DNA from: Thermodesulfobacteriota bacterium
GTDB lineage: Bacteria; Desulfobacterota; Desulfobacteria; Desulfobacterales; SURF-7
Length of the DNA: 64,000 nucleotides
Direction of reading: 5' to 3'
Assembly (NCBI GenBank): GCA_049320885.1
Contig: JBMORA010000013.1
Span: forward strand, 87,264 to 151,263
The position numbers and the translations under genes were made by a program. The notes beneath the pieces were generated by a model. That model was not told where the DNA came from. It worked only from the letters and a program-made list of their open reading frames with translations, and ran no database searches. Shown one piece after another: positions 1 through 64,000 of this stretch. Every line of letters begins with the position of its first letter. The first letter of the stretch is position 1.

Positions 1-831
1 GAGATGTCCCATATTTTCGAGTCCAGGGTTTTTGCGGAAACCTATGCCTCGGTTCAATCCGTTATCAATGAAACCGACCAGGAAGTCTTCTCCCGGGAAG
101 CGGAATCCAGGGTACGGACCGTTTCCGAAGTTGAACTGAAAGGCGTCCGGATCGGGAAAACCTGGCAGGACTCAACCAGCGGCCAGGTTCATGCCATGGC
201 CGTACTGGACAAATTTCAGGCCCGACGATCCTGGGAGGGAGAGATCGAAGCCATTGAAACCGCCATGGAAGGAACCCGAAGCTCCCTGGCCGCCGCCCGC
301 AGCGATTTTCGAAAGCTCCAGGCCCAAAACCAGCTTATGAGCTTCTGGTTGCAGCGGGAGTCCATCCGCAGCCGCTTGCGCGTGATCGGTTTCGCAGGAA
401 TACAGGAGGAGGAGGAGGAAATTCACGACATCGTCAGGGCCAATGCCGAAATTCGCGGCAGACTGAAAATCCTCATCGACATTTCAGGGAAAAAAGGCCC
501 TGCCGTGATCAGCACCGTGGGGCAGCGTCTCACGGAAAACGGCTATAACCTCGTATTGACCGGCCAGGAGCCCGATATCGTGCTCCAGGGTGAAATCCGA
601 ACGGAAAACGTGAACCTGCCGAACCCCCAGGTCCGGTTTGTGCGGGCCCAGGTAATCCTTCAGCTGATCGACCGTGTTGAAGGGAGACAGGTGGCTGAAA
701 TCAAAGAAGATATCCGCAAAGGTCATGTCGACCGGAAAGAGGCCGCCCGCAATGCCGTCGAAGGTGTCGCCGGAATGACGGCCGCCCGGGTGATCGCGGT
801 TTTTGGGCAGGTCGACGCATCCCGGGACTGA
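1..831 (+). CDS. LPP20-like lipoprotein, probably 5'-truncated by the window edge
   Basis: Frame is open from base 1. The segment 'VRTVSEVELKGVRIGKTWQD..VHAMAVLD' followed by a helical region resembles LPP20-family proteins. Lies next to a second LPP20-like gene. Confidence 0.55.
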   Translation, partial: EMSHIFESRVFAETYASVQSVINETDQEVFSREAESRVRTVSEVELKGVRIGKTWQDSTSGQVHAMAVLDKFQARRSWEGEIEAIETAMEGTRSSLAAARSDFRKLQAQNQLMSFWLQRESIRSRLRVIGFAGIQEEEEEIHDIVRANAEIRGRLKILIDISGKKGPAVISTVGQRLTENGYNLVLTGQEPDIVLQGEIRTENVNLPNPQVRFVRAQVILQLIDRVEGRQVAEIKEDIRKGHVDRKEAARNAVEGVAGMTAARVIAVFGQVDASRD

Positions 832-900
832 AGCCATGAATTGCATTTTATCAAACCGGCAACCGGCCGGGTTGAACAGAAACCATAAGGAGGGTTAACC

Positions 901-1491
901 ATGAACCACAAGCGCATGGCGTTGATCATGATCCTGTTCGTGCTGGCGGCAGTTCTGGCGGGTTGCAGCAAGGCCCAGGTGGCCAATGAAGCCCTTTCCG
1001 AGGAATTCGAAGATGCACCGGATTGGGTGCTGGGGGAACAATCATCCGAAGCCGGCGCCCTGACCGCCGTCGGTTCCGCCAAGGTCGGCAAAGGCGGCGT
1101 GCAGTTCGCGCGCACCGAAGCCATGGCCCATGCCCGCACCGAACTGTCCCAGCAGTTGGCAGTCAAGGTCAAGGCCTTGGTGAGCAATTTTTCCCAGCAG
1201 GTCGGCATGGGGGAGGGTCAGAGTCTGGATATGTTCACCGAACAGATCTCCAAACAGGTTACCAATGAAACCATCAGCGGGTCCAAACAGAAAGAACTTT
1301 GGATCTCACCGGCTTCCGATTTGTATGTGCTCGTTTGCATCGATCCGGAAATGGTCAAGGCTTCGGTGAAAAATCGCATCATCACCAGCTTTAAAGGGGA
1401 TGAAATCCGCTGGCAGAAATTTCAGGCCCAGAACGGCAGCGACGCCCTGGACAAGGAAATCGAAAAAACATTCGGTACCGAAGGAAAATGA
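901..1491 (+). CDS. LPP20 family lipoprotein
   Basis: RBS AAGGAGG, signal peptide with lipobox LAGC, and 'APDWV...AVGSA...ARTEAMAHARTELS' pattern. Confidence 0.8.
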   Translation: MNHKRMALIMILFVLAAVLAGCSKAQVANEALSEEFEDAPDWVLGEQSSEAGALTAVGSAKVGKGGVQFARTEAMAHARTELSQQLAVKVKALVSNFSQQVGMGEGQSLDMFTEQISKQVTNETISGSKQKELWISPASDLYVLVCIDPEMVKASVKNRIITSFKGDEIRWQKFQAQNGSDALDKEIEKTFGTEGK

Positions 1492-1513
1492 TGGTTCTGA
1501 GCGTCGCGATTTC

Positions 1514-2620
1514 TTACGAGCCCGGATAATAGGTCTCGCCGCTCTTCAAATCCACCCAGCTGTCCAACAGCCCCGCCGCCGCCAATTCCCGACGCAGATG
1601 CCTGGGTGGGAAATGCACCGGTTCATCGCCCAGCCGGAACGCCCCCCAGTGGACGATCATCAGCTTCCGGGCCTTCAGTTCCCGGAAGGCCTGCACGGTC
1701 TCCCGGGGGTTGATATGGCTCTGGGCCATGAACCAGCGGGGTTCATAGGCCCCCAGGTTGAAAATCGCCAGATCGATGTCATAGGCTGCGCCGATCTGCT
1801 CGAACCCGTCGAAATAAGCGGTATCGCCGGAAACATAAATGGTATAGCCCTGGGAGGTGCGGATCAGGTAGGAGCCCCACAGGGAGGTGTTCGGCCCCTG
1901 GATGGGGCTGCGCATGGTCCAGTGATTGCACGGCAGCAGGGTGATTTCCAGCCGGTTGTCCGTATAGCTGTCAAACCAATCCAGCTGGGTCCGATCCTGG
2001 ACGCCCAGGGAGGTGAATTCCTCCTCGTATCCCAGGGGGCTGATCATATGGGTGGTTTTGCCGAAGGCGCCCAGGCTGGGCAAATCCAGGTGATCATAAT
2101 GACCGTGGGTGATCAGAATATGGTCCGGTTTCGGGATGGTATCCGTTTTCATGGCCGGCGGGTTGAAATCTTCGATAAACCAGAAGATATCGTCCAAGAT
2201 CGGGTCAACCAGCAGGCGGCGTTCCTGATCTTGGATCAACAGTCCGGCATGCTTCAGGAAGGTGATGGACAGTCCGGCCGTATCCCGGATGGCCTCCCAG
2301 TTGACGGAAAAGGGCGTCATCGGCTGCTCATCCAGATATTTCCCGAATTGGTTGGCGGAAAACAATTTCCAGCGCATGAGATCCAGGAAGCGCCCATCCT
2401 GGGACAGGCCCATGGGGTTGTGGAAACGATTTGGTCCGTGATGGTGTTTTTTCCGGGCGATATCCCGCAGGAGGGTTCCGTTCAACGGCTGATAAAACAG
2501 CTGGGTCTCCAAATTCGGTTCCTGGACCGCCAGGGCGGAGAAACCCGGAGCCGTAAGGGGCAGGGATGCCAGCCCGGTCACTATTCGCTTCAAGAATTTC
2601 CTGCGTCCCATGGTCGTCAT
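1514..2620 (-). CDS. TAT-exported MBL-fold metallo-hydrolase (NAPE-PLD/RomA-like)
   Basis: N-terminal GRRKFLK twin-arginine motif; THGHYDH, SGDT, GAYEPRW and HWG motifs. Confidence 0.85.
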   Translation of the reverse strand: MTTMGRRKFLKRIVTGLASLPLTAPGFSALAVQEPNLETQLFYQPLNGTLLRDIARKKHHHGPNRFHNPMGLSQDGRFLDLMRWKLFSANQFGKYLDEQPMTPFSVNWEAIRDTAGLSITFLKHAGLLIQDQERRLLVDPILDDIFWFIEDFNPPAMKTDTIPKPDHILITHGHYDHLDLPSLGAFGKTTHMISPLGYEEEFTSLGVQDRTQLDWFDSYTDNRLEITLLPCNHWTMRSPIQGPNTSLWGSYLIRTSQGYTIYVSGDTAYFDGFEQIGAAYDIDLAIFNLGAYEPRWFMAQSHINPRETVQAFRELKARKLMIVHWGAFRLGDEPVHFPPRHLRRELAAAGLLDSWVDLKSGETYYPGS

Positions 2621-2862
2621 CCCTTCCTCCTGCCGTCGTTCCCATCAGCTCCTTGAAAAGGCCGGTCATTTTACCGGTCTTGGCATACAATAATCATGAT
2701 CGGTCATTTGAAAAGACCCGGAATGCCGCTGGATGGTACTTGACAATGCCGCCGGGGACGGATTAGGGGAGTCCATTTGTTTTCATGGTTGCGGGGCAAC
2801 CGTATCGCTCACGGTCAGCATTTCCCCATGATCGATATAACATAACGAAAGGTAATCAAAAC

Positions 2863-3450
2863 ATGATGAATCCGGAATGGATGAACAAAAAGGAACGCTT
2901 GAAACAACTGTTGACGGAAAAATCCTTTCAATACAGTGACACCCCGAAATTCAAACTGGTATCGGGCGCCGTCAGCCAGTATTATATCGACTGCAAAATG
3001 ACCACCCTGCTGTCCCATGGCAAAGTGCTCATCGGCGAAATTCTCTTTGAAATGATCAAGAGCCTGAATATCAAGGGGATCGGCGGACTGACCCTGGGGT
3101 CCGACCCCATCGCCAACGCCGTGGCCTTTGTGGCCGGGCTGCATGGGCTGGACATGATTTCCTTTGTGATCCGCAAGGAGGCCAAAAAGCACGGCACCCA
3201 AAAATGGATTGAAGGCGACATGCGGGCCGGTGACCGGGTGGTGGTCATCGACGATGTCATCACCACCGGCGGGTCCACGATCAAGGCCATCGACCGGGCC
3301 GAGGAGGCCGGACTGACCATTTTGAAAACCATCGTCCTGGTGGACCGGGAGGAAGGCGGCCGGGAAAACATCCTCGCCCGGGGTTACGATGTGGAAGCGG
3401 TTTTTACCAAATCGGAGCTCAGAGCCGCGTTTGAAAAAAGGCGCGGTTGA
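2863..3450 (+). CDS. pyrE: orotate phosphoribosyltransferase
   Basis: FKLVSGAVSQYYIDC, IRKEAKKHGT and the PRPP loop VVVIDDVITTGGS. Start placed after AAAGG. Confidence 0.95.
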   Translation: MMNPEWMNKKERLKQLLTEKSFQYSDTPKFKLVSGAVSQYYIDCKMTTLLSHGKVLIGEILFEMIKSLNIKGIGGLTLGSDPIANAVAFVAGLHGLDMISFVIRKEAKKHGTQKWIEGDMRAGDRVVVIDDVITTGGSTIKAIDRAEEAGLTILKTIVLVDREEGGRENILARGYDVEAVFTKSELRAAFEKRRG

Positions 3451-4988
3451 TACAAGGCCCGGGCCTTGCGACCGAAGGGGATGCCCAGTTTGCGCATCTT
3501 CTGACGTAGGGTGGCCGGATGGATGTTCAGGAGGGCGGCGGCGCCGTTGGGCCCCTCAATGCGCCCGCGGGTCCGGTCCAGTGTTTTCCGGATATGGGCG
3601 GTGATAACGGCGTCCAGCTGGGAAACCACCGGGAAAGGCGGCTCGTTTTCCGCCGGATGATCCATTCCGCAGGATCGTTGCAGGTCGCTGAACGTCAGCG
3701 GCTGCCGCCCGCAGATGATCAGGGCCCGTTCCACCGCATTTTCCAGCTCCCGCACATTACCGGGCCAATCATAGGCCATCAGTCCATCCAAGGCGCCCGG
3801 CGACAGGGTCGGCATCCCGGGAATGGCCAACTCTTTGGCTTTTTCCCGCAGAAAATGCTGGACCAGGGCGGGGATATCCAATTTGCGGCGCCTCAACGGC
3901 GGTATTTCAAGGGGAAACACCTTGAGCCGGAAATACAGATCCTCCCGGAATTGCCCGTGCCGGATCATCTGCTCCAGATCGCGATGCGTAGCGGCGATGA
4001 CGCGGCTGTCCACTGCCATGGGGGCTTCTCCGCCGACTCTTTCAATCTCCTTGTCCTGGAGCACCCGCAATAACCTGACCTGGGCTTCCAGCGGCAATTC
4101 ACCGATTTCATCCAAAAAAATCGTGCCGCCGTCGGCCCGCTCGAAGCGTCCGCGCTTGCCGGCCACCGCGCCGGTAAAGGCGCCTTTCTCATGGCCGAAA
4201 AGCTCGCTGTCGATCAGGGACTCCGTGATGGCACCGCAATTGACCGTAATGAACGGTCCCTCCCGCCGGGGGGAGCTGTTGTGAATGGCCTTGGCGATCA
4301 CTTCCTTGCCCACGCCGGTTTCCCCGAGGAGCAGCACCGGGCTGCCGGACGGGGCCACCTTTCGGACCGCCTCCATGACGGCTTTCAGTCCGCCGGCGGA
4401 GCCGATGATTTGTTGCCCCTTCATCCGGAAGAGTTCATCCTGAAGATAACGCTTGTCATCGGCCAGCAGGTTTTTCAGTTCGCGGACTTTCCGGTATCGC
4501 AGGCTGTTGGTCAAGGCGATTCCCAGGGGTTCATTCAGGAGCTTCAACAGGCGGACATGATCCGACGTATAGGGTGTCTGCTTTTCATTGATGATGATCA
4601 GGGCGCCCATGCGTTTGCCGGTGAGCACCATTTCCATGGCGATGGAAGCGCCGTAGGGCCAATGAAGATGCCGGATCAGGGCCTGGGCCGCGTCGTCTTT
4701 GCCGATCCTGTTGGTTACCGTAATCCGGGGTTCGGTGATGTCGGTGCGCAGCTGGCGCCGATGCTGGGGGGGAACCGGCACCAGGACGGGCAGGGTGTTG
4801 CTGCCGTCCAGATATGCCGCGGCAATGGTTTCATAGCTTTCCTGCTCCGGCAGGTACACCACAAACCCCATGAAATCCGCCGGGATGTACTCCCGGATAT
4901 AGAGCAGGCAGGACCGCAGGGCTTTGTCGATTTCCAGATTTCCGCAAATCCGCAGCGTGGCTTCGCGGAAAAATTCATTTTCATCCAT
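3384..4988 (-). CDS. sigma-54-dependent transcriptional activator (GAF-AAA+-HTH)
   Basis: Walker A GETGVGKE, intact GAFTGA loop, FLDEIGE, WPGNVRELEN and a C-terminal HTH. The 3' end overlaps pyrE by 67 nt. Confidence 0.93.
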   Translation of the reverse strand: MDENEFFREATLRICGNLEIDKALRSCLLYIREYIPADFMGFVVYLPEQESYETIAAAYLDGSNTLPVLVPVPPQHRRQLRTDITEPRITVTNRIGKDDAAQALIRHLHWPYGASIAMEMVLTGKRMGALIIINEKQTPYTSDHVRLLKLLNEPLGIALTNSLRYRKVRELKNLLADDKRYLQDELFRMKGQQIIGSAGGLKAVMEAVRKVAPSGSPVLLLGETGVGKEVIAKAIHNSSPRREGPFITVNCGAITESLIDSELFGHEKGAFTGAVAGKRGRFERADGGTIFLDEIGELPLEAQVRLLRVLQDKEIERVGGEAPMAVDSRVIAATHRDLEQMIRHGQFREDLYFRLKVFPLEIPPLRRRKLDIPALVQHFLREKAKELAIPGMPTLSPGALDGLMAYDWPGNVRELENAVERALIICGRQPLTFSDLQRSCGMDHPAENEPPFPVVSQLDAVITAHIRKTLDRTRGRIEGPNGAAALLNIHPATLRQKMRKLGIPFGRKARALYQPRLFSNAALSSDLVKTASTS

Positions 4989-5049
4989 TCCCCTGGTTCC
5001 TCCCCCATCGAATACCTGAAACTTGATTATGCGACAGTTTATCAGCTAC

Positions 5050-5097
5050 CTGTACTATTTTCCAGAAATAACTGTCATATTCCACAGAAATCACTGT
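5050..5097. promoter_or_regulatory. putative upstream activator (enhancer) sites
   Basis: CTGT recurs at 5050, 5072 and 5094 (22 bp period). CTGT-N8-ACAG is perfect at 5072-5087, with CTGT-N8-CCAG at 5050-5065. About 100-130 bp upstream of a sigma-54 promoter. Confidence 0.55.
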
Positions 5098-5183
5098 GCG
5101 TACCGGCGGCCGGCCCTGGACTGAAAACCAATGGACGGCATAACAACTCGGATTCTCGATAAATTCAATCAATATACCTTCAA

Positions 5184-5199
5184 TGGCATCCTTCCTGCT
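5184..5199 (+). promoter_or_regulatory. sigma-54 (-24/-12) promoter
   Basis: TGGCATCCTTCCTGCT matches GG-N10-GC, 68 nt before the 5268 ATG and divergent from a sigma-54 activator. Confidence 0.75.
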
Positions 5200-5267
5200 T
5201 TACACCTCAGCCAACCGGACGGTGATGTGGCACAACGCCGTCCCCATCCCCGACCAAAGGAGACGCC

Positions 5268-7268
5268 ATGTATCGGTATCTGTTCAGCCCCATCCGGATC
5301 AACAACTGCGAGATCAAAAACCGGATCGCCTATCCGGCCCTGGGGCTGCTGTATTCCCACGACCGCAAGCTGAATGACAAGTATCTGAATTATTACACGG
5401 AGAGAGCCAGAGGCGGCGTCGGCTTGCTGACCGTCGGTCCGGTGGGCGTCGATTTTCTGGGTTCCGGGTATCTGGCCCTGGCCCTGGACAACGACGACGC
5501 CATCCCCGCTTTTCAATCCCTGACCCGGGCGATCAAAAATGAAGGCGCCAGCCCCTGGATCCAGCTCTTTCACGCCGGCGGCTATTCGCATCCCATCCTG
5601 ATCGACGGCCGGCAACCCATGGCGCCCTCGGCGGTGTTTTCCAGCTATGCCAAAACCACGCCCCGGGAAATGACCCGGGAAGATATCGCCGCCGTGCAAC
5701 AGGCGTTTGCCAAAGCGGCGGTCCGCGCCCGGGAGGCGGGCTTTGCGGGCGTGGAGATCATCGCCTCGGCCGGATACCTGCTCACCCAGTTTCTCTCGCC
5801 GGTCAAAAATATTCGCACCGACGAATATGGCGGCAGTTTTGAAAACCGCGTCCGCTTCCCCGAAGAGCTCATCCGGCTGGTCCGGAAACACCTCGGCCCG
5901 GATTATCCCCTGACCGTCCGCATGGCGGGGAATGATTTCGTCACCGGCAGCAACACCGACGCCGAAACCCCGAAAATCGCCCGGATATACGAAGCCGCCG
6001 GGGTGGACGCCATCAATGTGACCGGCGGCTGGCACGAGGCCCGGGTGCCGCAGCTCCCCATGGATCTGCCGCGTTCCGCCTTTGCCTTTCTGGCCCTCAA
6101 CATCAAAAAGGCGGTTTCCATTCCGGTGATGGCCTCCAATCGCATCGCCACCCCCGCCGAAGCGGAAAAAATCCTGCGCAACGGATATGCCGACATGGTG
6201 AATCTGGGCCGGGTGCTCATCGCCGATCCGGAATGGCCGAAAAAGGCCTTCGCAGGAAGAGCGGATGAAATCCGGCCCTGCACCGCCTGTTCCCAGGGTT
6301 GCACGGATCAGGTGTTTCAGGGGAAGCCGGTTTTCTGCGTGGGCAATCCCCTGGCCGGTTGCGAGTCCGAACGCCGAATCCGCAGAAGCGACCGCCCCAA
6401 AAACGTGATGATCATCGGGGCCGGCGCCGCCGGATTGGAAGCGGCCGTGACCGCCGCGCTGGCCGGACACCGGGTCCGTCTGTATGATAAAGGTCCGGAT
6501 ATCGGCGGCCAGTTGTGGGCTGCCGGCGCTCCGCCCCATAAGCAGGAGCTCTGGGAATACATCCGCTACTACCGGGCCATGCTCCGGAAATATCCCATCG
6601 ACCTGCATCTGAATACGGAGGTGACGCCGGAACTGATTCGGGCGACGAATCCAGACCATATCATCGTCGCCGAAGGCGCTAGGCCCCTGCTTCCGCCCAT
6701 CAAAGGGGTGCGGGACCCCGGCGTATTGACTTCCTGGGAAGTACTCCAGGACAATCCCCGGCTGGGGAAAAACGTGGCCGTGATCGGCGGCGGCGCCGTT
6801 GGGCTGGAAACCGCCCTGTTCGTGGCCGCCAAGGGCACCATGAGTCCCGAGATCCTGCATTTCCTGTTCTCCTATGACGCGGTCCCTCCGGAGCGCCTGA
6901 GAGAGCTGATGGTCCAAGGCAGCAGCCGGGTGACGGTGTTCGAGATGCTGCCCAAGGCCGGAAAGGACGTGGGCCGCTCCACCAAATGGGTGCTGTTCGA
7001 CAACCTGAAAAAATTCGGCGTGGCCATCATCACCAACGCCAGGGTCGCGGCCGTTGAAGGCGGCCGTGTCCAGTATGAAAAGGACAACGCGGCCCATGAG
7101 CAACGATTCGACAACGTCATCGTCGCCTCGGGCTCCCAGCCGGTGCGGACCGTCACCGAACAGCTGCAACAGGCCGGCATTCCCCACACGGCCATCGGCG
7201 ACTGCCTCCGGCCGGGGAAAATCGGCGACGCCATCCATGGCGGCTTCCTGGCGGCCATGAATCTATGA
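5268..7268 (+). CDS. FadH-like 2,4-dienoyl-CoA reductase / NADH:flavin oxidoreductase (OYE barrel, 4Fe-4S, FAD)
   Basis: ASAGYLLTQF, NIRTDEYGGSFENR, GGWHEARVP, CxxCxxxC..C cluster motif and two Rossmann GxGxxG motifs. Confidence 0.9.
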   Translation: MYRYLFSPIRINNCEIKNRIAYPALGLLYSHDRKLNDKYLNYYTERARGGVGLLTVGPVGVDFLGSGYLALALDNDDAIPAFQSLTRAIKNEGASPWIQLFHAGGYSHPILIDGRQPMAPSAVFSSYAKTTPREMTREDIAAVQQAFAKAAVRAREAGFAGVEIIASAGYLLTQFLSPVKNIRTDEYGGSFENRVRFPEELIRLVRKHLGPDYPLTVRMAGNDFVTGSNTDAETPKIARIYEAAGVDAINVTGGWHEARVPQLPMDLPRSAFAFLALNIKKAVSIPVMASNRIATPAEAEKILRNGYADMVNLGRVLIADPEWPKKAFAGRADEIRPCTACSQGCTDQVFQGKPVFCVGNPLAGCESERRIRRSDRPKNVMIIGAGAAGLEAAVTAALAGHRVRLYDKGPDIGGQLWAAGAPPHKQELWEYIRYYRAMLRKYPIDLHLNTEVTPELIRATNPDHIIVAEGARPLLPPIKGVRDPGVLTSWEVLQDNPRLGKNVAVIGGGAVGLETALFVAAKGTMSPEILHFLFSYDAVPPERLRELMVQGSSRVTVFEMLPKAGKDVGRSTKWVLFDNLKKFGVAIITNARVAAVEGGRVQYEKDNAAHEQRFDNVIVASGSQPVRTVTEQLQQAGIPHTAIGDCLRPGKIGDAIHGGFLAAMNL

Positions 7269-7386
7269 ACCGCCGGACAGATGACGACATTCGGGCGATT
7301 TGAAAAAGACGGACGGATCTGATAGGTTACACTCCAACCATGAAAACTCCGGAAACGGTTCCGGGACGAACAGGAAAGGAAGCGCA

Positions 7387-8484
7387 ATGGCACAAACCGT
7401 ATATCAAAAATTGAGAGCCCAGCTGGATCAGTATTCCACCGGTTTTCCGGAAACCGCCTCGGGAATCGAATATCGGATTCTGAAACGCCTGTTCACGGAA
7501 GAAGAGGCGGCCATGTATCTGGATTTGACGATGATGCTCGAATCCCCCGCCTCCATTGCCGAACGCACCGGTCGGGATCCGGTGAAAACCGAAACCATGC
7601 TCCGACAGATGGTCGAAAAAGGCCTTATCTTCCGGGTCCGGAAAAACGACGCGGCCCGATATGCGGCGGTGCCTTTTGTCATCGGCTCCTATGAATTCCA
7701 GTTGAACCGCATGGACCGGGAACTGGCGGAAATGACCGAAACCTATTTCGAGGAAGCCCTCATGCCCCATCTCGTGGGGAATGTGCCCCCCCTGCGGACC
7801 ATCCCGGTCCAAAAATCCGTGGACGTGGCTCACAAGGTCGCCCCTTACGCCGACGCCAAGGCCATTGTCGCCGACAAGGAGAAAATCGCGGTGGCGGAAT
7901 GCATCTGCCGCAAGCAGCAGGGCTTGCTGGAAAAAGGCTGCGGAAAACCCAGGGAGGTCTGCCTGGTGTTCGGCTCCCATGCCGATTATTATGTGGACAA
8001 GGGCATGGCGCGGTTCATCGAAAAGACGGAAGCCTATGCGATTCTGGATCAGTGCGAAAAGGCGGGATTGGTGAACCAGCCGGCCAACATGGTCAATCCC
8101 GGCGGCATGTGCAACTGCTGCGGCGACTGTTGCGGTGTGCTGCGGGGGCTCAACCAACTGCCCAAACCCGCCGAAATGGTCTGCAACAATTATGTGGCCG
8201 CCGTGAATGCGGAGGAGTGCACCGGCTGCGGCGTTTGCGAGGAGCGCTGCCAGATGGCGGCCGTGGCCGTGAACGACGATTCCATCGCCGCGGTGAATCC
8301 CGACCGCTGCATCGGCTGCGGTCTCTGCGTAACCACCTGCCCCACGGAGGCGATCCGGTTGCAGGTCAAGCCCGAGCACCTGCAACGCACACCGCCAGCA
8401 AGCGGCCGGGAGCTCATGGACATGACCGCCAGAATCCGCGGCACCTCCCTGATGCCGCTGTTCATGACGGCGCCGAAATCATGA
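7387..8484 (+). CDS. 4Fe-4S dicluster protein with an N-terminal helical/wHTH-like region
   Basis: CTGCGVCEERC, CIGCGLCVTTCP, CNCCGDCC and CICR motifs; RBS AAAGGA. Confidence 0.85.
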   Translation: MAQTVYQKLRAQLDQYSTGFPETASGIEYRILKRLFTEEEAAMYLDLTMMLESPASIAERTGRDPVKTETMLRQMVEKGLIFRVRKNDAARYAAVPFVIGSYEFQLNRMDRELAEMTETYFEEALMPHLVGNVPPLRTIPVQKSVDVAHKVAPYADAKAIVADKEKIAVAECICRKQQGLLEKGCGKPREVCLVFGSHADYYVDKGMARFIEKTEAYAILDQCEKAGLVNQPANMVNPGGMCNCCGDCCGVLRGLNQLPKPAEMVCNNYVAAVNAEECTGCGVCEERCQMAAVAVNDDSIAAVNPDRCIGCGLCVTTCPTEAIRLQVKPEHLQRTPPASGRELMDMTARIRGTSLMPLFMTAPKS

Positions 8485-8497
8485 GGACACCAAGGAC

Positions 8498-8803
8498 GTG
8501 GATGGAGACAACCCGAAACTAATAAGGAGTCAGAAGTCAGGAGTCAGGAGTCAGCATAAAATACGGACGCCGGCCTACCTATTTTTCTATATGCTGTTTT
8601 CTCCCGACACATGGCGTGTGGTGATCGGGATTATCGTTGCTTATTTTCTGGCGCCGCTGATTCTGCCCCCGGAATTGCCACCCGCCGGCATCGTCCTGCT
8701 GTATGTCATGCTTGCCGTCATCGGATACACCGGTAGCAGAATACCTGCCGGGTGGATCACCCGAGCGATCAAACAGCTCATATTGGGTGACAAAAGACCC
8801 TGA
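8498..8803 (+). CDS. small membrane protein, hypothetical
   Basis: Two to three hydrophobic segments; start codon uncertain. Confidence 0.6.
   Translation: MDGDNPKLIRSQKSGVRSQHKIRTPAYLFFYMLFSPDTWRVVIGIIVAYFLAPLILPPELPPAGIVLLYVMLAVIGYTGSRIPAGWITRAIKQLILGDKRP
8525..8554. repeat. heptamer tandem repeat (AG(G/A)AGTC)x4
   Basis: AGGAGTC AGAAGTC AGGAGTC AGGAGTC AG read directly. Confidence 0.85.
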
Positions 8804-8946
8804 ATCTGAATGTCAGCGATCGGTAAATCCCGCTGTTTCAGGATCAAACCGGCCAGCACCGGCAAAACCGCTCCATACGGATAAAGGAAGATGAATTCCT
8901 GCGGCCGGGAAAGCATGAGGGCATCATGGATATGCCGTCCTGTTTT

Positions 8947-10752
8947 CTATTTGGTTTCATGAGCCTGAAGCAAGGACTTGAACTCGGATTCAAACAGCAC
9001 TTCCTTATGCAACAGCTCTTCCGCCACCGCCTCCAGGGCCGCTTTGCGCTCGGTCAGCAGGGCGGTGACGCGCTGCTCTCTCGCCGCCAGAATCGCCTTT
9101 ATCTCCTCATCCAGCCGGGAAGCCGTCTGTTCGCTGTATTCACGCCCCCCGGGGACGGACTGGTCCGTGCTCAGGAAAACGGGGTTCCGTTGCCGGGGAT
9201 AGGTGGAAAGTCCCAGGGTCTGGCCCATGCCGTATTCAGCCGACATGGCCCGGGCGATATCGGTGGCCCTCATCAGGTCGTTGCCGGCGCCCGTGGTCAC
9301 ATCCCCGAAAATGAGTTTTTCCGCCACCCTGCCCCCCAGCAGCACGTCGATCTTGGACAACAGCTCCTCCCGGCTCATGAGATAGCGGTCTTCCGTGGGC
9401 CGCTGCTGGGTGTAGCCCAGCGCCGCCAGCCCCCGGGGGATGATGGAAATTTTATGGACCGGATCACTTCCCGGGGTCAGGGCCGCCACCAGGGCATGAC
9501 CGACTTCATGATAGGCCACGATCTTTTTTTCCTTGGGGTTGATGACCCGGTTTTTCTTCTCCAGGCCGCCGATGAGCCGGTCGGCGGCCTCGTCCAGCTC
9601 GATCATACCCACGTCCTTTTTCCGCTTGCGGGCGGCCAGCAGGGCGGCCTCATTAACGAGGTTGGCCAGATCCGCCCCGGAAAATCCCGGTGTTTTCTGC
9701 GCGAGTTCGGTCAGGTTGACATCAGCGGCCATTTTGATATTGCGGGCATGGATTTTCAGGATCGCCTCCCGGCCCTTCACATCCGGCCGGTCCACCAGCA
9801 CCTGCCGGTCGAAACGGCCGGAGCGCAACAAGGCTGAATCCAGCACCTCCGGACGATTGGTGGCCGCCATGATCACCACGCCTTTGCGGCTGTCGAATCC
9901 GTCCATTTCCACCAGCAGCTGATTCAATGTCTGTTCGCGTTCGTCATGCCCGCCCACCATGCCGACCCCTCTTGCCTTGCCGATGGCGTCCAGCTCGTCG
10001 ATGAAAATGATGCAGGGGGCCTTTTCCCGGGCCTGGGTGAAGAGGTCCCGCACCCGCGCCGCGCCCATGCCCACGAACATTTCCACGAAATCCGATCCGC
10101 TGATGGAAAAAAACGGCGCCCGCGCCTCGCCGGCCACGGCCCGGGCCAGCAAGGTTTTACCGGTTCCCGGCGGCCCCACCAGCAGGACCCCCTTGGGCAT
10201 CTGCCCGCCCAGTTCCTGATAGACATGCGGCTCGGTTAAAAAATTGACGATTTCCTGAAGTTCCTCTTTGGCTTCGTCCGCACCGGCCACATCGGGAAAA
10301 CGGGTGGAAATATCGCTTTCCCCCACCACCTTGGCCTTGTTTTTTCCGAAGGTCATCATTCCGGCAGCACCTGCCTGCATGCGCCGCATCAGGAGAAACC
10401 AGACACCATAAAACAAGGCGATGGGCAGCAACCAGGAGACCAGGATCTTGAAAAACGTATTCTCCACCTGGCCGGTGAATTTGACGCCGTGTTCCGACAA
10501 CAGTTTCGACAGATCATTATCCACCCGGATGGTTTTGAACAGGATCTCGCTCCCCGCGTCTTTCATGTGGCCGTGAATCTCCTTTTCCGACACACTGATG
10601 TCGATCACCCGCCCCTCCGAAACCGCCTGGATGAACTCGCTATAGGGGATCACCCGGGGGGCGAGCTGGCCCACGATCATGTTTTGGAGCACCAGCACGC
10701 CGAACATGGCCAGAACGATATAGTAGACATTGAATTTGGTTTTGTTTTCCAT
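8947..10752 (-). CDS. ftsH: ATP-dependent zinc metalloprotease FtsH
   Basis: Two TM segments, [27 protein letters not shown] and HEVGH zinc motif; RBS AGGAGG before ATG 10752. Confidence 0.96.
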
Positions 10753-10814
10753 TGCCTCCTCCTGAAATTCAGTATCGTTCGGGGAATGCCCCTCTATTTC
10801 ACACAACCCGCTCC

Positions 10815-13800
10815 CTATGGATTGGCCCGCACCGTATTGAAAATATCCTTGGCCAGGATGGGAAAGGCGGTTTCTTGAAATTCGCTGTCGGCCATGTAAC
10901 GCGTTACGATCCGGTCGTTTTCCGTCATGCGTTCGAGCATCAGATCTTCAATGAGCTTACGGATGCCCAGCACGAATTTATCCAGCGGATTGGCCAGCGC
11001 CGTTTGAACCACCTGATCGTTCTTGCAGGCCTTTTCCTTGATCTGCTGAAAAAAGAGCCGGTCCTCCTCGGAAAACTGCGTGCCGAACCGCTCGTTGAGG
11101 ACTTCGATGATCTCGGATAGCGGCGCTTTTTCATCCGTGACGTTGCCGGTGCCCACGTCCGTCGGACTTTTTACGAACTGTTGTTCGCCGTCCTTCAGCG
11201 TAATAGGGCCCGCAAAAACCCGCTCCATCCGGTAATATTGCAACGCCACGTCCTCCCCTACCTTGATGATCAGGGCATCGCGGTCCATGGGCAGGTGCGG
11301 ACCGAGGAAGCGGCCGAAACTGTAAAGCATTTCCAGCTCGGGATCGGCATAGGGAATGATCTGGCTCAGAAAGGCATACACCCGCACGAAGCCGCCCAAT
11401 TTATCGCGAAACTCCCGGCGTTTCTCCGGGTCCTGAAGGCTTTTAAAACGATCCACCGCCGGTTGCAGGTGCCGCTGCATATGGGCGTGGTCCGCGGCAT
11501 TCTGAAGGGCGATGGGTTTGTAAAAGATCCGGGCAAAGGCCGTAACTTCGCTCCAATGGTAAATCTGGGTCTGGTCCAGTTCATGCTTCAGGCTTTCGAG
11601 CCGGGCCGGGTCGGAAGGCTCTCTCAAGCCGGTCTTGTCGTAATAGGGCTTGAAGGCCCGGTAGATATCCTCGGTCTCGTTGATAAAATCCAGCACAAAG
11701 GGCGCATCCTTGCCGGGAATCATACGGTTGAGCCGGGAAAGGGTCTGCACTGCCTGGACCCCGTCCAGGCGTTTGTCCACATACATGGTGTGCAGCAGCG
11801 GCTGGTCAAAACCGGTCTGGTATTTGTTGGCCACCAGCAGGAGATGATAGTCCGGGGAATTGAATCGTTCGGGCAGGCGGGATTCACTGATGGATTTGCC
11901 GGTCACCAAATCCGTGTTCATGCCCGGCCCCGTGTATTTGATCCCGGTTTCCGGGTCTTTTACCGTGCCGCTGAAAGCCACCAGGGGCCGGACGTCGCTA
12001 TAACCGTTTTCAGCAATATAGCGCTGAAAGGCGATCATATAGCGCACGGCATGCAGCCGCGAGGAGGTCACCACCATGGCCTTGGCCCGGCCGCCGAGCC
12101 GATGCCGGACAACCCGGCGGAAATGCTCCACCATCACTTCGGTCTTTTGTTCGATGTTGTGGGGATGCAGGCTTATGAACTTGGCCAAGCTCCTCACCGC
12201 CCGTTTTTTCGGCAGGTTCGGATCGTCCTCGGCCGCCTTCAGCAAGCGGTAATAAACGGCATAGGTGGTGTAGTTGGCCAATACGTCCAGGACAAAGCGC
12301 TCCTCGATGGCCTGGCGCATGCTGTAAATATGGAAAGCTTCATGAATGCCGTCCGTGCCGGGCCGGCCGAACAGCTCGATGGTTTTGCCCTTGGGCGTGG
12401 CCGTGAAGGCAAAAAAGCTCAGGTTGGGCTGGGGGCCGCGGGACAACATCACCTGGCTCAGCCGGTCTTCCCAGTCCGCCTCGCCTTCCTCGGTTTCATC
12501 CGGCACCGCTCCCAGAATGGACTTCAACTCCCGGGCCGTTTCCCCGGTCTGGCTGGAATGGGCTTCATCCACGATGACCGCGTACTTCCGGGCGGCGATG
12601 GCGGCCTCCCATTCCCCGGCCTTTTGCTTTTCCGCATCCGTGGCTTTTTCCCGGCTCTCGGCGCCGGCGGCATGCAAAAGGCCGCGCAGCACGAACGGAA
12701 ATTTCTGCAAGGTCGTGATCACGATCTGGGTCCCGTCGATGAGCGCTTCCGAAAGTTGCCTGGAATCCTGATCAATGGCCTTTACCACGCCCTGGGCATG
12801 CTCGATCTGATAAACCGCGTCCTGAAGCTGCCGGTCCAGAATGCGCCGGTCGGTGATGACGATGACGCAATTGAAAATCTTGCGGTCCTCCCCGTCATGC
12901 AGGCTCGCCAAACGATGGGACAACCAGGAGATGCTGTTGGTCTTGCCGCTGCCGGCCGAGTGCTGGATCAGGTAATTGCGCCCCGTCCCTTCCGTCCGGG
13001 CGGTGGCCACTATCCGGCGCACCGCGTCGAGCTGGTGAAAACGGGGAAAAATCAGGGTCTCCTTGACCGCGCGCCGCTTGCCGCCGAGCCCGTCGTCGAC
13101 CTTTTCGTCTTTTTTTTCTATAAACATGAAATGGCCGAGAACATCGAGAAAACTGTCACGCTGGAGTACTTCCTCCCAAAAATAACCCGTGCGATAGCCG
13201 GACGGATGCAGGGGATTGCCCGCCCCGCATTGGACCCTGCCTGGTTGGCTGCCACGGTTGAACGGCAAAAAGTGGGTGGCCTCCTTTTGCAGGCGCGTGG
13301 TCATGTGGACTTCATCCGGATCAACGGCGAAATGAACCAAGGCCCTTGTCTTGAATCCGAAAAGGGGCGCGCGCGGGTCCCGGTCCTCTTTATATTGCTG
13401 CACGGCCTTGCGCCAGGTTTGCCCGGTGCCGGGATTCTTGAGTTCGCAGGTCGCCACCGGCAGACCGTTGAGCGCCAGAAGCATATCCACGGTTTCCTGC
13501 CCGCCCGGCCGGCAAGGCGCCTGCCGCGTCACCGTCAACCGGTTCCGGGCGTAAAGCGCCGCCACCTCCTCGTTCAAGCCATGGGCGGGCTTGAAATAGG
13601 CCATTCGGAAAATCCTGCCGTAGAACTTGAATCCATGTCGAAGAATGTGCAAAGTGCCCTTGAGATTCAGCTCCTTGACCAGGGTATTCAGTATCAGATT
13701 TTCCAAACCGGCTCCGTGCAGGCCCTGCATATCGGCCCAAAGCCGGGGCTGGGTTTCCCGCAGGAATGCGCAAATCCGCGCCGGAAACAAGGCCCGCTCC

Positions 13801-13898
13801 ACGTCCCACCCGGCTTTTGATTCCCCGACCCAGCCGGAGCGGGTTAAAAGCGTTTGTTCGATATAGGTCTCAAAGGCCTGCTCGGAGGTTGGTTTCAT
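10815..13898 (-). CDS. hsdR: type I restriction endonuclease subunit R
   Basis: Nuclease motif VD...NGLPVATCELKN, Walker A QHSAGSGKT, DEAH, FTATP, TGFDQP and QTLSRLNR. Confidence 0.95.
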   Translation of the reverse strand: MKPTSEQAFETYIEQTLLTRSGWVGESKAGWDVERALFPARICAFLRETQPRLWADMQGLHGAGLENLILNTLVKELNLKGTLHILRHGFKFYGRIFRMAYFKPAHGLNEEVAALYARNRLTVTRQAPCRPGGQETVDMLLALNGLPVATCELKNPGTGQTWRKAVQQYKEDRDPRAPLFGFKTRALVHFAVDPDEVHMTTRLQKEATHFLPFNRGSQPGRVQCGAGNPLHPSGYRTGYFWEEVLQRDSFLDVLGHFMFIEKKDEKVDDGLGGKRRAVKETLIFPRFHQLDAVRRIVATARTEGTGRNYLIQHSAGSGKTNSISWLSHRLASLHDGEDRKIFNCVIVITDRRILDRQLQDAVYQIEHAQGVVKAIDQDSRQLSEALIDGTQIVITTLQKFPFVLRGLLHAAGAESREKATDAEKQKAGEWEAAIAARKYAVIVDEAHSSQTGETARELKSILGAVPDETEEGEADWEDRLSQVMLSRGPQPNLSFFAFTATPKGKTIELFGRPGTDGIHEAFHIYSMRQAIEERFVLDVLANYTTYAVYYRLLKAAEDDPNLPKKRAVRSLAKFISLHPHNIEQKTEVMVEHFRRVVRHRLGGRAKAMVVTSSRLHAVRYMIAFQRYIAENGYSDVRPLVAFSGTVKDPETGIKYTGPGMNTDLVTGKSISESRLPERFNSPDYHLLLVANKYQTGFDQPLLHTMYVDKRLDGVQAVQTLSRLNRMIPGKDAPFVLDFINETEDIYRAFKPYYDKTGLREPSDPARLESLKHELDQTQIYHWSEVTAFARIFYKPIALQNAADHAHMQRHLQPAVDRFKSLQDPEKRREFRDKLGGFVRVYAFLSQIIPYADPELEMLYSFGRFLGPHLPMDRDALIIKVGEDVALQYYRMERVFAGPITLKDGEQQFVKSPTDVGTGNVTDEKAPLSEIIEVLNERFGTQFSEEDRLFFQQIKEKACKNDQVVQTALANPLDKFVLGIRKLIEDLMLERMTENDRIVTRYMADSEFQETAFPILAKDIFNTVRANP

Positions 13899-13913
13899 CA
13901 GGATGTCCTTGCT

Positions 13914-14140
13914 GCCATCAAATAACCGTCAAATAAACCCGATCTTGCGTAAATTATCTTATTACAAATAGTTAAACAAAATATATAGTGACCGATATCT
14001 GTTATTCAACCGGATCCATCAAAATGCCATCAAATAAACTGTGAGAAATGTAAATTGTTTAATTACAAATTGTTACCAATAAATCACCATGCGACTACCT
14101 CCATCACTCACCCCACTCCATCAAAATGCCATCAAATAGA
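13914..14140. repeat. phased non-coding repeat array: three 24 bp boxes and two 26 bp AT-rich boxes, period 101-102 bp
   Basis: Box A at 13914, 14015 and 14117 (TCCATCAAAATGCCATCAAATA is exact in the last two). Box B at 13949-13974 and 14050-14075 (22/26 identical), each 11 nt after a box A. Confidence 0.9.
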
Positions 14141-14156
14141 AAATCCATGCCGGCAA

Positions 14157-15623
14157 TCAGCCCCAAAATGGAACATATTTGGCATATTTACGCCACGCCT
14201 CGGGATTATGGAGCCGAATCAGGCCCTCCTCGATGGTGTCGCGGATGATACGCGAGGCCGTAGCGCTGTTTTTCGCCTCAATACCGAAACGGTCTCTCAA
14301 TGTCGTATTGGTCATGTAGTCCCGGTTCACATATTTCAGACAGGCATGCAGGTAGCAGGCCCGGATACGGTCGTCTTTTTCCATGTCACCAAGAGCGCGC
14401 GGGGTGTACAAGATTGTTCGCGTATGCTCGTCGGTCACTTCGAATATGGGGGCCGGTAATTGGTGATATTCGGTTTGAAAGACCACCTTGTCGATGCCGC
14501 TGCCGCGTTCCTCGCAAATTCCGACCCTTCTCATGAAAGAAGTCAGAGCCTCGTTGCGCGACTTGGGCGGGCTGTCCAGAAACCGCTCGGTTTTTACCAG
14601 GGGCAGGCCCGGATTGGTGATTTCCATGCGATTCGAGAAAATTTCAATCATCGGTCCGGTGCCGCGAATGAAAAAATCCTGATGAAGGATGGCATTGGCC
14701 ACTAGTTCGCGCACCGCCGGTTCGGGGAATACCAGAACTTCCCGGCGCAGGGCCTGACCGATGACCTCATTGCTCGGCAAAAGGGTGTTGATGTAATCCA
14801 TCAGCGCTCCAAATCCTGCCGCATAGCCCTTGACGCCGACCTGCTCGCGAATGGTTTCCAGGCGGCTCCCATTTTTATAGACGATAACCCGCACGGCCTT
14901 GCGCTTTAGATTCTTGAAATCATCCAGCCTTTTGGCGAACAGGATCGCGCCCATATTGGTGATGTTCCAACCCCCGGCTTCGCAAGGCGAAATCATTTCG
15001 TCTTCGGCCAGGCGCTCCAGAATCCCCTTTCGATTTTCCGGAAGACCGAGTCCCAACAGATCGAAATAGGCCGGGTAGTCCAACAGGCGCAAGACTTCCT
15101 CAGCGGCGAGGCAATCGGCGGCCGGCAGTTGTTCAAAGGGGGTTTGATCAAAAATGCGCCACAGCGCCCGCTCTTTTTCCGGATACTCCTTGAGCCTCTT
15201 TTTGTAGGAGCCCACCCGGATGAACTCCCGCCCCTGGAACTGCACCGGGTTGCTGGATGCCCGGCTGATCTCCAGAATCACCACCGGCGCGTCTTCGAAA
15301 TTGATTTCATGAAAACTGAAATGAATGCGCGGGCTCAACAAGCGCAGCAGCCAGCTTTCCAGTTCCTCACTACCCTTCCTGGCCCGGGCCGGACAAAAGG
15401 CGGTTCCCTTGACTTCATGGGACTGATCGTCGATGCCCCACACCAGATACCCATTGGCTTTGCCGCACAGGGCCGCCGAGTTGCTCAGGGCGGAAATATA
15501 TTCGCCGATTTCCTGGGGATCGGCAAAATTGGCCTTGAACTCCACCCATTCGGTCTCTTTGGGCAAGGCCCGCAGCTCCCGCAGCAAGCCGGTCAGATAG
15601 GCCCGGGTTCGGTCCATGTTCAT
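14157..15623 (-). CDS. AlbA_2 (Schlafen-like) + HATPase_c_4 (RecG-C-like) + wHTH protein within the hsd operon
   Basis: N-terminal KETEWVEFK..ISALSN..GYLVWGIDD; RELVANAILHQDF..ITNPG..SRN..EERGSG; C-terminal MTNTTLRDRFGI..SRIIRDTIEEGLI. ATGA overlap with the hsdS stop. Confidence 0.85.
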   Translation of the reverse strand: MNMDRTRAYLTGLLRELRALPKETEWVEFKANFADPQEIGEYISALSNSAALCGKANGYLVWGIDDQSHEVKGTAFCPARARKGSEELESWLLRLLSPRIHFSFHEINFEDAPVVILEISRASSNPVQFQGREFIRVGSYKKRLKEYPEKERALWRIFDQTPFEQLPAADCLAAEEVLRLLDYPAYFDLLGLGLPENRKGILERLAEDEMISPCEAGGWNITNMGAILFAKRLDDFKNLKRKAVRVIVYKNGSRLETIREQVGVKGYAAGFGALMDYINTLLPSNEVIGQALRREVLVFPEPAVRELVANAILHQDFFIRGTGPMIEIFSNRMEITNPGLPLVKTERFLDSPPKSRNEALTSFMRRVGICEERGSGIDKVVFQTEYHQLPAPIFEVTDEHTRTILYTPRALGDMEKDDRIRACYLHACLKYVNRDYMTNTTLRDRFGIEAKNSATASRIIRDTIEEGLIRLHNPEAWRKYAKYVPFWG

Positions 15624-16981
15624 GCAGCGACCTCCCTGACATCGATTTTACCCGTTACGGCGGCGGTGATCAGGGCTGTGCGGTATTCCCGGAGTCGTTC
15701 GATGATGATTTCGATCTTGTCGACCGATTGGTCGATTTTGGCAGTTTCGCGATTGAGAAAATTCGCGATGGCGTTTTGCTCTGGTAATGGAGGCTTTGGA
15801 AACCGGTAACGACGAAGTTTCTCTCCAGTGAGATGATGAATGGTGTTTGGATTGCCTTCAGAAATAAATACCCCTTTTTGTGAAGCCCAGAAAAAAACAT
15901 AGAACATGAACCGTGGTACTTCCTTACCATTTAGTGGCCGCATCCTGTGAAGTGCTTTTTGGTATCCTATTGAAGAGCCTTTTTGTTTGACAATTGCAGC
16001 TCTTCCGACCTCACCTCCTTCACAAACCAAGATATCGCCATCTTCTATTGTATATCTTTTTCTCTCATCATCTCTAATGTCCATTTCAGGTAAATCGTCG
16101 AAGTTGATATTGTCCCATTGGACATCAATATTACGAAGGTAGGGAACCAAACACTCGCCTGTTATTCGATTTTCATTCAGCATCTTGCCGAGTTCTATCG
16201 AATAGCGGGTATATAGCGGTGGTGTTTCCCAATGCTCTGGTACATCGCCGAGCCATTCTATGCCGGAAGGTTTGAGCTTGGGGTACGGATCGAGGCCGGC
16301 AGCGCGGGCTGCTTCAGGCGGGAGTCCTCGGGTGACCGTGCGCGAGATGAGTGCGGTGCGCTTTTCCTTCAGCTTCTCGATCAACTCTCGCTTTTTCGAT
16401 AACAGCTTGTCGATCTTTGCAGTTTCTCGATCGAGAAAAATAGCGATGGTGTCCTGTTCGAGCATACAAGGAACAGATATAAATAAGTCTGTATATTTCT
16501 CAGCGCTTACATTCTGAATAGTAGTTTGTATATATACTGAAGATAACCATTGCCAGTAGCTATTCGAAGCTGTAAAATATCGGACATAAGCAGGAAGTGC
16601 TTTCTTACTATGAAGCCTGGCTCTAATCAAATAGCCTGCATATGCGCAATTTCCCCAGCTTTTTTTATATAGAAAAGTCTTCCCGGCAGTGGCCCCACTT
16701 CTAGCAAAGAGCAAGTCCCCCTCTTTTAGTAAAAACGGCGAAGCAACTTCATTTGGAAGAGAACGGAATGTTTCATCACGCAAATTACCAAGCTCGTCAA
16801 TATCCGTTATTCTTATATAGCGGGGCAAATCTGGATCATCCAATTCAGCTGACTCATTAGCACCATATTTGAGAACTTCGACAAGTAAAAACTTCAGCCG
16901 CTTCACTCCCCAACCCTCCGGCACATCCCCCAGCCATTCGACACCGCTGGGCTTGTATTTGGGATAGGCAGGATATTTCAT
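15620..16981 (-). CDS. hsdS: type I restriction-modification specificity subunit
   Basis: Duplicated conserved blocks KPSG(V/I)EWLGDVPE(G/H)W and EQ..IA.FL.RETAKID..E.RTALI flank two AT-rich TRDs. Confidence 0.95.
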   Translation of the reverse strand: MKYPAYPKYKPSGVEWLGDVPEGWGVKRLKFLLVEVLKYGANESAELDDPDLPRYIRITDIDELGNLRDETFRSLPNEVASPFLLKEGDLLFARSGATAGKTFLYKKSWGNCAYAGYLIRARLHSKKALPAYVRYFTASNSYWQWLSSVYIQTTIQNVSAEKYTDLFISVPCMLEQDTIAIFLDRETAKIDKLLSKKRELIEKLKEKRTALISRTVTRGLPPEAARAAGLDPYPKLKPSGIEWLGDVPEHWETPPLYTRYSIELGKMLNENRITGECLVPYLRNIDVQWDNINFDDLPEMDIRDDERKRYTIEDGDILVCEGGEVGRAAIVKQKGSSIGYQKALHRMRPLNGKEVPRFMFYVFFWASQKGVFISEGNPNTIHHLTGEKLRRYRFPKPPLPEQNAIANFLNRETAKIDQSVDKIEIIIERLREYRTALITAAVTGKIDVREVAA

Positions 16982-17313
16982 TCCATGCCCCCGGATTGCC
17001 CCAATTCGTGTTCGATTTTCCTGATAATAAGAGAAGAAGCATATTCTAATATACCTTTTATACGGAATCTAATTTTAAAAATTTTCACCACGAAGGACAC
17101 GAAGGAAAGCTCTATATATGAAGCATATCCTGGAAAATCTTCGTGACCTTCGTGTACTTCAGCGAAGCGGGTGGTGGAAAATATTGTGACATTCTTTTTC
17201 CTGTAAAACCATATGGTAGTAATTACAAGATCCCTTAGCAGAACGAACATCTGCAATTGTGCCGCGCCCTTTGGCACAATTGAACGTGTTTCCATTTTGC
17301 CGGACTTTTTCAC
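16978..17313 (-). other. 111-codon ORF or gene remnant coupled between hsdM and hsdS
   Basis: Starts at a GTGA overlap with the hsdM stop and ends at an ATGA overlap with the hsdS start. AT-rich, contains a palindromic element, no recognisable domain. Confidence 0.4.
17082..17181. repeat. palindromic element with 9-nt tandem arms (type often seen around GxxExxY genes)
   Basis: Left arm TTTTCACCACGAAGGACACGAAG; right arm CTTCGTGACCTTCGTGTACTTC[AGCGAAGCGG]GTGGTGGAAAA. Confidence 0.75.
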
Positions 17314-19406
17314 GCCGTCACCTCTTTCAGCAAAGCCAGTATCTCACCTTCCAGCGTCTTGATCTCCGCTTCGATGACCTCTAGGGGGCGCGGCGGTTCG
17401 TAGCAATAGAAATGCCGGTTAAGCGGAATCTCATAGCCGATCTTGGTTTTGTCGTGGTCGATCCAGGCGTCCGGCACATGGGGCAGGACTTCGCGCTGAA
17501 AATAGGCCGCGATATTCTCCTTGAGGGGCACGCTCTCGGTGTCGCGCAGTTCGGGATCGGGTTCGGGATTGCCGTGCTTGTCCACACAGATTTCGGCGGT
17601 TTCGTCGCGCTCGCCCAGGGCGCTCTGGATGGCCTTGAGTTCCGCGCCGGAAAGACGCACACCCTGCTTGCGATCGATCTCCCGCAAATCCTGGAGAAAC
17701 GTATTGCGGTCCTTGTACAGCTTGCCCTTGCCGGATGCGGCAAGCGCTCCCAGCAGGTCGCGGATTTGCTGCTGCCGTTGACGGCCGGTCTCGATTTCCG
17801 CCTGGGCCGCGGTCTCGCTTTTCTTGTTGCTGGCGGCCAAATTCTTGAAGGCGGTTTCCGTTTCCAATCGTTCCATGCGCTCGGCCGTCACCTGAAAATT
17901 GAGCCGTAGGGGGCGTTCCACCGTGATCTTGTGAAAGCCGAAGTCCGCGTTTTCGAATACCTTGCTCACCACCCGGGTCTTCTGAAGGCCGTTGGTGCTG
18001 AAATTCCAGGTTTCGCCATCCTGGAAATTGCCGAAGATGCGCGCGATATCGCCGATCTGATCCGGTTCACCCTCATCCGTGTCGCCGATCTTGTTGCGCT
18101 TGTTGCCCAGGCTCTTGCGCATCTTGATGAAAAACTGCCGGGCGTCGATGAGTTGAATCCTGCCCTTGCGCGGGGATTCCTTGCGGTTGGTCAAAATCCA
18201 GATATAGGTGAAAATGCCGGTGTTGTAAAAAAGCTGGTCGGGCAGGGCCACCACGGCCTCCAGCCAGTCGTTCTCGATGATCCACTGGCGGATGTTGCTT
18301 TCACCGCTGCCTGCGTCGCCGGTGAAGAGCGGCGAGCCGTTGAAGACGATGGCGATGCGGCTGCCGCCGTCCTTGGGGCCGCGCATCTTGGAAATCATGT
18401 GCTGGAGGAAAAGCAGGGAGCCGTCGTTGATGCGCGGCAGCCCGGCCCCGAAGCGGCCTTCGTATCCCAGGGTCTCGCTTTCCTTTTTGATGTCCTTTAA
18501 TTGTTGCTTCCATTCCACGCCGAAAGGCGGATTGGCCAGCATATAATCAAAGGTGATCCGTTTGCCGTCGGCGGAGCGGTCGAAACCGTCCCGGGTAAAG
18601 GTGTCGCCCAGGCGGATGTTGTCGGCGTCCTCGCCTTTTATGAGCATGTCGGACTTGCAGACGGCCCAGGCTTCATCGTTCCAGTCCTGGCCGAAAAGCA
18701 GGGGATTGGCCTGGGAGTTGAGGTTGCGGATGTAATTCTCGGCCACCGACAGCATGCCGCCGGTGCCGCAGGCCGGGTCATAAATGGTTTTCACCACATG
18801 GCTGCGGCGCAGATCCTTTTCCGGGGAAAGCAGCAGGTTGACCATCAGCTTGATCACCTCCCTGGGGGTGAAATGCTCCCCGGCCTCCTCATTGGCTTGC
18901 TCCGCGCCGATCCGGATCAGTTCCTCGAAAACATACCCCATCTGCAGGCTGTCGACCCGTTCGGAAAGATCGATCTTGGCAAACGCCTTGATCACCTCAT
19001 ACAGCAAATTCTTCTCGGCCATGCGCGCAATCTGCTGGTCAAAGGCGAAACGTTCCATGATCTCGCGCACGTTCTTGGAAAACCCGTTGATGTAGGCGTT
19101 CAAATTCGGTGCAAGTTGCGGCGAGTCGTCGAGCAATTTCGGCAGATCCAGTTTGGAGAGGTTATAAAACGGCTTCCCGGTGATTTTCTCCAGCAGGCTG
19201 CGCACGACGTTTTCCGGTTTGGCCTGGATAGCAGCGTACTCTTTCAGCACCTTGTCCTTGGTGGGTGCCAGCAGACAATCAAAGCGCCGCAACACGGTCA
19301 ACGGCAGGATGACCTTGCGGTATTCATTGCGTTTATAGGGTCCCCTGAGGAGGTTGCAGATGCTCCAGATGAAATTGGCCAGCTGGGAGTGGGTTGCTTC
19401 GTTCAT
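17310..19406 (-). CDS. hsdM: type I restriction-modification N6-adenine methyltransferase
   Basis: AGEHFTPREVI, DPACGTGGML, NPPF and FYNTGI motifs. Confidence 0.96.
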   Translation of the reverse strand: MNEATHSQLANFIWSICNLLRGPYKRNEYRKVILPLTVLRRFDCLLAPTKDKVLKEYAAIQAKPENVVRSLLEKITGKPFYNLSKLDLPKLLDDSPQLAPNLNAYINGFSKNVREIMERFAFDQQIARMAEKNLLYEVIKAFAKIDLSERVDSLQMGYVFEELIRIGAEQANEEAGEHFTPREVIKLMVNLLLSPEKDLRRSHVVKTIYDPACGTGGMLSVAENYIRNLNSQANPLLFGQDWNDEAWAVCKSDMLIKGEDADNIRLGDTFTRDGFDRSADGKRITFDYMLANPPFGVEWKQQLKDIKKESETLGYEGRFGAGLPRINDGSLLFLQHMISKMRGPKDGGSRIAIVFNGSPLFTGDAGSGESNIRQWIIENDWLEAVVALPDQLFYNTGIFTYIWILTNRKESPRKGRIQLIDARQFFIKMRKSLGNKRNKIGDTDEGEPDQIGDIARIFGNFQDGETWNFSTNGLQKTRVVSKVFENADFGFHKITVERPLRLNFQVTAERMERLETETAFKNLAASNKKSETAAQAEIETGRQRQQQIRDLLGALAASGKGKLYKDRNTFLQDLREIDRKQGVRLSGAELKAIQSALGERDETAEICVDKHGNPEPDPELRDTESVPLKENIAAYFQREVLPHVPDAWIDHDKTKIGYEIPLNRHFYCYEPPRPLEVIEAEIKTLEGEILALLKEVTA

Positions 19407-19453
19407 CCGTATTCCCTTTGAAATGCAATAATGGTCGCGCTGTAATTATTAGG

Positions 19454-19482
19454 TTCATAATCAAATCCCTCCGATGTGTCAA
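19454..19482 (-). promoter_or_regulatory. putative sigma-70 promoter of the hsd operon
   Basis: TTGACA-N17-TATGAA on the minus strand, 47 nt before the hsdM ATG. Confidence 0.5.
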
Positions 19483-19485
19483 TTT

Positions 19486-19610
19486 TGATGAAATGGTAAC
19501 AAGTCTTCTTTCCGTCACTCCCGCGAAGGCGGGAGTCCAGAACTATATGAAAGAACTGGATTCCCGCCTTCGCGGGAATGACAGAATATGGACTTGTTAC
19601 CATTTCATCA
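19486..19610. mobile_element. MITE-like element: perfect 20 bp terminal inverted repeats enclosing a REP/dRS3-like palindrome pair
   Basis: TGATGAAATGGTAACAAGTC (19486-19505) pairs with GACTTGTTACCATTTCATCA (19591-19610). Inner GTCACTCCCGCGAAGGCGGGAGTCCAG...CTGGATTCCCGCCTTCGCGGGAATGAC at 19514-19582. Confidence 0.8.
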
Positions 19611-19707
19611 CCTTTCCCCTGGCCATTATTTGTGATTGACAGGTAGTCTGACCGATCATAAATCCATATAATCTGGCTGGACTCAAGATCGGACAAGGCA
19701 TTTGAGA

Positions 19708-20637
19708 ATGATGGATGATATTATTCCACTGACCGAAAGACTGCATCTGGTTGGTTCTCCCACGAAGGGCAAATTCCCCCAGGCCTTTTCCTTTCTGGTC
19801 ATGGGCACGGACACCCATGCCCTGATCGATACGGGCTGCGGTGAAAAGGCCTGCCGGGAGGTGATGGAAACCCATGGCGTGGACCTGATCATCAATTCCC
19901 ACTGCCACCCGGACCATGTATCCGGCAATCACCTGTTCGCCGGCAAGGAACTCTGGGTGCCCCGGGAACGCGCGGCGGAAACCGGCGCCATCGAACGCCT
20001 CGCCGGCCGGCTGGTCGGCCCGGACCCGATCATCATGGACGCCTGGAAACATTTCGTCCGCAAGGACCTCGGGATGCGCGATTACCGCCACACCGGCACC
20101 TTCGGCGACAAGCAGCGCCTGGATTTCGGCGGCATATCCCTCCTGGCGATCCACACCCCCGGCCACCTGGACGACCATTATTGTTTCCTGGAACCGGAAA
20201 ACAATGTGCTCCTGACTTTTGATGTGGATCTCACCACCTTCGGCCCTTTTTATGGAAATCCGGAAGCCGATCTCCCTTCTTTCAGGGCCTCCCTGGAAAA
20301 GATCCGGGCCATCGCGCCCAGCATGGTGGCATCCTCCCACCGCCTGCCGGTGCGCGACCGGATCGCGGAAGAACTCCAGGGCTTCGCGGTAAAAATCGAC
20401 AGAAATCAAGCCAGGGTAGCCGCCGTGCTGGATGTGCCGCGCAGTCTGGATGACATCTGCGCACTGAAGCCGATCTATGGAAAATACATCCCGGGTCTGG
20501 AAGTTATCTACGGTTTTTTCGAACGCCAGATGGTGGAAAAGCATTTGCAGGAAATGGCAGCGGCCGGACTGGTGGCGAACCGGGGAAATGCATTTGTTCT
20601 GATTGCTCAACACACACCCGGTTCCCGGGCGAGCTGA
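19708..20637 (+). CDS. MBL-fold metallo-hydrolase
   Basis: LIDTG, SHCHPDH, HTPGH and SSH motifs. Confidence 0.88.
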   Translation: MMDDIIPLTERLHLVGSPTKGKFPQAFSFLVMGTDTHALIDTGCGEKACREVMETHGVDLIINSHCHPDHVSGNHLFAGKELWVPRERAAETGAIERLAGRLVGPDPIIMDAWKHFVRKDLGMRDYRHTGTFGDKQRLDFGGISLLAIHTPGHLDDHYCFLEPENNVLLTFDVDLTTFGPFYGNPEADLPSFRASLEKIRAIAPSMVASSHRLPVRDRIAEELQGFAVKIDRNQARVAAVLDVPRSLDDICALKPIYGKYIPGLEVIYGFFERQMVEKHLQEMAAAGLVANRGNAFVLIAQHTPGSRAS

Positions 20638-20810
20638 GCAAAGAGTGATTTTCGTTGTTAACCGGCATGTTGATTCCATATCCGGTTCCGGATTTCCCCT
20701 TCGGCCGCGATTGACATTTTTTCTCGATTCCATTAATAAGTTCTATGTTCATGGATCGCTGAGGATACACAACGGCAACGGGGAGCCTGTTTCCCGACGG
20801 AGAACCGGTC

Positions 20811-21656
20811 ATCGAAATCATTTCATCCATTCAACAGATGCAGGATCGCTCCAACCGCCTGCGCCGAAACGGAAAAACCATTGTTTTCGTACCAACCATG
20901 GGCTTTCTGCACGACGGCCACCTGACCCTGCTGCGGGAAGGAAAAAAGCTGGGGGATGATCTGGTGCTGAGTATTTTCGTCAACCCGACCCAGTTCGGGC
21001 CCGCGGAGGATTTCGACGCCTACCCGCGGAACATGGAGCGGGATCTGGCCCTGGCCGAGGGGGCCGGCGTGAATGCCGTCTTCACACCCGACCGGTCTGA
21101 TCTTTATGGCGCCGGCTACCAGACATATGTCCAATTGGAAAATCTTCCCAACCACCTGTGTGGAATTTCCCGGCCGACCCATTTCCGGGGCGTCGCGACC
21201 GTTGTCGCCAAGCTCTTCAACATCGTCAAACCCCAGATCGCGATCTTCGGTCAAAAGGATTATCAGCAACTGGCTGTTATCCGGCGGATGGCCCGGGACC
21301 TGAACTTTGACATCGACATCCAGGGCAGCCCGACGGTGCGGGAAACCGACGGCCTGGCCATGAGCTCCCGCAACGCCTACCTATCCAGCGAGCAGCGGAA
21401 AAAAGCCGTCTGCCTTTTCCAGGCGTTGAACAAGGCCGGGGAATTGGTGAAAAATGGAGAAACATCCGCCGCAGTGATTCTGGACATGGTTCGGGGGTTG
21501 ATTCTTTCTCAAACGGAAACCCGCATCGATTATATTTCCCTCTGCGACCCGGACACCCTGGAGGAGATGACGGCCATCGACAGGCCCGCGCTCCTTGCCC
21601 TGGCGGTTTTTATGGGGAAAACCCGCCTGATTGACAACAAGCTGCTGGCTTTCTGA
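20811..21656 (+). CDS. panC: pantoate-beta-alanine ligase
   Basis: [44 protein letters not shown] and TRLIDN. First ATG is at 20838; an ATC start at 20811 is probable (see findings). Confidence 0.95.
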
Positions 21657-21717
21657 AGGGCGGCTGAGATCGGTTTATGAATACCATCACCCCCAACAAC
21701 GTTTCAAAGGAGACAGT

Positions 21718-22887
21718 ATGAGCAACGACAGTTATTTTTTTACTTCCGAATCGGTTACCGAAGGTCATCCGGATAAAGTCGCCGATGCGATCTCGGACTC
21801 GATTCTCGACGCCATAATGGCCAAGGACAAGAAATGCCGGGTGGCTTGTGAAACCCTGGTCACCACCGGTATCGCCTTCATCGCCGGCGAAATCACCACC
21901 GAATGTTACGTGGATATGCCCCAGATCGTCCGGGACACCATCAAGGAAATCGGCTACCATTCTTCGCAAATGGGTTTCGACTGGCGGACCTGCTCGGTGA
22001 TCACCAGTATCGACCATCAGAGCGAAGACATCGCCATCGGCGTCAACGTCGATCAAGGTCTTTTCAAGGAGCAGGGCGCCGGCGATCAGGGATTGATGTT
22101 CGGCTATGCCACCGATGAAACTCCCGAGCTGATGCCCATGCCCATCATGTTCGCCCACAAGCTGACCAAGCGGCTCGCCACGGTTCGGAAAAACGGGGCC
22201 CTCGATTTCCTGAGACCGGACGGCAAATCCCAGGTCACCATCCAGTATGAGGGTGACGATCCGAAACGGGTGGATACGGTGGTGGTTTCCACCCAGCACA
22301 AACCCGACATCACCTACGAGGATCTCAAGGAAGCCGTCATCGAAGAGGTCATCAAGAAAGTGATCCCCCCGGAATTGATTGACGGCGACACGCGCTATTT
22401 CATCAATCCCACCGGAAAATTCATCATCGGCGGCCCCATGGGCGACTGCGGCCTGACCGGCAGAAAAATCATCGTCGATACCTATGGCGGGCAGGGAAGG
22501 CACGGCGGCGGTTGTTTTTCCGGCAAGGACCCCTCCAAGGTGGACCGCAGCGCAGCCTATATGGGCAGATATATCGCCAAGAACATCGTTGCCGCCGGAC
22601 TGGCCAGAAAATGCGAGATCCAGGTGGCCTATGCCATCGGCGTGGCCCAGCCGGTATCCATCCTGGTCAATACCATGGGTACGGAAAAAATTCCGCGGAA
22701 CCGGATTGTCGAAATCGTCCGGGAAGTATTCGACCTGCGACCCGCGGCGATCATCGAAAAGCTCGATCTGCTGCGGCCCATCTACCGCAAGACGGCCGCT
22801 TACGGGCATTTCGGCCGCTCGGAACCGGAATTCAGCTGGGAAAAAACCGATATGATCGATATCATCAAGGGCAAAGCGGGGAAATAA
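21718..22887 (+). CDS. metK: S-adenosylmethionine synthetase
   Basis: [19 protein letters not shown] and [25 protein letters not shown]. Confidence 0.97.
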
Positions 22888-22893
22888 TAAACT

Positions 22894-22924
22894 GGCGGAA
22901 GATGGCAGGCTGCCATCTTCCGCC
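22894..22924. terminator. hairpin between convergent genes (likely terminator)
   Basis: GGCGGAAGATGGCAG-G-CTGCCATCTTCCGCC, a near-perfect palindrome just after the metK stop. Confidence 0.7.
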
Positions 22925-22933
22925 CCTCTATTA

Positions 22934-23743
22934 TTATTCTTTCACTTTTTCATCCCGTACTTTATTCCAGCGCACCCATTCGTTTTCATCCGCCTGAATG
23001 GAAAACCGGAACGGTTTCGAGGTCGTACCGTCCGGATGAATGTTGATCTGCTGCATGTTTTTCAGAATATGCATCCATTCCGTCACGGATACGCGCCGCG
23101 GTCCGGGTATGGGGCGGGGACCGCCCACCGGACGGGGTCCGGAAACCGGCTTGGACTCTTTCAGCTGCTGAAAAGCGGCGGTTGTCTCATCTGCCTGGGC
23201 CCTGCTTTGAACCACGACCTCACCCCGGTACACCTTCACCTCCGCCGAATCATCCGCATTGACATTCATCCGGTAGGTCGTCCCGCGAACACCGGCGACC
23301 GCCGTCTTGGTGCTCAGGGCAAACCGGCCGCGGTTGGAAAACAGACGCGACACCTTGGCCCAGGCCTTTCCCAGGATGACCCGGACACGGATATCCCGCC
23401 GTTGATCCGTTTGGTCCAAGTCCACGGTTTCCAGTTCAAAGGAGGTGTCTTCATCAAAGCGGATAAAACTGTTGTCCGGCAGTTTGACTTCAATCCGGGA
23501 GTTTTTTCCGGTTCGAATCCGGTCTCCCCGGGAAAGGGTCTGACCCTGGGACAGGGACTTGATGATCTGACCGTCTATTGAAATCAGGGTCGCCGTTCCC
23601 GAAAGATAGGTGATGGTTGCATTGCCCCGCCCCATTTTGATGACGGCGGGCTGACCGGCGGACACCGGATGGTTGTGCGACACACCGGCCGCCATCATCC
23701 CGAACACCGCAATCCACGCAATCCATATGATCCTTTGATTCAT
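22934..23743 (-). CDS. FecR-domain secreted protein
   Basis: Signal peptide; GDRIRTGKNSRIE..PDNSFIR and TKTAVAGVRGT FecR motifs. Confidence 0.85.
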   Translation of the reverse strand: MNQRIIWIAWIAVFGMMAAGVSHNHPVSAGQPAVIKMGRGNATITYLSGTATLISIDGQIIKSLSQGQTLSRGDRIRTGKNSRIEVKLPDNSFIRFDEDTSFELETVDLDQTDQRRDIRVRVILGKAWAKVSRLFSNRGRFALSTKTAVAGVRGTTYRMNVNADDSAEVKVYRGEVVVQSRAQADETTAAFQQLKESKPVSGPRPVGGPRPIPGPRRVSVTEWMHILKNMQQINIHPDGTTSKPFRFSIQADENEWVRWNKVRDEKVKE

Positions 23744-23762
23744 GTCTCTCCTTGTTTGATGC

Positions 23763-24617
23763 TCAATTCATTGCAATCATGACCCGGCACTGCTTCAGCA
23801 GAGAAAGATTTTCGGAAGAACTCCTCAATTTAGCGGCATCGGCATTGCTGATGACGATATCCGACCGCCCCTCCCCTTCCGCCCGCAGCCCCTTGACCAC
23901 CAAAGGGTTGCCCGCCACGCGGGAATCCTCCATGGCGCTTTTGAGCTCGGTGGCGTATCCGCACATGCCCTGCTGAATCGCATTTTCCCGGCTGACATAG
24001 GCGGCGCCGTAGACTTCCTGCCCGCCCTCATCCAGAATTCGCGGCGACATGGCCGGTTTGGCGCCTAGCCCGAGGGCGTCCACCACCAATCCGGTGAATC
24101 CCTGAGCCAGACTTCCGGATTCCGTTCCCGCAGCCCCGGTTGCCGGCGGCTGGGTTTTGATCGGTTCAACCTGTTTTATATCCTGGGGCAGCATCAATTG
24201 GGCGAACCCGCCGCCCAGATTCATTTCCACGGTTACCTCCACCGTGCCGTCTTCAAAATACTCCGTCTTGGTGACCCGAGCGCCCTGGATCATACCGTTC
24301 ACCTGGGTGCGAACGGTATCGTCCGTCAGCATGAAATTCTCAACCGTGGTACTGGATTGAAGCTGAATCCCCTTGACCACCTCCATCAGATTCCGGTAGG
24401 CCACGATTCGGGCCGCGGTGATGGCCATGGGCCGGGCCTGGGGTTTTCCATAGGACCATTCCGGCGGCGCGCCGATACCCACCGCGCTCACGATATTGCT
24501 GCTCCAGTTGACGCTGCCATTGTCCATTTTTTCCACATACTGGCCTTGATCCCCGCAAAAACCTGTCTGCAAAAAAAACAGCCAGACTGCAATCACGATT
24601 ACCGCAAGACGTTTCAT
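23763..24617 (-). CDS. LPP20-like exported protein
   Basis: Signal peptide; AVGIGAPP..AITAARIVAYRNLME and FTGLVVDA motifs. Confidence 0.7.
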   Translation of the reverse strand: MKRLAVIVIAVWLFFLQTGFCGDQGQYVEKMDNGSVNWSSNIVSAVGIGAPPEWSYGKPQARPMAITAARIVAYRNLMEVVKGIQLQSSTTVENFMLTDDTVRTQVNGMIQGARVTKTEYFEDGTVEVTVEMNLGGGFAQLMLPQDIKQVEPIKTQPPATGAAGTESGSLAQGFTGLVVDALGLGAKPAMSPRILDEGGQEVYGAAYVSRENAIQQGMCGYATELKSAMEDSRVAGNPLVVKGLRAEGEGRSDIVISNADAAKLRSSSENLSLLKQCRVMIAMN

Positions 24618-24665
24618 ATGCCCCCCTTCTTCTGCGTATCCAAATCATTCCGCTTGGATGATGTA

Positions 24666-25358
24666 TCAGCCCGTTGCGTTGGTATATTTTCGTTTCAGTT
24701 TCTGCAAATCCAGAATCTGGATATGATTGCCCTTCATGGTGATCACCTTTTTCTCCTTCAGGGCGCGCAGTTCCTTGTTGATGCTCTCGCGCGTCGCGCC
24801 GATCATGTCCCCTAGCTCCTTCTGGGTAAGGGACAGCTCGATGTGGATTCCCGTCTCGTCTTTCCGGCCATGGGAAAGCGCCAGCTCCACAAGCTTTTTG
24901 GCCAGGCGGATGGAAATGCTTAAAAAACAAGTGTCTTCCAGCATTTCATCCGTGGAGCGCAACCGTTTCGACAACAGGGCCAGAATGGACTTGATGGCAT
25001 TGAGATTGGATTGAAGAAAATGCAAAAAGTCGTTTCGGCGCAATACCAGCACTTCCGACGCGTCGATGGCGATGGCATCCGCCGATCGCGGTTCACCGTC
25101 CAGCAGCGACATCTCCCCGAAAAACTCCCCTTCCGGTAAAATGGTCACAATGATTTCATCGCCGATGCGGGACGGCAATACGATTTTAATGGTCCCGCGC
25201 CGGACGATATACAACGCCGTGCCCTCATCACCCTTATGAAACAAGGTCTGGCCGGGTTTGAGGGACATGAGTCGTGTCGATGTGGCCAGGCTGGTCAGAT
25301 CCGACTCCTCCAGCGACGCGAAAAGCGGAATCTGCCTTATCAGGTCTATCGTTCCCAC
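24666..25358 (-). CDS. Crp/Fnr family transcriptional regulator (cAMP-binding type)
   Basis: Phosphate-binding cassette FGEMSLLDGEPRSA; HTH LTQKELGDMIGATRESINK. GTG start inferred after AAAGG. Confidence 0.92.
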   Translation of the reverse strand: MGTIDLIRQIPLFASLEESDLTSLATSTRLMSLKPGQTLFHKGDEGTALYIVRRGTIKIVLPSRIGDEIIVTILPEGEFFGEMSLLDGEPRSADAIAIDASEVLVLRRNDFLHFLQSNLNAIKSILALLSKRLRSTDEMLEDTCFLSISIRLAKKLVELALSHGRKDETGIHIELSLTQKELGDMIGATRESINKELRALKEKKVITMKGNHIQILDLQKLKRKYTNATG

Positions 25359-25512
25359 AATTATTGAACCTTTCTGAATCCAAACAGCTTCGGTTTGCCC
25401 TGGGTGTTTTCTGCCAACCTCCACCGGAAATCCGGTCCCGGATTCCATCCCGGATGGAACAAACCCGGAAACCGCTCCATGGACTTGTTTTTATCGTCTT
25501 TCCATAAATCCA

Positions 25513-27171
25513 TCAACTGTTCAATGAAACAATTTGGATTCCATGGTAATAATATGTTAAAATATCTCGATAATTCGACCCAAGCCGGGCCATTTGTTTG
25601 GCCCCCCACTGGCTCATGCCGACTCCATGGCCGTATCCGCGACCCTTAAGCCGGACGCCTCCGACGGAAGGCAGGATATGGAACAGCGTGCTTTTGACGA
25701 TGTTCTCTCCCATGGTCATTCGGAAATTACTGCTGGAAAAAGGCGTTATCCCCTTATCCGATACCACCAGAACCCGCAGATTCCGTCCGGAACGTGACTT
25801 CCCCTCCAAATTCAATTGCGCCACCTTTCCAATCCCCAAGCCGCAGCGTCTCAACCGCCGGGTAATTTCCTCATATGTCAAAAAGCACTCCCAGTCCTCA
25901 TTGGTGGAACCGTTGCTGAACCGGTCGGGGATGCCGCGCAGATATGGAATTCTGGCGTTCCAGACATGGCGGGGGTCTTCCGTGTGCCCCCCGCTGTTGG
26001 AATGATAATAAGCGGCGATCAGGCGGCCATCATGGGTCATGACCTGCCCCCTGGTTTTATCCACTGCCCGATTGGTCCGCCTGGTTTCCGCAAGCAGACC
26101 GCCGTAAACCTGGGAAACCGTATTTGCCGCCACATCATACGGATTCCGCTCATTTTTTTCCTTCATGTACAAGGCGTATGTCCTGGCGGCCACGGCCTGG
26201 GCCATCAGGGCTTCCATGGGCCAATCGGACGGCATCTCCCCCGGAATGACACCATACAGATACTGCTCCGTGGGAACATGGTTGACAGCCATAAGGCCGC
26301 CGGCAGTCGCTGAAACGGTAATGTCGCCCCGGTAGGATCGGCCGTTCACTTCCAGCTCCCGGGCGGCGGATATCACCCGGCAATGAGCGGCCGAAATGGG
26401 TCGGCCGTTCAGGATCAAGTGCTTGGATCGCCGGCCCAGAATGACGGGCCCCCAGCCGGAGTAAACCCGTTTTCGCCCGTCAGCCGAAGTGGCCAGTAAC
26501 GGCTGGGTGGAAGAAATTCGAATGCTGTCGGCATCCTTGTGCGTGAGTACCCGCAAAACCGGTTCCATCCCCGCCCGGAGACGTGCCTTGGGTTTTGCCG
26601 GCTTTGGATGGGAGGACACCATCGCCTTGACGGGAGCTGCAGGCTTCATCAGCGGCTCGGCAATATCGGCCCATACGGCGGCGGATTTGAAGCGCATGCC
26701 GTCCGGATACTCCCGGCGGTATCGAGTAAAGACGCTGTGGGCGTTTGTGTAGTCCCCCTTGTTGAAATAGGTCATGCCGCTGCTGAAGAGGGCGTCCGAC
26801 GCGGCCGGACTCCCCGGATAGGTTGCCATGATATTGTCAAAATATGCCAGGGCGATATCATGTTGATCCAGGTAGGAGCCGTAGGTCTCGCCGATGAGCA
26901 GGAGCGCCTTTGCCTTGATGTCCGGATCGGTGGTATGTTCGACCAGTTCCTGGAGGCGGCCGAGGGCTTCCAAATACCAGCCCTTGTTCAGCAGGGTCTC
27001 CGCGCGCTGGATCAAGGCGGCATCATTTCCGGCAAAAGCCGGTTCCAGCAGCAGGAAAAAGCAGATCAGCCATAGTCCTGCTCGAAAAAAAAAGGTCGGA
27101 TTCATCCGGGAACGATGCCGGGTTCTCTTCCAACAATTCATGGTGACCCTGTGCTTCATGGGGGGAGACAT
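25513..27171 (-). CDS. SpoIID/LytB-domain peptidoglycan lytic enzyme with N-terminal TPRs
   Basis: TPR helices, then EQYLYGVIPGEMP, AQAVAARTY, SQVYGG and GYGHGVGMSQWGA. Start uncertain. Confidence 0.9.
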   Translation of the reverse strand: MSPPMKHRVTMNCWKRTRHRSRMNPTFFFRAGLWLICFFLLLEPAFAGNDAALIQRAETLLNKGWYLEALGRLQELVEHTTDPDIKAKALLLIGETYGSYLDQHDIALAYFDNIMATYPGSPAASDALFSSGMTYFNKGDYTNAHSVFTRYRREYPDGMRFKSAAVWADIAEPLMKPAAPVKAMVSSHPKPAKPKARLRAGMEPVLRVLTHKDADSIRISSTQPLLATSADGRKRVYSGWGPVILGRRSKHLILNGRPISAAHCRVISAARELEVNGRSYRGDITVSATAGGLMAVNHVPTEQYLYGVIPGEMPSDWPMEALMAQAVAARTYALYMKEKNERNPYDVAANTVSQVYGGLLAETRRTNRAVDKTRGQVMTHDGRLIAAYYHSNSGGHTEDPRHVWNARIPYLRGIPDRFSNGSTNEDWECFLTYEEITRRLRRCGLGIGKVAQLNLEGKSRSGRNLRVLVVSDKGITPFSSSNFRMTMGENIVKSTLFHILPSVGGVRLKGRGYGHGVGMSQWGAKQMARLGSNYRDILTYYYHGIQIVSLNS

Positions 27172-29445
27172 TTATTTGCTGCTCAAGGAAAAGGCGCCGC
27201 TCCAATCTGCGGGAGGCGGCTGCTGCTGATATGCCTCGGCTCGACGCAACATGGTTTTGCTGGGACCATCCTGGGGAACGATTTCCAGCGCTTTCTGAAA
27301 ACAGTCGCAAGCCCGCTGCCATTCCCTGGACCGGTATGCGGACAATCCCCGGGCATACAGATCCGCCATTTCCGTGGTCGCACGGCTCACGTTTTCGGGG
27401 AAACCAAGGGGTTCGTAAATGGTGATGGGTTTCTGCTTTCCCACCACGAGGATGCTGTCGATTTCCCGGCAGATGATTTGGTCTTCCAGACGCGCCCTCG
27501 TCGAATCACCGATCAGGATATACACGCCGTAGACTTTGTTGACACCCTCGAGGCGGGCGGCGGTATTCACCGTGTCCCCCATCATCGTATAGTCCATCCG
27601 GTTTTTCGATCCCATGTTTCCCACCACCGCCGGACCGGAGCAGAGTCCGATCCGCATGTTCATTTCCGGCCAGCGTTTTTCGCGCCACTGCGTTCGCAGG
27701 GTGACAAGGCGCGCCTGCATTTCCAGGCTGGCAACGGTTGCTGTCCGGGCGTGATTCGCAAGGACGTTGGGCGCCCCGAAAAACGCGATGATGGCGTCCC
27801 CCTCGAATTTGTCCACCGTGCCTTCATGCCGTAAAATAATATCGGTCATTTCCGTCAAAAACTCGTTCAGCAATTCCACCAGCGACGTGGGTGACATGCT
27901 TTCGGAGATGCTGGTAAACCCCTGAACATCTGAAAAAAATGCCGTTATATCCCGTTGTTCGCCCCCCAATTCCACCCGGTCGGGGGACTCGATCAGCTGC
28001 TTTACCACCGTGGGAGCCAGGTATTTTGAAAACGTATTCTGAATGAACCGTTTTTTCCCCTCTTCCACGAAGTATTTATAGGCAGTAACCCCCATATAGA
28101 CCAGCAGAATCGTCAGCACCGGGTACACCAGGCTCAGGACCATCCCAAGAGCGGCAAAGAGCCAGACACCCAGAAAGACATACCCCGTCACCAGGAGGAT
28201 ACCGGTGACGGCGCCGAAAACCACCCCTGCCCGGGTCAGGACAAATCCCAGGAAAAGGCCGCAGACCAGGATCACCAGAGCCTCCAGAATCTGATAGTAC
28301 TCCGGTCGATAGAGAAAATCCTGCGCCAGGATGCTGTCGATCACCGTGGCGTGAATTTCCGGTCCCGGATAAGTGGCGGAAAAAGGGGTCGCCCTTATGT
28401 CGCCCGTCGCCACGGCCGTGGCTCCCACAATAACGATCTTGTCGCGCAATTCTTCGGCTGGTATGCGGCCATGGAGAATATCGGTGACGGATTTATACGG
28501 AAACAGATGGTCCTCTCCCCGGAAATTAATCATCATACGTCCATGACCATCCGTCGGTATGCAAATCCGGTCGCCGATGCAGGCGGACAGCACCTGACCG
28601 TAATCCCCGATTTCCAGATGCAGCGGGAGATCGAAATACGCGGAAAGCGCCATGAGCGACAGCGGTGCATAGAATTTCCCTTCGTTGTACTGCAGCACCG
28701 TCTCCAGCCGGCGGGTGATTCCGTCCATGTCCGGAGAAAAATTGAAATATCCGGTGTACCCGGCCGCCTCGGAAAGCAGCCGGATCACCGGCTCCGGAAA
28801 AATGGTCATCACCTTTTCCAGATCAAGGCCCACTCCGGTTTCGGATAAATGGGTGTATTGATACCGTGAAAAACGGATATCCTCTTCCTTGCGCTGAATG
28901 TCGGCCGCATCCAGGTGTTTGACATCTTGGATTCCCTTTGCCTTGTGAAAAAACCAACCCAGCACCACCTTGGCCTTGGAGTTTTGGATGGCCGTGGCCA
29001 GCAACCGGTCGTTATCCGATTGCGTCTTGATCTCTTCCAGATAGGCATTCAATTCGGATGGGCAGGATTTTTTCCAGGCGGCATGGGACTGAATTCGCTC
29101 TATGGCCAGAATCACCCGCTGGTCATCCGGCTCATTGAAGCCGATATCAAAGGCAACGACCCTGGCCCCGGCTTCGGACAACCGATCGATCAGGGCGGCG
29201 ATCTTGGATCGGGGCCATACCCAGCGGCCTTCCTGATCCAGGCTTTTTTCATCAATGGCGGCCAGCACCACCTCCGGCCCCGGTTTTTTTTCAGCCCGCA
29301 GCTGAAACCGCAGATCGATGGTTTTATAATCAACAATTTCTATAAATTCGAATGGAAAAAAATAAACCAGCAGTACAGTCACGGTCAGAAAACCAGCGAT
29401 CAGCAATACCGGATGGCGGGTGAATATATTCGGATGCCTGGCCAT
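27172..29445 (-). CDS. CHASE2-domain class III adenylate cyclase with C-terminal TPR
   Basis: CHASE2 motifs (AIDEKSL..GRWVWPR, DGITRR, PGPEIHAT), three TMs, FSDVQGFT, DKFEGDA and DYTMMGDTVNTAARLE (Lys/Thr typical of ATP specificity). Confidence 0.93.
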   Translation of the reverse strand: MARHPNIFTRHPVLLIAGFLTVTVLLVYFFPFEFIEIVDYKTIDLRFQLRAEKKPGPEVVLAAIDEKSLDQEGRWVWPRSKIAALIDRLSEAGARVVAFDIGFNEPDDQRVILAIERIQSHAAWKKSCPSELNAYLEEIKTQSDNDRLLATAIQNSKAKVVLGWFFHKAKGIQDVKHLDAADIQRKEEDIRFSRYQYTHLSETGVGLDLEKVMTIFPEPVIRLLSEAAGYTGYFNFSPDMDGITRRLETVLQYNEGKFYAPLSLMALSAYFDLPLHLEIGDYGQVLSACIGDRICIPTDGHGRMMINFRGEDHLFPYKSVTDILHGRIPAEELRDKIVIVGATAVATGDIRATPFSATYPGPEIHATVIDSILAQDFLYRPEYYQILEALVILVCGLFLGFVLTRAGVVFGAVTGILLVTGYVFLGVWLFAALGMVLSLVYPVLTILLVYMGVTAYKYFVEEGKKRFIQNTFSKYLAPTVVKQLIESPDRVELGGEQRDITAFFSDVQGFTSISESMSPTSLVELLNEFLTEMTDIILRHEGTVDKFEGDAIIAFFGAPNVLANHARTATVASLEMQARLVTLRTQWREKRWPEMNMRIGLCSGPAVVGNMGSKNRMDYTMMGDTVNTAARLEGVNKVYGVYILIGDSTRARLEDQIICREIDSILVVGKQKPITIYEPLGFPENVSRATTEMADLYARGLSAYRSREWQRACDCFQKALEIVPQDGPSKTMLRRAEAYQQQPPPADWSGAFSLSSK

Positions 29446-29471
29446 GAATCCCCGTTTTTAGATTCTATCCT

Positions 29472-29517
29472 GTTGACCTGATTCACATTTTATATTGTAA
29501 GACGCCATCGAAGTCAA
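29472..29517 (-). promoter_or_regulatory. putative sigma-70 promoter with an overlapping Crp-like site
   Basis: Minus strand TTGACT-N17-TATAAA, immediately followed by AAATGTGA-N6-TCAAC. Confidence 0.5.
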
Positions 29518-29683
29518 CCATTGCATGCCGACGCCGGAGGAAGGGCGATGGAAATGCCGCCCATTGGGATTTCGGAGCCGGATCATCCCCCATCCAAAAA
29601 CGGGCGCGGCCATCAATTCTTCATTTTCTCCCCGCTGAATTTTTGATATACACACAGACCATGTCATTTAATGAGGATCACCG

Positions 29684-30085
29684 ATGAATACCCTGTATCT
29701 GAGCGTTGCGGGATGTTTTTTACTGGGCTCCGGCGGATATGTCCTGTTTCATTTCTGGCTGCGCCCGATCTGGCGATACCGTTCCATCAAACATCAGGTG
29801 GTCCGGGATATCGCCGCCTATTTGAATTCCATCAGCGACGAAATCGAAGGAGTCTTCGTCAGCACCAGCGCCAATGAAAAAATCGCGGCCATCCGGCATC
29901 ATGCTGCGGCGCTTACGGATTGCTACCGGGAGGCCCTGCCGGATTGGTACCGGGTGCTGCTGAACAGCCGCGGAGAATCTCCGGAGGACGCGGCCAAACA
30001 TCTGTTCGGCCTCTCCAACACGCGCAATTACGAGCACGCCAGAAGCCGGGTCGGAAAAATCAGACATACCCTGAAAATCGGATAA
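29684..30085 (+). CDS. hypothetical membrane-anchored protein
   Basis: RBS GAGGA, N-terminal TM segment and a helical remainder. Confidence 0.65.
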   Translation: MNTLYLSVAGCFLLGSGGYVLFHFWLRPIWRYRSIKHQVVRDIAAYLNSISDEIEGVFVSTSANEKIAAIRHHAAALTDCYREALPDWYRVLLNSRGESPEDAAKHLFGLSNTRNYEHARSRVGKIRHTLKIG

Positions 30086-30108
30086 CCCAGCCCCAGTACC
30101 GGCAACCG

Positions 30109-31335
30109 TCAGGCCAGTTCCCGTGACGCTTCCCGCATCAACCGGGCGATGGCCATCTTCTGGGGGCAGATGCTCTCCGCCGCGGTATAGTCCATGGTTT
30201 GCATGTTCCTGCGCAGGTCGGCCGGTATGCCGCCGAACATCTCCCTGGCATGCTCCCGATCACCATACGTTCTGGCATACATCAGATACCGCATGACATC
30301 GCTGATCGGCAGGCAACCTCCCACCTGACTTTCACACAGGTGCGCGCAGCCGGCGCAATAGCCGGAAGCTGTCTCCCGGGCATATCGGTCCAGCAGGGCT
30401 TTGTCCGCATCCGCCAGCTTGGTTTTATCCAAGGCAGCGGAAATGTTCGACATCAGAATCGTCAGGTTCGGCATCTGGGAACAGATGCTGGCGATGTTCG
30501 GATTTTCCCAGACCGCCTTGAGCTTTGCCTGCTTGTCGGTAAAACCGCGCCCCAGAAACCGGCCGGCCAAGGCCAATTCCGTTTCGGTAGCAATGGTCAC
30601 TGCTCCGCCGCCCTGGGTTTTCATGGCTGTCAATCCAATGCCGGCGGCAACACAGGCGTCCACCGCTTTCTTCATCTGGTCGGTATGCATCAACCGATAA
30701 TTGTAGCTCATCATGATGCCGTCGATCCAGCCGAGTTTCGCGGCCGCCTCCAGGCAGGTCTCCATATTACGGTGGGTGCTGAAGCCAAACAGACGGATTT
30801 TGCCCTGGGTTTTGGCTTTTTCCGCCCACTTCCGGGTTTCCTCGGTCAACTCGTCGATATCGCTGATTCCGTGAACAAAATACAGATCGATATAGGAGGT
30901 GTTCAAGCGCTCCAATGATCGATCCAGCAATCGGCTCAACCCGTCCGGATCGCGATCATCCGATTTGGTAACCAGAAAAATCCGGGAACGGTCATCCGGA
31001 TATTTCGCGAAATACTGGCCGATGCCCTTTTCACTGGCGCCGCCCCCATAGCAGTCCGCCGTGTCCCAGTAAGTCACCCCCCAGCGCAGGGCCTGCTTCA
31101 GCAAAAGCTGGTTGGACGGAATGTCGAACATGCCTCCCAGGGACAGGATCGAAACGGTTCGGCCGCTTTTACCAAAAGGCCGCCCCGGCACCTGTTTTGG
31201 TGACGGGCTCGCTCCCGGCCCCTCCCCGGCGGCATTCGCCGCTCCGCCTCCGGCCAACATGGCGGCGCCCAGCCCGGCCTGGCCGGTCATTTTCAAAAAA
31301 TCCCTTCTGGACCATTTGCGTTTTCCATCAGACAT
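30109..31335 (-). CDS. TAT-signal aldo/keto reductase with C-terminal Fe-S motif
   Basis: SRRDFLK, YWDTADCY, LVTK, SLERLNTSYIDLYFVH, CAGCAHLC and CPQ. Confidence 0.9.
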   Translation of the reverse strand: MSDGKRKWSRRDFLKMTGQAGLGAAMLAGGGAANAAGEGPGASPSPKQVPGRPFGKSGRTVSILSLGGMFDIPSNQLLLKQALRWGVTYWDTADCYGGGASEKGIGQYFAKYPDDRSRIFLVTKSDDRDPDGLSRLLDRSLERLNTSYIDLYFVHGISDIDELTEETRKWAEKAKTQGKIRLFGFSTHRNMETCLEAAAKLGWIDGIMMSYNYRLMHTDQMKKAVDACVAAGIGLTAMKTQGGGAVTIATETELALAGRFLGRGFTDKQAKLKAVWENPNIASICSQMPNLTILMSNISAALDKTKLADADKALLDRYARETASGYCAGCAHLCESQVGGCLPISDVMRYLMYARTYGDREHAREMFGGIPADLRRNMQTMDYTAAESICPQKMAIARLMREASRELA

Positions 31336-31427
31336 GTTCCGTTCCTCCTTCTGGAATCAGCCGCTATCCAAGGCGGTCATCGCTGCTCCGGATGCGGCAT
31401 CCGCAACAGTGATCTGCACAGCCCGTG

Positions 31428-33146
31428 CTACAACAGCAGGGAGTGTTCCTGTTCCCGGGTTTCGTTTTCCGCCGTAATCCGGATCGCCCTTTCCCCTGCT
31501 ACGGGGCATTCATGTTCACAGATGCCGCAGCCGATACACCGGGACGGTTCGACCCAGGGTCGTTGCAGCCGGATCAGAATTTCCACCTGCCCTCCGGTCG
31601 GAAGCGTCGCCATGACCGGGGCATCCGGACCCATGGTAAGGCTTCCGGCATCGTTTCCCATTATCGGCCGGGGAGTTGCGGCAGGGCTGGAGATAACCCG
31701 GCAGAAATAATCTCCACCACCCAGTCGACGATCTTCCAGCTCTTCACCGTGTACTCTCAGCACGGAGCCTTCCATGGATACCACCTGCAAAGGCGGGATA
31801 TCCGCAATCCGGCTGTAGACCTCTTCTGTCTGAATCGCCTTGGGGCTCACCGGACAGTTTTCCTGGCAGACAATGCAGGGTCGATTCATGGCCCACGGCA
31901 GACAGCGCCCCCGGTCCACAAAAGCCAGCCCGATCCGGATCGGCCCGCTTTCCCGGTATTCATCCCGTCCGAGTTTCCGATCCAGCGCCAGGGGACGGAT
32001 GGCGCCGGTGGGACAGACATGCCCGCAGGCAATACAGTTGAGCTGGCAACCGCTGGTTCCGATCCGGAAATTCAACACCGGCGTCCACAGGTCTTCCAGC
32101 CCGGAGCCCCATGCGGACGGTTGGATCACATTGGTGGGGCAGATACGCATGCACTGGCCGCATTTGATGCAGCGATCCAGAAACGCCTTTTCCGCAAGCG
32201 CCCCCGGCGGGCGGACCTTCCTTGGATTCCAGTTTGCTCCCAGGCTCCCCCCCAGCCGCTGGATCGGTATCAAGGCAACTCCGGTCAGAAGCGCGACGCC
32301 GAACTGGCGGCGGCTGACTTCCGGCAACGGCATTTCCCCGGCGGCCGAGGGCGCCGGTTGAAATGCCACCAGCGCATACTCACATGCCGGCCGGCAGTTC
32401 ATGCACAGAACGCATTCACCGACCCGAAATTTTCCGGATGGGTTGCAGGCCCCTTCGCATAGGCTTTCGCAATGCATGCAATCCGGGCAGGTTTCGGTCT
32501 TTTTGCCCATGCGCCATATGGACAAAAAGGCGGCCAGTCCCATCAGGGCGCCCAATGGACAGACAAATCGGCAATAGAAGCGCGGAATCATCGCATTCAA
32601 GCCCAGGGACAGCAGAAACGGAATCCCGATGGACAGGGCGCTCTGGTAATAACCGGCCCCCACTGTTCCCAACAAGGGCAGCACGATCAGGTTCACCGAA
32701 CGGTGCAGGAACGGAATGGGATCCAGCAACCCGGTTTGCAGCGACCCGGTGGCGGCGCCCAGGAAAAAAAACAGAAAGAGATATTTGAGGCGCTGCAATG
32801 GGTGGTAGCGGTTCAGCCGGACTTTTTGGGACAATGACTTGCGGCGATGGGCTGAATATCCGATGACCTGATGAAGCGTGCCGAAAGGGCAAATCCAACC
32901 GCAGAAAAACCGCCCGAACAGGATCGTCAAGGTCAGGGTGACAAGCCCCCACATCAACCCCTGATGAAGAACACCGGTGGCCAGGACCGAGCCCAGGCCG
33001 ACCAGGGGATCGAGCTGCAACAGCCAATTCACCGGCCACCCGCGCAACTCCCAAAAGGCGTCACCGATCTCCATGACCACACAGAACCAGAGAAACAACC
33101 CCCCAAAAAAGATCTGTGACATCCGTCTGGCAGCGATAATCGTCAT
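31428..33146 (-). CDS. membrane polyferredoxin (NapH/MauN-like fused to NapG/MauM-like)
   Basis: GRFFCGWICP, RFYCRFVCP, RPPGA..CIKCGQCMRICP and CIGCGICEHECP; several TM segments. Confidence 0.88.
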   Translation of the reverse strand: MTIIAARRMSQIFFGGLFLWFCVVMEIGDAFWELRGWPVNWLLQLDPLVGLGSVLATGVLHQGLMWGLVTLTLTILFGRFFCGWICPFGTLHQVIGYSAHRRKSLSQKVRLNRYHPLQRLKYLFLFFFLGAATGSLQTGLLDPIPFLHRSVNLIVLPLLGTVGAGYYQSALSIGIPFLLSLGLNAMIPRFYCRFVCPLGALMGLAAFLSIWRMGKKTETCPDCMHCESLCEGACNPSGKFRVGECVLCMNCRPACEYALVAFQPAPSAAGEMPLPEVSRRQFGVALLTGVALIPIQRLGGSLGANWNPRKVRPPGALAEKAFLDRCIKCGQCMRICPTNVIQPSAWGSGLEDLWTPVLNFRIGTSGCQLNCIACGHVCPTGAIRPLALDRKLGRDEYRESGPIRIGLAFVDRGRCLPWAMNRPCIVCQENCPVSPKAIQTEEVYSRIADIPPLQVVSMEGSVLRVHGEELEDRRLGGGDYFCRVISSPAATPRPIMGNDAGSLTMGPDAPVMATLPTGGQVEILIRLQRPWVEPSRCIGCGICEHECPVAGERAIRITAENETREQEHSLLL

Positions 33147-33161
33147 GGTTTTTCTTCGCGG

Positions 33162-34154
33162 TTACAGGGAAATAAAAACCGGATTCAAGGAACGATAATC
33201 CGCCGTTCCCGAACCGGCGGCTTCCGCCTGCCGGATGAACCCGAGGGTCTGGAGATCTTTCTCCAGCAAACCGGCGCCCAACGCATCCACCGCCACCTGA
33301 TCCGTGCCGACAATCAGGGTGCCGGTCTGCTTGAGGTCGCTCAGCGAACCTCCGGTGGGGCCGTTTTGCATCAAGGCAACCGTGCCGTCCAGGATCACGA
33401 AAGTGGGCGTCACCATCCGGGATAGTTCCATGATGGTACGATGAATATCCTGGTGCAAGACATTACGCCGCCCCCCCAGCAGTCCATACCAGTTCTTCAT
33501 GGTCATGGACGCGCCGCTGCGGAAATGGTCCTTCAGAGGCGCCAGACCTATGATTTTATTTATATTATTGAACGGCCGGCAAAAAACGGGCCACCCGTCG
33601 ATACACCGGCCATCCTGCAGCGACAGCGGTTTGAAATCACGGGGACCCGGCATGACCACCGTCCCTCCGGCCTTCCGGGCCGCGCCTTCAATTCCGGTCA
33701 GCGCGAAACAACTGGTCGGATCGTTAATCGGGTTGTCGGCCACAAGGACCTCCCCGGCGCCGGCCTTTCGGCAAAGTCGTATCAATTCAGCAACCAGTTC
33801 GGGATGGGTCGTGGCCCCGATCAAAGGGGGCGAGGCGAAAGCCGCATTGACTTTCAACAGCACCCGATCGGCCGGATGAATAAACGACTCAATGCCCCCC
33901 AGCGCCGCAAGAGCCTTCTCCAGCGCCTCGGCTCGATTTCCACCGGTTACGGCCACCAGTTTGCCCGCCATCCCCGGTATGGAACAGACCGGGAATCGGA
34001 AGGAAGGCGTGGCAGAAACCGCCGGTCCATCTCCCCTGCGCCCCAGCCAGAAACCCGCGGCCCACAGCAGCCCGATGGCGCCGCCGGCTTTCGCCAGGCG
34101 TGTTAGCCATTGTCTTCTATCCATGGCGCGGCCGTTATCGGAATCATTCACCAT
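33162..34154 (-). CDS. DUF362 family protein
   Basis: DRRQWL TAT-like N-terminus; LGGIESFI..DRVLLKVN, TTHPELV, LKDH, MKNWYG and DQVAVDA. Confidence 0.82.
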   Translation of the reverse strand: MVNDSDNGRAMDRRQWLTRLAKAGGAIGLLWAAGFWLGRRGDGPAVSATPSFRFPVCSIPGMAGKLVAVTGGNRAEALEKALAALGGIESFIHPADRVLLKVNAAFASPPLIGATTHPELVAELIRLCRKAGAGEVLVADNPINDPTSCFALTGIEGAARKAGGTVVMPGPRDFKPLSLQDGRCIDGWPVFCRPFNNINKIIGLAPLKDHFRSGASMTMKNWYGLLGGRRNVLHQDIHRTIMELSRMVTPTFVILDGTVALMQNGPTGGSLSDLKQTGTLIVGTDQVAVDALGAGLLEKDLQTLGFIRQAEAAGSGTADYRSLNPVFISL

Positions 34155-35148
34155 GCCGGATCAACTCCTGTTGGATCAGCCTGGCCAATTGCAGCGCGGC
34201 TTGCGGATCTTCCGCTTCCCGTACTCCGGCCAAAATCCGGTTGGAAGTGAAAACGATTTCATACGTGTCCATTATCGATACCGCTTTGGCGTTGGGAATA
34301 TCCAGCGGGATTCCAGCCTCCTCTCCGCCGAAATCGAGCAGAAACCGATGATATTTTTCCAGCAGGGCGACGGCCTCCTGACCCGTGGGACGAATGGACA
34401 GAAAGGCGGTTAAGCGTTTTTCCCCCGCTTGATAATCGGCGGTGAAGATGTTGGTGAATTGATCAAAACCAAAAGCGTCCGCGGCAATCAGTTTCACGCT
34501 CTCCGCCACGCGGCCCGGCTCCGGAAACAATCCGGGCTCCAGGATTTCCCCCGCCGGCGCCGGATGCTTGCGGATGAATTGCAGCGCGGCCGACCGCATC
34601 CGCTCCATGGCGTCGTCCGATACGCGGGTTGCAATCATCTCCACATAATGGCGACCATGGGCGAAAAACAAAGCGTTTTCCGCCCGATAGGAAAAGGGTG
34701 TGATATCCAGTCCCACCGCCCCGCTACGGCGCTGGAGGCTGAAGACGGCAAAGGCGTTCCGGGCGCTTCCCATGTCGTATGAGAACACCTCCATGAAGAA
34801 GTCGCCGTCATCCCGCGCAACAAATCTGCGGCAATACAATTCTTGAAAACCGGAAGCCAGATAGAGGTCGGCCTTTCCGTTGATTTTATCCGCAAGATTG
34901 CTGGCGGAAAACCTCTCGGGGGGGGTTCGCGACATCATTCCCGGTGGGACGGGAATGATGGTATCTGCATCCTCACCCCGGGATGGAAGCAAGGGTGATC
35001 CGGACCCGGCCGGTTGCTGAAGAATCCGGACCGCCGGGTTATAGCGCAAGTGTTCCCTGTATACGAACGCCCCGATTCCCGCCAGCAGAACCAATATCAT
35101 CCAGCTCAGCCGGCATTCTCCTGCACCAGGTGCTTTCTGTCGCGGCAT
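34144..35148 (-). CDS. exported protein (DUF6599-like)
   Basis: N-terminal TM; NLADKINGKADLYLASGF and YDMGSARNAFAVFS motifs. Confidence 0.65.
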   Translation of the reverse strand: MPRQKAPGAGECRLSWMILVLLAGIGAFVYREHLRYNPAVRILQQPAGSGSPLLPSRGEDADTIIPVPPGMMSRTPPERFSASNLADKINGKADLYLASGFQELYCRRFVARDDGDFFMEVFSYDMGSARNAFAVFSLQRRSGAVGLDITPFSYRAENALFFAHGRHYVEMIATRVSDDAMERMRSAALQFIRKHPAPAGEILEPGLFPEPGRVAESVKLIAADAFGFDQFTNIFTADYQAGEKRLTAFLSIRPTGQEAVALLEKYHRFLLDFGGEEAGIPLDIPNAKAVSIMDTYEIVFTSNRILAGVREAEDPQAALQLARLIQQELIRHGE

Positions 35149-35178
35149 GGGCCCCCTCTCGGATAACCGGCGGACCTG

Positions 35179-37185
35179 TCAGGACTTCAGCATTTTCATC
35201 GCATGCTGAACGATGGTCTCCGCCCGGAAGCCGAATTTGTTCATGACGACATCGCCGGGGGCGGATGCGCCGAAGGTGTTGATGCCGATGGAAAGGCCTT
35301 TCTCGCCGACATAGCGCGCCCATCCCATGGTGATGCCGGCTTCAATGGAAATCCTGGCGCGCACCCGGCCGGGCAGAACCGATTCCTGGTATTGCCTGGA
35401 TGTTTTTTCAAACAATTCCCAGCTCGGCATGCTGACCACCCGGGCGGAAATCTGGCTGGCGGCCAGCAGTTTCCGGGCCTGCACCGCCAGGTGAACCTCC
35501 GATCCGCTGGCGATCAGGATAATGTCGGGTTCTCCTTCCGTGTCTTCCAGTATATAAGCCCCCCGGCTCAACCTGTTGTCCGCCGAGACCTTTGAATGAT
35601 CGAGGATCGGCAGATTCTGGCGGCTCAGGATCAGGGCGATGGGGCTGTTCTGGGTCTGAAGGGCCAGACGCCAGGCCTCCGCCGTCTCAACGGCATCGGC
35701 CGGGCGGATCACCGTGACGTTGGGTATGGAACGCAGGGACGCCAACTGTTCGACGGGTTGGTGGGTCGGCCCGTCTTCCCCCACGGCGATACTGTCGTGG
35801 GTGAAAACATAGATCACCGGCAGTTTCATCAACGCGGCCGCCCGTATCGCCGGCCGCAGGTAGTCGGCGAAAACCAGAAAAGTGCCTCCGTAAGGACGAA
35901 CGCCGCCATGCAAAAAAAGCCCGTTCATGATGGCTCCCATGGCATGTTCCCGGACCCCGAAGCGGACATTGCGGCCGGCATAGCTGCCTTTTTGAAAATC
36001 CGGGGAAAAAGGGAGATAGGTATTGTTCGATGGCGCCAGATCCGCCGAGCCGCCCATCAGGGTCGGCAATTTCCGGGCAATGGCGTTCAGCACTTTGCCG
36101 GATGCGGCCCGGGTGGCAACGGCGCCGTCGGAAGGTTTGAACAGGGGAATTTCCGAATCCCATTCGTTTGGAAGATAACCGCTGAGGGCATCGACCCAGT
36201 TCGCGGCCAGGTCGGCATATCGTTTTACATAGGCGGAATAACGCGCCTGCCAGGACTCCTCGGCCGTCTTTCCCCTTGCCAGACATTTGCGAAATTCGGT
36301 CAGGGCATCCGCAGGGACGCAAAATTCCGCATTTCTGTCGCACCCCAGGGCTTCCTTGGTCAAGGCGACTTCCTCCTTACCCAGCGGTGCGCCGTGGGCT
36401 TCCGACGAATCCTGCTTGTTCGGGCTGCCGTAAGCAATATGGGATCGCAGCATGATCAATGTCGGTTTTTCCGTTTCCGCCTTGGCGGCTGCAAGCGCGC
36501 GGTCGATTGCTTCCGTATCGTTTCCATCGGAAACCGTCAGCACCTCCCAGCCATAAGCCCGGAAGCGCTGGCCGACGTCTTCACTGAACGTAATATCCGT
36601 ACCGCCCTCGATGGTGATCCGGTTATCGTCATATAGGCAGATCAGCTTTCCAAGTCCCAGATGCCCGGCCAGTGACGCAGCCTCCGCCGCCACGCCTTCC
36701 ATCAAATCCCCGTCACCGCACATGACATAGGTATGGTGATCGACGATATCGTGTCCGTCCCTGTTGAAACGGGCCGCCAGATGTCTTTCGGCCATCGCCA
36801 TCCCGACGGCATTGGCGAATCCCTGCCCCAGCGGCCCCGTGGTCGTCTCCACGCCCGGGGTATGCCCGTATTCCGGGTGACCGGGTGTTTTGCTGCCCCA
36901 TTGCCTGAATTGTTTGATATCTTCCAGATGGAGATCATACCCGGTGAGATACAGCAGACTGTAGAGCAGCATGGAGGCATGCCCGCCGGACAGGACAAAG
37001 CGATCCCGATCCGGCCACCCGGGATTCGCCGGATTGTGCTTTAGAAACCGGGTCCATAATACATACGCGGCCGGCGCCATTCCCATGGGCGCCCCCGGAT
37101 GACCGGAATTGGCTTTCTGGACCGCATCCATGGCAAGGGTTCGAATGGTGTTGACACAACGGTCCTGGACGGTTTGGCGGCTCAT
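35179..37185 (-). CDS. tkt: transketolase
   Basis: [34 protein letters not shown] and GEDGPTHQP. Confidence 0.97.
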
Positions 37186-37297
37186 GGGCAAGCCTTCTTT
37201 CATGGTCTGGTCTCCTTAGCTGATATCGAACATTTCGGTTACATGGGTTCCCGTATTGTTTGCGGTCAGGATCGTTCGCCGGACATGTGGTTTCGGA

Positions 37298-38167
37298 TCA
37301 AAGAGCCCGCAGATATTCCGGTTTCAAGGCGATTTTTCCGGCCAAGGCCGCATCTATCAATGCAATCGTGCGTGCCTGATCCTTGGGAAGACGGGCCCGG
37401 ATCGGCAAATAATTGGAGGCGTGATTGGCATGGAAAAGCCCGTCGGTCAAATGCGTATGGGCGATCATGGTTCTGAGTTCTCTCAACATTTCCTCCGGCT
37501 CCAACAATGGAAACCGCCCCTGTTCATAGTCCTGATACAGGGGTGTTCCGGGGATCAACATCAGACTCAGTGCGCCGACAAATTCCGGATCGATGGCGGA
37601 CAATACCCGGCCGGTTTCCATCGCGTGCCGGTGGGATCCGCTCCGGCCGGCGATTCCCAGCAGGACCGTTATGGAAAGCTTCATCCCCGCCTCCCGGATT
37701 TTCCGTCCCGCATCGATCATCCGATCCGCATCGGCGCCTTTGTTGACCCGCGCCAGCGTTTCGCTGTCGCCGGTTTCAAGCCCCATGTAAATGATTTCCA
37801 GCCCATGCTTTTTCAGCAGCTGCAATTCCTCCGGCGTTTTCATACGGATGCTTTTGGTGTTCGCATAAGCGCCCACCCTCTCCACCCATGGCAGCTGCTT
37901 TTCGATTTCGGTCAGAATGGAGAGCAACCTGGGCTGCGGAATGATCAGGGCATCCCCGTCACAGATGAACAACCGGTTCTGACGGCGGCAATAGCGTGAT
38001 GCAAAGGCGATATCCGCAAAGATAATGTCATCCGGTTTGATCTTGAAGCGCTCGCCCTTATAAGCGCCGCAAAAAGTGCACTTGTTATGCGAACATCCGA
38101 CGGTGGCCTGAAGCAAGATGCTGTCGGCCTCGCTTGGCGGCCGGATCATGTTTCCTTCATAATGCAT
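37298..38167 (-). CDS. radical SAM protein
   Basis: YEG..IRPPSEA..GCSHNKCTFC (Cx4Cx2C variant), GLETG and ANHASNY; RBS AGGAG. Confidence 0.88.
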   Translation of the reverse strand: MHYEGNMIRPPSEADSILLQATVGCSHNKCTFCGAYKGERFKIKPDDIIFADIAFASRYCRRQNRLFICDGDALIIPQPRLLSILTEIEKQLPWVERVGAYANTKSIRMKTPEELQLLKKHGLEIIYMGLETGDSETLARVNKGADADRMIDAGRKIREAGMKLSITVLLGIAGRSGSHRHAMETGRVLSAIDPEFVGALSLMLIPGTPLYQDYEQGRFPLLEPEEMLRELRTMIAHTHLTDGLFHANHASNYLPIRARLPKDQARTIALIDAALAGKIALKPEYLRAL

Positions 38168-38424
38168 GACGCAACTCCTGATCATTGCAGCTTCGGCAAC
38201 CCGCAACCATTTTGCGGAACGCCGCCGAAACCGGCGGTATCTTTTTTCCGGCGATCAAAACAATGTCTCCAGATTATGACCGCGGAGATCTTCTTACCCC
38301 AAGATGATCCGCATGCGCAACAATTTTTCCAGCAGGCCGGGGCCCAGGGATCGGTTGACATCCCTGTTTTCATGTATTATTTGTGGCCAGACCTGAATTG
38401 TATTGAGTTGTATCGAGGCAACGG

Positions 38425-39102
38425 ATGAAACAGCTTCATGATCAAGAAAGAGAACAGTTCAAAAAATTGTTCAAACAGGAAGGCATTGATCGCTTTGACG
38501 ATCGCTACGCGGTGCTGGAGGCATTCCTGCAAACCGAGGGCCACGTTACAATGGCCGAACTGACCCAGCGGCTATCCGAAAACGGGCATGATTTCCAGCC
38601 GGCGTTTTTGCGTGAAACCCTTCGGCAGATGTGCGATTTCGGCTTCGCCCGCCAGAATCAATTTGAGGACGGCCAAATTTCATATGAACACAGGCATTTG
38701 GGGGATCACCATGATCACCTGATCTGCACGAAATGTCACAAAATAGTCGAATTTACAAACGATGAAATGGAAAGCCTGCAACTGAAAATCGCGGAAGCCA
38801 ATGGATTCCATATGCTTCAGCACCGCATGGAAATTTATGGTATTTGCGCGGAATGCGCCAAGGATCGCGCCAAACGGATGCCGCTTACCATGGCCAAACC
38901 AGGAGAAAAATTAAAGATTCTGGATTTTTCAGGCGGCTCCAGCGCCCGGATGCGGCTGACCGCCATGGGATTCCGCATCGGAGATGAAATCGAAGTCGTT
39001 ACCAATCAGAACACCGGTCAACTGGTTATCGCCCTTGATTTCAAACGATATATCCTCGGCCGAGGGCTGGCACAAAAGATAACGGTCACCCCGTTCAAGT
39101 AG
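38425..39102 (+). CDS. Fur-family protein with C-terminal FeoA domain
   Basis: HHDHLICTKC and YGICAEC, then LTMAKPGE..RLTAMGFRIGDEIEV..LGRGLAQKI. Confidence 0.88.
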   Translation: MKQLHDQEREQFKKLFKQEGIDRFDDRYAVLEAFLQTEGHVTMAELTQRLSENGHDFQPAFLRETLRQMCDFGFARQNQFEDGQISYEHRHLGDHHDHLICTKCHKIVEFTNDEMESLQLKIAEANGFHMLQHRMEIYGICAECAKDRAKRMPLTMAKPGEKLKILDFSGGSSARMRLTAMGFRIGDEIEVVTNQNTGQLVIALDFKRYILGRGLAQKITVTPFK

Positions 39103-39194
39103 AACCCTGACGGGGCGGCCAGCGGAAACAGTCTCCCGTTGGCATCAAAAGACCATTTACAACAGCGGCGATCGATAGTAGTCAGGCGGTCATC

Positions 39195-39830
39195 ATGGAA
39201 AGAATTTTTGCGATAGGCGACATCCACGGCTGTTTCGACAAGCTGCAAGCGCTGATGAGTGTCGTCGATATCCATCCCAGCAAGGACACCCTTGTTTTTC
39301 TGGGAGATTATATTGACCGCGGGCCGTCATCCCATGAAGTGGTTGAATATCTGATCACGCTGAAAAAGCGTTTTGAAAAGCTGGTTTTTCTGAAAGGCAA
39401 CCACGAGGAAATGCTGCTCAACTATCTTCAAGGAATCAATCGATTGGCCTACCTTGCAAACGGTGGCCAGCAGACGATCGACAGTTATATAAAGGCGGGA
39501 AGATCGCCTTCCACCGGACTGATTCCCCAAAATCATCTGGACTTTTTTAATTCTCTTGATCTTTTTTATCAGACCGATAATTATGTTTTTGTGCATGCCG
39601 GCCTGGTGGACAAAATTCCGGTTGAGCAACAACATGTGGAGGATATCTTGTGGATTCGCAACCGCTTTATCAAATCAGCCTATGATTTCGGCCGGCAAGT
39701 AGTTTTCGGCCACACCCCATTGCCGGAACCGCTTGTGCAATCCAATAAAATCGGCATTGATACAGGTGCCGTTTATGGCAACAAACTGACCTGTGTCCTG
39801 TTGCCGGCGCTGACTTTTTATCAAGCATAA
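39195..39830 (+). CDS. metallophosphoesterase (PrpA/ApaH-like Ser/Thr phosphatase)
   Basis: GDIHG, GDYIDRG, GNHE, VHAG, GHTP and IDTG motifs. Confidence 0.9.
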   Translation: MERIFAIGDIHGCFDKLQALMSVVDIHPSKDTLVFLGDYIDRGPSSHEVVEYLITLKKRFEKLVFLKGNHEEMLLNYLQGINRLAYLANGGQQTIDSYIKAGRSPSTGLIPQNHLDFFNSLDLFYQTDNYVFVHAGLVDKIPVEQQHVEDILWIRNRFIKSAYDFGRQVVFGHTPLPEPLVQSNKIGIDTGAVYGNKLTCVLLPALTFYQA

Positions 39831-39833
39831 ACC

Positions 39834-40310
39834 ATGGGAGTTTCCATGACCTCATTCAACGATCGTTCGGTACGAAAATCATGCGTTCTGGTTGCAGGCC
39901 TTCTGCTTCTCATGCTCTGCTTTCCGGATTTTTCCCGGGCGGAACGATTGGCGGTCGGTGTCCAGAAAGCCAATGTCCGCTCCGGACCGGGGAGCCAGTT
40001 TGATGTGATCTGGGAAGTGGAGCAGTATCACCCATTTGAAGTGATCACGAAGAAAGGCGAATGGATTCGAATCCGGGATTTTGAAAAAGATGAGGCCTGG
40101 ATTCACCAATCCCTGTTGCAAAAAATCGATACGGTGATCACCAGCAAGGATCAATGCAACGTCCGATCCGGTCCCGGTTCGAATTTCGATATTATCTTCA
40201 CCACGGAAAAAGGAATTCCGTTCAAGGTCATTTCAAGACAGGACCAATGGCTGCAGATCGAACACGCTGACAAGGACCGGGGTTGGATCCATCAGTCCCT
40301 GGTCTGGTGA
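39834..40310 (+). CDS. exported tandem SH3-domain protein
   Basis: Signal peptide; two NVRSGPG...WIHQSL repeats. Confidence 0.85.
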   Translation: MGVSMTSFNDRSVRKSCVLVAGLLLLMLCFPDFSRAERLAVGVQKANVRSGPGSQFDVIWEVEQYHPFEVITKKGEWIRIRDFEKDEAWIHQSLLQKIDTVITSKDQCNVRSGPGSNFDIIFTTEKGIPFKVISRQDQWLQIEHADKDRGWIHQSLVW

Positions 40311-40323
40311 AAAGGCTGACCGC

Positions 40324-41313
40324 ATGATGATACCTGGAAACAAACGGATTGCCGGTTTGGGATCGGCTCTGGTGGACATCCTGATCCATGAAAGCGACGA
40401 ATTTCTAGCGGAGCTGGATGCCCCAAAAGGGGGAATGGTCCTGGTGGATAAAGAACGCATCGACGAAATCTTGTCCAAAACCCAAGCGACATCCGCCATC
40501 GTTCCCGGCGGCTCGGCGTGCAATACGGTTGTCGGTGTTTCCCGCCTCGGCGGTAAGAGCCGGTTTATCGGAAAATGCAGCCAGGACGAATTCGGCCATC
40601 TTTTTGAAACCGGCCTGGTTCATCAGCACGTCGAACCCCGTCTCTTCCGGTCCACATCGCCCACCGGGCGGGTGCTTTCCGTTATCACGCCGGATGCCCA
40701 GAGGACCATGCTGACCTATTTGGGCGCTTCGGCCGAAATGAACGCGGAAGAGATGAAACCGGAATGCTTTGAACACGCCGATATAGTCCATATTGAAGGA
40801 TACCTTCTGTTCAATCCGGATCTGATGATGGCGGCCCTTAAAAACGCCAAAAATACCGGAGCCAGAATTTCCCTTGATCTGGCCAGCTATACGGTGGTGG
40901 AAGCATCCAGAGACCTGCTGAAAACCATTGTGGCCGAATACGTGGACATTGTCATCGCCAATGAAGATGAGTCTCTAGCCTATACAGGGGTGTCCAACGA
41001 AATGGAAGCCATTTCCCTTCTGGCGGAACAGGCGGATATCGCCGTCCTGAAGCTGGGAAAGCGCGGCAGCCTGATTGCCGATAACGGCAGGGTTGTCTCC
41101 ATTGCCCCCCATGGTGCCGGACCCGTGGTGGATACCACCGGTGCGGGTGATCTCTGGGCTTCCGGATTTCTGTACGGCCTGGTCAGCGGTTTACCCATTG
41201 AAACCTGTGGGTCGCTGGCGTCCATGTGCGGCTATGAAGTCTGTCAGGTCATCGGGGCCTCCATTCCGGAAAAAGGCTGGGAGCGCATCTCGAGCTATCT
41301 GTTAACAATATAA
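40324..41313 (+). CDS. PfkB family kinase (adenosine kinase-like)
   Basis: GGSACNT, DAQRTM, ANEDE and DTTGAGD motifs. Confidence 0.9.
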   Translation: MMIPGNKRIAGLGSALVDILIHESDEFLAELDAPKGGMVLVDKERIDEILSKTQATSAIVPGGSACNTVVGVSRLGGKSRFIGKCSQDEFGHLFETGLVHQHVEPRLFRSTSPTGRVLSVITPDAQRTMLTYLGASAEMNAEEMKPECFEHADIVHIEGYLLFNPDLMMAALKNAKNTGARISLDLASYTVVEASRDLLKTIVAEYVDIVIANEDESLAYTGVSNEMEAISLLAEQADIAVLKLGKRGSLIADNGRVVSIAPHGAGPVVDTTGAGDLWASGFLYGLVSGLPIETCGSLASMCGYEVCQVIGASIPEKGWERISSYLLTI

Positions 41314-41339
41314 CTCAATTCGAAATATGAGGAGAAAAC

Positions 41340-42035
41340 ATGGCCAAAATCACACCAATTTCCCTGGAACGAAAAAAGGAACTGGCGCAGCCAGATGAAT
41401 TCATTTCCCTTTCGAGCCGGATGATTCAACACGTCGTCGAAAATAAAGAAAAAGTCGCCGGCGGTGTCGCTGCATTTCTCTTCCTGTGTCTTGTCGTCAT
41501 CGGGTATCAGTATGTTTCCAAGCGGTCGGAACTGAACGCATCCAACCTTCTGGGCCGGGAAACCATCCGGTACAAGGATGCACTGGCCAGCAAGAGCCCG
41601 GTGGAAGCGCTGCAGACGGTCAAGGCTCAATTCGATGCCTTGATCGACAAGCACGATGGAACCGTGGCAGGGAACATTGCCCATATCCGAATGGGGGATA
41701 TGCTGTTCGAAGCCGGTGATTATGATCAGGCCATTCAACACTACCAGGTGGCGCTCACTTCTTTTGGAAAGGATCCGGAGCTGAAGGATATGGTGCTGAG
41801 CAGCCTGGGATACGCCCATGAGGCCAAAGGAGACTGGTCGAAAGCGGTTGAATACTTCCAAACCGTATCAGAAAACAAGGAGGGTTCCATGCAGGATGAA
41901 GCCCTGTTTCATCTAGGAGTTCTGTATGCGGAGATGGGCGAGAAGGAAAAAAGCCGGAAAGCCTATCAGGAAATTATAGACAACCATCCGGATTCGTTAT
42001 ATTTGCCAATTGCCAAGGCGTTTTCTTTATCGTGA
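41340..42035 (+). CDS. YfgM-like membrane-anchored TPR protein
   Basis: ELAQPDEF N-terminus, one TM segment and TPR repeats. Confidence 0.8.
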   Translation: MAKITPISLERKKELAQPDEFISLSSRMIQHVVENKEKVAGGVAAFLFLCLVVIGYQYVSKRSELNASNLLGRETIRYKDALASKSPVEALQTVKAQFDALIDKHDGTVAGNIAHIRMGDMLFEAGDYDQAIQHYQVALTSFGKDPELKDMVLSSLGYAHEAKGDWSKAVEYFQTVSENKEGSMQDEALFHLGVLYAEMGEKEKSRKAYQEIIDNHPDSLYLPIAKAFSLS

Positions 42036-42061
42036 CAAGCTCACATTCGGAAGCATAACGT

Positions 42062-43285
42062 ATGATTCGCATTAATGAAAATTATCTCAAACTTCAGGCA
42101 GCTTATCTTTTCTCGGACATCGCCAGGCGCGTCACCGCGTTTCAGAATTCCAATCCGGGGAAAAAAATCATCCGGCTGGGAATCGGCGATGTGACCCGCG
42201 CCCTGCCGCCGGCTTGTATTGAAGCCTTCCACAAAGCTGTGGATGAGATGGCAGAGGACGGCACTTTCAGGGGATACGGACCGGAACAGGGATATCCGTT
42301 CCTGAGGGAAAAAATCGCCGCCTTGGATTTTCAATCGCGTGGCGCCGATATCAGTGCGGATGAAATCTTTATCAGCGACGGCGCCAAATGCGATACCGGC
42401 AATATCCAGGAGATTTTCGCCGCCGAGACGCGTATCGCCATCCCCGACCCGGTGTATCCGGTTTATCTGGATACAAACGTCATGGCGGGAAGAACCGGAG
42501 GTTTTCGAAACGGACGCTACGAAAATATTATCTACCTCGCCTGCACGCGGCAGAACCGATTTATCCCGGATCTGCCCGAAGCCCCGGTGGATTTGATCTA
42601 TCTCTGTTTTCCCAACAATCCCACCGGCGCATCGGCCACACGGGCGGAACTCCGGAAATGGGTTGATTTTGCACGGGATAACCGCGCCGTCATTCTTTTC
42701 GACGCCGCTTATGAAGCTTTTATCCAGGATCAGGACCTCCCCAAATCCATCTACGAAATCAGTGGCGCGCGGGAAGTGGCCATTGAGTTCAGGAGCTATT
42801 CAAAAACCGCCGGTTTCACGGGCACCCGCTGCGCATATACCGTAGTTCCCAGGGACTGCATCGCTTTTGATGAAGCCGGCGGCCGGCACTCCTTGCACCA
42901 ATTGTGGAATCGCCGCCATACAACCAAATTCAACGGCGTTTCCTATCCGGTGCAGCGGGCCGCCGAAGCCGTCTACACGCCGGAAGGAAGCCGGCAAACC
43001 CGTGAGCTGATCGCGTACTATATGAAAAACGCCGCCCTGATTCATTCGGAAATGACGGCCCTCGGATACGATTGCTCGGGCGGCATCAATTCCCCCTACA
43101 TCTGGGTCGATTGCCGCATGGATTCCTGGAAATTTTTTGACCGCCTGCTCACGGAGGCCGCTGTTGTCTGCACACCGGGCGCCGGTTTCGGTTTATGCGG
43201 GGAAGGCTTTATCCGCATCAGCGCTTTCAACAGCTATGAAAATGTCCACGAGGCAATGCAGCGAATCAGAACGGTATTGTCCTGA
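42062..43285 (+). CDS. dapL: LL-diaminopimelate aminotransferase
   Basis: [32 protein letters not shown] and [12 protein letters not shown]. Confidence 0.95.
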
Positions 43286-43304
43286 CCAGCGGAAATCTAT
43301 CAGC

Positions 43305-44975
43305 ATGAATCTTCGGTCTTGCGTGATCCCCCCCGGTTGTTTCCGGTACGGCGTCCATAAGCCCCGTTACCGTGTGCGGAACCAGCGCGAAAAGGATTAT
43401 GTAACCAGCCTGGGAACCGCTACGAACGGAAGTGATTGCCGGAACCACGCCAATTTCCCGTCCGCCTCCGTGGAAGTGGAACAAGCCGACACCATCTTTG
43501 AAATCAACAATCCCTTTCCTTTCCGGGGCACAACCTATATCACAAAAAGCTGGGCCGATGAAAAAGCGGACGATCCGGATCTCATTCAACTGCCGGCACC
43601 TTCTCCGGTCTCTTTCCACCAATTCATCCGGCAATTGCAGGAAAAAGGACTCCCCAACAACACCCCGGAGGAAACCATTCTGGCGTTGCTGCCAGAACAG
43701 ATGCTGCTCGCATTGGCCGTGACGTCCACCGACCCGGAAGATTTGGTCTGTCTCGCCCGGCTCAGCTGCGATTTTGACTGGAAAAAACAAGCCGGTGAAC
43801 CAGGAGGCCTCCGGTTTAAAAAAACAACGGACGGAAAGATCAGGCCGCTGATCCATAACCCCGTGCTTTTTGAAGCCCTGGCAAACAACCCATGCCTTCC
43901 TGACAATTACAAGGAAATCATGGTTCTCAGACCCGGAATCCAAGGCGGCAGCGAAATTGTCGGCGAGTGGCGCTCACCGGAAGGAGCCAGCCATGTTTTT
44001 GAATATCTGCGGCGCAACAGCTATATTCCCTGGGGACATTATGCCGCCAATATGGCCGACGATGCCATTCGCTACCGCATTCATGACCTGACCCTTGATG
44101 ACATTACCGGCATGCGGCATTTATACTACCAGAGAACCTACATCCGCATGGGGCAGCAGTTGCGCCTGCCCTTGCCGCCGCAACGAAAAGCGATTTCCAT
44201 CACGGAGCTGGAAGCCTTGCGGATTGCCATCAGGTCGGCGATTTCAGAAAAAAAAACCGCCGAAGCTCCGCTTTTTAATGCAACGTTGTGGGGATGGAAT
44301 TTCGGCTTTGATTTTTCTCCCAGCCATTACCGCCTGCATGCCTCCCACCAGCAGATTCACCAGCAATTCGCCCTGATTCCGCAGTCGACCATCATGGAGG
44401 ACGCGTCTGCCCCCTCCCATGAAAGCACGGAAGCAGGGTATCCGACATACTCCTGCGGTGATTTGCTGCAGGATGTTGTTGCCGTTTACCGGAAAAGGTA
44501 CCAGCGGAATTTCTTCTCCGATTATTTCCAGGCCATGCGCACCAATAGAAGATTCGACGGCCGCGCGGATCGGGAGAGCAGTCTGATCATCCATGAGGAC
44601 AACAACATCCTGCTTTTTGTCCCCAAAGCCCAGACCGCCCAATGGGAAATCCAAATCGTCACCCTGATGCCGATCGGGAACATTCTGGAAGCAAACACGA
44701 GTGTACGAAAATCAATCGATTACGGCATGTTCATGGCCATGAAAATTCTCTCCCGCATGGGCGCGGCCATGATCACAACCATTGAATACTCCCGCCGTTT
44801 CGATCCACCCGATCCGGATTTTCATTTGGTGTATGCGTTTTTACCCAAAATGCCGGAATCCCCGGGTGCTTTCAGCGAATCCCAGCTTCGCTGGATCAAT
44901 GGGCATTACCCGGAGGATTTTGCCGCCGCATGCCGGCGCGCATGGCGAATGGTCCCGGAAGCTCACCACTTGTGA
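43305..44975 (+). CDS. uncharacterised protein with a divergent GalT/HIT-like C-terminal half
   Basis: NFG...HASHQQIHQQ, IIHEDNNILLFVPKAQ..WE and GAFSE..WINGHYPEDFAAACR align by eye with GalT-family motifs. Confidence 0.6.
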   Translation: MNLRSCVIPPGCFRYGVHKPRYRVRNQREKDYVTSLGTATNGSDCRNHANFPSASVEVEQADTIFEINNPFPFRGTTYITKSWADEKADDPDLIQLPAPSPVSFHQFIRQLQEKGLPNNTPEETILALLPEQMLLALAVTSTDPEDLVCLARLSCDFDWKKQAGEPGGLRFKKTTDGKIRPLIHNPVLFEALANNPCLPDNYKEIMVLRPGIQGGSEIVGEWRSPEGASHVFEYLRRNSYIPWGHYAANMADDAIRYRIHDLTLDDITGMRHLYYQRTYIRMGQQLRLPLPPQRKAISITELEALRIAIRSAISEKKTAEAPLFNATLWGWNFGFDFSPSHYRLHASHQQIHQQFALIPQSTIMEDASAPSHESTEAGYPTYSCGDLLQDVVAVYRKRYQRNFFSDYFQAMRTNRRFDGRADRESSLIIHEDNNILLFVPKAQTAQWEIQIVTLMPIGNILEANTSVRKSIDYGMFMAMKILSRMGAAMITTIEYSRRFDPPDPDFHLVYAFLPKMPESPGAFSESQLRWINGHYPEDFAAACRRAWRMVPEAHHL

Positions 44976-45445
44976 ATGATATGATCGCCGATACATTTGG
45001 CGATTTCGTTTTGATACTGAACAAATTGGGTTCCCATCACATTCAACAGATACGACATGACTTGATAGCCGCAGACAGGATCCTTTTCAAACATATCGAT
45101 CAGCCGGTTTTTATCGATCTTTACAACCTCGCAGCTTTGAGTGGCGCAATATCCGGACAGTCTGTAGTTGTGCGGCGAGGCAAAGCATGACCAGCCGAAT
45201 GTCTGGGCCTTGGATATAAAAGAGATGGACTGACGCTTATCGGCGGGCACGTCCTCCTGTTCCAGATGGAGATCAACCTGGCCTTTCTTGACTATCCAAA
45301 GGTGGGTGGCTTCTTCATCTTGCATGAAAAGCCGATCCCCGAGTTTAAATTCTTCAATGCTGCTGCTGTCCTGGATGAGTTTTAACTGAGCGTTATTCAA
45401 TCCGCCAAAGGCTTCCACATTTTTCAGAAAATCAAGACTGATCAT
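44963..45445 (-). CDS. stand-alone cyclic-nucleotide-binding domain protein
   Basis: F..GDRLF...HLWIVKKGQV..FGWS; no HTH. Confidence 0.85.
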   Translation of the reverse strand: MISLDFLKNVEAFGGLNNAQLKLIQDSSSIEEFKLGDRLFMQDEEATHLWIVKKGQVDLHLEQEDVPADKRQSISFISKAQTFGWSCFASPHNYRLSGYCATQSCEVVKIDKNRLIDMFEKDPVCGYQVMSYLLNVMGTQFVQYQNEIAKCIGDHIIHKW

Positions 45446-45484
45446 ATATCCTCCCTCTCGAATTATATCATGATTGGCGGACAG

Positions 45485-45952
45485 CTAAATTGCACAGGAC
45501 TTTGCAATGGCAGAGTTCCTCAACAGCTCAAATCGAGAAGCAATCACCCGCAGCAGATAGGCAGTAACGATATATCCCATCCGATTGTCTTTCTGAAACA
45601 TCTTCACAAGCGCCGCTGTATCCAATTTCACGACGCGGCAGGTTCTCGATGTGCAATAAGCCGAAAGGGTATATTTAAAGGGCGGTACCAGGCTCGACCA
45701 GCCGATCAGCATTTTGGGGTGGAGGGTTGAAATCGTATTTTCCGCAGCAGTCGGACGAGCGGGTAAATCGAATCGCAAATCCACCAGTCCTTCTTTGAGC
45801 AACCATAAATGCTTGGCGTCTTCTTTTTCCGAGAACAATTTGTCCCCTTCCTGAAATTCCTCCTCGACACAGCATGTGGAAACGGTTGCCAACTCTTCGT
45901 CGTTAAGGCGGCTGAACACTTCCGCCTGTTTCAAGAAGCCCAAATCAACCAT
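45485..45952 (-). CDS. stand-alone cyclic-nucleotide-binding domain protein (paralog of neighbour)
   Basis: FLKQAEVF..GDKLF..HLWLLKEGLV..IGWSS; RBS AGGAGG. Confidence 0.85.
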   Translation of the reverse strand: MVDLGFLKQAEVFSRLNDEELATVSTCCVEEEFQEGDKLFSEKEDAKHLWLLKEGLVDLRFDLPARPTAAENTISTLHPKMLIGWSSLVPPFKYTLSAYCTSRTCRVVKLDTAALVKMFQKDNRMGYIVTAYLLRVIASRFELLRNSAIAKSCAI

Positions 45953-46134
45953 TACGCCTCCTTTCCGGCTCATCTGTTATTATGGGATTTTGTAAAAAAG
46001 TATAGGCCAAGAAAAACATGGTGTCAAACAAAACAATGGCATAGCTGCACTTCTTGACAAAGCGCATCAAAATATGATGTGGTGCCGGATCAAACGTATC
46101 CAGAAACCACTCGAATGTCTGAAAAGGATGCTTC

Positions 46135-46887
46135 ATGAAAAAAATCGGTATTATCGGTGGATCCGGGCTGGATAATCCGGGGATTCTGCACAATGAACAC
46201 ACCCATCGAGTCACAACCCCCTTTGGCGAACCATCTTCAGACCTTCAAGCGGGTCTGATTGAAAATGTAGAGGTTGTCCTGTTGGCCAGACACGGTCGAA
46301 AACACCAACTCAGTCCTTCCCAGATCAATTACCGCGCGAATATCCATGCCCTCAAGGAAGCCGGTGCGACACATATTCTTGCCACTACTGCTTGCGGAAG
46401 CCTGCGGGAAGAAATCGGACGGGGCGACTTCGTCATTCTGGATCAACTCATCGACTTTACACGCTGCCGCAGGACAACCTTCTTCGATTCTTTTGCGGAC
46501 GGTCCGCACCATACTTCCATGGCCGATCCATTCCATCCGGAACTTCGCAAAATTTTATATGAGACGGCCGTGCAACTCGGTTTGCCGACCCATCCGACCG
46601 GCACTGTCATCACCATTGAGGGACCAAGATTCTCCACCAGGGCGGAATCCAGGATGTTCCGCGCCTGGGGGGCCGATGTCATCAACATGTCCATCGCACC
46701 AGAAGCGGTACTGGCCAACGAGGCCGGTATTCCCTATGCCGCCGTGGCCATGTCCACGGACTATGACTGCTGGAAAGAAGACGAAGCGCCTGTTTCCTGG
46801 GATGAAATTTTAACAGTGTTCCACCAGAATGCCGAAAATGTGAAAAAACTGCTGATCCTTTCAATTTCTAAAATAGGAAGAGGTTGA
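46135..46887 (+). CDS. mtnP: S-methyl-5'-thioadenosine phosphorylase
   Basis: [29 protein letters not shown] and STDYDCW. Confidence 0.93.
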
Positions 46888-46888
46888 T

Positions 46889-47410
46889 ATGAATATAAAG
46901 GATACGATCCGAACCATTCCAAACTGGCCCATTGAAGGCGTCATGTTTCGTGACATCACCACCCTCATCCAGGATCCAGCCGCTTTTAAAGCCACCTGCG
47001 ATCTTTTTTACGCGCGCTACAAAGGCCGTCCCATCGATAAAATCGTGGCCATCGACGCGCGCGGTTTCATCTTTGGGGCGGTGTTGGCGTACAGACTGAA
47101 TCGCGGGTTGGTTCCGGTACGCAAAAAAGGGAAACTCCCTTACAGCACCATCAGCGCGGCATACACCCTTGAATATGGTGACAATGTCGTGGAAATGCAC
47201 AGCGATGCGGTCAGGGCCGGAGAAAAAGTGGTGATTATCGATGATTTGATTGCAACCGGCGGAACGGTTGCGGCAGCTGTTCAACTGGTTGAAAAACTCG
47301 GTGGGCAAATTGAAGAGCTTGCCTTCGTCATTGAACTCCCCGATCTGAAAGGACGCGAAAAAATAAAAGGGTACAATGTCTTTGCAATAACGGAGTTTGA
47401 AGGTGAATGA
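46889..47410 (+). CDS. apt: adenine phosphoribosyltransferase
   Basis: GVMFRDIT, ARGF, RKKGKLP, YTLEYG and DDLIATGGT. Confidence 0.96.
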   Translation: MNIKDTIRTIPNWPIEGVMFRDITTLIQDPAAFKATCDLFYARYKGRPIDKIVAIDARGFIFGAVLAYRLNRGLVPVRKKGKLPYSTISAAYTLEYGDNVVEMHSDAVRAGEKVVIIDDLIATGGTVAAAVQLVEKLGGQIEELAFVIELPDLKGREKIKGYNVFAITEFEGE

Positions 47411-48444
47411 GCGAATCGTCCAAAGACGGCGCTTCCGGCTTATTTCGAAAACCGCTGCAAATCGGAAACAAGCGAATTCATAACCGCTTGTTTCTCGCAC
47501 CCATGTCAGGCCTTGGACATGTGGCCCTGCGGGAATTGATCGCCGCTTTCGGCGGTCATGGTCTGCTGTTCACCGAAATGTGCAATGCGCGGATGCTTCC
47601 CCATGAGAACCGATTGATTTCAACGGTTTTTCGATGGCGGGATGCGGAGCTCCCCCACCTGGTGTGCCAACTTTTGGGAGATGATCCGGAAATAATGGCC
47701 GCTGCGGCCGAACGGGTGGCGGAGGAACGATTTTTTGGCGTGGACCTCAACATGGGTTGCGCGGTTACCGGCATTTGCAGACAGAACTGCGGCGCGGCCC
47801 TGTTACATAATCCCGACCTCGCGGTACAGATCATCCGGTCCGTAAGAAATCGCGTGACCATTCCTGTTTTCGTCAAATACCGGACAGGCTGGACAGATGA
47901 CTGCGATAACGCCGTAAGCCTCGCGAAACGGTTCCAGGATGCCGGCGCCGATGCCCTGACCTTTCATCCCCGGGTAGCGCCCGACCGTCGCTCCAGACCT
48001 CCAAAATGGGAATATATCCGGAAAGTGAAAGAAAATGTGGCCATACCCGTATTCGGAAACGGAAATGTGTTCGATGAAAACGATTATCGCTCCATGCTGG
48101 CCACCACCGGTTGTGACGGAATTGCCATCGGTAGAATCGCTGTCGCCAAGCCTTGGATTTTTCGGGTATGGACCGAAGGATATCAGCCACCACGAGATAT
48201 ATACAAGAGCACGGCGCTAAAAATGGCCGACCTGCTGGAAAGCCATTTCGAGCCCGCCGTCGCCCTTAAGCATTTTAAAAAATTCGCCCTCTATTTTTCC
48301 GGAAATTTCCGCTTCGGACATGCCGTCCAAAAGCAACTATTCCCGGCAAATTGCATGGACGACATCCGGCAAAATATCCAGCGCGTTTTCGATACGGATC
48401 CAGAAGAGTCGGTTCGTCCGAACTTGAACCTATTCAATGCGTGA
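47407..48444 (+). CDS. tRNA-dihydrouridine synthase family protein
   Basis: LAPM, TEM, DLNMGC, GAALL, HPR and GNG motifs. Confidence 0.88.
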   Translation: MSESSKDGASGLFRKPLQIGNKRIHNRLFLAPMSGLGHVALRELIAAFGGHGLLFTEMCNARMLPHENRLISTVFRWRDAELPHLVCQLLGDDPEIMAAAAERVAEERFFGVDLNMGCAVTGICRQNCGAALLHNPDLAVQIIRSVRNRVTIPVFVKYRTGWTDDCDNAVSLAKRFQDAGADALTFHPRVAPDRRSRPPKWEYIRKVKENVAIPVFGNGNVFDENDYRSMLATTGCDGIAIGRIAVAKPWIFRVWTEGYQPPRDIYKSTALKMADLLESHFEPAVALKHFKKFALYFSGNFRFGHAVQKQLFPANCMDDIRQNIQRVFDTDPEESVRPNLNLFNA

Positions 48445-48496
48445 CAAGCTGCCTTGGGGATTGCAGATAACCATCAGGGGTAATGGAGGCATACCG

Positions 48497-49372
48497 TCAG
48501 CTCGTTACATTCCTGTCCATGTTGAGAAGTCTTATGGCGTTTAACCCGCAGATCGCCGTCAGATCTTCTTGAGACAGTCCCGCCGCTGGTTCTTTCATTT
48601 CCCCAAAATACCTTCCGGGTTTCAGCAGCGGATAATCGCTGCCGAAAAGGCATTTTTCCCTTCCCGCCAATCTCATGGCGAATTGATAAATCAGCGGTGA
48701 ATACAGAAACGGCGAGGCGGCCGTATCGTAATACACATTGGTTAGCGTTTCCCGAACCTCTTTTTTCAGCAGCAGGAAAAAAAAGACCCCACCCCCCCAA
48801 TGGGCTAAAACGATTTTGTTATGGGGAAACCATTTGGGGATTTGGTATATCTGGGCCAGTGTATTGGGTGTCTTCCCCGGATAGGAATGACCCACCGGCT
48901 CATTCGTATGGATCATCACTGGCAGATCCTTTTCCAGGCAGAGCGCCATAATGGGTTGCAGCCTTCTCAGCATTTCTTCTTCAATCCCGGATTGGTAAAA
49001 GGCCAATTCCCCCACTCCGGACATCCCCGCATCCAGACAGCGTGCCACCTCCCGATATGCGCCGTCATTCAGCGCGTCCACACAGCAAAATCCTTTCAAC
49101 CGTTTCGGATACCTTGCCATCGCCGCGAGAATATCATCATTGTGAAACCGGACGGTATCTGGATTGCGCCAGGGAAAGCCGAAAATCACCGACACATCCA
49201 CACCATCTTGATCCATGGCCGCGATGATTTCCTCCGCGCCTGTCATCCTGGCGCGGGATGAATCATACAGCAGCTTGAATTCCGGCTCATTGGTGAAAAA
49301 AAGCGCCCGGTCGTCCCGGATTTTTTTTGGAAACAAATGGGTATGAAAATCAATAATCATATCAGGATGCAT
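48497..49372 (-). CDS. amidohydrolase_2 family protein
   Basis: IDFHTH, GVGE, AHWGGG, YYDTAA and FGSDYP motifs. Confidence 0.88.
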   Translation of the reverse strand: MHPDMIIDFHTHLFPKKIRDDRALFFTNEPEFKLLYDSSRARMTGAEEIIAAMDQDGVDVSVIFGFPWRNPDTVRFHNDDILAAMARYPKRLKGFCCVDALNDGAYREVARCLDAGMSGVGELAFYQSGIEEEMLRRLQPIMALCLEKDLPVMIHTNEPVGHSYPGKTPNTLAQIYQIPKWFPHNKIVLAHWGGGVFFFLLLKKEVRETLTNVYYDTAASPFLYSPLIYQFAMRLAGREKCLFGSDYPLLKPGRYFGEMKEPAAGLSQEDLTAICGLNAIRLLNMDRNVTS

Positions 49373-49817
49373 CCGTATTGCTTTTTTCAGGGGGTATGGG
49401 AACTTTATATACGTTGATGCCTTCCTCCTTCAGCAGTTTTTCTTCCGCCAGCGTGCTCACCCCCCTGATATTTCTCGGCTCCGAGACTCCGTAATGAATT
49501 TTCAGCGCCTCCTTGGTGAAATCGCATCCGACATCGTCGAAATTCTTTTCGATGAAATCATATAATTTGCGGCTCAAGCGGTCTCTGATGACTTCCGCCT
49601 CCGTTACCGGAATCGTTGGTCCGTCGGAAGCGGCCGGCAGATGTTGCCGGTTGCCTTTTTTTATTCCGAAATTGGAAAGTTTTCGTACGATTTCTATATC
49701 TTCGCAAACAGGACAAGAAACCAGCCCCTGTTGAAGTTGCTCCTCAAAACTGGAACCGCTTTCAAACCAGCCTTCAAAAACATGCCCGTTTCTGCATTCC
49801 AGATCAAAAACAATCAT
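49362..49817 (-). CDS. DUF1178 family protein
   Basis: MIVFDLECRNGHVFEGWF..CPVC..DVG..F.KEALKIHYG..RNIRG. Confidence 0.88.
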   Translation of the reverse strand: MIVFDLECRNGHVFEGWFESGSSFEEQLQQGLVSCPVCEDIEIVRKLSNFGIKKGNRQHLPAASDGPTIPVTEAEVIRDRLSRKLYDFIEKNFDDVGCDFTKEALKIHYGVSEPRNIRGVSTLAEEKLLKEEGINVYKVPIPPEKSNTDAS

Positions 49818-50087
49818 GGTGTCGTTCGATGGCCTCCTTTTTTCCTTCGATGTTTCTGAAATGATATCATAACCAAAATAGAGATGAAAGACAATATCGG
49901 GATCATGGGCAGCGGCATTCAGCCGAATGCCGTGGGGGTACGAGCCGGATAAGCCAAAAAAAACTTGCCGTTCGGTCATAACCGTTCTATTACATCTAAG
50001 TATACGGTTCCGGGGAAAGGTACGCCGGCCGCTTGGAAAAAATCCCTCTTTTTCCAATCATTCAAAGAAACGTGGAGGCCGTGTTTG

Positions 50088-50627
50088 ATGAAAAAAATAT
50101 GTCTTGTCATGATCTGTCTTGTATTTTCGTCAAAAGCCGTCCAGGCCGTAAGTATGTACATCAACGATGTCGTCAATGTTTCCATGCGTATCGGACCGGG
50201 CTTGAATCAAGAAGTGATCCAAATGATCAAATCCGGTCAGAAGGTTGACGTCATTGAACAGACAAAGGATTGGACCTTGGTGCGTCTTCCGAACAATAAG
50301 GAAGGCTGGGTTCTCAGCCGGTATCTTTCCAGCGAACAGCCCAATAGTTATCTGTTACAGATATTGAAGGATGAACACCAAAAACTGATCTCCAGGGCCG
50401 AAACCATGCAGCAGCAATATGCCTCCATGAAACGCGATAACGAGCAACTGACCGCGGAAATCGATAAACAGAAGCAGAAATTATTGGAAATCCAGATGAC
50501 CTGTGATTCCCTGCGGGATGAACGGAATCTTCATCTGTTTTTAATAGGAGCCGGTATTCTGCTGCTGGGTTTTTTCATTGGTTACAGCACCAAAAACAAT
50601 CGCCGACGATCTTCCCTGATTTCTTGA
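50088..50627 (+). CDS. TIGR04211-type SH3 domain protein
   Basis: Signal peptide, SH3 (MRIGPG..GWV), coiled coil, C-terminal TM and RRR tail. Confidence 0.85.
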   Translation: MKKICLVMICLVFSSKAVQAVSMYINDVVNVSMRIGPGLNQEVIQMIKSGQKVDVIEQTKDWTLVRLPNNKEGWVLSRYLSSEQPNSYLLQILKDEHQKLISRAETMQQQYASMKRDNEQLTAEIDKQKQKLLEIQMTCDSLRDERNLHLFLIGAGILLLGFFIGYSTKNNRRRSSLIS

Positions 50628-50717
50628 CCGTTCGGCCCCCTGAAACCCAACGGTATTATAAGCCGTTTGGGTTCCGATTTTCGAATGTTAACCCAATGAT
50701 GAAAAAAAGCACGCAAC

Positions 50718-52355
50718 ATGAACTATCAAAGTGATTTTCTGATCATCGGCAGCGGAGTGGCGGGATTGTCCTTTGCACTGAAAGTGGCGGATTTCGGATC
50801 GGTGATATTGGTCACCAAGAAAAAAGCCGCCGACTCCAACACTCAGCATGCCCAGGGCGGGATTGCGTCCGTTTTCAGCCGGCTGGACTCATTCGATCTG
50901 CATATACAGGATACACTCGAGGCCGGAGACGGCCTTTGCCACCCCGATGTGGTGGAAACCGTAATCAAAAATGGCCCGGAAAGAATTAAGGAATTAATGT
51001 CCCTGGGCGTCCGCTTCAACCTCAAACCCGAAAATTCTTCCGGCCATGTTGACATGAACCTGTCCCTTGGTCGTGAAGGCGGACATTCACAAAAACGAAT
51101 TGTTCATTCTCAGGATATGACCGGCAAGGAGGTCGAACGCGTACTCCTCGATCATGTGAAAAACCATCCGAACATCTCTCTCCTTGAAAACCATATCGCC
51201 ATTGATTTAATAACCTATTCAACAAGAATGAAAAGAGGTCAGATCACCACCACCCATGAGGATATTTGCTGCGGCGCCTATGTTCTTGATCACGAATCAA
51301 ATCAGGTTAAAACCTTTGCGGCCAAAGTGACCATCCTGGCGACGGGCGGGACCGGAAAAGTCTATTTATATACCAGCAACCCCGATATTTCCACAGGCGA
51401 CGGGATTGCGATGGCATACAGAGCCGGAGCCACTGTTGCGAATCTGGAATTCGTCCAGTTTCACCCCACCTGCCTCTACCATCCGGATGCCAAAAATTTT
51501 TTGATTTCAGAAGCGGTCCGCGGCGAAGGCGGTCGTCTGCTGACAGCCGAGGGGCAACCTTTCATGGGGAAATATGATCCCCGCCAGGAACTGGCCTGCC
51601 GCGACGTTGTTGCCAGAGCCATCGATACAGAATTGAAAACGAGTGGCCAGGACTGCGTCTACCTGGATATTTCCCATCTTTCCTCCGATTTTGTCATGAA
51701 CCGTTTCCCCAACCTGTACGCCCAATGTTTGCATTTTGGTTATGATATGACCAAAGAGCCGATACCGGTTGTTCCCGCCGCCCATTACATGTGTGGAGGG
51801 GTTGCCACGGATCTGCTCGGCCGAACCGAAATCCAGGGTCTCTACGCCGTGGGTGAAACCGCCTGTACCGGACTTCACGGAGCCAACCGTCTGGCCAGCA
51901 ATTCATTGCTGGAAGCCCTGGTATATGCCCACAACGCCGCCCGGCAATCGCTCGAATATCTGAAATCCTCGTCCTTTTCCATGCCGGCACTGGCCCCTTG
52001 GGACGAAGTGGGCACAACCGACAGCGACGAAGTTATCATGGTGACTCAAAATTGGGATGAAATCAGAAGATTGATGTGGAATTATGTCGGCATCGTCCGA
52101 TCGGACAACCGCTTGTCGCGGGCCAAACGGCGTATTGAAATCATTCTGCAGGAAATTCAGGAATATTACTGGGATTTCAAGGTGACAGCGGACTTGATCG
52201 AATTACGCAACATTGCCATTGTCGCTGATCTGATCATACGTTCCGCCACCCATCGAAAAGAAAGCCGCGGGCTGCATTACAATATCAAATATCCGGAGCG
52301 CAATGACGCCAAGTGGCAAAAAGATACAATCTTGCGCAGGCCGTTTGTCGGATGA
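50718..52355 (+). CDS. nadB: L-aspartate oxidase
   Basis: GSGVAG, AQGGIA, REGGHS, QFHPT, EAVRGEG, HGANRLASNSLLE and ESRGLHY. Confidence 0.96.
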   Translation: MNYQSDFLIIGSGVAGLSFALKVADFGSVILVTKKKAADSNTQHAQGGIASVFSRLDSFDLHIQDTLEAGDGLCHPDVVETVIKNGPERIKELMSLGVRFNLKPENSSGHVDMNLSLGREGGHSQKRIVHSQDMTGKEVERVLLDHVKNHPNISLLENHIAIDLITYSTRMKRGQITTTHEDICCGAYVLDHESNQVKTFAAKVTILATGGTGKVYLYTSNPDISTGDGIAMAYRAGATVANLEFVQFHPTCLYHPDAKNFLISEAVRGEGGRLLTAEGQPFMGKYDPRQELACRDVVARAIDTELKTSGQDCVYLDISHLSSDFVMNRFPNLYAQCLHFGYDMTKEPIPVVPAAHYMCGGVATDLLGRTEIQGLYAVGETACTGLHGANRLASNSLLEALVYAHNAARQSLEYLKSSSFSMPALAPWDEVGTTDSDEVIMVTQNWDEIRRLMWNYVGIVRSDNRLSRAKRRIEIILQEIQEYYWDFKVTADLIELRNIAIVADLIIRSATHRKESRGLHYNIKYPERNDAKWQKDTILRRPFVG

Positions 52356-52358
52356 GAT

Positions 52359-53087
52359 CTATTTTTTAACTCCCGTATATAAGGTGGCTATCCCGAGACT
52401 GAGCCGCCGGAATGCCACTTGCGAAAATCCGGCTTCCCGCATACTTGCCGCAAAAACGTGGGATTCCGGGAAGTGAACAACCGAATCCGGCAGATAGCGA
52501 TACGCATGAGCGTCACCGGAAATGAACCCCCCGATCAATGGCAAGATTCTCTTGAAATAAAAAAGATATAAAGCTCTCAGAAACCCCTTTGGAGGGGTCG
52601 TGAGCTCAAGCACCGCCAGCATTCCGCCTGCCTTCAAACAGCGATGAAATGATTGTAGCGCCTGGGCTTTGTCCACAATATTACGAATCCCGAACGCAAT
52701 GGTTACACCATCGAATGTCCCATCATGGAAGGGCAAGGCAAGGGCGTTTCCGGCCAGCAGGATCATGTTGGCATCTTCATCCATGGAGATCTGTTTTCCC
52801 TGCGCCAGCGTGAGCATGGCAAGCGAAAAGTCCACACCCACCGCCATGATTGCCGGCCCCCGCCGATGGATCAGTTCCAGCAGGACATCACCGGTCCCGC
52901 AGGCGACATCCAGTATTCTGCCGTTTGGGGGAATGCATAAGGTGGATACCAGCACCCTCCGCCAATAAACATCCTGTCGCAAACTCAACAGGCGATTCAG
53001 CAGGTCGTATTTTGGTGCAATGGCGGAAAACATGTCTTTCACAAAAGGCCGCTCATTATTCATGGTTGACAATCTCAAATCCTGCAT
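52359..53087 (-). CDS. ubiE: UbiE/MenG-family (demethylmenaquinone) methyltransferase
   Basis: MFSAIAPKYDLLN, LDVACGTGD, AFGIRN and AYRYLPDS. Confidence 0.92.
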   Translation of the reverse strand: MQDLRLSTMNNERPFVKDMFSAIAPKYDLLNRLLSLRQDVYWRRVLVSTLCIPPNGRILDVACGTGDVLLELIHRRGPAIMAVGVDFSLAMLTLAQGKQISMDEDANMILLAGNALALPFHDGTFDGVTIAFGIRNIVDKAQALQSFHRCLKAGGMLAVLELTTPPKGFLRALYLFYFKRILPLIGGFISGDAHAYRYLPDSVVHFPESHVFAASMREAGFSQVAFRRLSLGIATLYTGVKK

Positions 53088-53180
53088 TAGTTTTCTAAGT
53101 TAGTTTTTATCCGGAAGGATGATTAACATAACAAAACCCCTGAAACAACATTAACCGGAAAAGATTTTTCAGGTAATTGT

Positions 53181-54296
53181 ATGGCCACTAAAAGAGATTA
53201 TTATGAAATCCTCGGTGTCAATCGAAATGCCAGTGAAGAAGAATTAAAAAAGCAATACCGTAAGCTGGCCATCAAATATCACCCGGATAAAAACCCGAAT
53301 GACAAAAGCGCGGAGGAAAAATTCAAGGAGGCCGCGGAAGCCTATGAAGTGTTGCGCGACCCCCAAAAAAGACAAATTTACGATCAGTTCGGTCACCAGG
53401 GGCTTGAAGGTACCGGTTTTTCCGGTGTCGGGGGATTTGAGGATATCTTTTCCAGTTTCGGCGACATTTTCGAGGATCTCTTTGGGTTCGGCTCCAGCCG
53501 ACGCGGACGCAACCGGACCCAACCGGGAGCTGATCTGCGCTATGATCTGACGCTTGATTTCATGGATGCCGCTTTCGGTACGGAAACAACAATCGATATA
53601 AAAAAAGCTGAAATCTGCCCCGATTGCAGCGGCAGCAGATGCGAACCGGGAACCCAGCCCCAGACTTGCCATCATTGTGGCGGCAGTGGTCAAGTCGGTC
53701 GCTCCCAGGGTTTCTTCACCATCCGGACCACCTGCCCTGTTTGCCGCGGGGGAGGGAAAATGATCTCCCACCCCTGCCGTCGTTGTAACGGCGCTGGACA
53801 GGTTTTGGTAAACAAATCCGTATCCGTTAAGATTCCGGCGGGGGTGGATACCGGATCAAGGTTACGGTTGACGGGAGAAGGCGAAGCAAGTCCCAACGGG
53901 GGGCCGCCGGGAGATTTATATGTTTTCATTCAGGTAAAAGCCCATAAAATTTTTCAGCGGAACAACACGGATGTAATCACAACGGTGCCGATAACCTTTA
54001 TTCAGGCAGCCCTCGGGGATACCATTAAAGTACCAACCCTTACCGGTGAGGAAATGCTGACGATTCCCAAAGGAACACAGTTCGGCGACACCTTCCGGCT
54101 GCCGGAAAAAGGCATCCCTTCCCTCCGGGGATACCAGCGAGGCGACCAGATTATTCAGATAGATATTCGAACCCCGACCAATCTGAATAAAAAGCAGGAG
54201 TCCCTGTTACGGGATTTCGCTAAAATCGAATCGGATAAAATATCTACCAAATTAAAAAACATTTTGAAAAACCAGGCTTCGAAACTAGCCACATGA
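53181..54296 (+). CDS. dnaJ: molecular chaperone DnaJ
   Basis: J-domain with HPD, G/F region and four CxxCxGxG-type repeats. Confidence 0.97.
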
Positions 54297-54321
54297 TGCC
54301 GGGGTGAATTGGAGCAACCGT

Positions 54322-54708
54322 ATGTTCGAATTGAAAATCGTTTCCCAGTTTGCAGCAGCCCATCAATTGAAAATGGTAGCGGAAAAATGTGAAAATCTCC
54401 ACGGTCACAATTGGAAAGTGGAAGCCTGCGTCGCTGGAGAAGACCTTAATCCCGCCGGGGTGTTAATTGATTTCGGTGAGTTGAAAAACCATTTGCATCA
54501 AATCATGGAGACACTGGATCATAAATTTTTGAATGCCCTGGAGCTGTTTGACGGCAACCCGTCTTCTGAAAATATCGCCAGGTATATTTCCGACCTTCTG
54601 CAAGCAAAAATCGATGATAAACGGATCCGGGTATCCCGAATAACCGTTTGGGAGTCCGATAATGCCAGCGCCACTTATATTCCGAACCCAATAAAAAGCC
54701 CCCACTGA
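54322..54708 (+). CDS. queD: 6-carboxy-5,6,7,8-tetrahydropterin synthase
   Basis: FAAAH, CENLHGHN, IDF, LDHKFLN, PSSENIA and VWES. Confidence 0.93.
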   Translation: MFELKIVSQFAAAHQLKMVAEKCENLHGHNWKVEACVAGEDLNPAGVLIDFGELKNHLHQIMETLDHKFLNALELFDGNPSSENIARYISDLLQAKIDDKRIRVSRITVWESDNASATYIPNPIKSPH

Positions 54709-54964
54709 ACTGGAAGAAGCCGATAACGGGATTCAGTGAAGGCTTTGAGCAAGAAAAACTGTTGGCAGCACTCCTTGAACTCATCTGCATTTTTAGCAGC
54801 TTCATCCCCTTTGGTCAAATCAAAAGCATAAAAATAAAAAATCAAGATTGAAATTAAATCCGCAAACTTGTAAAGTACAAAGCGGACGATGAAAAGGAAC
54901 GGCCATAGCCATATGGACATTGAAACGGATTCTCTGACAACGGCTATAAGGCAGGACCCGTGTA

Positions 54965-55681
54965 ATGACCGACAAGAATCCTGAAAACAGCATCATCCGA
55001 CTATTTCATGTTCACAAGCGATACGCTTCCCATAGCGCGCTGATCGACATCAGTCTGGATGTGGCTCGTAACGAATTGCTGATGGTCACCGGGCCCAGTG
55101 GCGCCGGCAAATCCACGCTGCTGAAGCTTCTCTATCTTGGCGAATCCGCTTCCGAAGGTCAGATATTAATAGACGGCATCAATCTTTCCCGCATCAATCG
55201 AGCAAGGATACCCTTTCTCAGGCGCAAATTCGGCATTATTTTTCAAGATTATAAACTGATTCCCTCCAAAACGATTTTCGAAAACATCGCCCTGGTGCTG
55301 GAAGTGGCGGGTTATAAATCCAGCTACATCCAGAAAAAAGTTTCCAGTGTCCTTCGAACGGTGGATATGGAAGACCGAATGAATATGTATCCCCAAAGCC
55401 TTTCCGGCGGCGAACAACAACGAATCGCCTTCGCCAGGGCGGTTGTGGGAGACCCACAAATCATACTGGCGGATGAACCAACCGGCAGCCTGGATACGGA
55501 ATCGGCTTCTATCATAATGAATTTATTAAAAGAATTTCATTCCCGTGGCACAACGCTGCTTATCGCCACCCATGACAAATCAATCCTTCGAAAAACCAAT
55601 GGCCGTACGGTTTATTTAAATGAAGGCAGACTGGAAAATAAAACCCTTGTCATTGAAAAGAAACCAGCCATCACCTTATGA
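54965..55681 (+). CDS. ftsE: cell division ATP-binding protein FtsE
   Basis: [22 protein letters not shown] and ADEPTG; directly followed by ftsX. Confidence 0.92.
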
Positions 55682-56571
55682 AAACCGGTATTCTCATATT
55701 CTTCTTTAAAAGAGCCTTACAGGATATCGCTGGCAACCGTTTTCTCAACGCCATCACCATTATCACCATCGGTTTGTCCATCCTGATTGTCAGCGCTTTC
55801 AGTCTTTTTTTTGTCAACATCAATGACCTGCTTGATTCCTGGCGGAAAGGAGTCAGAATAATCGCCTATCTGGATGGCAAGACCACCCAGATTGCGGTTT
55901 CCGACAGCAAAAAGAAAATACTTCAAATCGAAGGTGTATCATCGGCACGTTTCATCTCGAAGGATGAAGCCTTAGAGCAATTGAAGGACGGTTTAAAACG
56001 GCAATCAGCCATATTTGAAAATCTACGGGAAAATCCCTTACCGGATATCTTTGAAATCCGCCTCGCGCCTGCATTTCAACACTGGGAAAAGGTGGAAATA
56101 CTCGCCTCCCAAATCGAGGCCCTGCCGGAAGTCGAATCCGTTGAATATGGGCAACAGTGGATTGGAAGGATAACCGGCATCTTCAACCTGCTTCGATTCA
56201 CCGGAACAGCCATGTGTGGAGTTTTTTTTATGGCCTCGGTTTTTATTGTCGCCAATACCATTCGTCTTCTCTTTTTTTCAAAAAAGGAAGAGTTCGAAAT
56301 TATGCAACTGGTTGGTGCCACGGACGGATTTATCAAGGCGCCGTATTATATCGAGGGAATTTTGCAAGGAATTCTTGGTGGAATACTTGGCCTGACAACA
56401 TTGTATATATCCTATGTGGTGGTGGTTTCCAATGTGGACCAGGGGTTGGCTTCCGCTTTCATACAAATTCGATTTCTACCGGCTCCAATCATTTTGGCAA
56501 TCATTGTCGGCAGTATTTTTTCCGGATGGTTGGGATGTTATCTGTCTTTCAAACAATTTTTAAACACGTAA
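55678..56571 (+). CDS. ftsX: cell division permease FtsX
   Basis: Four TMs, ENPLP, NTIRL..EIMQLVGAT..FIKAPY..EG. Confidence 0.92.
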   Translation: MKTGILIFFFKRALQDIAGNRFLNAITIITIGLSILIVSAFSLFFVNINDLLDSWRKGVRIIAYLDGKTTQIAVSDSKKKILQIEGVSSARFISKDEALEQLKDGLKRQSAIFENLRENPLPDIFEIRLAPAFQHWEKVEILASQIEALPEVESVEYGQQWIGRITGIFNLLRFTGTAMCGVFFMASVFIVANTIRLLFFSKKEEFEIMQLVGATDGFIKAPYYIEGILQGILGGILGLTTLYISYVVVVSNVDQGLASAFIQIRFLPAPIILAIIVGSIFSGWLGCYLSFKQFLNT

Positions 56572-57953
56572 TCCGGATTGGCATCGCTTTTTCAGCGATG
56601 ACGCTCATCATCGCCCCTGCTGCAGAAGCAGGGAAAACCGGCGTGGTCGTGTCCCAGCTTCTGAATGTCCGAAAAGGTCCGGATCGTCTGCAACCCTCCA
56701 TCGCCGTGCTGAAACAGGAGACCAGGGTCGTCGTTCTGGATGAAGTTGACGGCTGGTTGAAAATCTCCATTAATGATCTGACCGGTTTTGTCAGGAATCG
56801 TGCAAAATACATCCGGATCGAAGTTCCACAAACTCCTCCGGGTTCATCTGAAAATCCAGAAAATCCAAAGCAAGAACAGCTTAAACAACAATCCAAGGAT
56901 CTGGATCGTAAAATCGCCGAACACACCGCGGAAGTTCAGGAATATCATGAAAAAGAGACAGCTATTATTAACGGTCTCAATGATTTGGAGCTGACATTGA
57001 ATCAGGCGGGTCAGAGAACCACCGCCCTGCGGACCGAATTGAATGAGCTCGAAAAGCAAATCGCCGAAACCGACCTCGCCATCCAAGCGTTGATCCAGGA
57101 GATCCGAAAATCCGAGAAATACATCCACAAACGTTTGGTTGCCATTTATAAACTGAACCTGCTTGGTCAAGTTCATATCCTGGCATCAGCCAACTCCCTC
57201 TTTGATCTCATCAATCGAAAAGCCGCCATTGAACATATTTTGGATTACGACGAGGCGGCGCTGAAAAAATATCTGGAGGACAAGGATCACCAATTGGAAT
57301 TATCCCAGCGCTTGAATCAACAGCGGAAAGAAAAAATCGAAATCGAGAAAAATTTTCAAAAACAAATCAAAATGCTGTCCACCAAGCGCACCAAGCGCGC
57401 AAAATTGCTGGAGCATATCCGCAATAAAAAATCCCTGGAACTGGCAGCCATCGACTCTTTGAAACAGGCCGCTCAGGCACTTGATCAGACGATCATGTCT
57501 CTGCACGTGGAGCCGAAAAAATCGTCATCCAAAACCAAAAATCAGTTCAATGCATTAAAAGGCTTGCTCAATATGCCGGTGAAGGGTAAAGTGATTTCCT
57601 TTTTCGGCCCCTATAAGAACACCAAATTTAATGTAATCAACTATAGGAGCGGAATTGAAATTCAGGCGGAACGTGGTGAACCGATTCGGGCCGTCAGCGA
57701 CGGGCTTGTCCTCTTTTCCGGCTGGTTCAAAAGCTATGGAAACATGATGATCATTGATCATGGCAACAATTATTATACCATTTACGCACATGCGGAAGAA
57801 CTTTTCAAATCCAAGGGTGATCCGGTTGAGGCCACAGAAGTGATTGCCACTGTTGGAGATTCGGCCTCTCTGACGGGAGAATCCAATCTCTATTTTGAAG
57901 TGCGTCACCACGGCAAACCGCTGGATCCGCTTGTTTGGCTGAAAAAGGGCTAA
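56535..57953 (+). CDS. EnvC-like murein hydrolase activator (SH3, coiled coil, degenerate M23)
   Basis: Signal peptide, SH3, long coiled coil and an M23 domain with YRSGIEI in place of HxxxD; follows ftsEX. Start inferred. Confidence 0.85.
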   Translation: MLSVFQTIFKHVIRIGIAFSAMTLIIAPAAEAGKTGVVVSQLLNVRKGPDRLQPSIAVLKQETRVVVLDEVDGWLKISINDLTGFVRNRAKYIRIEVPQTPPGSSENPENPKQEQLKQQSKDLDRKIAEHTAEVQEYHEKETAIINGLNDLELTLNQAGQRTTALRTELNELEKQIAETDLAIQALIQEIRKSEKYIHKRLVAIYKLNLLGQVHILASANSLFDLINRKAAIEHILDYDEAALKKYLEDKDHQLELSQRLNQQRKEKIEIEKNFQKQIKMLSTKRTKRAKLLEHIRNKKSLELAAIDSLKQAAQALDQTIMSLHVEPKKSSSKTKNQFNALKGLLNMPVKGKVISFFGPYKNTKFNVINYRSGIEIQAERGEPIRAVSDGLVLFSGWFKSYGNMMIIDHGNNYYTIYAHAEELFKSKGDPVEATEVIATVGDSASLTGESNLYFEVRHHGKPLDPLVWLKKG

Positions 57954-57965
57954 AGGAGTCAGGCA

Positions 57966-59381
57966 ATGAGGCAAATCGTTGGGAAAATAATGACCTTTTC
58001 CGGTATCTCCATTACCGCCGTCTTGATCATGATCATCATCGGCGGAGTTTTTCAACATACGGGCGCCAGCAGCGACGACACCTATCAAGGTCTGAAGATA
58101 TTTTCCGACGTCATCGAACTGATCGAAGCAAATTATGTCGATCCGGTGGATTCCAAAACCTTAATCCGCAAGGCGATCCAGGGCATGCTCCACAGTCTCG
58201 ATCCACATTCGATGTATCTGCCGCCGGAACAATTCGAATCGCTTCAGGATGACGCCAAAGGCGAATTCAGTGGAGTCGGCATTGTCATCACTCTCCATAA
58301 GGAAATGCTGACCGTTGTATCCCCCATTGAAGGAACACCGGCCCATAAGGCCGGTGTCAAACCAAAAGATATTATTATTAAAATCGATGGAAAATCGACC
58401 CGTGACATGAGTATCAGCGAAGCGGTGCAAAAAATCAAGGGTACCAGGGGAACATCGGTGACCATTACCATCATGAGAAAAGGAGTCACCAAACCCATCG
58501 ATTTCGTGCTCATGCGGAATATTATCCCCATAGAGAGTGTTCGGTCCATTGAATTGAAGCCGGAATATGGATATGTGCGTCTGTATAATTTTACAGAGAA
58601 ATCCGAAGAGGACCTGAAAGCCTCCCTGAATAAATTGGAATCGGGAAAAAATCCGCTAAAAGGATTGATCATTGATTTGCGCGACAATCCGGGAGGACTC
58701 TTGCCCCAGGCAGTTGCCATAGCGGATCTGTTTATCGACAAAGGGGTTATTCTTTCCATTCGGGGGAGAATTTCCAAACACAACGATGTGTATAATGCCA
58801 CTCCCAACAAAAAGAGAAGAGAATATCCGATCGTCGTGCTCATTAACGGCGGAAGCGCGAGCGCGTCTGAAATAGTGGCCGGTGCTCTTCAGGATCATAA
58901 TCGAGCCATCATCCTTGGGACCACCTCCTTTGGCAAGGGATCGGTCCAGACCGTAAAACCCTTGCGCGACGGCTCCGGAATCAAATTTACTGTCGCACGC
59001 TATTACACGCCGAATGATCGTTCCATTCAAGCCAAAGGAATCGAACCGGATATCACATTGAAAAGAAGAATCCGTTCCAAGGAAACGACTAAGGAAATAG
59101 AGGATCTGCCGATTAAGGAAAAAGATCTCCAAAATCATCTGGAAGCGGAGCCAGAAAGGAAAAAAGGGGAAGAGGATAAAGCAAACAAAGATAAAAAAGA
59201 TGAAAGCGATCGATCCGATCTGCCGGATTCCTCTGAGAAAAAAGAACTCATGGAAGACTCCGAACTGGATGACACGGAATACAGCGAGCTGAAACCGGAA
59301 AAACTCTTGGCGGACAATCAGGTCCAATACGCGCTCGATTTACTGATCAGCCACGGCGTATTCAAAAAATTGAAATACTGA
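57966..59381 (+). CDS. ctpA: carboxyl-terminal processing protease (S41)
   Basis: LDPHS, PDZ domain, DLRDNPGG, SASASEI and FGKGSVQ. Confidence 0.93.
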   Translation: MRQIVGKIMTFSGISITAVLIMIIIGGVFQHTGASSDDTYQGLKIFSDVIELIEANYVDPVDSKTLIRKAIQGMLHSLDPHSMYLPPEQFESLQDDAKGEFSGVGIVITLHKEMLTVVSPIEGTPAHKAGVKPKDIIIKIDGKSTRDMSISEAVQKIKGTRGTSVTITIMRKGVTKPIDFVLMRNIIPIESVRSIELKPEYGYVRLYNFTEKSEEDLKASLNKLESGKNPLKGLIIDLRDNPGGLLPQAVAIADLFIDKGVILSIRGRISKHNDVYNATPNKKRREYPIVVLINGGSASASEIVAGALQDHNRAIILGTTSFGKGSVQTVKPLRDGSGIKFTVARYYTPNDRSIQAKGIEPDITLKRRIRSKETTKEIEDLPIKEKDLQNHLEAEPERKKGEEDKANKDKKDESDRSDLPDSSEKKELMEDSELDDTEYSELKPEKLLADNQVQYALDLLISHGVFKKLKY

Positions 59382-59409
59382 TTCATACGCGCGAGGTTGA
59401 CCATACCCC

Positions 59410-60423
59410 ATGGCTCTCCCCAAAAACAGGCGTAAAAAACCTGTTAGAAAAAAACAGGCGCGCATGGCACCATCATTCCGCGCCAATATTGTAAAAACCC
59501 TTCTCGCAATGCTGTTGCTGGTTGCGATCATCGCGGGATCGGCGTTTTTGGTTCACCACTGGCTGGCCCCTTCCAAAGCAATCCGTTCACCCCAGCCGAC
59601 ACCGGTCGTGAAACAGGAGCGCCTTCCTTCCAAAACAACACCTCCGGTTTATGAAATTTACACCCCTGAAGCGAAACGCTCCATTCCATCTTCCAAGAAA
59701 CCGTCATCCCTGCCCCCATTTACCGCGCGGCCAAAAGTGGCCATCATCTTCGATGATCTTGGCTATGATAGTCGAATAGTAAAAAAAATTATTGACTTGA
59801 ATGTTCCGCTGACACTCTCTGTTCTGCCCCACAGCCCTTTACGGCACACCATCGCACGTGGCGCTCGTCAAAAAGGTATGGAGATCATGTTGCATCTGCC
59901 CATGGAACCAATGGAGTATCCGGGAGTGAAACCCGGACCGGGGGCGTTGCTCGTTTCCATGTCGCCGGATGTCTTGATCCACCAACTGGAGTCTAACCTG
60001 AATTCCGTGCCGGAAGCAAAAGGTGTCAACAATCACATGGGGTCACGCATGACCACCATCTCCACCCAGATGTACCAAATCTTCACCATCCTTAAAAAGC
60101 GCCATTTATATTTCATTGACAGCCGGACTACAAAAGATTCTTTGTGTAAACCGGCCGCGCGTCTATTGCAAATCCAATTCGCCGAACGGGACGTTTTTCT
60201 GGATCACACCCAGGATCCCAACACCATTCGCAAACAGCTCAAACGGCTGATTCAGATCGCCCTTGAAAAAGGACACGCCATCGGAATCGGTCATCCACAT
60301 GAAGCGACCTATAGGGTTTTGCGGGATATGTTGCCGGTGCTGGCTGAGAAAGTCACAATTGTGCCGGTTTCCGAACTGGTTTATTCCATCGATACTGCGG
60401 AGCCCCCCCCAAACGCCGGTTGA
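59410..60423 (+). CDS. divergent polysaccharide deacetylase (YibQ-like)
   Basis: IIFDDLG, HLPMEP, NNHMGS, FIDSRT, RDVFLD and AIGIGHP. Confidence 0.92.
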   Translation: MALPKNRRKKPVRKKQARMAPSFRANIVKTLLAMLLLVAIIAGSAFLVHHWLAPSKAIRSPQPTPVVKQERLPSKTTPPVYEIYTPEAKRSIPSSKKPSSLPPFTARPKVAIIFDDLGYDSRIVKKIIDLNVPLTLSVLPHSPLRHTIARGARQKGMEIMLHLPMEPMEYPGVKPGPGALLVSMSPDVLIHQLESNLNSVPEAKGVNNHMGSRMTTISTQMYQIFTILKKRHLYFIDSRTTKDSLCKPAARLLQIQFAERDVFLDHTQDPNTIRKQLKRLIQIALEKGHAIGIGHPHEATYRVLRDMLPVLAEKVTIVPVSELVYSIDTAEPPPNAG

Positions 60424-60556
60424 TCCGTTGACCATCGCAGGCCGGAGTCGAATATTGCCCTGCCGTTCAGGTTATGTTACACTATAAAAAAATACCATTC
60501 GATGTTCTGTATTTATTCCAAAAACCTCTATCACAACAAACCAGAAGGAGGTTTCC

Positions 60557-60862
60557 ATGCTCTCAAAAATATTGATCAAAAGGCGTTTTAACAAAGGGAA
60601 TACCCGGGAAATTGTCGCCCTGTTGAATGAAATTCGATATAAAGCCATGGAGCAACCCGGATATATCTCCGGTATCACTCTGTCATCCCGTGAAGATCCC
60701 CAGAGTATGCTTGTCATCGGCACTTGGCAGAACATGGAAGACTGGCTGAACTGGAAAGACAATCAAACACGCAAGGATCTGGAGTCGATGCTGGCGATTT
60801 ATTCGGCAGCCCCTACACATTATGAAGAATATGTTGTCGGGACTTCCTTCCAGCAATCATGA
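60557..60862 (+). CDS. antibiotic biosynthesis monooxygenase (ABM) family protein
   Basis: RBS AGGAGG; AMEQPGYISG..VIGTWQNMEDW. Confidence 0.8.
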   Translation: MLSKILIKRRFNKGNTREIVALLNEIRYKAMEQPGYISGITLSSREDPQSMLVIGTWQNMEDWLNWKDNQTRKDLESMLAIYSAAPTHYEEYVVGTSFQQS

Positions 60863-60879
60863 CCCGCCTGGAAATTAAA

Positions 60880-60910
60880 AAGGGTTTGCAGCATGTTGCT
60901 GCAAACCCTT
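60880..60910. terminator. intrinsic terminator between the ABM gene and the tRNA
   Basis: AAGGGTTTGCAGCA-TGT-TGCTGCAAACCCTT hairpin with a U-tract on the minus strand. Confidence 0.8.
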
Positions 60911-60918
60911 GCTTTCCC

Positions 60919-60995
60919 TGGTAGGCGCGATTGGAGTTGAACCAACGACCTCTACCGTGTCGGGGTAGCGCTCTAACCAACTGAGCTACGCGCCT
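60919..60995 (-). tRNA. tRNA-Val(GAC)
   Basis: AGGCGCGTAGCTCAGTTGGTTAGAGCGCTACCCCGACACGGTAGAGGTCGTTGGTTCAACTCCAATCGCGCCTACCA folds as a full cloverleaf with encoded CCA. Confidence 0.95.
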
Positions 60996-61099
60996 GTAAA
61001 TTTCGCTAATACGGGTACCATTCAAATAAAAATCTGTCAAGCAAAAACACCTGGTTTTGACGGCTTGCCAGCGCGTTGTCACGAGAGGGGGGATTCAAC

Positions 61100-61678
61100 A
61101 TGAATTTTAAAAAACACCTGGAAATAGCCTGGCACCAGCTTTTCGACCATATTGCTTCCCTGATCATCCTCACCAGCGTGCTCCTGGCTGTCAGCATTTT
61201 CTCCTTCGGGATTCTCGCCCCGGTTGTCACTGCCGGTTATATGCACACCATATTGGTTATGCTTCGGGAAGACCGAAAACCTTCTGTTTCAGATCTATTT
61301 TCCCAGATGAAACTTTTTTTCCCGCTTCTTGGCTTCAGCATCCTCCTGCTTATCGTAACCATGATCGGCATGGCGTTGTTTATAATTCCCGGAATCGTCA
61401 TACTGTTTTTGTTTACATTTGTCTTCATTTATTTGATTCCGTTGATGACCGATCTTGAAATGAACCTCTTCGACGCCATGAAGAAAAGTTATGCCATGGC
61501 GGTTAAGGAGAACCCGTCTGAACATTTTATTGTCGTGATTCTGTATCTGTGCATTCTCTCCATCGGCAGTTCGGTTTTCATCGGAACCATCGTTACCACA
61601 CCTTTTGCCGTCATTTTTCTGCTTTCGGTTTACATCGAAAAAATGCGAGCCATCTTTCCGCCTGAGAAACAGCGTTGA
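61100..61678 (+). CDS. integral membrane protein, hypothetical
   Basis: Multiple TM segments; RBS GGGGG. Confidence 0.8.
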   Translation: MNFKKHLEIAWHQLFDHIASLIILTSVLLAVSIFSFGILAPVVTAGYMHTILVMLREDRKPSVSDLFSQMKLFFPLLGFSILLLIVTMIGMALFIIPGIVILFLFTFVFIYLIPLMTDLEMNLFDAMKKSYAMAVKENPSEHFIVVILYLCILSIGSSVFIGTIVTTPFAVIFLLSVYIEKMRAIFPPEKQR

Positions 61679-61704
61679 CAAGCGGGACCCAAGTTTTGTA
61701 TTAT
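61675..61704 (+). promoter_or_regulatory. putative sigma-70 promoter
   Basis: TTGACA-N18-TATTAT upstream of the 61802 gene. Confidence 0.45.
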
Positions 61705-61801
61705 CTCGTTAAAACATGAAACGATTTCTGCCGTATCTTTTCTCGATTTGGTCTGTATTGGGACGATTCGGCGGAAAGCTCAAACGAGGAGTACCGTCTC
61801 C

Positions 61802-62584
61802 ATGAAAACTGACAGATTGGAATTCGTTATCAAATCCGGACGTATCTTGCGGATGCTCGGATTTGTCGGCCTCATCTTTTTTCTCGGTCCTTTGAATTTG
61901 TGTGCGGAGGAACAATTAGGTGGTTTTTACAATTCTTCCGATGAATCCGGAATATGGTACATGACTGTTCAGGATACAGGAAAGTGCACCGGGGTCGGTT
62001 GGTCTGATAAATACAAGGATGTTTTCTCGCTGACAGGCACTCTTGCAGATAACCACTTGAATTTTGATATCGGAGGGTATTCTTTTAGCGGACTTCTAAG
62101 CCGCGAAACCGGACTGGTCAATGGGGGGTGGTCTGACATTTTTACCAAGGAAACTGGCCGGTTGACCGGCAGCCTGGTCGATCCGGACAAGATGAAGGTT
62201 TATGCCGGTGAATTCAGCGGTTCGTATTCCGGTGAGACGGATTCCGGCACCTGGACGGCTTTGCTATTCACAGACGGACACTGCGAAGGTGAATTTAGAT
62301 CAAATAGCGCGAGTTTTGATGAACCTGCGCTTGAAATCAACGGCGGGTTCAACGCTTCTGGCCAGTTGGTGTGGGAGGCAGGCAGCGGCTCGAAACGATA
62401 CGCCATGAAAGGAGAGGTTTCTCAGGCCGGCTATCTAAACGGCGAATGGCACGATTCCCAATCCAGAACAAGCGGAACATTCTCAGGCGAACGGGAAAAC
62501 GCCCTGCCGGCTGAAGTCGTTAATCCCACCACAGAATCGGACAGCAATGATTTCTGCTTCATCCGGACTGCCTGCGGGGATTAG
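61802..62584 (+). CDS. exported beta-rich protein with C-terminal CFI-box-like motif
   Basis: RBS AGGAG, signal-like hydrophobic stretch, two G/W/S-rich repeats and terminal DFCFIRTACGD. Confidence 0.7.
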   Translation: MKTDRLEFVIKSGRILRMLGFVGLIFFLGPLNLCAEEQLGGFYNSSDESGIWYMTVQDTGKCTGVGWSDKYKDVFSLTGTLADNHLNFDIGGYSFSGLLSRETGLVNGGWSDIFTKETGRLTGSLVDPDKMKVYAGEFSGSYSGETDSGTWTALLFTDGHCEGEFRSNSASFDEPALEINGGFNASGQLVWEAGSGSKRYAMKGEVSQAGYLNGEWHDSQSRTSGTFSGERENALPAEVVNPTTESDSNDFCFIRTACGD

Positions 62585-62909
62585 AACCGAATGGAGCAAC
62601 CTACGGTTTAAAAAGACAAATGATTTCATATCCGGACGTACTATAAAAATCATTACATTGTTGAAACCATTCACTTTCTGAAATAAAATAGTCGTTCAGC
62701 TGTCTATCAAAAACAACGGCCAGCTCTTTCTGGTCTCCCGATAATTGTTTGGCAATTTTAATTGCTTCGTTGCGTGTCATACAACTGGCTTTCCCGATAG
62801 TGGAAACAATCCCGATTACAGCCTATCCAATGATGAAAAGCTGATATGGCGTTACACGATCAATGGCCATTCTTCGGTTACAACAACACCTAATAAAAAG
62901 GACCTCCTG

Positions 62910-63446
62910 ATGCAGATTGCAGTTAATCGGTCGTCGACGGTATTCCAGACCGGCCTGTTTCAATTGATGTCGGATAATATCACCCTGCCCAATGGGGTAA
63001 CAACCGATGTTCATATTCTGCGACACCCCGGCGCCGCCGCTATTATACCCCTGATCAACCAGAACCAATTGGTTCTCATTCGACAATACCGCCATGCCTT
63101 GGCCGATTTTATTTGGGAAATTCCGGCCGGGACATTGCAGCCGAATGAAGCTCCGCTTGCCTGCGCCCAGCGAGAGCTTATTGAAGAAACAGGCTATTCT
63201 GCAAGAGCTTGGCAACCCTTGGGGATTATCACTCCGGTTCCTGGGTATTCGGACGAACGGATCCATCTGTTTTTGGCCACCGACATGACAGCCGGCCGGC
63301 AAAACCTCGATAAGGATGAGTTGCTGGAAGTTGTTGAAATCGAGCGGGGAAAGGCATTGGAAATGATTGACGACGGCGTAATTCAGGATGGGAAAACAAT
63401 TGCCGGCTTGTTGCTGGCAAATGCCTGGCTGCAAAAATCAGCATGA
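62910..63446 (+). CDS. NUDIX hydrolase (ADP-ribose pyrophosphatase-like)
   Basis: HPGAA, RQYR, WEIPAG..AQRELIEETG and DGKT. Confidence 0.92.
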   Translation: MQIAVNRSSTVFQTGLFQLMSDNITLPNGVTTDVHILRHPGAAAIIPLINQNQLVLIRQYRHALADFIWEIPAGTLQPNEAPLACAQRELIEETGYSARAWQPLGIITPVPGYSDERIHLFLATDMTAGRQNLDKDELLEVVEIERGKALEMIDDGVIQDGKTIAGLLLANAWLQKSA

Positions 63447-63519
63447 CAGGGAAAAAGACCTATGCCACGGATTTATTGCACCACCCTCGTATAACAGCAA
63501 AGTCCAAAGGGGAAAATAC

Positions 63520-63834
63520 ATGGGGGTAGATCGATTTTCCATCCATCTGGAAAACGAAGATATCGAACGTGAAAAACGAAAGGCCAGGGAGCTGCGACAG
63601 TCTCAATGGTGGAAGCGACGCTGCTCAAAGGGTATCTGCCATTATTGTGGACGCCGAACACCGGCGAATGAGCTAACCATGGATCATATTGTACCGCTTT
63701 CCCGCGGCGGAAAATCCACCAAAGGAAACCTGGTTCCTGCTTGCAAAGATTGCAATACTCATAAAAAACAACTGCTCCCTTTTGAATGGGAGCAGTATTT
63801 GGAAAACAAAACGGAAGAATGTCAGAAACAATAA
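63520..63834 (+). CDS. small HNH endonuclease family protein
   Basis: CHYC..TMDHIVPLSRGGKSTKGNLVPACKDCN. Confidence 0.9.
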   Translation: MGVDRFSIHLENEDIEREKRKARELRQSQWWKRRCSKGICHYCGRRTPANELTMDHIVPLSRGGKSTKGNLVPACKDCNTHKKQLLPFEWEQYLENKTEECQKQ

Positions 63835-64000
63835 ATCGGTCGATCCTTTGCTTGCAAGAATGAATTGTTAATCCTCAACTTTCGGGATCGATTTAAGCGA
63901 TCGCCAATTTGTTCTTTGACAAGCCAAGGCACTGCAACGCGGTATTTATGATGGCATCGAAGAAGGCTGCCGCTGTTTTTTCGCAAAAAACACCTAACTG

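Follow-up and report, generated by a model that had tools for sequence, protein, structure and literature searches.

The analysed window, a stretch of 64,000 nucleotides from a Thermodesulfobacteriota genome, contains a type I restriction-modification (R-M) locus whose genes follow one another on the minus strand in the order hsdM (17310..19406), hsdS (15620..16981), a gene encoding a 488-aa Schlafen(AlbA_2)-GHKL ATPase-winged-helix protein (14157..15623), a gap of 258 nt with 36% GC, and hsdR (10815..13898). The Schlafen gene overlaps hsdS by an ATGA and has no promoter gap of its own, which confirms the coupling to hsdS and the position between hsdS and hsdR noted in a first-pass annotation of this DNA. 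Elsewhere at the locus, a 55-bp inverted repeat (87%), which presumably resembles a REP-like palindromic element, lies just 5' of hsdM (19486-19610), where Rfam matches stay below cut-off. An AT-rich gap of ~330 nt between hsdM and hsdS (16982-17309) holds short inverted repeats at 17246-17290 and a palindromic motif repeated near 17085-17180, and the GC content of hsdS is low (0.456).

Judged from its sequence, the 488-aa protein belongs to the known Schlafen-GHKL ATPase-winged-helix class (“Schlatpase”-HTH or pSlfn, MloB-like), with its catalytic motifs intact. Its three domains are a Schlafen/AlbA_2 nuclease domain (aa 23-144; 15192..15557, minus strand) with the E23-x4-E28-x-K30 motif, supported by Pfam (SLFN_AlbA_2, E 6e-21), conservation and Foldseek; a GHKL (Bergerat-fold) ATPase domain (aa 241-408; 14400..14903, minus strand) with E306/N310 and the NPG and ERGSG boxes, matched by HATPase_c_4 over aa 321-404 (E 2e-21); and a winged helix (aa 412-488; 14160..14390, minus strand), supported by the structure model and by covariation. 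The winged helix comprises a recognition helix (450-465, including S453), a wing (469-485, including W477, R478 and Y480) and an invariant YxPxW tail. Among 110 aligned homologues, E23, E28 and K30 of E23-x4-E28-F-K30 are conserved in 109, and E306 and N310 of E306-L-V-A-N310 in all 110. The model of the whole protein has a pLDDT of 89 and that of aa 412-488 a pLDDT of 94; the best structural matches of the latter region are all wHTH domains (Z 8-9.4), such as IdeR (4o6j; Z 9.0, rmsd 2.0 over 64 aa). With Foldseek, the N-terminus matches the mammalian Schlafens SLFN11/13/14 and the middle matches GHKL domains. The sole structural match over the whole length is DIP2311 (PDB 3LMM; Foldseek E 2e-21; Z 22.8, rmsd 20, 393 aligned), a longer, uncharacterised protein with 16-17% identity. 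The ExxxxEFK motif, the GHKL-like ‘ELVANA’ region and the C-terminal wHTH that had been read from the letters alone were thus borne out by Pfam, conservation and fold, as was the Schlafen-like N-terminus for which a structure check had been suggested. PADLOC 2.0 gave only a weak, partial match (E 2e-4, aa 190-339) and NCBIfam gave none; besides the wHTH, neither Pfam nor the structure model offers another candidate sensor domain.

The gap behind this gene holds six half-sites (TATTTGA or ATTTTGA) forming three direct-repeat doublets with an 11-bp period and doublet spacings of 102 and 101 nt. All are on the minus strand: doublet 1 (14121..14138) begins 18 nt past the stop codon, doublet 2 lies at 14019..14036, and doublet 3 (13918..13935), the closest to the family consensus, ends 20 nt short of the hsdR start. 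Two plus-strand IHF-like boxes occupy the intervals between doublets 1 and 2 (14063..14075) and between doublets 2 and 3 (13962..13974), in register with each other at 101 nt; with two mismatches to the consensus, a level common in shuffles, they are weak when taken alone. The doublet pattern occurs three times in the 5.6-Mb genome, always in this gap, and none of 300 shuffles of the gap reached two extra doublets, so that the array attributed to the gene by the first-pass annotation is real and unique in the genome. Tandem Repeats Finder does not list it and plain autocorrelation of the gap barely exceeds that of shuffles (0.442 vs a shuffle maximum of 0.441), indicating a motif array rather than a tandem repeat; with regard to CRISPR or non-coding RNA arrays, Rfam gave no match over it.

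The array is a trait of the whole family. From 187 homologous loci fetched, 22 were dropped for an absent C-terminus, short downstream DNA or minus orientation (two of them were reused for the 7-mer prediction below), and the 165 usable loci were reduced to 156 by removing 9 near-duplicates. A motif-blind test, which looks for a doublet and a distant exact copy within 260 nt downstream, detected an array behind the stop codon in 115 of the 156 loci, the other 41 failing, vs 3/156 shuffles, 6/147 upstream regions and 5/617 other genes. With a pattern written after the motifs had been seen, a doublet was found in 131 of 157 loci. A phylum name is available for 47 loci, which represent 20 phyla, one of them archaeal. 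The first site lies at most 24 nt from the stop codon in 101 of 130 loci and at most 8 nt in 76, and a doublet of the gene's own type stands upstream of it in 5/111 loci. A reverse test on 401 genomes gave 16 doublet matches at 12 places, vs 0 for the reversed control: eight directly behind the gene or its end, three gene-less and one at a contig edge.

Some loci have a particular composition. In one (L230/L241, G212:C31), an in-frame internal deletion fuses aa 3-82 of the family gene with its final 25 aa; the array is intact behind the deleted gene and a further doublet lies upstream. In another (L231, G169:C33), the array is kept before hsdR and a macro-domain-type gene stands upstream in place of the Schlafen gene. 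An E. coli member with a full array (L261:3121-6813, NZ_CP171874.1) occupies a satellite-like island, where a retron RT and an St85 effector are its back-to-back neighbours. The source genome also encodes three other PF13749-wHTH (GHKL-wHTH) genes (C58:7068-8666, C35:80350-82005 and C35:72630-73472 of G000; L196, L221), whose own 11-12-bp repeats either stand in frame before the wHTH or span the stop codon; two of the three genes are nearly identical paralogues that differ from the family in their N-terminal domain. Across the phylum, 22 of 27 PF13749 genes have 11-12-bp repeats in or just past their 3' region, vs 5 of 27 upstream controls, one of which is very short. These in-frame repeats are possibly the same protein-binding DNA site, hereafter the dock, placed within the coding sequence.

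The half-site varies among loci (TATTTGA in 42, TACTTGA in 18, TGCTTGA in 16, TGTTTGA in 12, TATGTGA in 9 and TAATTGA in 6), and its bases follow residues of the adjoining protein. In the 110 of 157 loci with a full-length protein and a clear motif, a choice that favours clean arrays, the column of highest mutual information falls in the wHTH for four of the five variable bases: 478, in the wing, for bases 2 and 3; 453, at the start of the recognition helix, for base 4 (it ranks second for base 3); and 452 for base 7. K453 accompanies a purine at base 3 in 11/11 loci (1/99 others), Y453 a G at base 4 in 16/16 (1/94 others), and T, S or N at 478 a G at base 2 in 27/27 (2/83 others). Among all 488 columns, 453 is the best single-residue predictor of two base changes, with one error in 110 for each, the runner-up columns making 6 and 7. 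The rules had been noticed in loci L001-L080 and held in the 55 later ones (L081+), K453 predicting a purine in 5/5 (others 1/50) and Y453 a G in 8/8 (others 0/47). For 10 further plasmid or genome loci, the exact 7-mer was predicted in five and part of it in the other five, two of which have a shortened wing; the rules also fit, by eye, three more loci and an E. coli member. On the N-terminal tree K453 shows 11 changes and 7 pairs (p 0.016), and on the C-terminal tree 7 changes with only 4 independent supported pairs (p 0.125). Because wHTH-plus-array modules were swapped between genes, the former tree inflates the independent origins of K453, and an initial count of 11 was reduced. This covariation makes it very likely that the wHTH binds its downstream array.

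Doublet-to-doublet distances cluster at 65-66, 76-78, 87-90, 97-99 and 107-111 nt, with a phase strength of 0.81 at 10.8-11 bp (n=58), and this helical phasing of 10-11 bp points to double-stranded DNA sites. Perfect matches to the IHF consensus occur in 17 of 103 inter-doublet gaps vs 15 of 2060 shuffles, at phased positions ~10-11 or 21-24 nt from the next doublet. Phased doublets combined with IHF boxes characterise, at the level of DNA sequence, a complex in which protein bends double-stranded DNA. A tmRNA and seven HU/IHF-family genes are present in the source genome, none of the seven matches passing the IHF-alpha cut-off.

Similar arrays are found in viruses. Two-site patterns gave 14, 4, 11 and 0 matches in IMG/VR (none for the TATGTGA type), that is 29 array matches, vs 0 for reversed and 1 for period-10 control patterns. 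In 23 non-redundant viral loci the array has no adjoining Schlafen-GHKL-wHTH gene, the only gene-linked loci being L265 (by HMM) and L246 (by eye, from a gene end at the contig edge). The family gene is absent from the first 18 whole viral records searched, four of them at least 90% complete, and for the other 11 matches it was sought within 2 kb on each side. Of the 23 orphan arrays, 17 are in phase, in a scan open to any of 31 gap lengths (18/24 when scored by script with one gene-linked locus included, p 4e-6); short doublet spacings are favoured and IHF boxes are not enriched (4/24, p 0.14). Nine orphans lie inside phage ORFs, in linkers of large polyvalent proteins (LPD1/LPD5, SLT), in a DUF551 protein, in a DnaJ protein and in others. 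Complete four-half-site arrays with a doublet spacing of 65 or 76 occur inside the phage ORFs of L263, L264, L266, L271, L268 and L272, where they sit in linkers of large polyvalent proteins (about aa 650-690 in L271) and of the DUF551 protein. The remaining orphans are scattered among head, replication, terminase and lysis genes, and in a complete viral contig (L249:1743-2583) the array directly follows a six-tRNA cluster. A phage replication origin was rejected, no scanned spanning ORF being an initiator and two copies lying near but not in replication genes, as was a cos/pac site, three copies lying near terminase genes and the rest elsewhere. A blastn search of cultured phages with the window's array returned chance-level matches only; neither GenBank phages nor E. 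coli genomes yielded the DUF551-linked array. One orphan array is followed by an HsdR N-terminal fragment, indicating capture from a host locus, and as cellular genomes too contain arrays without the gene (3 of the 12 places above), some viral copies may be remnants. The distribution as a whole makes it reasonably likely that the phage copies are decoys.

Several known systems share part of these features. PrrC, a cargo of type I operons, binds the R-M complex and combines an ABC-ATPase with a HEPN nuclease. A PrrC/RloC-type anticodon nuclease was rejected here, Pfam giving AlbA_2 and HATPase_c_4 and the model showing Schlafen and GHKL folds; the obligate hsd-operon linkage of that type is also absent, some annotated copies standing alone and others belonging to a DUF1156/PLD anti-phage operon or separating hsdM from hsdS. 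MloB and other mlo and rlo ORFs of type I hsd loci (PMC5183652) and TgvAB (PMC11411939) are likewise cargo genes of type I operons, and a 49% identical homologue is annotated as MloB in its record; the present cassette has no need for R-M genes. Schlafen-GHKL proteins form 59% of 103,533 prokaryotic Schlafen proteins according to the preprint that describes Schlatpases (10.64898/2026.05.29.728809). Its Schlatpase-HTH shares the PF04326 + PF13749 supradomain, the Ex4ExK motif and the presence in R-M operons; E314/N318 correspond by motif to E306/N310, and a C-terminal HTH is the commonest Schlatpase tail. In the same source, SLFN-pAgo (RzAgo) uses an Argonaute and guide RNA as sensor, whereas a wHTH and its cognate genomic array would take this place here. 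Our protein has the AlbA_2 domain with Ex4(E/D)xK, PF13749 with ExxxN and the C-terminal wHTH that are common to Schlatpase-HTH and pSlfn-HisKinase-HTH. The pSlfn1 and pSlfn2 classes (Slfn-HisKinase and -HisKinase-HTH, 34% and 19% of pSlfns; PMC13056530) are alike in domain composition and defence-island association; in the accessible parts of that article the class has no shown activity and no DNA element is described, and those of the Schlatpase preprint describe no array, operator or IHF site. The Schlafen-minimal histidine kinase-wHTH proteins of BREX/BR systems (PMC12839542) have the same architecture and were proposed as an embedded suicidal back-up, from an analysis that, in the sections available, is computational only and includes no array or trigger; one homologue of our protein sits in a BREX/BR-type operon. 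TrlG of Photorhabdus laumondii (PMC7554251) also combines AlbA_2 and HATPase_c_4, and causes a conditional growth arrest, which point mutations in the one or the other domain abolish. Both the class of protein and its occurrence in R-M and BREX operons are already on record (PMC13056530, PMC12839542, 10.64898/2026.05.29.728809, MloB annotation). The array, the residue code, the IHF phasing and the viral copies were not found described in the freely accessible literature searched, and array-based control of Schlafen-GHKL-wHTH proteins is possibly a new control principle.

With confidence evenly divided, we propose that the protein and its DNA dock form a portable stand-alone defence cassette, in which the protein is docked, limits itself by a roadblock and becomes a tRNase upon loss of the dock. 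The first part is strongly supported: each wHTH would read one 7-bp half-site, two protomers would sit head-to-tail on each 11-bp doublet, and an IHF bend would allow two doublets to be bound at once, giving four sites and four protomers. With the first doublet at the stop codon, the bound complex would block RNA polymerase before the end of the gene is safely transcribed; the short distance of the first site from the stop (18 nt in the window) implies that docking would truncate the product inside its YxPxW tail. The non-stop message would be rescued by tmRNA and the tail-less product destroyed. Such LacI/O3-type feedback would keep the protein close to the number of docks, even where transcription starts from another system's promoter, for instance the hsdMS promoter, and we slightly favour the view that the array-bound complex limits its own synthesis in this way. 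In LacI, two operators lie ~90 bp apart. LacI is known to limit itself by such a roadblock through an O3-O1 loop (PMC3711431), and where a bound protein blocks polymerase, SsrA tagging falls ~8 codons upstream of it (PMC13584721). The likeness is one of working only: both have a tetramer and an operator-like site at the gene's own 3' end, a site at which binding is presumed in our family, but LacI is a metabolic repressor with palindromic operators, whereas direct repeats, IHF and a nuclease cargo are found here.

The docked protein would be inactive, until degradation of host DNA, disruption of the loop or DNA-mimic proteins remove the dock; the free protein would then form an ATP-driven tetramer and cut tRNA, leading to abortive infection as a back-up to whichever host system it accompanies. 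Gene-less docks of phages, often in ORF linkers, would keep the nuclease bound as decoys. The protein is probably a defence tRNase. For Schlatpase, a tetramer on ATP, tRNA cleavage and an off state of head-to-tail packing are reported, the ATP-driven tetramer and the cleavage being documented for RzAgo only in the accessible part of the preprint (10.64898/2026.05.29.728809), and two HisKinase-type pSlfn1 gave no protection in E. coli (PMC13056530). The published EcoSlfn1 test gene (L226:3314-4706, NZ_CP063214.1) is annotated as two overlapping ORFs of 160 and 312 aa; it falls in a different subfamily, which lacks this array; the pSlfn constructs, as far as the available text tells, included upstream promoter sequence, and one insert appears by eye to end at the stop codon (PMC13056530). 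We lean towards the bound protein being off, as the retention of viral copies is best explained in this way. RzAgo is activated rather than inhibited by binding its DNA target (10.64898/2026.05.29.728809) and an IHF U-turn would suit an active C2 tetramer, which counts against it. The first-pass annotation had offered a latent RNase tethered on its array and released when host DNA or the R-M complex is attacked. The tethering gains support from the residue-base covariation, and the gene-less viral copies fit an inhibitory dock; the link to the R-M complex is not supported, since hsdS upstream together with hsdR downstream was scored in only 20 of 156 loci, a lower bound obtained by BLAST with the window's Hsd proteins.

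The other model offered there, a controller of hsdR analogous to C-proteins, has in its favour that no single gene follows more often than hsdR (31 of the 143 ORFs scanned downstream, 92 of which were classed), that the last doublet directly precedes hsdR in the window and that a roadblock is polar. Type II C-proteins are small XRE-type proteins that bind palindromic C-boxes upstream of their own gene, and a 488-aa enzyme with direct repeats downstream, rarely upstream, does not belong to them. Furthermore, the array is as frequent before hsdR (26/31) as before other R-M or defence genes (19/23), unrelated co-directional genes (19/23), convergent genes (13/15) and unclassed ones (53/64), and among loci of at least 9 kb it is kept in 47/55 without R-M genes vs 25/28 with them, absence being judged for these 55 of 83 loci by BLAST with the window's Hsd proteins, which misses distant Hsd types. 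No peak of -10 boxes appears 16-18 nt after TTGAY in 97 loci, and a promoter with TTGAY as its -35 box was rejected. The nuclease residues are near-invariant. With a roadblock, hsdR would by reasoning be expressed in a naive host, opposite to the timing seen with C-proteins. As the array is independent of hsdR and of the R-M context, control of hsdR fails as a primary function and we hold it to be improbable, a polar side effect of the array-bound protein on hsdR being plausible. Direct repeats with a phased IHF box also resemble att architecture, and the array could be an attP-like recombination or mobility site (integrase arm-type sites and IHF) travelling with the gene: some loci adjoin integrases, and L230/L241 has doublets on both sides of its deleted gene. 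The bases nevertheless follow the gene's own wHTH residues and not a neighbour, the array is fixed to the stop codon and upstream doublets are scarce, which makes this reading very improbable.

More serious, though still unlikely, is a dock that serves autoregulation only, activation coming from a separate phage signal and the bound and free proteins being equally latent. It covers the stop-codon position, the covariation and the context independence with fewer assumptions, and phage proteins activate other pSlfns (PMC13056530). Extra phage docks would however derepress the gene with no gain for the phage, yet phased four-site arrays are kept in phage ORFs, and the protein lacks another candidate sensor domain. 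Quite unlikely too is an activating scaffold, in which the IHF loop builds the active tetramer and phage copies are the detected signal or traps that break its geometry. Four sites in two antiparallel pairs recall the C2 dimer-of-dimers of RzAgo, which a DNA target activates (10.64898/2026.05.29.728809), and the lack of IHF enrichment and the short spacings of viral copies agree with it. Nevertheless, the host array is always present, so that the nuclease would need another brake; a detected motif should disappear from phages, yet it is present there at unrelated, variable positions, and an hsdR fragment was captured along with one of the viral arrays.

Within the family, HTH-class Schlafens have no known trigger or activity and the tested HisKinase-type clones were silent; we suggest as a reason that the cognate DNA element must be cloned with the gene. 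A wider and tentative picture, which we regard as possible but rather doubtful when taken as a whole, is that the commonest prokaryotic Schlafen class would be a toxin whose antitoxin is an IHF-looped DNA site at the stop codon, counting the protein by roadblock and tmRNA and caging it; the pair would sense the loss of host DNA, its wHTH-plus-array modules would change specificity through a simple residue code and phage linker decoys would counter it, and the low-complexity tetrapeptide linkers of related GHKL-wHTH proteins would be in-frame docks. The residue-base code offers orthogonal wHTH-operator pairs. If the dock is inhibitory, it would represent an antitoxin made of a DNA site and a sensor of host-genome integrity, and with their gene-less copies viruses would possess a counter-defence encoded in sequence, invisible to gene-based screens.

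Follow-up and report, generated by a model that had tools for sequence, protein, structure and literature searches.

A phased direct-repeat array with an IHF-type site follows Schlafen-ATPase genes and covaries with their winged-helix domain

Comparative sequence analyses identify an array of phased direct repeats that belongs to the Schlatpase gene preceding it, family-wide and across phyla, Schlatpases being proteins with Schlafen (SLFN), GHKL-ATPase and winged-helix domains. In the family element, an IHF-type site is flanked by two clusters of direct repeats with an 11-bp unit, and the repeated word is very likely read by the C-terminal winged helix-turn-helix (wHTH) domain of the protein. 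This cis element and its recognition code are new to the literature that we searched; the protein family is known. The founding array lies in the window, i.e. the whole stretch of 64,000 nucleotides of a Thermodesulfobacteriota genome that was analysed, in the gene order hsdM-hsdS-Schlatpase-array-hsdR, with all genes on the minus strand (Table 1).

The array occupies a 258-bp gap (13899-14156) between the Schlatpase gene and hsdR and comprises three A boxes, which start at 13914, 14015 and 14117 (spacings of 101 and 102), and two B boxes, which are identical at 22 of 26 positions and each lie 11 nt past an A box. All coordinates, spacings, box identities and the gap length of the original prediction were reproduced. 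Each A box contains two copies of the true repeat unit, which is 11 bp long and reads TTATTTGAYGG on the coding (minus) strand. Exact CCRTCAAA-N3-CCRTCAAA occurs three times in the 5.6-Mb genome, always within this array, and box B has no other copy in that genome at up to 5 mismatches. The possibility that the A-box motif is a genome-wide dispersed repeat, named beforehand as one of the cases that would count against the prediction, is thus ruled out, since the paired word is confined to the array. Single 10-mers of the array word occur 36 times (twice for a reverse-read control, which is not informative). The linkers had been described as differing, and they are unrelated: the 11-nt linkers from A to B have 1 of 11 bases in common. 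The long spacers of 40 and 41 nt are at most weakly related, given an alignment score of 15.5 versus 11.8 +/- 1.9 for shuffled sequences.

Table 1. Features of the array and of its genetic context in the window
Feature	Position	Strand	Description
hsdR, type I restriction subunit	10815-13898	-	context gene
Repeat cluster A1, gene-distal	13915-13936	-	two 11-bp units, TTATTTGACGG + TTATTTGATGG (coding strand)
Box B1	13949-13974	.	degenerate IHF-type site at 13962-13974, with A/T tract
Variable spacer 1	13975-14014	.	contains a chance-level sigma70-like site (minus strand, 14009-13980)
Repeat cluster A2	14016-14037	-	units TTATTTGATGG + CATTTTGATGG
Box B2	14050-14075	.	degenerate IHF-type site at 14063-14075
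Variable spacer 2	14076-14116	.	41 nt
Repeat cluster A3, gene-proximal	14118-14139	-	units CTATTTGATGG + CATTTTGATGG
Schlatpase gene, 488 aa	14157-15623	-	SLFN_AlbA_2 (residues 23-144), GHKL/HATPase_c_4, C-terminal winged helix
Winged-helix domain, residues 412-488	14160-14390	-	columns of its recognition helix and wing track the repeat variant
Wing residues 476-480	14184-14198	-	within the winged-helix domain
Recognition helix 450-465, including S453	14229-14276	-	within the winged-helix domain
hsdS	15620-16981	-	context gene; 4-nt overlap with the Schlatpase start codon
hsdM	17310-19406	-	context gene

Two claims about the boxes required amendment. Both B boxes carry CAA-N4-TTA, as had been noted in favour of IHF binding, but each has two mismatches to the IHF consensus WATCAANNNNTTR, among its first three bases, and exact WATCAR-N4-TTR is absent from both; they end 38 nt from their clusters, within the family mode of 36-38. 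The repeated A+B unit is present in the window, but the family element proved to be cluster-IHF-cluster, and the third cluster is an uncommon extension, with three-cluster chains at 7 of 124 loci among the matches listed in a motif scan. Clusters A2 and A3 have a CAT variant in common that is not found in A1, which suggests that a newer array (A3-B2-A2) was probably stacked onto what is left of an earlier array (B1-A1). A homologue from another family (G092) is part of the same module, with 75-81% DNA identity and a two-cluster array, and 25 nt of cluster A1 are identical to that array.

Outside the array, a dispersed repeat with many copies in another genome of our set (G171) lies between hsdM and hsdS (17075-17198). 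A 111-aa open reading frame at 16978-17313 overlies it, has no family match and is likely not a gene. Upstream of hsdM (19480-19610) lie two REP-like palindromes in inverted orientation, an element that related genomes contain in many copies. The only tRNA gene of the window, tRNA-Val (GAC) at 60919-60995, is 46 kb from the array.

The Schlatpase protein harbours PF04326 (E 5.8e-21) and PF13749 (E 2.1e-21) in one chain, both above cut-off. An alignment of 50 Schlatpases shows no variation at residues E23, E28, K30, E306 and N310. The first three make up the nuclease motif E-x4-(D/E)-x-K, the SAFAN-type box reads SALSN at 44-48, and E306 and N310 are the E-x3-N ATP/Mg residues of the GHKL domain; judging from their spacing, the latter two probably correspond to E314 and N318 of RzAgo. 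These catalytic residues match the motifs given for RzAgo in the available text of a preprint (Kuzmenko et al., bioRxiv 10.64898/2026.05.29.728809). A structure model of the protein (pLDDT 89) gave a fold match to DIP2311 (PDB 3lmm). In the model, the wHTH consists of helices 416-432, 439-446 and 450-465 and strands 469-471 and 483-485, and the winged-helix domains to which residues 412-488 can be aligned include those of Z-alpha (4kmf; Z 8.7, rmsd 1.7, 62 aligned), IdeR (4o6j; Z 8.8, rmsd 2.0, 64 aligned) and LexA (1leb). A single-sequence fold of the wHTH alone, at pLDDT 54.5, was left out of the analysis. PADLOC and NCBIfam yielded no meaningful model for the protein. By its domains and motifs it is a member of the known Schlafen/GHKL-ATPase/winged-helix family, with a predicted tRNase activity.

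The association between array and gene was approached from both sides. A motif-only scan of GTDB genomes with a 21-nt pattern returned at least 124 distinct loci, 45 of which had flanks of only ~300 nt; among the matches listed, 53 of 124 have a tblastn match to the Schlatpase protein (two of the 53 are distant and two are the same gene), and none of the 16 viral loci does. Conversely, a motif-blind statistic detected phased repeats within 200 nt past the stop codon at 65 of 99 protein-selected loci, versus 0/88 at +300 to +500, 0/99 in the coding sequence, 2/84 upstream and 0/1010 in shuffles. With the motif classes added, 91 of the 99 loci have an array, including one (L246) where it is upstream. 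Seven of the eight loci missed by both tests have <45% identity, and 7 of 16 homologues at 30-45% identity are devoid of a downstream array by either test. Among 25 relatives of hsdR, the array is present solely at the one carrying the Schlatpase gene. Since the array follows the Schlatpase gene and not hsdR, control of hsdR is unlikely as its general role. Of note, a tractable member of the family is an Escherichia coli homologue (WP_064178607.1; L358:3344-5000), which neighbours a retron and an integrase gene and whose 2+2 array has its clusters 97 bp apart.

The same collection of loci bears on whether the Schlatpase might bind the array only as an operator or roadblock that sets the level of its own gene or of the next one, here hsdR, with the nuclease being triggered otherwise. 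The arrays of four loci (L037, L052, L059 and L246) sit just 5' of the start of the gene, the next gene is co-oriented in 44 of 70 loci (within 260 nt in 26 of them), and in the window A1 ends 15 nt from the hsdR ATG. Yet an array upstream of the gene is found at only 2 of 77 protein-selected loci, the next gene is in opposite orientation in 14 and absent in 12 of the 70 loci, and 24 of the 25 hsdR relatives lack an array. Moreover, -10-like hexamers located 16-18 nt past TTGAY words number 6-11 of ~112 per position, versus 5-13 expected. We consider this operator role unlikely. From the hsdR relatives, the orientation of next genes and the few -10 signals, we reject the narrower idea that the general role of the array is that of an hsdR promoter or regulator.

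We then analysed array geometry in 116 loci with TTGA-class words, pooling motif-selected and protein-selected loci. Two clusters are present in 114 of them, and the modal layout, 2+2 units, is found in 55, while 59 of the 116 depart from it. The distances between clusters pile up at 66, 77, 88, 99 and 110 bp, corresponding to a period of 11.0 bp (n=109; R 0.76, where the null reached at most 0.34). Of 113 spacers, 22 contain the exact IHF consensus, versus 1.0 +/- 1.0 in shuffled sequences; when one mismatch is allowed the count is 63, versus 18 +/- 5, which leaves 50 spacers without a site. The sites are found in either orientation and lie mostly about 25, 36 or 47 nt from cluster 2, and the A/T content peaks at 14, 25 and 36 nt, i.e. 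every 11 nt. An IHF/HU-type protein probably bends the spacer such that the two clusters lie antiparallel. The host genome has seven IHF/HU-family matches, none above the ihfA/ihfB cut-off, a threshold reached by just 1-2 of 14 control genomes. A search for an additional DNA signal in the 3' end of the gene revealed no synonymous-site conservation, and the phasing from the stop codon to the first unit is weak (R about 0.4).

Next, we compared the repeat words with the protein sequences. The family displays at least ten repeat variants. Ten word classes were defined by eye, and 129 of 143 loci were assigned to one, the 14 loci without a class being dropped. The covariation set contained 91 non-redundant full-length rows, after removal of 12 of 103 rows over 85% identity; duplicates, short-flank loci, L068 (frameshifted end) and L054 (internal stop) were also dropped. 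The seven of 488 columns with the highest excess mutual information with word class are S453 (1.07 bits), R478, Y480, W477, D462, I459 and A476, for a mean of 0.12-0.19 in the protein body, and they all map to the recognition helix, at its start, and to the wing in the structure model. Ser or Ala at position 453 goes with ATTTGA in 43 of 46 cases, Lys with AATTGA in 6 of 6 and Tyr with ATGTRA in 5 of 5. On a FastTree tree built from residues 1-420, the word class changes 26 times. Phylogenetically independent pairs taken from this tree associate Lys453 with the AATTGA, AGTTGA and kGTTGA words in 7.6 of 8 cases, without any reversal (p 0.008); the corresponding values are 5 of 7 for the Ser/Ala453 contrast (p 0.06) and 3 of 3 for Tyr453. 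In leave-one-out nearest-neighbour assignments, the class was recovered for 79 of 91 loci with the whole wHTH, 53 of 91 with the protein body and 52 of 91 with helix 2. The helix plus wing gave 87 of 91, with columns chosen on the same data. In a held-out set of 29 new loci, 13 of which have a class and 16 do not, helix plus wing (12/13), body (11/13) and whole wHTH (10/13) were tied as predictors. A further class, TAACTTGC, is common to L265, whose protein is 64% identical to that of the window, and to three loci at 42-45% identity (L372, L373 and L385), and all four proteins have a TAP(R/K) wing.

As the wHTH codons adjoin the array, the covariation could come from module swapping alone. This caveat is opposed by the sequence signal peaking on helix 3 and the wing and not on helix 2, and by the upstream-only arrays of L246 and L052, which lie 1.5 kb from the wHTH codons and still fit the code. 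Linkage, phasing, IHF enrichment and the location of the top columns in helix and wing together make it very likely that the Schlatpase binds its own array. Two of the checks put forward with the original prediction, comparable arrays beside homologues and a motif that covaries with the wHTH, thus turned out positive, the former by the motif-blind test and the latter by mutual information, tree pairs and leave-one-out assignment. The proposed involvement of IHF is supported by the enriched and phased consensus sites of the family spacers. The proposal of a bent nucleoprotein platform for the wHTH gains from the arrays, the covariation and the phased IHF sites, but fits less well the B boxes of the window itself, two positions off consensus. 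In one locus with an upstream array of its own class, a second, unrelated repeat pair, 71 bp apart, is present downstream (L246:4440-4540).

What such an assembly might do can be framed as follows. The wHTH would bind head-to-tail on each repeat cluster, an IHF-type protein would impose a U-turn in the spacer and make the arms antiparallel, and two asymmetric dimers, i.e. head-to-tail protomer pairs, would come together on the 2+2 sites to form a tetramer with C2 symmetry. We hold such a tetramer to be rather likely, by analogy with a Schlafen-Argonaute relative: the RzAgo Schlatpase is described as an ATP-driven tetramer made of two C2-related asymmetric dimers in the available text of bioRxiv 10.64898/2026.05.29.728809. 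The tetramer on the loop would represent a guard state, with few copies per cell and the predicted tRNA nuclease kept in check. Breakdown of host DNA, phage DNA-mimic proteins or loss of the island would free or switch the Schlatpase, which would then cut tRNA and abort the infection, as a back-up to the surrounding restriction system. Methylation- or restriction-type genes are neighbours at 11 of 23 loci examined. The guard state and its release triggers are the weakest inference in this scheme. That the array holds a restrained, predicted tRNase that is released on loss of the loop is a tentative proposal, which we regard as nearly as probable as its negation. We prefer restraint because the cell that makes this predicted tRNase always contains its site, so that holding the enzyme is a simpler role for the site than firing it, and dependence on intact, IHF-bent DNA could enable it to report host-DNA breakdown or DNA mimics aimed at the restriction system. 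Restraint would need expression feedback, since four to six sites hold few protomers; our sequence analysis detected no such feedback.

Given that the tetramer is the nuclease-competent form in RzAgo, the array could instead promote activity, serving as an activation platform that assembles this form and is normally masked or needs a second signal from phage. In favour of this, two antiparallel arms in a 2+2 layout have the geometry of the RzAgo tetramer in which the SLFN cleft is reconstituted. Against it, a chromosomal activator would always be present and would require a further brake, of which we saw no sign, and apo RzAgo has minimal activity. We deem activation quite improbable. Finally, the repeats might act as RNA, in the form of a type III toxin-antitoxin-type antitoxin or a guide array, as the transcript that encodes a predicted RNase includes them, always in one orientation. 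They have no Rfam match, the folding z-score is +0.32 for the window array with a mean of -0.4 over 70 arrays, and helical phasing together with IHF sites in both orientations points to duplex DNA, making a role as RNA extremely improbable.

Beyond restraint on a loop, the arrays could delimit a small mobile cassette or serve as its crossover sites, on which the wHTH and IHF would build a synaptic complex for an unlinked recombinase. Tyrosine-integrase arm sites are tandem direct repeats next to an IHF site, a layout that the arrays resemble. Three loci (L217, L059 and L168) have one array copy on either side of the gene, which may be accompanied by a passenger, and the similarity between the two copies stops at the array ends; the bracketing copies of L217 span about 113 bp with 1 mismatch. 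Among the matches listed, two-cluster arrays are present at 39 of 99 motif loci, most of them without a close homologue and often beside other defence genes, and tandem stacks of arrays exist. Brackets are nevertheless rare, upstream arrays being limited to the 2 of 77 loci mentioned above. At a Bifidobacterium site, 18 of 19 related loci are devoid of both gene and array, indicating that the array is not a standing target. The arrays differ from integrase arm sites in that they have no core site or linked integrase and that their word tracks the Schlatpase wHTH. No conserved core was found and spacers are not conserved; the 13 tyrosine-recombinase (PF00589) matches of the genome are all outside the contig of the window, and no tyrosine recombinase was found among 59 neighbours at E 1e-15. 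In addition, remnants of the last codons of the gene persist at 7 of 26 orphan arrays and at none of 52 controls, a pattern suggestive of deletion scars. We regard the mobile-cassette explanation as improbable.

Two candidate observations at the Bifidobacterium locus were discarded. The array was not found as a standing attachment site at any of the 18 gene-free loci there, and an apparent gene stub corresponds to the terminator of the upstream gene, which is present in the empty site too. Orphan arrays also yielded observations in their own right. In L001 and L080, a macrodomain (DarG-like) gene is followed by an orphan array of two clusters, which comes with a strong IHF-type site and the remnant of a Schlatpase C-terminus. 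Uninterrupted tandems of the array 11-mer, in up to 11 copies, are found in three loci without a homologue (L006:4001-4120, L032 and L102), two of which, L006 and L032, are Nitrosocosmicus records.

No description of such arrays was found in the titles and abstracts searched, which cover mostly open literature. The label MloB led to no paper in the literature search, and a candidate record, PMC13590631, proved, as far as its available text goes, to be unrelated. In the available texts, Schlatpases number 60,692, or 58.6% of 103,533 prokaryotic Schlafens (Kuzmenko et al., bioRxiv 10.64898/2026.05.29.728809), and the pSlfn-HisKinase-HTH form accounts for 19.2% of prokaryotic Schlafen architectures (Perez Taboada et al., PMC13056530). 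The Schlatpases of the preprint, the latter form and DIP2311 (3lmm) share with the window protein the SLFN and GHKL domains, the catalytic motifs, a C-terminal HTH and a location in restriction or defence loci; for the stand-alone HTH Schlatpase, the available parts of both papers give no trigger, DNA site or array, and 'IHF' has no occurrence in the main text of the preprint. The control described there differs from the one proposed here, as SLFN-pAgo is controlled by guide RNA filaments and RorSlfn5 by an Ig-like sensor.

PrrC and RloC, as described in the available text of PMC3874168, are also tRNase-ATPases; like the window protein they reside inside type I restriction-modification (RM) loci, and they are read as a back-up defence. 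Their nuclease and ATPase folds differ from those of Schlatpases, and PrrC has an ABC-ATPase N-domain followed by a C-terminal anticodon nuclease, as opposed to the SLFN-GHKL-wHTH order. RloC is likewise switched by DNA, but what it senses is breaks, with no sequence-specific site involved. PrrC always occurs with a type Ic RM system, which silences it, whereas Schlatpases are not invariably so linked: 8 of 32 protein-selected loci of at least 6 kb match the Hsd proteins of the window. P1 parS (PMC5016525, available text) also has repeats around a DNA-bending IHF site, which promotes binding of an adjacently encoded protein. It combines two different boxes and is next to parAB, whereas the array has one direct-repeat word, with hsd neighbours and no ParA or ParB, and its presumed binding protein is a predicted RNase.

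Few prokaryotic Schlafen architectures are as common as the Schlafen-ATPase-HTH form, for which we found no description of a trigger. A conserved cis element with a helix-to-base code offers a direct handle on these proteins, as it predicts their ligand, stoichiometry and host factor. It also suggests that an open reading frame cloned without its 3' flank could change phenotype in defence screens, and it places about ten natural orthogonal protein-DNA pairs on offer. If the guard model holds true, genomic DNA itself would be an added class of antitoxin. In its broadest form, which we consider doubtful, this very large Schlafen class would use a piece of its own chromosome as antitoxin: a sequence-coded, IHF-bent loop would cage the tetramer and act as a sentinel of genome breakdown, DNA-mimic anti-restriction and island loss, with swappable wHTH-plus-array modules forming orthogonal pairs, and the in-frame repeats of Fic-like_C proteins would follow the same principle within the gene.

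These repeats were found in sister families that harbour a Fic-like_C HTH domain. At 20 of 23 loci (L290-L319), exact in-frame tandem repeats of 11-13 nt occur just before the Fic-like_C HTH, as counted without a shuffle control; the set includes one protein from the genome of the window itself (L303, G000:C61). Some of these repeats have an 11-nt period and encode a non-repeating peptide, which points to selection on DNA. In L300 and L313, a Schlatpase-sized open reading frame has two tandem Fic-like_C HTH domains with 12-nt repeats between them. In L029 (3850-4170), a Fic-like_C Schlatpase gene is followed, upstream of pglZ, by two clusters of a 12-bp repeat that enclose an orphan ATTTGA array.
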